In this document: piece after piece, positions 1-18,838 of the stretch
How the letters are laid out: each line of letters opens with the position of its first letter
How positions within the stretch are numbered: position 1 is the stretch's first letter
The notes under the pieces: model-generated
The model's input: the letters and a program-made list of their open reading frames with translations, nothing else
What the model was told of the DNA's origin: nothing
Database searches by the model: none
Made by a program: the position numbers and the translations under genes
Sequence record: KT945995.1
Direction: 5' to 3' (one strand)
DNA: 18,838 nt
DNA from: Enterococcus phage vB_EfaP_IME199

Positions 1-68
1 AAATAGAGGTGAACCACCCGTCAACCACAACCCCCACCAAGGGTAACGAGATTTATAATTAAAATATA
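1..68. repeat. Left inverted terminal repeat (imperfect, about 68 bp) of a linear protein-primed genome
   Basis: Bases 1-68 match the reverse complement of 18771-18838 with about 7 mismatches. The first 21 nt are identical. The genome starts with a reiterated AAA, as expected for sliding-back initiation. Confidence 0.8.
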
Positions 69-102
69 ACTAAAATATCACATATTTCCAATGAATATAA
101 AC

Positions 103-132
103 TTGCACAATTTTATAATTATATGTTATACT
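103..132 (+). promoter_or_regulatory. Sigma-A-like promoter with extended -10 (TTGCAC, 18-nt spacer, TGT-TATACT)
   Basis: The -35-like TTGCAC is at 103-108. The extended -10 tgtTATACT is at 124-132. The -10 neighbourhood ATATGTTATA(C/A)T is shared with the two minus-strand early promoters. Confidence 0.45.
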
Positions 133-138
133 TATCTT

Positions 139-222
139 AGTAAGAGAGGCATTACACATAAAACCACTCATCGTTAGTGACTACCTAAAACTTGATTAGT
201 TTCTCTTACTTTTATATTTTTT
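139..222 (+). ncRNA. Candidate small structured RNA: closing helix around a three-way junction, followed by a U-tract
   Basis: Helix 139-149/200-210 (agtaagagagg / actcttactt) is 9 Watson-Crick pairs plus 2 G-U pairs. It encloses two hairpins, cact/agtg at 165-179 and ctaa/ttag at 185-199. The helix is followed by ttttatatttttt at 211-223 and lies just downstream of the 103-132 promoter. There is no ORF and no RBS in this region. Confidence 0.25.
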
Positions 223-238
223 AAGAATCAATGCCCTT

Positions 239-253
239 GACACTTTAAGTGTC
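239..253. promoter_or_regulatory. 15-bp dyad GACACtttaaGTGTC overlapping a TTGACA hexamer, upstream of the plus-strand structural operon
   Basis: A 5-bp inverted repeat is separated by 5 nt. TTGACA sits at 237-242, but no -10 hexamer follows at 16-19 bp spacing. Confidence 0.35.
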
Positions 254-320
254 CTGTCCTGAGCAATATCGCTGATGGCGTTGACGGTAAAAGGCTCAAT
301 TATTTTTAAGGAGGGATAAA

Positions 321-647
321 ATGGCAGATGAAGAAACAAACAAACTTGTGGATGAAGTTGAAGCTGAGGAAGTTAAAGAAGAAAAACCAAATGAAGAAGT
401 AACTGTTGATCCTGAACCTGTCTCAGATGAGGTTGCAAATCCACCATCAGAAGATGTTTCAGAAGTTCAATCGATTGACGAACTCTTTGCTTTAGTTAAA
501 CAACTACAAGCTCAAGTTGACGCTTTATCATCAATCAACACACAAGAAGAACCACAAGAACAGCCACAAGAACCACAAGAACCACAAGAACCACAAGAAC
601 CACAACAAGAAGACCCTGAAGAAATTGAAAAACTATTAGACTTATAA
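321..647 (+). CDS. Acidic, probably helical or disordered protein with a (PQE)n repeat; putative scaffolding or inner-core protein
   Basis: RBS aaggaggg is followed by ataaa and then ATG. It is the first gene of the structural arm and lies immediately before the capsid gene. The 108-aa product is very acidic. This position and size resemble phi29 gp7. Confidence 0.5.
   Translation: MADEETNKLVDEVEAEEVKEEKPNEEVTVDPEPVSDEVANPPSEDVSEVQSIDELFALVKQLQAQVDALSSINTQEEPQEQPQEPQEPQEPQEPQQEDPEEIEKLLDL
551..608 (+). repeat. Tandem 9-bp repeat (ccacaagaa, about 6.5 copies) inside the CDS, encoding PQEPQEPQEPQEPQ
   Basis: The direct repeat is visible in the sequence at 549-608. Confidence 0.85.
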
Positions 648-662
648 AAGGAGAGAAAACAA

Positions 663-827
663 ATGAATGAATTAGAACAAGAACATGAGTTGAAGTCTTT
701 TACTAAAGGTTCTCACTCAGATATTTATTTTGACAAAACACCACAATTAACGCCAGAAATGAGTATCGATCCATCAAGCGCTGACGAATACGAAAGCGAA
801 ATTAAAACATTAGGAGGACGAGGATAA
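663..827 (+). CDS. Small hypothetical protein (54 aa). It is not in the ORF track
   Basis: RBS aaaggagag is followed by aaacaa and then ATG at 663. The ORF reads MNELEQEHELKSFTKGSHSDIYFDKTPQLTPEMSIDPSSADEYESEIKTLGGRG and stops at 825-827, one base before the capsid ATG. It fills the gap between the scaffold and capsid genes exactly. Confidence 0.5.
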   Translation: MNELEQEHELKSFTKGSHSDIYFDKTPQLTPEMSIDPSSADEYESEIKTLGGRG

Positions 828-828
828 C

Positions 829-1998
829 ATGGGAGTATTAGGAACAAACATTGCAGAAGCTTTACAAGATTTTAACCACACACAAGGACGTAGCTGGACA
901 TTAGGAACTAACTGGACAAACGTTGACACAGAATTTGAAACGTTTATTAATAAGTTTTTATTCCCTAAACTAAATGAAACAGCTTTAATTCAATCAGCAC
1001 TAGGGAATACTTTTGAATGGTTAGCCAAAGAAGTTGACTTCGTAGGGCAATACTCAGAAGAGTATGTTATACGTGATACAATTCCAACAACGATGAATTT
1101 ATCAAAAGACGCTACTTTAATGCTACAACGTAACTATCCAAAAATGATTACTAAGCTTTATGGCCCGGGAGTTCTACGTAAAATGAAATTTACTTTGAAC
1201 AATAACGACCAACGTATGAACTTTTCTAAGTTATCAGACGGTGTTAAATACGCAATTGGTGTTTACAAAAAACGTATTTCAGATATTAACGTTGACGAAG
1301 AACGTCAAATCCGCGCAATGTTAGTTGATTATGCTGAGACGGTTACACCAGAAAAAGCACGACGCACAGCAACTTCAAAAGAAGATTTGTTTAACAAAAT
1401 TTCTACAGCTTTAATGAATCTACAAAACAACTCAGATAAATACAATGAAGCTCGCTTGGCTTCTGGCGGCGCAGTCGCTCGCTATACAACTGTTTCTAAG
1501 TTATCTAAACTAGCGATTTTAACGACTGACGAAATGAAATCTTACCTATTGAACACAAAACTAGCGAACACTTTCGCTTCTGAAGGTATTGACTTCTCCA
1601 AACGAATTATTTCATTTGAAGACTTAGGTGGTGCATATCGAGCAACAGCAGATATTACCTTATCAGCTGAAGCTGTTACAGCTTTTCGTGAGTTAGGCGA
1701 TTACCAAACAACAACCACTGACATCATTCCTAAAGGGTCTGTCGTTACCTTTGATGTAAACGAATTTCTACCAGTTGCGGACGCTGCTAAATTTGAAGAG
1801 ATCAAACCATCATCCGAACTATGGGCTTATGTGTTTGACTTAGACGCTATTAAGTATAATCGTTATACAAAAGGAATGCTAAAAGAACCTTTCTATAACC
1901 CAGAATTTGACGAAGTAACTCACTGGATTCACTATTATTCATTTAAAGCTATTTCACCTTTCTACAATAAGATTTTAATTACAGGTGCAGCAGAATAA
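829..1998 (+). CDS. Major capsid (head) protein
   Basis: It is 389 aa with a strong RBS. It lies immediately after the scaffold-like gene and before the portal. Size and position match the major head proteins of phi29, Cp-1 and P68-like phages. No motif-level proof is possible by eye. Confidence 0.6.
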   Translation: MGVLGTNIAEALQDFNHTQGRSWTLGTNWTNVDTEFETFINKFLFPKLNETALIQSALGNTFEWLAKEVDFVGQYSEEYVIRDTIPTTMNLSKDATLMLQRNYPKMITKLYGPGVLRKMKFTLNNNDQRMNFSKLSDGVKYAIGVYKKRISDINVDEERQIRAMLVDYAETVTPEKARRTATSKEDLFNKISTALMNLQNNSDKYNEARLASGGAVARYTTVSKLSKLAILTTDEMKSYLLNTKLANTFASEGIDFSKRIISFEDLGGAYRATADITLSAEAVTAFRELGDYQTTTTDIIPKGSVVTFDVNEFLPVADAAKFEEIKPSSELWAYVFDLDAIKYNRYTKGMLKEPFYNPEFDEVTHWIHYYSFKAISPFYNKILITGAAE

Positions 1999-2016
1999 AC
2001 TACAGGAGGTATCTAA

Positions 2017-3042
2017 ATGTTCGAGCCTATGAATTTAGGCATAGAACAAGAACTAAGCGAAAAAATAGATGTGCGGGTTGTAAATCATAGAAATAGATTT
2101 GCCCGCATTTTCTATTCTCGTTATCTTGAACTATTGCCAACAACAATTAAATATTATAACGGTTATAAATACCCAGAACTGCAAGTTGACTGGCTAAAAG
2201 TGGAAGTTATGCTTAGAAGTAATTACGATGTTATTATAGGTGAAACACTTCAAGGTAATATTCGTATATTAGGCGTCGCCAAACAAAGAATGACCCCATC
2301 TGACCCAGCAAACATTTTAATCACAAAACCATTAAAAGGGAAGGATATTTATTGGACAATTCCTAAAGACCAACGGTTACCACGAATGAAAGAAATTACG
2401 GATATTGACGGTGCACAATCAGGTAACTTCATTGTTCTTAGAAATAAAGTTTTTGCTTATAATAGTGATTACGAAATTATTCAACACTATACAAACGAAT
2501 TAGCTGAAATTGTTCTTTCACGTTACTCTTTAAAAATGCAAGCTAAAATCAGTACATTCTTAATAGGAGAACCAAATGACCAAACAGTAAATAATATTGC
2601 AGAAAGTCTTTACAACGGTTCACCTATTACTAAAGTTACAGGATTCTTTGACCCTGACGAACACATTAAAGAGTGGAACAACTCAAATGTCGGTGGGATG
2701 TTAGCAGAGTTAAAAAGAGAGTATCAAAACACGTTGAACGAGTTAAATGCTATTTTAGGATTTAGTTCTTTAGGCGTTGATAAAGAAAGTGGAGTAACTG
2801 AAACAGAAAGCAATTCTGGTAAAGCTTATACAACAGCTAATGGTAATATCTATTTAACAGCTAGAAATAACGCTTGTAAACTATTAAATAAACGTTATGG
2901 TTTTGAAATTCATCCATTATTTGATGATAATGCTATTTCGACATTAACTGTAATGACTGAAGGAGGGTCAAGTGATGGGGGCAACGACAGTCTCATTAAT
3001 GCAAATATTGCGAGCCAACTTAATAAAGAAGGGGAAGAATGA
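2017..3042 (+). CDS. Portal / upper collar (connector) protein
   Basis: RBS is acaggagg. The 341-aa product has an N-terminal region, RIFYSRYLELLPTTIKYYNGYKYPEL, that resembles the phi29 gp10 connector helix pattern. It sits next to the capsid gene. Confidence 0.6.
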   Translation: MFEPMNLGIEQELSEKIDVRVVNHRNRFARIFYSRYLELLPTTIKYYNGYKYPELQVDWLKVEVMLRSNYDVIIGETLQGNIRILGVAKQRMTPSDPANILITKPLKGKDIYWTIPKDQRLPRMKEITDIDGAQSGNFIVLRNKVFAYNSDYEIIQHYTNELAEIVLSRYSLKMQAKISTFLIGEPNDQTVNNIAESLYNGSPITKVTGFFDPDEHIKEWNNSNVGGMLAELKREYQNTLNELNAILGFSSLGVDKESGVTETESNSGKAYTTANGNIYLTARNNACKLLNKRYGFEIHPLFDDNAISTLTVMTEGGSSDGGNDSLINANIASQLNKEGEE

Positions 3043-3652
3043 GTTTTTTAACGAAAACAAATATACCGGAAACAGCAAACAGCACCGTTTCATTCAAAAA
3101 GCTTTAAGATTTGATGAAGATGTAGAACAAATAATAACTGAGGAAGTCTTTGCTGATTATCATTTCCCAACTAAAGAAGTGGATCATTTTTTCAAAAAAG
3201 CTTTTACAAACCGTTTCTTAAATAGAGAGATAGGTAGGCAAACAATTGAAGATTTTTCTTCTCAAGTGGTGTTTTGCTCTATCATTCACGAACAGGAAAT
3301 TGAAGCTATTTACCATAATTTTTTAAGTGCTTTATCTAATGAAAATAAATCTAAAGGAATAAGCGAACACGTAAGCGAACACCAATCAACTAGCGAAGGA
3401 AGTGACCGTTCAGCAAACACTACTTTACCTCAAGATCAAGTGAATTTGAATTTAGATAAGCATGATATGGCTTTTGCTGATGATAACTCTATAAGCAAAA
3501 ACAACAATCAATCGAATAGTAATGGAAAAGATACAACGAATACAGAGAACTCAGCAACCAACTACAACGCTGACACTTTCAAAAAAATGCAAGGTTTATG
3601 GAATAGCTACTTTGATGAATACGACAGAAAATGTTTCTTACAAACATGGTAA
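2972..3652 (+). CDS. Virion structural protein with a polar low-complexity C-terminal tail; possibly lower collar or inner core
   Basis: Strong RBS gaaggaggg is followed by tcaagtg and then ATG at 2972. The start overlaps the portal gene by 71 nt in the +1 frame. The C-terminus is rich in Asn, Ser and Thr. Confidence 0.7.
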   Translation: MMGATTVSLMQILRANLIKKGKNEFFNENKYTGNSKQHRFIQKALRFDEDVEQIITEEVFADYHFPTKEVDHFFKKAFTNRFLNREIGRQTIEDFSSQVVFCSIIHEQEIEAIYHNFLSALSNENKSKGISEHVSEHQSTSEGSDRSANTTLPQDQVNLNLDKHDMAFADDNSISKNNNQSNSNGKDTTNTENSATNYNADTFKKMQGLWNSYFDEYDRKCFLQTW

Positions 3653-3666
3653 AGGAGAATAAAAAT

Positions 3667-5091
3667 ATGTATTTAAATCGGTTTGGTAACCCCAACTACA
3701 ATATTAAACAAGATTTTACAACAAATGCTGAAAGCTACTTAGAGTATTTAGGTGCTTTAAATGAACAGTTAGATTCAGCAATGAAGTTGATTGCGCGATT
3801 AATCAACAGAGACGTGGAGGTGGAAGATACTAATACGGTAGATTTAACTAAGATAGGTGATTTCATTGATAACATTGACCCTAGCTTAGAGTTAGAGGAA
3901 GTCATTAAAATTAAAGCTGATGTGATTATTTCAGCAGCTACAGAGGACGGACAGTTAAATAGTTTGTTACCAAAACCTTTAGTTATGGAACTTCAAAATG
4001 CTGTAAAAGCTAAAGAAGACGGGCTGTTTGTAAAAGACCTTTATGCTTTAATCTATAAATTAGACGAACATGTTAACACATTAATTAATCGAGTAGATGA
4101 GATAAATGTTGATGGTTCTACTGTTATGATTGGCGGATTTGACCAATATGACAAAACTTTAACTCTACAAACAAATCAACAACAAGTAAAGGCTGGACTA
4201 GTAAAAAATGACCCTAATATTACTAACTTAACCTTGGTAACAGATATTCACTTACGGACAGATTATAACGGTTTTAGTTCAAAACAGTATTTTAACTCCA
4301 TTTCAAACATTCAAGATGTTGCTAGGGAAACAGATACAGTTGTTTACATGGGCGATAATATTGACGGTTTAAGTGCTCAAATAACTGACAAATCAGGGAT
4401 GATTGATCCGGCTAAAATTAAATATGCCAATGAAATGGCTTATCGTAAAGTTATGAACGCTTTGGTTTTGAATGAGCCAGTTGATACGATTGCTATGATA
4501 GGTAATCACGATGTGGGTGGAATGCCTTACATGTGGGAACCAGAACATGCGGGAATGATGATCCCTGACAAAACTCTAGCAGACATCGCGGGGAATGCTC
4601 CTTATGGCGTTCACAAAATCCCTAATAAACAAATAGCGATTGTCTACTTAAATACAACTGAAATCACTTGGGAAGAATCAAACACATTTACTAGCGGTGT
4701 ATCTACTCTTCAATTAAGTTGGTTAAGAACACAGTTAAACCTTCTAGAAGAAAATTATCATGTGCTAGTTTTGGGTCATCATAACTTACATGGGGTAAAC
4801 ATGAAGAACGGACAAGAATTAATTGATATTCTAGCAGAATTCGAAGCAAAATCTACCTCTAAGTTTGTTGGTTACTTCCATGGACATCAACACATGGACA
4901 AAGTTTATAACAAGGGTGAATTAGTCGCTTTTAATTCCATCAGTTTATGTCAAGCTTTTCCCGGAAGTGTATCACAAGCAAACACAAATAATCAAGTGGG
5001 ATTCTATGTTGTTACTGTAGATATTTCCAAACGTCAAGCAACTTTAAAACCTATTGGACATGCTACACTAACGAACATCATTTCATACTAG
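3667..5091 (+). CDS. Structural-module protein with a C-terminal calcineurin-like metallophosphoesterase domain
   Basis: The start is taken at ATG 3667 (RBS aaaggagaa, then taaaaat, then ATG) in preference to 3631. The phosphoesterase motifs appear in order: DIH (TDIHL), GDxxD (YMGDNIDG), GNHD (IGNHDVGG), GHH (VLGHHNLHG) and GHxH (FHGHQHMD). About 190 aa at the N-terminus have no obvious motif. Confidence 0.8.
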   Translation: MYLNRFGNPNYNIKQDFTTNAESYLEYLGALNEQLDSAMKLIARLINRDVEVEDTNTVDLTKIGDFIDNIDPSLELEEVIKIKADVIISAATEDGQLNSLLPKPLVMELQNAVKAKEDGLFVKDLYALIYKLDEHVNTLINRVDEINVDGSTVMIGGFDQYDKTLTLQTNQQQVKAGLVKNDPNITNLTLVTDIHLRTDYNGFSSKQYFNSISNIQDVARETDTVVYMGDNIDGLSAQITDKSGMIDPAKIKYANEMAYRKVMNALVLNEPVDTIAMIGNHDVGGMPYMWEPEHAGMMIPDKTLADIAGNAPYGVHKIPNKQIAIVYLNTTEITWEESNTFTSGVSTLQLSWLRTQLNLLEENYHVLVLGHHNLHGVNMKNGQELIDILAEFEAKSTSKFVGYFHGHQHMDKVYNKGELVAFNSISLCQAFPGSVSQANTNNQVGFYVVTVDISKRQATLKPIGHATLTNIISY

Positions 5092-5101
5092 GAGGAAAAA
5101 C

Positions 5102-5896
5102 ATGAATACAAAAGAAGAAATTCTAAAATTAAAAGAAGCTGTTAATAAATTAGCCAAGGAGTTCGGTATGCACAGTGACGGTGATGGGGTCAATCCACAC
5201 CAATTAGCTACAGAAATTTCAAATGGTTTAATGTCAGCTGACACTTACAGACAAGCAAGAGGATACGCTCATAAGGATAATTATTTAAATGAGAAATATG
5301 ATTTTTGGAGAATCCCCCCGGGAATTTACGCTACTGTTTACGCTTGGGCTGATTTAATTCCTACACCTGACGACGCTGTTCCCGGTGATTTAATCACTTT
5401 AAAAGTATTCGGTGAAGATAATCGCCGAAAAACGTATATCATGATTATCCAAAAAACAGGTTCTATTTACTACCTAAACACTTCTCAAAACCAAGGAGAA
5501 GGAGGTGGGAACACAAACTCCCTATTCTGGAAACGAATCCCACAAGAAACAATCCTTTGGAATGCTGGAACATCAGACGCTACCGTAGGTCAAAACATGA
5601 ACTTAGCTGTATCAACTAGACGTTTCAGACGTTTGAGATTTCATTTTCATGGTTTAGGTGGTTCTCAATTCTGTGTCGATGTTCCTTCAGCTGATAACCC
5701 TATTGTTTCATTTTCAACAACAGCTAGTTCAGCTAATGAAGCTTATATTATCCGAATGAACTTAGTAAACCAAAGAGACAACGTTGTTTTACGTTATGAT
5801 AAATTACGTGTCACAACCTTGAGACCTGACGGAACGATTACAATTGATGATAACGATAGAGGTTTTACTATTTTCGCTATTGAAGGAGTGTATTAA
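5102..5896 (+). CDS. Hypothetical virion protein (beta-rich); possibly tail fibre or appendage component
   Basis: RBS is aggagg followed by aaaaac and then ATG. The gene lies inside the tail-gene block. Confidence 0.7.
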   Translation: MNTKEEILKLKEAVNKLAKEFGMHSDGDGVNPHQLATEISNGLMSADTYRQARGYAHKDNYLNEKYDFWRIPPGIYATVYAWADLIPTPDDAVPGDLITLKVFGEDNRRKTYIMIIQKTGSIYYLNTSQNQGEGGGNTNSLFWKRIPQETILWNAGTSDATVGQNMNLAVSTRRFRRLRFHFHGLGGSQFCVDVPSADNPIVSFSTTASSANEAYIIRMNLVNQRDNVVLRYDKLRVTTLRPDGTITIDDNDRGFTIFAIEGVY

Positions 5897-7288
5897 ATGG
5901 AAGATTTTGTACGAAAAACAAGAGGGGTTAGAGACATCATGTCTCTACCTCTTGATACTAGTCATGAATTAGATATTGTGTCAGATGTAAAAGGAAAAAT
6001 CTATATCAAGATTTTAAACCGTTACAAGGAACTACTTTTTGATAACGGGACAGAACAATGGGTTATTGATATGTTAAATAACTTAGAAGTTTACGTGGAA
6101 CAATTAAAAGAGGATGTCCTTGATTTAGAACAAGCGTTAACAGAACTACCAATTATAGAGGATAAATTGGAAGCTGTAGAAACAAAGCTAGCTCAAATCA
6201 ATACTTTATTCGCTCAAATGCAGATTGATGTTCAAGGGTTAGACCTTAGAACAGCTGAATTAGAAAGAGAAGTTATTCAATTAGCTCTTAAAGATCAAGA
6301 GTTATTAGATAAAATTAATAACTTAAACCTAAGAAAAATATCAATCCTTTATTCTAATAGCGTCGATTTTGGGGATGACCCTAAAATTCATAATTTACTC
6401 GATTCACCCTATTATTTGAGTAAATTGCCTTTAGGTGAGAATATTCTTAAACCAGTTTCTTTTCCAATTAATACTACAGAATATATGGCAGCTAGTTTTA
6501 TTCCTAATGAACCATTCGTACAGGGGCAAAAGTATACTTTTACAATGAAGGCGATAAAACCAGCTACTCAAACGTTTGGTATTTATTTACGTGCCGGATC
6601 GTTAAGCGCTGGGAACATGACCCCGGTAGAAGGATTGACTGATGTTTGGCAACTCACATTTGAAATAACACAAGCACATATTGATGGCGGTGCTAATGCA
6701 TTGAATGTATTTCAAGCACCACAATCAACAAAAGGAACAGTAAATATTGAATGGGCAAAACTAGAAAAAGGTGACACACGAACTCCGAATATTCCCTACC
6801 ACAAGTATGTGGGTATCAACCTAAAAGAGTCAGAAAACCCTAAGGATTACGAATGGATCCCTCTAGCAAGTGCCGCGGAAACAGTAGATGCTAGATTATC
6901 AAAAATCATTTCAACATATGACACCGTTAACTCTCTACAAAATAACCGTTTAACAGCTTTAGAAAGTAAGGTGGTAGATACGACTTGGCAAAATGTATCA
7001 GTTACAGCACCTTTTACAAGTGTGACACAACCACAAGTTAAAAAACAAAATGGCATTGTTTATATGAGAGGTACAATAAGTAACGGAACAGGAGATTGCT
7101 TTAACTTACCTGAAGGTTTTAGACCTCCTGCAGGCTCTTACGAGATGCAATTCAGACTACCTTGCCGTTCCGCTTCAGCGGCAGACTATGCGACGATGTA
7201 CGTTAGACCAAGTGGTTTATGTTCAATAGCTGGGGTAAACGGAACAATGCCTATTTTCTTATCTGGCATCATCTTTAGTACAACTTAA
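5897..7288 (+). CDS. Tail fibre or appendage-like protein with an N-terminal coiled coil
   Basis: RBS is gaaggag. A heptad-like segment, LEQALTELPIIEDKLEAVETKLAQINTLFAQMQIDVQGLDLRTAELEREVIQLALKDQELL, is followed by beta-rich sequence. This is typical of receptor-binding fibres. Confidence 0.55.
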   Translation: MEDFVRKTRGVRDIMSLPLDTSHELDIVSDVKGKIYIKILNRYKELLFDNGTEQWVIDMLNNLEVYVEQLKEDVLDLEQALTELPIIEDKLEAVETKLAQINTLFAQMQIDVQGLDLRTAELEREVIQLALKDQELLDKINNLNLRKISILYSNSVDFGDDPKIHNLLDSPYYLSKLPLGENILKPVSFPINTTEYMAASFIPNEPFVQGQKYTFTMKAIKPATQTFGIYLRAGSLSAGNMTPVEGLTDVWQLTFEITQAHIDGGANALNVFQAPQSTKGTVNIEWAKLEKGDTRTPNIPYHKYVGINLKESENPKDYEWIPLASAAETVDARLSKIISTYDTVNSLQNNRLTALESKVVDTTWQNVSVTAPFTSVTQPQVKKQNGIVYMRGTISNGTGDCFNLPEGFRPPAGSYEMQFRLPCRSASAADYATMYVRPSGLCSIAGVNGTMPIFLSGIIFSTT

Positions 7289-7299
7289 GGAGGAAAATC

Positions 7300-9051
7300 A
7301 TGAAGTTAAGTAAAGTAACGTTATACTACAATACACCGATGGTAGATTTTAACAATACGGTTCATTATGATAACACAACCCAATATAAAAATTGGTTAGA
7401 TAATACATTTGCTAAAAAGGAATTTGAAAAAGATTTTAACCTTGTTCGTGACCGTTTAACCATCAACGCCCCTATTCCGTACGCTGAGACGGAGGGGGTA
7501 AACTATGGTTGTTTTATTGACGGATTCACAGAAAAACCTCACTTTTTTTATGTCATGACGACCCAATATGTCAATGATCAAGTAACTTCTTTACAAATCG
7601 TTATTGATGTGATGGCTAGTTTTACACAAGGGACAGTTTTAGAAAATATACCTAATGTAACCATTCAAAGGCAACATTTACCAAGAGCTGAATACAATAA
7701 TCGCCTACAAGAGTTAAGAACAAATAGTGACATCTTAAAAACAACGACGAAGAAATATGTTCATTCTAAATCAGTTATTTGGAAAGAGTTGATGTGTGTC
7801 TTTCAGTGTAGTGTTGACTTAGAAGCAGAATTTGGAACGGAAAATAAACCTAAGATTAAACTCTCCAAAGGGGTGAAATATGATAAAATTGTCTCTCCTG
7901 TTGGTTTATATGCGATTGACTTAGATGATTTTAAAAACTTTTCCAATGATTTAAGTGATTTCCCTTGGATCGGTCAAAACATTAAATCAGTCATTTTAAT
8001 TCCTAAATCATTTATTGATACACAAGATTTATCATCTGCTAAATTTAATGGAAAAACGCATGATCATTTGAAAAAATTTGTTAATGGAGGGAATTCACAG
8101 AATCAATTAGTATCAGGGTTTTCTTGGACACCAGAACAAATTTTAGGTTATTTAGGTTTTCCCACAGACGAAAAACATTTATTAAGAAATGAATATGCCA
8201 CTCTTGAAGTCTATAATTGGACAGGTCAAAACATGGATTTAGATTTAGGTTTTTTACCTGAAACAGGTCTAAATTTCCAAATGGTTACGAGCATAGGGTA
8301 TGCCAATCAAATCTCTATTTTTCCCGTCAATTGGATGGCTAGTGGGGATAAAGATGAAGGACAGGTAGCTAAAGGTACGTTCTTAAACAATAGTTTAACA
8401 TATAACAACTGGACGGAAGTTCCTGTTTTAACTGATAACTATAAGTTAGGTTTAGCTAACAATGCAAACAGAAGAGCTTACGCGGAATCTCAATTATTAA
8501 CAGGACGAGTAAAAAATATCAAAAACACACTTGCCGATGATTCAATGAATTTTGTGGAAAAAGCAACAAATGTCTTCACAGATGCTTATGCCTTACTTGG
8601 TGGAGGGTTAAATCCTCTAACTATAGGTTCTAAGATTGCAGATGAACAGAACTTTTATCGCCAACAGAAAGCCGAGTTTGCTGATATGGCACTTACCTCA
8701 CCTTCTTTATCTAATCAATCAGGGGGAGAAGCGTTCTCCATAGCCAACGATTTGATGGGTTTTACTGTTAAACTGAGCGCTCCAAGCCATGCAGAAGTCA
8801 ATAAAATAAGACGTTACTATAAAACATTTGGCTATGCTTTTGAAGAACAAGGGAAAGTGCAATCACTACACTCCATGACCGTTGTCAATTACCTTCAAAT
8901 GGATGGAGTTTATACTATACCAAATATAGCTCCACAATTTATGCAACAAATCAAAGCATTATTACAGATAGGTGTTAAATTTTGGCATAATCCTAATAAT
9001 GTGAAAAACCCTTTTTCTCAAGATGTTCTTGAAAATAAAATTAGAATTTAA
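7300..9051 (+). CDS. Tail knob / distal tail tube protein (phi29 gp9-like)
   Basis: RBS is taaggagg. The N-terminal pattern YYNTPMVDFNNTVHYDNTTQYKNWLDNTF matches the gp9-family signature (NT..F...S..QYNWF). The size is 583 aa. It is the last structural gene before holin-lysin. Confidence 0.55.
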   Translation: MKLSKVTLYYNTPMVDFNNTVHYDNTTQYKNWLDNTFAKKEFEKDFNLVRDRLTINAPIPYAETEGVNYGCFIDGFTEKPHFFYVMTTQYVNDQVTSLQIVIDVMASFTQGTVLENIPNVTIQRQHLPRAEYNNRLQELRTNSDILKTTTKKYVHSKSVIWKELMCVFQCSVDLEAEFGTENKPKIKLSKGVKYDKIVSPVGLYAIDLDDFKNFSNDLSDFPWIGQNIKSVILIPKSFIDTQDLSSAKFNGKTHDHLKKFVNGGNSQNQLVSGFSWTPEQILGYLGFPTDEKHLLRNEYATLEVYNWTGQNMDLDLGFLPETGLNFQMVTSIGYANQISIFPVNWMASGDKDEGQVAKGTFLNNSLTYNNWTEVPVLTDNYKLGLANNANRRAYAESQLLTGRVKNIKNTLADDSMNFVEKATNVFTDAYALLGGGLNPLTIGSKIADEQNFYRQQKAEFADMALTSPSLSNQSGGEAFSIANDLMGFTVKLSAPSHAEVNKIRRYYKTFGYAFEEQGKVQSLHSMTVVNYLQMDGVYTIPNIAPQFMQQIKALLQIGVKFWHNPNNVKNPFSQDVLENKIRI

Positions 9052-9095
9052 TGAGAGTATATGTTATAATAGAAGCTATGAAGGGAGGTGATTCA

Positions 9096-9317
9096 ATGGA
9101 TCAATTTATCGAAAATTTATTAACAAATCCTAACGAGATTAGTTTTGCTGTATTGTTTTTTGGTTTATTTGTATGGGTAATGAAAACGAATAACGGACGT
9201 GAATTAAGATACCAAGAGACAATTCAAAAGTTAACAGATGCATTAGGAGATGTAGAGATCATTAAAACAATGATTGAAAATATCAGTGACAAATTTATTA
9301 AGGAGGAAAAAGAATGA
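9096..9317 (+). CDS. Holin, BhlA/UviB family (single N-terminal TM)
   Basis: The start is taken at ATG 9096 (RBS gggaggtga, then ttca, then ATG) in preference to 9051. FAVLFFGLFVWVMKTNNGRELRYQETIQKLTD matches the BhlA/UviB holin-like signature (FAVLF..LLFYVMK...RE). The gene lies immediately upstream of the lysin. Confidence 0.7.
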   Translation: MDQFIENLLTNPNEISFAVLFFGLFVWVMKTNNGRELRYQETIQKLTDALGDVEIIKTMIENISDKFIKEEKE

Positions 9318-10228
9318 TTACAAAAGGAATTGCTGGACGTAGACAAGGAAAAGTAAAAGGTGTTGTGATTCATAATGATGCTGGTTCAAATGGAGCAACT
9401 TGCTCTTTTTATAGAGGGTATTTAACTGATGCGAATGCCGCCTATGGTTTTGCACATTGGTATGTCGCTTCGGACGGTATTTTACAAGTGGAAGATGAAT
9501 CAAATATGGCATGGCATACAGCAAATAGCTATGGGAATGCCAATTTTATTGGGATTGAAGCTTGTCAGTCGATGGGGAACTTAGCTCAATTTTTAGAAAA
9601 TGAGAAACGGGCGATTAAATTAGCAGCTGAAATTTTAAAACGTCATGGTTTAACCCCAAATACAACGACTGTACGATTGCACAATACTTTTAGCTCAACC
9701 GCTTGTCCTCACCGCTCACAAGAGCAGCATGGGGCTGGTAGTAAAACACAAGCTTATTTTATTGCTGAAATAAAAAAACACATGAATGGGTCAACTCCCG
9801 CTCCTTCTAAACCAACAACGCCAAGTCAACATGATAAAGCAGTATCTGCAAGTCCAGCAAAACATCAAGGCAATGCATGGGGTAAACTTGATAAGTATCG
9901 TGAAGAGCCTGCTGGGAAAATTCGTGTGGCTGGTTGGTTAGTTCCTGATAAACCACAAGGCCCAATTGGAAAATATGCGTACGTCATCTTTATGCAACAT
10001 GGAACAAACAAAGAGTTGACACGTGTTCAATCTGCTGGCATTAAACGCCCAGACGTGAAGAAAGCATACAGCTATCAAGGTGGGCAAGAGCTTGGGTTTG
10101 ATGTAACTGTTAAGAAAGCTCAGTTCAAAGGTAAAAAAGTAGATGTTATCTTGCGTAGAGCGAATAAAGCTAATGGTGAAGTCGCAGTAAATGATGTTCG
10201 TATCGATTCTATCTATTTAACACTATAA
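9314..10228 (+). CDS. Endolysin: N-acetylmuramoyl-L-alanine amidase (amidase_2/PGRP) with a C-terminal wall-binding region
   Basis: RBS is taaggagg followed by aaaaaga and then ATG. GVVIHNDAGS...AHWYVASDGILQVEDESNMAWHTANSYGNANFIGIEACQ is a classic amidase_2 catalytic region. The ATGA start overlaps the holin stop. Confidence 0.85.
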   Translation: MITKGIAGRRQGKVKGVVIHNDAGSNGATCSFYRGYLTDANAAYGFAHWYVASDGILQVEDESNMAWHTANSYGNANFIGIEACQSMGNLAQFLENEKRAIKLAAEILKRHGLTPNTTTVRLHNTFSSTACPHRSQEQHGAGSKTQAYFIAEIKKHMNGSTPAPSKPTTPSQHDKAVSASPAKHQGNAWGKLDKYREEPAGKIRVAGWLVPDKPQGPIGKYAYVIFMQHGTNKELTRVQSAGIKRPDVKKAYSYQGGQELGFDVTVKKAQFKGKKVDVILRRANKANGEVAVNDVRIDSIYLTL

Positions 10229-10266
10229 AAGAAAAAAGGCTCGCCTATGGCGAGTCTCTTTTTTCG
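10227..10266. terminator. Bidirectional rho-independent terminator at the convergence point of the two arms
   Basis: An A-tract (aaaagaaaaaa) precedes the stem ggctcgcc / ggcgagtc. The stem is 8 bp with one G-U pair and a tat loop. A T-tract (tcttttttcgtttctttt) follows. The hairpin is flanked by A-runs and T-runs, so it reads as a terminator on both strands. Confidence 0.75.
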
Positions 10267-10291
10267 TTTCTTTTCTGGGGGCGATTTTTCT

Positions 10292-12295
10292 TTATGCATT
10301 AGGTGGAATACAGATACTTGAAATTCCTGAGGCACCAGAACCACTATAAGCCATCATATTATTCATTGTATACTGACGAGACCCACCCCACTGTTCTAAA
10401 ACAGTTAAACTATCCCCGTTTACTTTTTCAACGACTAACGTGTGTCCATAGGTTGGATCAGCTGACCAATTAAACCATGCAGAAGTTCCAGCCCCCATAG
10501 ATTCCGTAACGTTGGCACTTCTTCTTATGTTAAGGATACACCCTGGAACAATTTGAGAAAGAGAAGGGTTTTGTATCATATTCCAGCCATAAGCAGCCCA
10601 ATTATAACAAATACCAATATCAGCAGCAGCAGCTGTAGAGCCTTGACCTGTTAAACCTGTAATTCCGTATTTTGTTCCAGCTCCTAAGCCAGGCCCTCCT
10701 AAATACCCAGCATATTCAGCGCATAAACCGTAACACTGGCCATTACCTATCGTATTACCCATAAAAGAACGAATATGTGCTAAAGCTTGTTGTATGGAAG
10801 AACTAGGTGGTTTAGGGTCTGAAGGTGTAGGTGTAGGATTTTCTACTTCTTTTGGTGAATAAGGTCTAATAATCGCTATATCAGCGCAACCTAGAGCAGC
10901 TCGTTCAGATAGTTTGAATTTGGCTATCCCTTTACCCACTGTTTGACCATTTTTAGATGTTCTTTGACCGTTTTCCCAAGGATAGGCTTCCACACATTTG
11001 TCATCACCTAAAGCAATAAAATATTCTTTTCCTCCAGTGTCTACAGTTAAATTATCAGCACAACAAACGATGTCCCCTATCTGTAAATTTTTAGCAATGC
11101 TCCCCCAAACACCTCGATGTCTTACATATCCGGCAGCGTTGAATTTATTAAAGAAGTCTTTATGCGAAGAGCCTTTTAGTGATGGATGAATTGTTTGAAC
11201 ACACCAAGACATAAAACGAGCATTATCAGTCGCTCCATTATCTGGATTTCCATCTTTTGATTCATCGTATTTAACATCACTATCCACATATTTTAATGCT
11301 CTAGTTAATAAAATTTCTACTGTTTGATTCACCCCATTAGGCAAGTCATCTTGTACTTTTCCTGATTCTTCTAGCTCATTTTTTACTGTCTCGTTTAAGA
11401 CATCTGTTGCTTTTTTAACTTGTTCTTTGAACCAATCACCCGTAAAAACAAAGTCATTATTTACTTGTGTAAACATTAAACCTGTTTTTGAACCTCTAAT
11501 TTCTAAATTGGATTTAAAATAGCGTTGATCTAACAAACCCATAATCTGATCGATTGCTTTTTGAATAGCTTCCAAAATAGAGGAGGGATCAATGGAGTTT
11601 GTGCCACTCCCTTCTAATGGAATGTTTTGATTTGGTACATTAGGTTTAACATCAGGTTTTTCTGGTGGTGGAACAGTCCCACCACTTCCAGAACCTCCAG
11701 AACCTGTTATTGTTGCTCCCATCTCGTTTAAATAATCCGTACATTGTTGCATAGGGTTGCCGTAGTCTTTCATGCCGTTAACACTAGCCTTCAATGCTGG
11801 GGGGTAGTAATAAGACCAAGTACTTGCTGCGGTCATAGCCACATAAGCCCTTTTGATTGTTCCTATTGGTGTTTTTGCATAATCCGCATTACCTGATTGA
11901 ATAACATCAGTAGGGACACAGTTTACAGGATAAGCGACATCTATCCATGCTGGCTGATAAGCTGTTGAGTTGGCTGTTTTTATTGTAGCTTTTGCATATG
12001 CGACGGCTTTTTCTGGTTCTGTACCTGTTACATCACTCTCTAAATAGTGATTACCCCACGACATTGTGTCATTATAACCTTCAGCCTTTTCTTTTACTGT
12101 AAACAAAGCTGGAGACATTCCAGCATTTTTAACAGCGTTTAATACAGCTAAACATTGTTCTTTATTGTCTTTAAATTTATACCAAAAACGAGAGCCTGGC
12201 ATATTGTTAGCTATATAATTATAAAGTGTATCCATTGATAATCCGAAAGACTCATCTATTTTAGCATTAGCGAAGTCTTGTTTTGTTATAGCCAT
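10292..12295 (-). CDS. Tail-associated peptidoglycan hydrolase (virion lysin) with a C-terminal CHAP domain and probably a second Cys/His peptidase or lytic domain
   Basis: The 667-aa product has a C-terminus NGQCYGLCAEYAGYL...YGHTLVVEKV, which is the CHAP Cys...His signature. A central segment SWCVQTIHP...GDIVCC is a possible second peptidase. A Gly/Ser-Pro linker (GSGGSGSGGTVPPPEKPDVKP) separates the domains. RBS is aagggag. Confidence 0.7.
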   Translation of the reverse strand: MAITKQDFANAKIDESFGLSMDTLYNYIANNMPGSRFWYKFKDNKEQCLAVLNAVKNAGMSPALFTVKEKAEGYNDTMSWGNHYLESDVTGTEPEKAVAYAKATIKTANSTAYQPAWIDVAYPVNCVPTDVIQSGNADYAKTPIGTIKRAYVAMTAASTWSYYYPPALKASVNGMKDYGNPMQQCTDYLNEMGATITGSGGSGSGGTVPPPEKPDVKPNVPNQNIPLEGSGTNSIDPSSILEAIQKAIDQIMGLLDQRYFKSNLEIRGSKTGLMFTQVNNDFVFTGDWFKEQVKKATDVLNETVKNELEESGKVQDDLPNGVNQTVEILLTRALKYVDSDVKYDESKDGNPDNGATDNARFMSWCVQTIHPSLKGSSHKDFFNKFNAAGYVRHRGVWGSIAKNLQIGDIVCCADNLTVDTGGKEYFIALGDDKCVEAYPWENGQRTSKNGQTVGKGIAKFKLSERAALGCADIAIIRPYSPKEVENPTPTPSDPKPPSSSIQQALAHIRSFMGNTIGNGQCYGLCAEYAGYLGGPGLGAGTKYGITGLTGQGSTAAAADIGICYNWAAYGWNMIQNPSLSQIVPGCILNIRRSANVTESMGAGTSAWFNWSADPTYGHTLVVEKVNGDSLTVLEQWGGSRQYTMNNMMAYSGSGASGISSICIPPNA

Positions 12296-12297
12296 AA

Positions 12298-12852
12298 TTA
12301 CACTCCCTTATATTCTTCTGATAAACGTCCCTTTACTGTAAAATACAACCCTTTATAAGGTAATTGAAACATAAAAGAACGTTTTATTTGTGCGGTGTAA
12401 TATCCTTCATCAATTGCCTCTCTAAAGGATTTGAACTCTTTTACTAAATTACCGTCAATATCTCTGGCTTCAATAGGGAAACCTTGAGAGTATTGTGTAT
12501 TCTCTTTTGGTGTCATCCATTCTAAATTAAGACGATAGTTGTTCGATTTTATCTCGTCTTTATGATTCACTTGAGTTTTGTTCTCAGGGTTAGGAATGAA
12601 GTTGTTTGCCACAAGACGGTGGATATAATGATAGGTTCGTTCCCCTTCATCATAAAATTGAACCTCCAGATAGCCGTTCGATTTACGTAATTTAGGTTTT
12701 AACAGTCTTTTTGTTTTCTTATTCCTTACATCACCCAGCTCGCTTACTTCGTAGTTATCATTTTCTTTACATGTAAGCCAAACAAGGGGTTTTGTATTCA
12801 TGTAATTTGTTTCTGTGTTCAAAGCATTTTTTAAGTTATCTTTTACTGTCAT
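12298..12852 (-). mobile_element. Free-standing HNH homing endonuclease (NUMOD4-like N-terminus plus HNH_3, I-HmuI-like)
   Basis: YEVSELGDVRNKKTKRLLKP...NGYLEVQF is the NUMOD4/YEVSN pattern. HYIHRLVANNFIPNPENKTQVNHKDEIKSNNYRLNLEWMTPKEN is the HNH core (H..H.LVA...NH.D..K.NN...NLEW.T..EN). RBS is tggagaaaatta followed by ATG. The start overlaps the upstream HTH gene by 17 nt. Confidence 0.85.
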
Positions 12853-13078
12853 TAATTTTCTCCATTTCGTTAGTGATTTTTGTAAGGTATTCTGTAAAGT
12901 TTAGATTTAACCGTTCGGCGAATAGTCTCATTCGATCAAGTGTTGGATTCAATTCTTTTTGTTTAGCTAGAGAAATATTGTTACCAACCACCTTTGAAAT
13001 AGTTGTTTTCTGTTCTTCGATTAAGACATCCATAGCAGTCCAAAAACGTCTTAATAATTCAGCTCTTTCTTTATTCAT
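12836..13078 (-). CDS. Small XRE-family helix-turn-helix transcriptional regulator (80 aa)
   Basis: TISKVVGNNISLAKQKELNPTLDRMRLFAERLNLNFTEYL follows the XRE HTH consensus (T...A...G.S...IS..E.G...P....L..LA..L.V....L). RBS is ttggagg. Confidence 0.7.
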   Translation of the reverse strand: MNKERAELLRRFWTAMDVLIEEQKTTISKVVGNNISLAKQKELNPTLDRMRLFAERLNLNFTEYLTKITNEMEKINDSKR

Positions 13079-13140
13079 AATGTTACTAAACCTCCAAGTT
13101 TTAATAGTTTTTTTAGTTGTTCTTTTATTTTATTAAGCAT

Positions 13141-13293
13141 TTAAATTTCCTCCTGTACGTCAATCACCTGACAAAAGGAATCTTCCTCTTGGGTGAAAAT
13201 AACCTCTGCCTCCAAAGCTGATTGGGCAAAGATATAGGTTTCCATTGTTTGACCTTCCCAAGCATCATAATAAGTTATTTTAAAATTTTTCAT
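13141..13293 (-). CDS. Small acidic hypothetical protein (50 aa, MKNFKITYYDAWEGQTMETYIFAQSALEAEVIFTQEEDSFCQVIDVQEEI). It is not in the ORF track
   Basis: Its start overlaps the stop of the 64-aa gene as ATGA. RBS is aaggag. It fills the gap between the 64-aa gene and the HTH gene on the coding strand. Confidence 0.45.
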   Translation of the reverse strand: MKNFKITYYDAWEGQTMETYIFAQSALEAEVIFTQEEDSFCQVIDVQEEI

Positions 13294-13484
13294 AGTATAG
13301 TGATCTCCTTAATCGATTTGTAGGTGAAATCTAAGCCTTGTCTTTGTGCCATATTCATGAAGCGATGTTGTGCATGCGAAGAAGTTTCTCCTTTTACAAA
13401 ATAATTAATTTCTGCTGTTCCTAGTAGAACTGTTACCTCATAAACCTTTTCTTGTAAATAATCATATTCTTTAATCATTTTCAT
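13290..13484 (-). CDS. Hypothetical early protein (64 aa)
   Basis: It lies directly downstream of a near-consensus extended -10 promoter. It is the first gene of a tightly packed operon. The upstream sequence gagagagagggg acts as an RBS-like element. Confidence 0.6.
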   Translation of the reverse strand: MKMIKEYDYLQEKVYEVTVLLGTAEINYFVKGETSSHAQHRFMNMAQRQGLDFTYKSIKEITIL

Positions 13485-13516
13485 TACCCCTCTCTCTCTT
13501 ATGAATTAACTATAAC

Positions 13517-13540
13517 CCATTATAACATATATGTCAACAT
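13517..13540 (-). promoter_or_regulatory. Early promoter: extended -10 TGT-TATAAT preceded by the palindrome ACATATATGT
   Basis: The minus strand reads ttgacatatatgTTATAATgg. The -10 is at 13524..13519. The 18-nt block ACATATATGTTATAATGG is identical to the block upstream of the polymerase gene. Confidence 0.55.
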
Positions 13541-13556
13541 AAAGGTTTAAAATAAT

Positions 13557-15896
13557 TCAAGAAATATTATTTCTAATATCTCCTGAATCGTAATAAAGTC
13601 CAGCCAAACTTTCTTTTCCTGTTTCGTATTCGAATGGATAGACGTCTTTAAGTGCCATTGAACCTAATTCGTATTCAATATAAAGCATATCGTTATCGTC
13701 TTCTTTGTCTAATTGTTCTCTCATTTTGTTTTTAACGTATTGTTCAATTAATTCGTCTTCATCTGTATAATTCGTAGGGTATTTACCCCCTTCATCTAAG
13801 GTTGTTGAGCTTTCGTAAATGACCACCGTTCCTTCTTTTGTATTAATTGATCGATTATTAGGCATTGAGACACCTTTATTGAATTGAAGATCGATAAATT
13901 GTTTAAAAGTCATATCTGTATTAAAAGCTGTTTCAGGAATTCCACCACAATGAAAAACAATTCCATTATCGTAAAAAGCGTATTTTTTATGATTTAGTAC
14001 GTAAAATTCGGTAATTAAATTGTGTTCAATATCCCATGAACCTAAATTCATAGGGTGAAACATTTCTTTTGGCAATTTTTGTAAAATATAGCGTTTCATA
14101 TAAAGACTATCTGTATCACAATATAAAAAAGCGTCATCTATTTCCTCGCTTGTTAAATATTGTAATGGTTGAGTTAACCTCCATAAAGCACCTCCTGTTG
14201 TAAAAACACTTGTCATAGCGTTACGTTCTGTATTAAGATACCCGTTCCTTTGAACGTGTAAATGACCGTCTTCATCACGATAGCCGATAGAATATGCCGG
14301 TTTTAAAGCTGGTGCTCCATATATTCCATTAAGGTTTACTTTAGCAATATCAATCATTTGTTTAGTGAAGACTTTTTCGTTTGTTTGGTCTTTATGGACA
14401 ATAATGTTCATTGGGTTGTTATCAACAAATTCTACGACATTTTTTGCTTTTCCTTGCGTTTTTGTGAAATAAAACTCAGTGATAGCGTCTCTGGCTCCAA
14501 AATATTCCACGCTAAACTCGAACCATTGTTCACATTCAATCTCTGAAATGTCAATATGAAAATTCTCTTTTAACATTTTAAATGTCCAAGTTGTCACATA
14601 AACAAACTCACCTTCTCTTCTAAAATACTTCGTTAACATTTGTTTCACTACACGACTATTTATTAAGTCTAAAATTCTGTTAAAAGTTACTTTTGTTAGT
14701 TTGTATAGAGTAAATTCTTCATATAAATTTGTTGACACTTTCTTAATACAGGGGTGTTCATAGTGGTTGCGAATAAGAAAAGGCATAGGAAACTCATACA
14801 TAATAGAGGGATAAGAACTGTTAATATCAAAACTGATAAACTCTCCGGTTAATAGTTTACCAACATACTCTTGATTATAAAAATTAAGTCCACCTTTGTA
14901 AAAGTTCTGAATGATTTTAGCTAGATTCTCTCCTTGCACTTCGTAATCGCTGTAATTGACCTCATAAATCTCAGGTCTTAAATCTGTCTCACCCTGCACT
15001 GTTATTTTTCCTAATATTTGATATTCTGCTAATCGGTTACGTTTATAAGCGTTGATAATGTTTTGAGTTTTGGTTTGTTTTTTAAAGTCAAATCCCGGAA
15101 ATATTTTGTCAAAGTCTCGCCTTAAAGAAGATAGAATATATGTGTCATTAGCAATGTAAATCCACTCTTCTTCTGATAGGTCTTGAAATAAGTTTAAAGC
15201 TAAAACCTCAGCTTCTAAGTCTGTCATGTCTTCTTGGTAGTGATATTTTGAGTAATCAAAAGAAGTTTTTAGTTTATCTTCTGTAATACATCCAGCAGAT
15301 TTTAACATTTCACCGCATACAGCTAAGGAACAACCTGTTTTCATAACTGTATCGTAAGTATCAATTTGTAAATCTTGTATAACAGCTGAAAAAGAGAGAT
15401 GAGACATTCCTTTTACACGTTTTTCCAAAATGTAATTTTCTGTTGTCTCACCTTTTGTCATATGTTTACCCAAATTTATTTTTACTTTACTTTTGTCATC
15501 TTCCCAATTTTTATAGTTAGCTTGATAGGTTTCATGTATTTCTTTTGCTAGAAAGTGATTGTCAAACTTATTTCCATTATGAACGTAAAAATTTACCCTT
15601 TTGAATCCACTTCTTTTCGATTTACCTTTAGATTTTCCAGCGTAAGGTAGTAAATAATCATCAATGAAAAATTTTATAGAAGGTGTAGACATGGTATAGA
15701 TACGCCCTGTTTCGTCATACCAACTCGCTGTAAAAGTAAACATTCTGCTCTTCATTAAGGTTGGTGCTTTCCTATTCATTTTCATGTTATATGAAAAAGT
15801 TTCAATATCTATATCAAAATGGTGCGTTTTTGATTTTTTAAGATATTTAATTAAATCATCTTCCGTTGTATTGTCTAACCATTGTACGAATTTCAT
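13557..15896 (-). CDS. Protein-primed family-B DNA polymerase (779 aa)
   Basis: Exo I is FDIDIETF. Exo II is YVHNGNKFDNHFL. Exo III is YIANDTYIL. Motif A is DINSSYPS. Motif B is KVNLNGIYG. Motif C is LYCDTDS. The KKYAFY motif is also present. RBS is ggaggtga. Confidence 0.95.
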   Translation of the reverse strand: MKFVQWLDNTTEDDLIKYLKKSKTHHFDIDIETFSYNMKMNRKAPTLMKSRMFTFTASWYDETGRIYTMSTPSIKFFIDDYLLPYAGKSKGKSKRSGFKRVNFYVHNGNKFDNHFLAKEIHETYQANYKNWEDDKSKVKINLGKHMTKGETTENYILEKRVKGMSHLSFSAVIQDLQIDTYDTVMKTGCSLAVCGEMLKSAGCITEDKLKTSFDYSKYHYQEDMTDLEAEVLALNLFQDLSEEEWIYIANDTYILSSLRRDFDKIFPGFDFKKQTKTQNIINAYKRNRLAEYQILGKITVQGETDLRPEIYEVNYSDYEVQGENLAKIIQNFYKGGLNFYNQEYVGKLLTGEFISFDINSSYPSIMYEFPMPFLIRNHYEHPCIKKVSTNLYEEFTLYKLTKVTFNRILDLINSRVVKQMLTKYFRREGEFVYVTTWTFKMLKENFHIDISEIECEQWFEFSVEYFGARDAITEFYFTKTQGKAKNVVEFVDNNPMNIIVHKDQTNEKVFTKQMIDIAKVNLNGIYGAPALKPAYSIGYRDEDGHLHVQRNGYLNTERNAMTSVFTTGGALWRLTQPLQYLTSEEIDDAFLYCDTDSLYMKRYILQKLPKEMFHPMNLGSWDIEHNLITEFYVLNHKKYAFYDNGIVFHCGGIPETAFNTDMTFKQFIDLQFNKGVSMPNNRSINTKEGTVVIYESSTTLDEGGKYPTNYTDEDELIEQYVKNKMREQLDKEDDNDMLYIEYELGSMALKDVYPFEYETGKESLAGLYYDSGDIRNNIS

Positions 15897-15913
15897 CCTA
15901 TCACCTCCAAACC

Positions 15914-15942
15914 ATTATAACATATATGTTAGAAGCCAGCAA
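15914..15942 (-). promoter_or_regulatory. Polymerase promoter: TTGCTG, 17-nt spacer, TGT-TATAAT. It contains the palindrome ACATATATGT
   Basis: The minus strand reads TTGCTGgcttctaacatatatgtTATAATgg. The -35 overlaps the last codons of the ATPase gene. The 18-nt module is identical to the one at 13517-13534. Confidence 0.6.
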
Positions 15943-17167
15943 ACTTTTTCTGTAGATTTTTAAGTGTGTTTTCCATGTACATATCTTTATATACTTTATC
16001 AACACGTTCACTGTGATTCTCTATATTCGCTGTTGCGTGTTTAGAAACACATTTCCATATTTTTAATTCTACCAGAGTGGTATCTCTTGTTAACAATGAT
16101 TTTGTATAAGCATTGTCATAATAATAGTATCCTCTCTCGTGACGTTTCAAATGAGTTTCATTATAATAATTTTCATTTAAATAAGTAACCCCATCTTTCT
16201 TATCAACAACTTGAGTACAGAAATCATAATCAGAAGAACTAAGAACATAGGATAATAAAGTTTTCTTTGTATTTAGATTGTAGGTAGCTTTTAGAAACCC
16301 TTCTTCTAACTTAATAAAAAAGTAATTAAACCCGCCAACTTTAATGCTTTCCCTAATATCATCATTAGCAATATAAGTATTATTAATTACAAATTCCCCG
16401 CTTATAGAAGCTGTATCCGCATGTTTGAAGGCTCTAAGGTTACGTTTAGCGTTCTGGTTGTCATTTCTAAACATTTCCAAATAAATATTATCGTAGTGTT
16501 TACCTGTATTAATAGGGTGTTTCTCCAACTTATTATATAAATCTAACATAGCTATTAGAGGACTAGCGAAGTTCTCTGGATTGCCTAAAAGAAATACTTT
16601 GGGAACTCCTATTAGAGGAATGTTGTCGTTACGGTCAACTGAACGATAGATACGCTCAAAATGCTTCTCTTCTAAAGGAACGTAATCTGTTTCAATTGTT
16701 AAAAATTCATCATAAATCATAATAGGGAACTTAGCTAAGAAATGAGAATGGTTTTTTAAGTCAGAACTGTTGTTAATATCTGTTATTGCTCCGATTGTTT
16801 TGTCTTTGTAAATAACTTCCACGTATTCATCACTTCGTTCGAAAGCTAGTTCTTTTTCATCAAAGTGTGGCATAACATGCATAATCTCCCATATGTTTTC
16901 CATATAAGCTTGTCTAACAGTATAGTGACGGTCTAAGAACAATAAACCTAAATCGAACTCCCAAGCGACAGCCATTAGCATGCCCATATAGTTAAATGAC
17001 TTACCGTCTGTACGTGAAGAAATGGATACAGTGTAATCATTATCTTGATTAATTAAGTTTTCTACCCCTTTAGCTTGGTTAAAGTTAGAGGGGATGTTTT
17101 CTTTCCTGAATTTCTCTATAAATTTTAAAAATCTTTCTTCTTCTGTTGGTTTTTTAAATAGTGCCAT
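15929..17167 (-). CDS. DNA packaging (encapsidation) ATPase, phi29 gp16-like
   Basis: Walker A is the gp16-style sequence SISSRTDGKSF (R..GKS[FY]; phi29 has GARGIGKSY). Walker B is FPIMIYDEFL (phi29 has TIVFDEFI). RBS is aaggagg. The product is 412 aa. Confidence 0.7.
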   Translation of the reverse strand: MALFKKPTEEERFLKFIEKFRKENIPSNFNQAKGVENLINQDNDYTVSISSRTDGKSFNYMGMLMAVAWEFDLGLLFLDRHYTVRQAYMENIWEIMHVMPHFDEKELAFERSDEYVEVIYKDKTIGAITDINNSSDLKNHSHFLAKFPIMIYDEFLTIETDYVPLEEKHFERIYRSVDRNDNIPLIGVPKVFLLGNPENFASPLIAMLDLYNKLEKHPINTGKHYDNIYLEMFRNDNQNAKRNLRAFKHADTASISGEFVINNTYIANDDIRESIKVGGFNYFFIKLEEGFLKATYNLNTKKTLLSYVLSSSDYDFCTQVVDKKDGVTYLNENYYNETHLKRHERGYYYYDNAYTKSLLTRDTTLVELKIWKCVSKHATANIENHSERVDKVYKDMYMENTLKNLQKKFAGF

Positions 17168-17179
17168 TGTTATTCCTCC

Positions 17180-17638
17180 TTATCCGTTATAACCTAGTTC
17201 ATTGTATGCTACAATAGAGAATTTTCTCTTGTTTTTGAAGGCATCGTCTGCATATTTATCAAAAAGTTTATTTAGTTTGTTTAATTCTTGAATGAGCTGT
17301 CTCGGTGATTGGGCGTTCATTGCATCTTTAGCAATAACCTCTTTTTGTTTATTTGCTCTATGCTCTCTGCTTCGTTCTGAGAAATGATTTAAAATTGCTC
17401 TTACTGGAGCAACGTAAGCACCTGTTACCAAAGCTTTAGCATCAATGTAAGCGATAGGATGTTTAAAATCAAATTTGTGTTCTCCTGGTAAATAGTTAAA
17501 AGCATTTTCTAAACCTTTTAAAACTCGTTCTGTATCTCTGGCTAAAGCGTTAAATTTATCCGTATCAAAAGCATAATCGTATCTTAAACGACCGTTGTAG
17601 TTTCCATATGATTTATCTGTTACTTTATATTTAGGCAT
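17180..17638 (-). CDS. Basic, Tyr-rich hypothetical early protein (152 aa); candidate DNA-binding or terminal protein
   Basis: Its RBS is formed by the last codons of the upstream gene (gggagagga, then taaa, then ATG). It is tightly coupled into the operon with the ATPase and polymerase. It has no recognisable catalytic motif. Confidence 0.7.
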   Translation of the reverse strand: MPKYKVTDKSYGNYNGRLRYDYAFDTDKFNALARDTERVLKGLENAFNYLPGEHKFDFKHPIAYIDAKALVTGAYVAPVRAILNHFSERSREHRANKQKEVIAKDAMNAQSPRQLIQELNKLNKLFDKYADDAFKNKRKFSIVAYNELGYNG

Positions 17639-17640
17639 TT

Positions 17641-18063
17641 TTATCCTCTCCCATTCGTATGAATTCCTGAAGCATCATAATAATACCACTGCATGTTGGC
17701 TTGAGAATCTATTGTTATAACACCCTTCATTCCATCACTGTTGCGAATTATTACATAAGAATCGCCCTGTAGATTTGAATCATATCCCATATAAGAACCT
17801 ACTGTATATTCTTCTGTGTTAGCGGGTGTATAAACAGGTGTTTTTACTGTTTCTTGTGTAGTTGTTTCAGTTTGATAAGTAGTGTCTGTTGTTGTTGTTT
17901 GTGTTTCTTCAGTTGTTGAGCTAACTTCACTCTGTTGTGTAGTGCTAAATGTGCTTTGTTCATTTTCTTTTTCTCCTTCAGTAGGTGCTGTAAAAAACAT
18001 TGTCCAAGCGATAATGACACACGTCCATAGAAAAGCATTTAATACCCATAATAACTTATTCAT
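17641..18063 (-). CDS. Membrane-anchored early protein: N-terminal TM helix, Thr/Ser/Glu/Gln-rich linker, small C-terminal domain
   Basis: LLWVLNAFLWTCVIIAWTMFF is a clear TM segment. It is followed by about 60 aa of T/S/E/Q-rich linker and a C-terminal beta-like segment of about 50 aa. RBS is caaggagga. Confidence 0.7.
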   Translation of the reverse strand: MNKLLWVLNAFLWTCVIIAWTMFFTAPTEGEKENEQSTFSTTQQSEVSSTTEETQTTTTDTTYQTETTTQETVKTPVYTPANTEEYTVGSYMGYDSNLQGDSYVIIRNSDGMKGVITIDSQANMQWYYYDASGIHTNGRG

Positions 18064-18078
18064 TATAATATCCTCCTT

Positions 18079-18090
18079 GACATATATGTC
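18079..18090. promoter_or_regulatory. Perfect 12-bp palindrome GACATATATGTC between the SSB gene and the downstream early operon
   Basis: It contains the same ACATATATGT core found at the two early promoters. It lies 16 nt upstream of the ATG of the membrane-protein gene. Confidence 0.4.
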
Positions 18091-18109
18091 AGTATTAGTG
18101 TAAATAAGA

Positions 18110-18125
18110 GAGGGCGGAAGCCCTC
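18110..18125. terminator. GC-rich hairpin (gagggc-ggaa-gccctc) flanked by T-rich and A-rich tracts; intergenic terminator or attenuator
   Basis: A 6-bp GC stem carries a GGAA loop. T-runs follow the hairpin on both strands. It sits 10 nt downstream of the SSB stop. Confidence 0.45.
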
Positions 18126-18135
18126 ATATTTATTT

Positions 18136-18459
18136 TTAGAATGGAAGTTTTTCTTCTTTCTTAGGTGCTTGTTCAATGAATTCGAAACGATCGACAACAA
18201 CATCTGTTGTGTATACTTTTTTACCTTCTTTTTCATATGAACCTGTTTGAATATGGCCTTGAATAAGAACACGATGGCCTTTTTTAACGAATTTTCCTAA
18301 GTTTTCAGCTGTTTTACCGAATGCTACAATGTTAATAAAGTCGGCTCCTTCATTTGGTCGGTTAACTGCTAAGCTGTTATAAGCAATTACTAACCCTTTG
18401 TCTGTTTTAGTTCCTGTAAAGTCTTTAGTTACGCGTCCTAGTAATGTTACGTTATTCAT
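18136..18459 (-). CDS. ssb: Single-stranded DNA-binding protein, bacterial SSB type (OB fold) with a C-terminal ...EEKLPF tail
   Basis: VTLLGRVTKD, LAVNR and ADFINIVAFGK...KKG..V.IQG are the canonical SSB OB-fold signatures. The acidic C-terminus ends LPF, like the bacterial SSB DDDIPF tip. Confidence 0.9.
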   Translation of the reverse strand: MNNVTLLGRVTKDFTGTKTDKGLVIAYNSLAVNRPNEGADFINIVAFGKTAENLGKFVKKGHRVLIQGHIQTGSYEKEGKKVYTTDVVVDRFEFIEQAPKKEEKLPF

Positions 18460-18517
18460 AATGTATTTCTCCTCTACTGTTTAAGTTTTTGTTAGGTTAT
18501 TCCTTAACCTTGAATTA

Positions 18518-18546
18518 AGTTTAACATTTGGTGTTTCAGTTGTCAA
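18518..18546 (-). promoter_or_regulatory. Strong sigma-A-like promoter for the SSB transcript: TTGACA, 17-nt spacer, TGT-TAAACT
   Basis: The minus strand reads cacTTGACAactgaaacaccaaatgtTAAACTtaattc. It has a consensus -35, a 17-nt spacer and an extended TG. It lies about 55 nt upstream of the SSB ATG. Confidence 0.55.
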
Positions 18547-18555
18547 GTGTTTTGT

Positions 18556-18693
18556 TTACTTCCAATATTTTAGTTCAAATTCAAATGCTATCTTTTTCCA
18601 ATAATCTGCTGTTTCCTTCCAATAGGTTAGTTCAGCTTTTAGTTCTTCTATGGTTTTTTGTTGTCTGGCAATAATTGTATTATATGGATTCAT
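18556..18693 (-). CDS. Small hypothetical protein (45 aa, MNPYNTIIARQQKTIEELKAELTYWKETADYWKKIAFEFELKYWK). It is the first gene of the leftward arm and is not in the ORF track
   Basis: It has a very strong RBS (aaggaggg, then atcat, then ATG). It lies between the right-end AT-rich promoter region and the SSB promoter. Confidence 0.5.
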   Translation of the reverse strand: MNPYNTIIARQQKTIEELKAELTYWKETADYWKKIAFEFELKYWK

Positions 18694-18715
18694 ATGATCC
18701 CTCCTTAACTTATGT

Positions 18716-18760
18716 ACTAATTATAGCATTAATATTATAAATTGTGTTGTGATTACAGTT
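18716..18760 (-). promoter_or_regulatory. Right-end AT-rich promoter region with two TATAAT boxes (18725..18720 and 18739..18734)
   Basis: Both boxes are perfect -10 hexamers on the minus strand, 27 to 45 nt upstream of the 45-aa ORF. The -35 elements are poor, with an AT-rich UP-like region in their place. Confidence 0.35.
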
Positions 18761-18770
18761 AGTATTTCAT

Positions 18771-18838
18771 TAGATTTTAATTAGAAATCTCGTTACCTTG
18801 GGTGGGGGTTATGGTTAACGGGTGGTTCACCTCTATTT
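18771..18838. repeat. Right inverted terminal repeat
   Basis: Its reverse complement aligns to bases 1-68 (aaatagaggtgaaccacccgt...). The window ends exactly at the repeat, which is consistent with a complete linear genome. Confidence 0.8.

Follow-up and report, generated by a model that had tools for sequence, protein, structure and literature searches.

The stretch of DNA analysed here (the window) is 18,838 bp long and shares approximately 87% identity with phiSHEF14, Ump, Zip and phiEFM08-14 across 89-94% of its length; on sequence grounds, its source appears to be an Enterococcus faecium podophage of the genus Minhovirus (Rountreeviridae, Sarlesvirinae). Inverted terminal repeats with 74-nt arms, 89% complementary to one another, occupy positions 1-74 and 18765-18838, and their presence at both ends indicates that the window is a complete linear genome. 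The structural and lysis genes are encoded on the plus strand (321-10228) and specify an acidic 108-aa protein, the major head protein, the upper collar connector, tail proteins, a holin-like protein and an endolysin. The minus-strand genes (18693-10292) include those for SSB, a phi29-type packaging ATPase, DNA polymerase and an HNH endonuclease, and a bidirectional terminator at 10237-10257 marks the point where the two operons meet. The packaging ATPase gene, which had been recognized in an earlier, sequence-only reading of this DNA, lies at 15929-17167 of the minus strand and falls into PHROG 2150; a PDB sequence search with its product returned no match. Downstream of an early promoter in the window, a hairpin is located at the predicted transcription start (18510-18494).

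Left ends were compared among phiSHEF14, Zip and Ump, IMG/VR contigs located through the capsid protein, L050 (a metagenome contig), GenBank Copernicusvirus phages and L065 (a contaminating contig within a metagenome-assembled genome). The phiEFM08-14 records run from the first to the last CDS, so the left end is absent and they fall outside the leader comparison. Scanning metagenomes with the back-translated protein start MADEETNK gave eight loci, L050 being the only relative, while genome contigs searched with the capsid protein contributed L065, a contig of Copernicusvirus type, and a fragment of 386 bp.

The left 320 bp had been described as non-coding, and this holds: bases 1-320 contain no credible ORF, only ORFs of 23-47 aa without ribosome-binding sites. 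Within this region lies the sigma-A-type promoter of the rightward structural operon (103-132, plus strand), composed of a -35 hexamer TTGCAC (103-108), an 18-nt spacer and a TATACT hexamer with an upstream TG, that is, an extended -10 (TGtTATACT, 124-132). A promoter scan recovered it (match 104-132), and every relative retains it: no base of the -35 and -10 columns varies among six Minhovirus-type leaders, and the Copernicusvirus equivalent reads TTGACA...TGATAAACT. Downstream of it, and likewise on the plus strand, is the structured element with which this study is concerned. The 5' arm of its closing helix, P1 (AGUAAGAGAGGC, 139-150, from RNAfold), begins 6-7 nt past the -10 hexamer, at the predicted transcription start. 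There follow the A-rich 5' strand of an internal loop (AUUACACAUAAAAC, 151-164), in which an AC and an AA are invariant between genera (columns 19, 20, 23 and 24), and a hairpin, P2 (165-179), whose 4-bp stem of CACU and AGUG (165-168/176-179) carries the 7-nt loop CAUCGUU. The 3' strand of the internal loop (ACUACCUAAAACUUGAUUA, 180-198) contains an invariant ACUA (180-183) and a conserved GAUwA (194-198), with invariant columns at 44-47, 61 and 64, and the 3' arm of P1 (GUUUCUCUUACU, 199-210), supported by RNAfold, by covariation and, for the nine outer pairs of P1, by RNAalifold, completes the domain.

Between the element and the first gene, additional helices are present in the window, phiSHEF14, L006 and L050. 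A U-rich run directly follows P1 (UUUUAUAUUUUUU, 211-223, plus strand). It had been taken as the end of the fold, and it is indeed present in the window, but it is shared with phiSHEF14 only, is absent from L006 and L050, and is not a conserved terminator. Further along the plus strand are a hairpin, GACACU-UUA-AGUGUC (239-253), which occurs only in the window, phiSHEF14 and L004, and a helix of UGAGC and GCUCA (260-264/294-298), whose counterparts are UGAGCA/UGCUCA in L006 and UGAACA/UGUUCA in L050, the latter with a compensatory change from G-C to A-U. Immediately 3' of this helix, an AU-rich stretch leads into the Shine-Dalgarno (SD) sequence AAGGAGGG (308-315) and then the start codon (321-323) of the operon's first gene, which specifies the acidic 108-aa protein, the whole spanning 299-323 of the plus strand.

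Folding of the window by RNAfold closes the element with a P1 of 12 bp (139-150/199-210), including two G·U pairs and exceeding by one pair the helix originally drawn at 139-149/200-210, and P1 was predicted in nine out of nine single-sequence folds. Folding z-scores were -1.7 to -2.0 for the window element and -1.4 to -3.9 across the single-sequence folds, and unbroken stems of 12 bp or more, with G·U permitted and both arms within 100 nt, arose in 79 of 1000 dinucleotide shuffles of 75-320. Thermodynamically the signal is weak, and the window helix, matched by 8% of shuffles, is by itself within chance; because the fold of the window alone is statistically unremarkable, the case for the element rests on its relatives.

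Inside the closing helix, the sequence-only reading had placed two short hairpins, at 165-179 and at 185-199, and had seen in them a three-way junction with two loops. The first of these is P2. The second is an A·U-rich hairpin of 4 bp; shuffling the segment likewise gave stems of at least 4 bp in 31-45% of cases. Nothing equivalent is present in Copernicusvirus, whose best candidate is 2 bp long, and RNAalifold does not predict the hairpin on a model-based alignment. A hairpin at chance level leaves the three-way junction unsupported, and the architecture that the lineages retain consists of P1, an internal loop that is large and asymmetric, and P2.

The covariation set consisted of 19 distinct sequences from Minhovirus and Copernicusvirus, which represent only some five to six independent lineages. 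A plain MAFFT alignment (A2) was gapped inside P1, with its register broken, and was replaced by an N-padded alignment registered by hand to the structure (A3, the main alignment) and by the model-based alignment (A4). In A3, in which hand fitting inflates the pair counts, 98.1% of paired cells hold standard pairs and 12 out of 16 pairs have changed on both sides; none of 500 shuffles reaches the observed pairing and covariation values, and pairing drops to 36-52% when the partner columns are slid by one to three positions. In the same alignment, the 12 pairs of P1 are 97% paired, eight of them with double changes, while all four pairs of P2 have changed on both sides and are 100% paired. RNAalifold on A4 independently gives the nine outer pairs of P1 and the four of P2, and nothing else notable. 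The small structured RNA expected downstream of the promoter is thereby borne out at 139-210, the compensatory changes preserving the closing helix and the hairpin at 165-179 but not that at 185-199.

The same element can be followed from one genus to the other. A covariance model built from the six Minhovirus-type sequences returned the Copernicusvirus element as the top match at 11 of 11 loci when run with filters off (E-values of 1.7e-5 to 0.18), which indicates that the two elements are homologous and not merely analogous, and L065, a contig unseen by the full model, scored 64 bits. Every Minhovirus and Copernicusvirus left end examined carries the element as a single copy of 66-74 nt, always between the operon promoter and the first gene. 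P1 and P2 exist and are under selection on the plus strand.

Strand assignment follows from 19 G·U cells on the plus strand, which would be C·A mismatches on the opposite strand; the fold thus belongs to the strand that is transcribed. This bears on the alternative that the element acts as DNA or single-stranded DNA, either as an operator for a DNA-binding regulator or as a replication or packaging signal near the origin, folding in the plus strand displaced in the course of protein-primed replication. Its position near the genome end, in the region displaced first when the left origin fires, is in keeping with that idea, and the conserved unpaired motifs could be protein-binding sites in DNA. 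Compensatory changes, together with the many G·U (G·T) pairs that just one of the strands shows, point instead to RNA, however, and operators keep their sequence rather than their pairing. Furthermore, the element always lies downstream of the operon promoter in the same sense, and no comparable element is found at the right genome end. We regard action at the DNA level as highly improbable.

The stems have been replaced between lineages, while the plan has not. Minhovirus-type leaders run from the promoter through P1, a 14-nt A-rich strand, P2, ACUA and a further 15-17 bases, the last of them being GAUwA, to the 3' arm of P1, and the Copernicusvirus phages of E. faecalis follow an identical plan with a third set of stems. 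The arms of P1 are AGUAAGAGAGGC/GUUUCUCUUACU in the window, AGCCAUCGAG/CUCGUUGGCU in Zip and AGUCAGGGG/CCCUUGACU in Copernicusvirus; the corresponding P2 stems are CACU/AGUG, CGUU/AACG and GUGA/UCAC. Above these differing stems, the P2 loop keeps the pattern C..(Y)G.U, which in Minhovirus-type leaders is C..YGUU. Identity between the genera is 46-68% in unpaired columns, where A-richness raises the chance level, as against 23-42% in paired columns, and 13 of the 18 invariant columns are unpaired.

Beyond the two genera, no model matches were obtained among the more distant capsid relatives (L018-L046). Three of these (L022, L024 and L025), at 62-63% capsid identity and with a matching left-end layout, pass from the promoter straight to the SD with a leader of 10 nt. 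Rfam searches of the window at the gathering score and of 1-340 at E<=10 gave nothing relevant, yielding only a chance-level freshwater-2 match (E 9.7, 238-323) and a snoRNA fragment. The element is absent from Rfam 15, and no mention of it was found in the searchable literature.

Its place in the transcription unit can be deduced from the promoters. The scan found no other promoter-like site on the plus strand in 1-700. A second promoter within 211-320 was entertained, as TTGACA occurs at 237-242, and was rejected, there being no acceptable -10 at a distance of 16-18 nt; in phiSHEF14 the hexamer reads TAGACA. The SD AAGGAGGG of Zip and Ump follows the 3' arm of P1 at a distance of 10 nt, and in Copernicusvirus, 19 nt lie between the end of P1 and the SD AGAGGAG, which precedes the true start ATGGCAGAA; these 10-19 nt leave no room for a second promoter. 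As the sole promoter upstream of the structural genes precedes the element, transcription of the operon must read through it, making it a 5' part of the mRNA. In the window, Zip, Ump and the deletion-type Copernicusvirus phages, the first base of P1 lies 5-8 nt beyond the -10 hexamer, the start site itself being a prediction only. Some Copernicusvirus leaders have an optional upstream module, which supplies a helix at +1 and moves the core element to approximately 55 nt from the 5' end, where it is still conserved; in those without the module, the core P1 is lengthened to 12 bp and starts at the predicted +1. A leader peptide or displaced SD was also considered for Copernicusvirus (AAGAGGUGA in the internal loop, and an AUG in the P2 loop of L008 and L013), an idea that was dropped because the AUG is not conserved and the first gene starts at the downstream ATGGCA with its own SD.

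Taken together, the evidence favours what had been offered only as a fallback, namely a leader of the late operon. With moderate confidence, we interpret 139-210 as a 5'-proximal, cis-acting leader domain of the structural-operon mRNA with a stabilising or factor-binding role, rather than as a separate gene; its function is probably protection of the mRNA or binding of a factor.

The main rival to the leader domain is an attenuator or riboswitch-like switch, in which P1 and the U-tract would terminate transcription and an early protein, a host factor or a ligand acting at the loops would time the late genes. Several observations invite it. The window, phiSHEF14, Zip, Ump and Copernicusvirus all have a U-rich or AU-rich tract directly 3' of P1; conservation is higher in the loops than in the stems, as it is in aptamers; and the promoter looks constitutive for the host RNA polymerase, which makes a timing device acting after initiation plausible. 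Yet the U-rich stretch of Zip, Ump and Copernicusvirus is the usual AU-rich region before an SD and so is not independent evidence, and L006 and L050 have no U-tract after P1. An intrinsic terminator would call for a G+C-rich, short-loop hairpin with a conserved U-tract; a terminator scan of 1-700 found none, and P1 closes a domain of approximately 50 nt. No conserved alternative (antiterminator) pairing was seen and no Rfam riboswitch matched even at E<=10. Across the operon itself (plus strand, 321-10228), only weak terminator-like sites occur, the strong one being the bidirectional terminator at 10237-10257; with the sole strong terminator at the operon end, a put-like antiterminator would have little to suppress. 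An attenuator is therefore, in our judgement, unlikely.

As a leader domain, the element might work as follows. P1 (9-12 bp) would pair the 5' end of the transcript with a segment approximately 60 nt downstream, enclosing the A-rich internal loop and P2, and would thereby sequester the 5' terminus of a 10-kb operon mRNA. In Firmicutes, mRNAs are shielded from decay through RppH and RNase J by structure at the 5' terminus or by a ribosome bound close to it, and sequestration could afford such protection here. Helices at the 5' terminus are a recurring theme in these phages: besides the core element, they occur in the optional Copernicusvirus module, in the 12-bp P1 of deletion-type genomes and in the hairpin at the predicted +1 of the early promoter (18510-18494). 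The unpaired ACA..AA, the P2 loop C..YG.U, ACUA and GAUwA, positioned by P1 and P2, would form a recognition surface for a putative phage or host factor, whose binding may tune the stability, read-through or translation of the operon. Three parts of this scheme are inferred: where transcription starts, that the element stabilises the mRNA, and that a partner binds it. Loops that are more conserved than stems, together with a core that is retained when it is not 5'-terminal, indicate that the element does more than cap the 5' end; in particular, conservation of the core some 55 nt from the 5' end in module-bearing Copernicusvirus phages implies that 5'-end protection is not its whole function. 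A specific partner (protein, ribosome or ligand) would be implied by this pattern; a plain stabiliser hairpin would need no conserved loop bases.

The sequence-only reading had proposed, in addition, that the element is an analogue of the phi29 prohead RNA (pRNA). The Rfam pRNA family (RF00044), the covariance model of which covers a three-way-junction core of 118 positions, had been named as a check. The window was without a match both at the gathering score and, over 1-340, at E<=10, and four relatives gave none, while the positive control, phi29 201-318 (minus strand), scored 145.4 bits against a gathering score of 100. In phi29, pRNA has a closing A-helix and a pair of additional helices that bear the CE and D loops at their ends, with a functional core of 117-120 nt (PMC4201828, PMC11476376), and ring formation is driven by intermolecular complementarity between 'kissing' loops (PMC4201828). 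The present element lacks a conserved three-way junction, only P1 and P2 being conserved within 66-74 nt. Nor does it show conserved loop-loop complementarity: the P2 loop can pair with the remaining single-stranded segments over no more than 2-5 contiguous nt, in most cases with G·U included, a level matched by 36-38% of shuffles (window and Zip) and falling to 2 nt in three of four Copernicusvirus representatives, while the loop is complementary to itself over 2 nt in nine out of ten representatives and over 6 nt, including G·U, in L008.

The location had likewise been read as that of pRNA, and the distance from the genome end does agree. According to the phi29 annotation, however, pRNA (201-318, minus strand) is a separate unit with its promoter A1 at 328-356 (minus strand), transcribed outward and adjoining the early replication genes, whereas the element has no unit of its own, using the only promoter of the structural operon and being read inward as its leader. 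The phi29 connector binds pRNA through a basic RKR N-terminus; the connector encoded here has an acidic N-terminus (MFEPMNLGIEQELSEK) devoid of that motif and is closest to the portals of the staphylococcal phages Andhra (8EGR) and P68 (6IAC). The connector gives an indirect hint only, but the covariance model, the junction, the kissing loops and the transcription unit all speak against a counterpart of phi29 pRNA, which is not supported. Among these phages, the most obvious candidate is thus in all likelihood not a pRNA, in agreement with the view, expressed in a review, that pRNA is confined to the phi29-like phages of Bacillus (PMC11476376).

A broader form of the proposal is a trans-acting small RNA, freed from the leader by termination or processing, which would include a minimal pRNA-like RNA bridging portal and ATPase. 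It could draw on the pairing of the 5' and 3' ends, reminiscent of the pRNA A-helix, on the conserved loop bases, on the occurrence of the element in every Minhovirus and Copernicusvirus left end examined, 140-300 nt from the genome end, and on a genome that encodes a phi29-type ATPase and connector. Against it stand the size and the two-helix architecture, the chance-level kissing complementarity and second hairpin (missing in Copernicusvirus), the failure of RF00044 to match although phi29 was recovered, the obligatory read-through without an independent transcription unit, and the affinities and acidic N-terminus of the connector. In addition, relatives at 62-63% capsid identity have the 10-nt leader and no model match, and the phi29-like lactococcal phage asccphi28 has no pRNA, its ATPase forming rings unaided (PMC7823558). 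We consider such an RNA very unlikely. Least probable of all is the specific idea that the 66-74 nt domain, cut or terminated from the leader, is a minimal structural RNA of the packaging motor of the Enterococcus Sarlesvirinae, acting in trans as a second, unrelated and much smaller 'pRNA'. Universality in two genera, paired ends and constraint on loop sequence speak for it; the failure of each pRNA feature that could be tested and the existence of close relatives that manage without the element speak against it; were it true, it would constitute a pRNA outside the Bacillus phi29 group and be highly interesting.

A conserved RNA with covariation support has thus been recognized in Enterococcus podophages (Minhovirus and Copernicusvirus) that are therapeutic candidates. 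The element marks a likely control point, after initiation, for the expression of all structural and lysis genes, and it matters for the engineering of 18-kb phages, in which late genes are timed without an obvious switch of the phi29 p4 type. Conservation of the loops above that of the stems suggests a specific partner, and the element is small enough for mutagenesis and pull-downs.

Among known systems, phi29 pRNA resembles the element in being a structured phage RNA a few hundred bases from the genome end, closed by a helix that joins its 5' and 3' termini, in a phage with a phi29-type ATPase, a connector and a protein-primed genome. The element differs in sequence and structure, is half the size, has no conserved three-way junction or kissing loops and is an inward-read leader of the structural operon, unlike the outward pRNA beside the early genes with its own promoter A1. 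The putative pRNA of Cp-1 is a comparable case, as a pRNA-like RNA proposed near the end of a phi29-like phage with a Gram-positive host other than Bacillus. That proposal (Martin et al. 1996) is cited in PMC6266182, and the pRNA covariance model used there fails to detect the Cp-1 candidate. Our own Rfam search of Cp-1 likewise found no pRNA, and model R1 had no match in Cp-1. In contrast to the element, the Cp-1 candidate would be transcribed outward, according to the annotation, from promoters inside a 236-bp inverted terminal repeat.

As a promoter-proximal, structured leader RNA of approximately 70 nt with conserved loops, preceding a long operon, the element also recalls putL and putR of phage HK022 and the protein-dependent, RAT-type attenuators of the BglG/SacY systems. 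The put RNAs consist of two adjacent stem-loops without a closing helix and act on the transcribing polymerase; the element, unlike them, has the closing helix P1, and no alternative pairing of terminator and antiterminator was seen in it. The known 5'-terminal stem-loop stabilisers, namely the T7 gene 10 leader hairpin, the aprE and ermC leaders of B. subtilis and the 5' untranslated region of E. coli ompA, offer a further comparison. A helix at or near the predicted +1, at the head of a long and highly expressed phage or secretory mRNA, would be common to these and the element; its position does not depend on the distance to the SD, and a second transcript in the window also has a hairpin at its predicted +1. 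The known stabilisers are simple hairpins in which sequence is unimportant, whereas the 9-12 bp helix of the element closes a domain of approximately 50 nt, its unpaired bases are conserved above the stems, and it is retained even where it is not 5'-terminal. The leader RNA is newly described but of a familiar class, the structured and conserved 5' leaders of highly expressed phage operons, among which the conservation of its loops is unusual.

Many Copernicusvirus leaders carry, at the predicted +1, an additional module of 49-54 nt, whose fold is a genuine three-way junction (UAGUGAGU / UAGGG-loop-CCCUA / ACUGC-GGA-GCGGU / ACUCACUA). It lies at 122-175 of the left-end sequence L007 and occurs also in the related left ends and contigs L008, L009, L012, L013, L017, L058-L060 and L065. 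Pairing within the module reaches 98%, with double-sided changes at three pairs. The module is dispensable, since eight or more plaque-isolated phages (Ef7.2-7.4, KEN01/12, EFP6, A149 and N13) lack it, apparently having lost it by deletion between ATAGT repeats. The IMG/VR record of phage Efmus4 (L012) begins with a reverse-complement copy (1-75), probably produced by misassembly of the genome end.

In the window, two more leader helices separate the conserved folded element from the Shine-Dalgarno sequence: a hairpin, GACACU-UUA-AGUGUC, at 239-253 and a helix, UGAGC/GCUCA, at 260-264/294-298. The latter has counterparts in two Minhovirus-type left ends, UGAGCA/UGCUCA in L006 and, with a compensatory change, UGAACA/UGUUCA in L050. 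Neither helix is present in the related Minhovirus phages Zip and Ump, where the element directly adjoins the Shine-Dalgarno sequence. The interval between the inverted terminal repeat (ITR) and the operon promoter also differs in content among relatives: L006 holds a unit of about 47 bp repeated three times in tandem (50-200), while the more distant L022 and L024 hold at least six ATGATTCA iterons (about 100-190). A replication or end-binding protein possibly binds at these repeats and iterons.

The first protein of the structural operon is highly acidic, with a tandem PQE repeat at its C-terminus (QEPQEPQEPQEPQ), coded by a perfect 9-nt DNA repeat at 540-600; the protein matches no PHROG family and could be scaffold-like. 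Further along, within 6392-10237, part of a tail gene, together with the endolysin region (about 9800-10237), shares 82-88% DNA identity with Enterococcus faecium siphophages, including IME-EFm5, IME-EFm1 and the KEN series. This level of identity indicates that host-range and lysis modules have been exchanged between unrelated phage families. An HNH homing-endonuclease ORF in the leftward replication block (12298-12852, -), some 700 bp downstream of the DNA polymerase gene, is likely a mobile insertion.

Adjoining the right ITR is a 45-aa ORF (MNPYNTIIARQQKTIEELKAELTYWKETADYWKKIAFEFELKYWK; 18556-18693, -), below the 50-aa threshold of the ORF listing, with a strong Shine-Dalgarno sequence (AAGGAGGG) and its own TGcTATAAT promoter. 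An early promoter with an associated hairpin (18546-18494, -) lies upstream of the SSB operon; it reads TTGACA, 17 nt, TGtTAAACT, and a perfect 6-bp hairpin, AGGUUA-AGGAA-UAACCU, is positioned at its predicted +1, before the operon. In this respect the early transcript resembles the structural-operon leader, the two having in common the theme of a '5'-terminal helix'.
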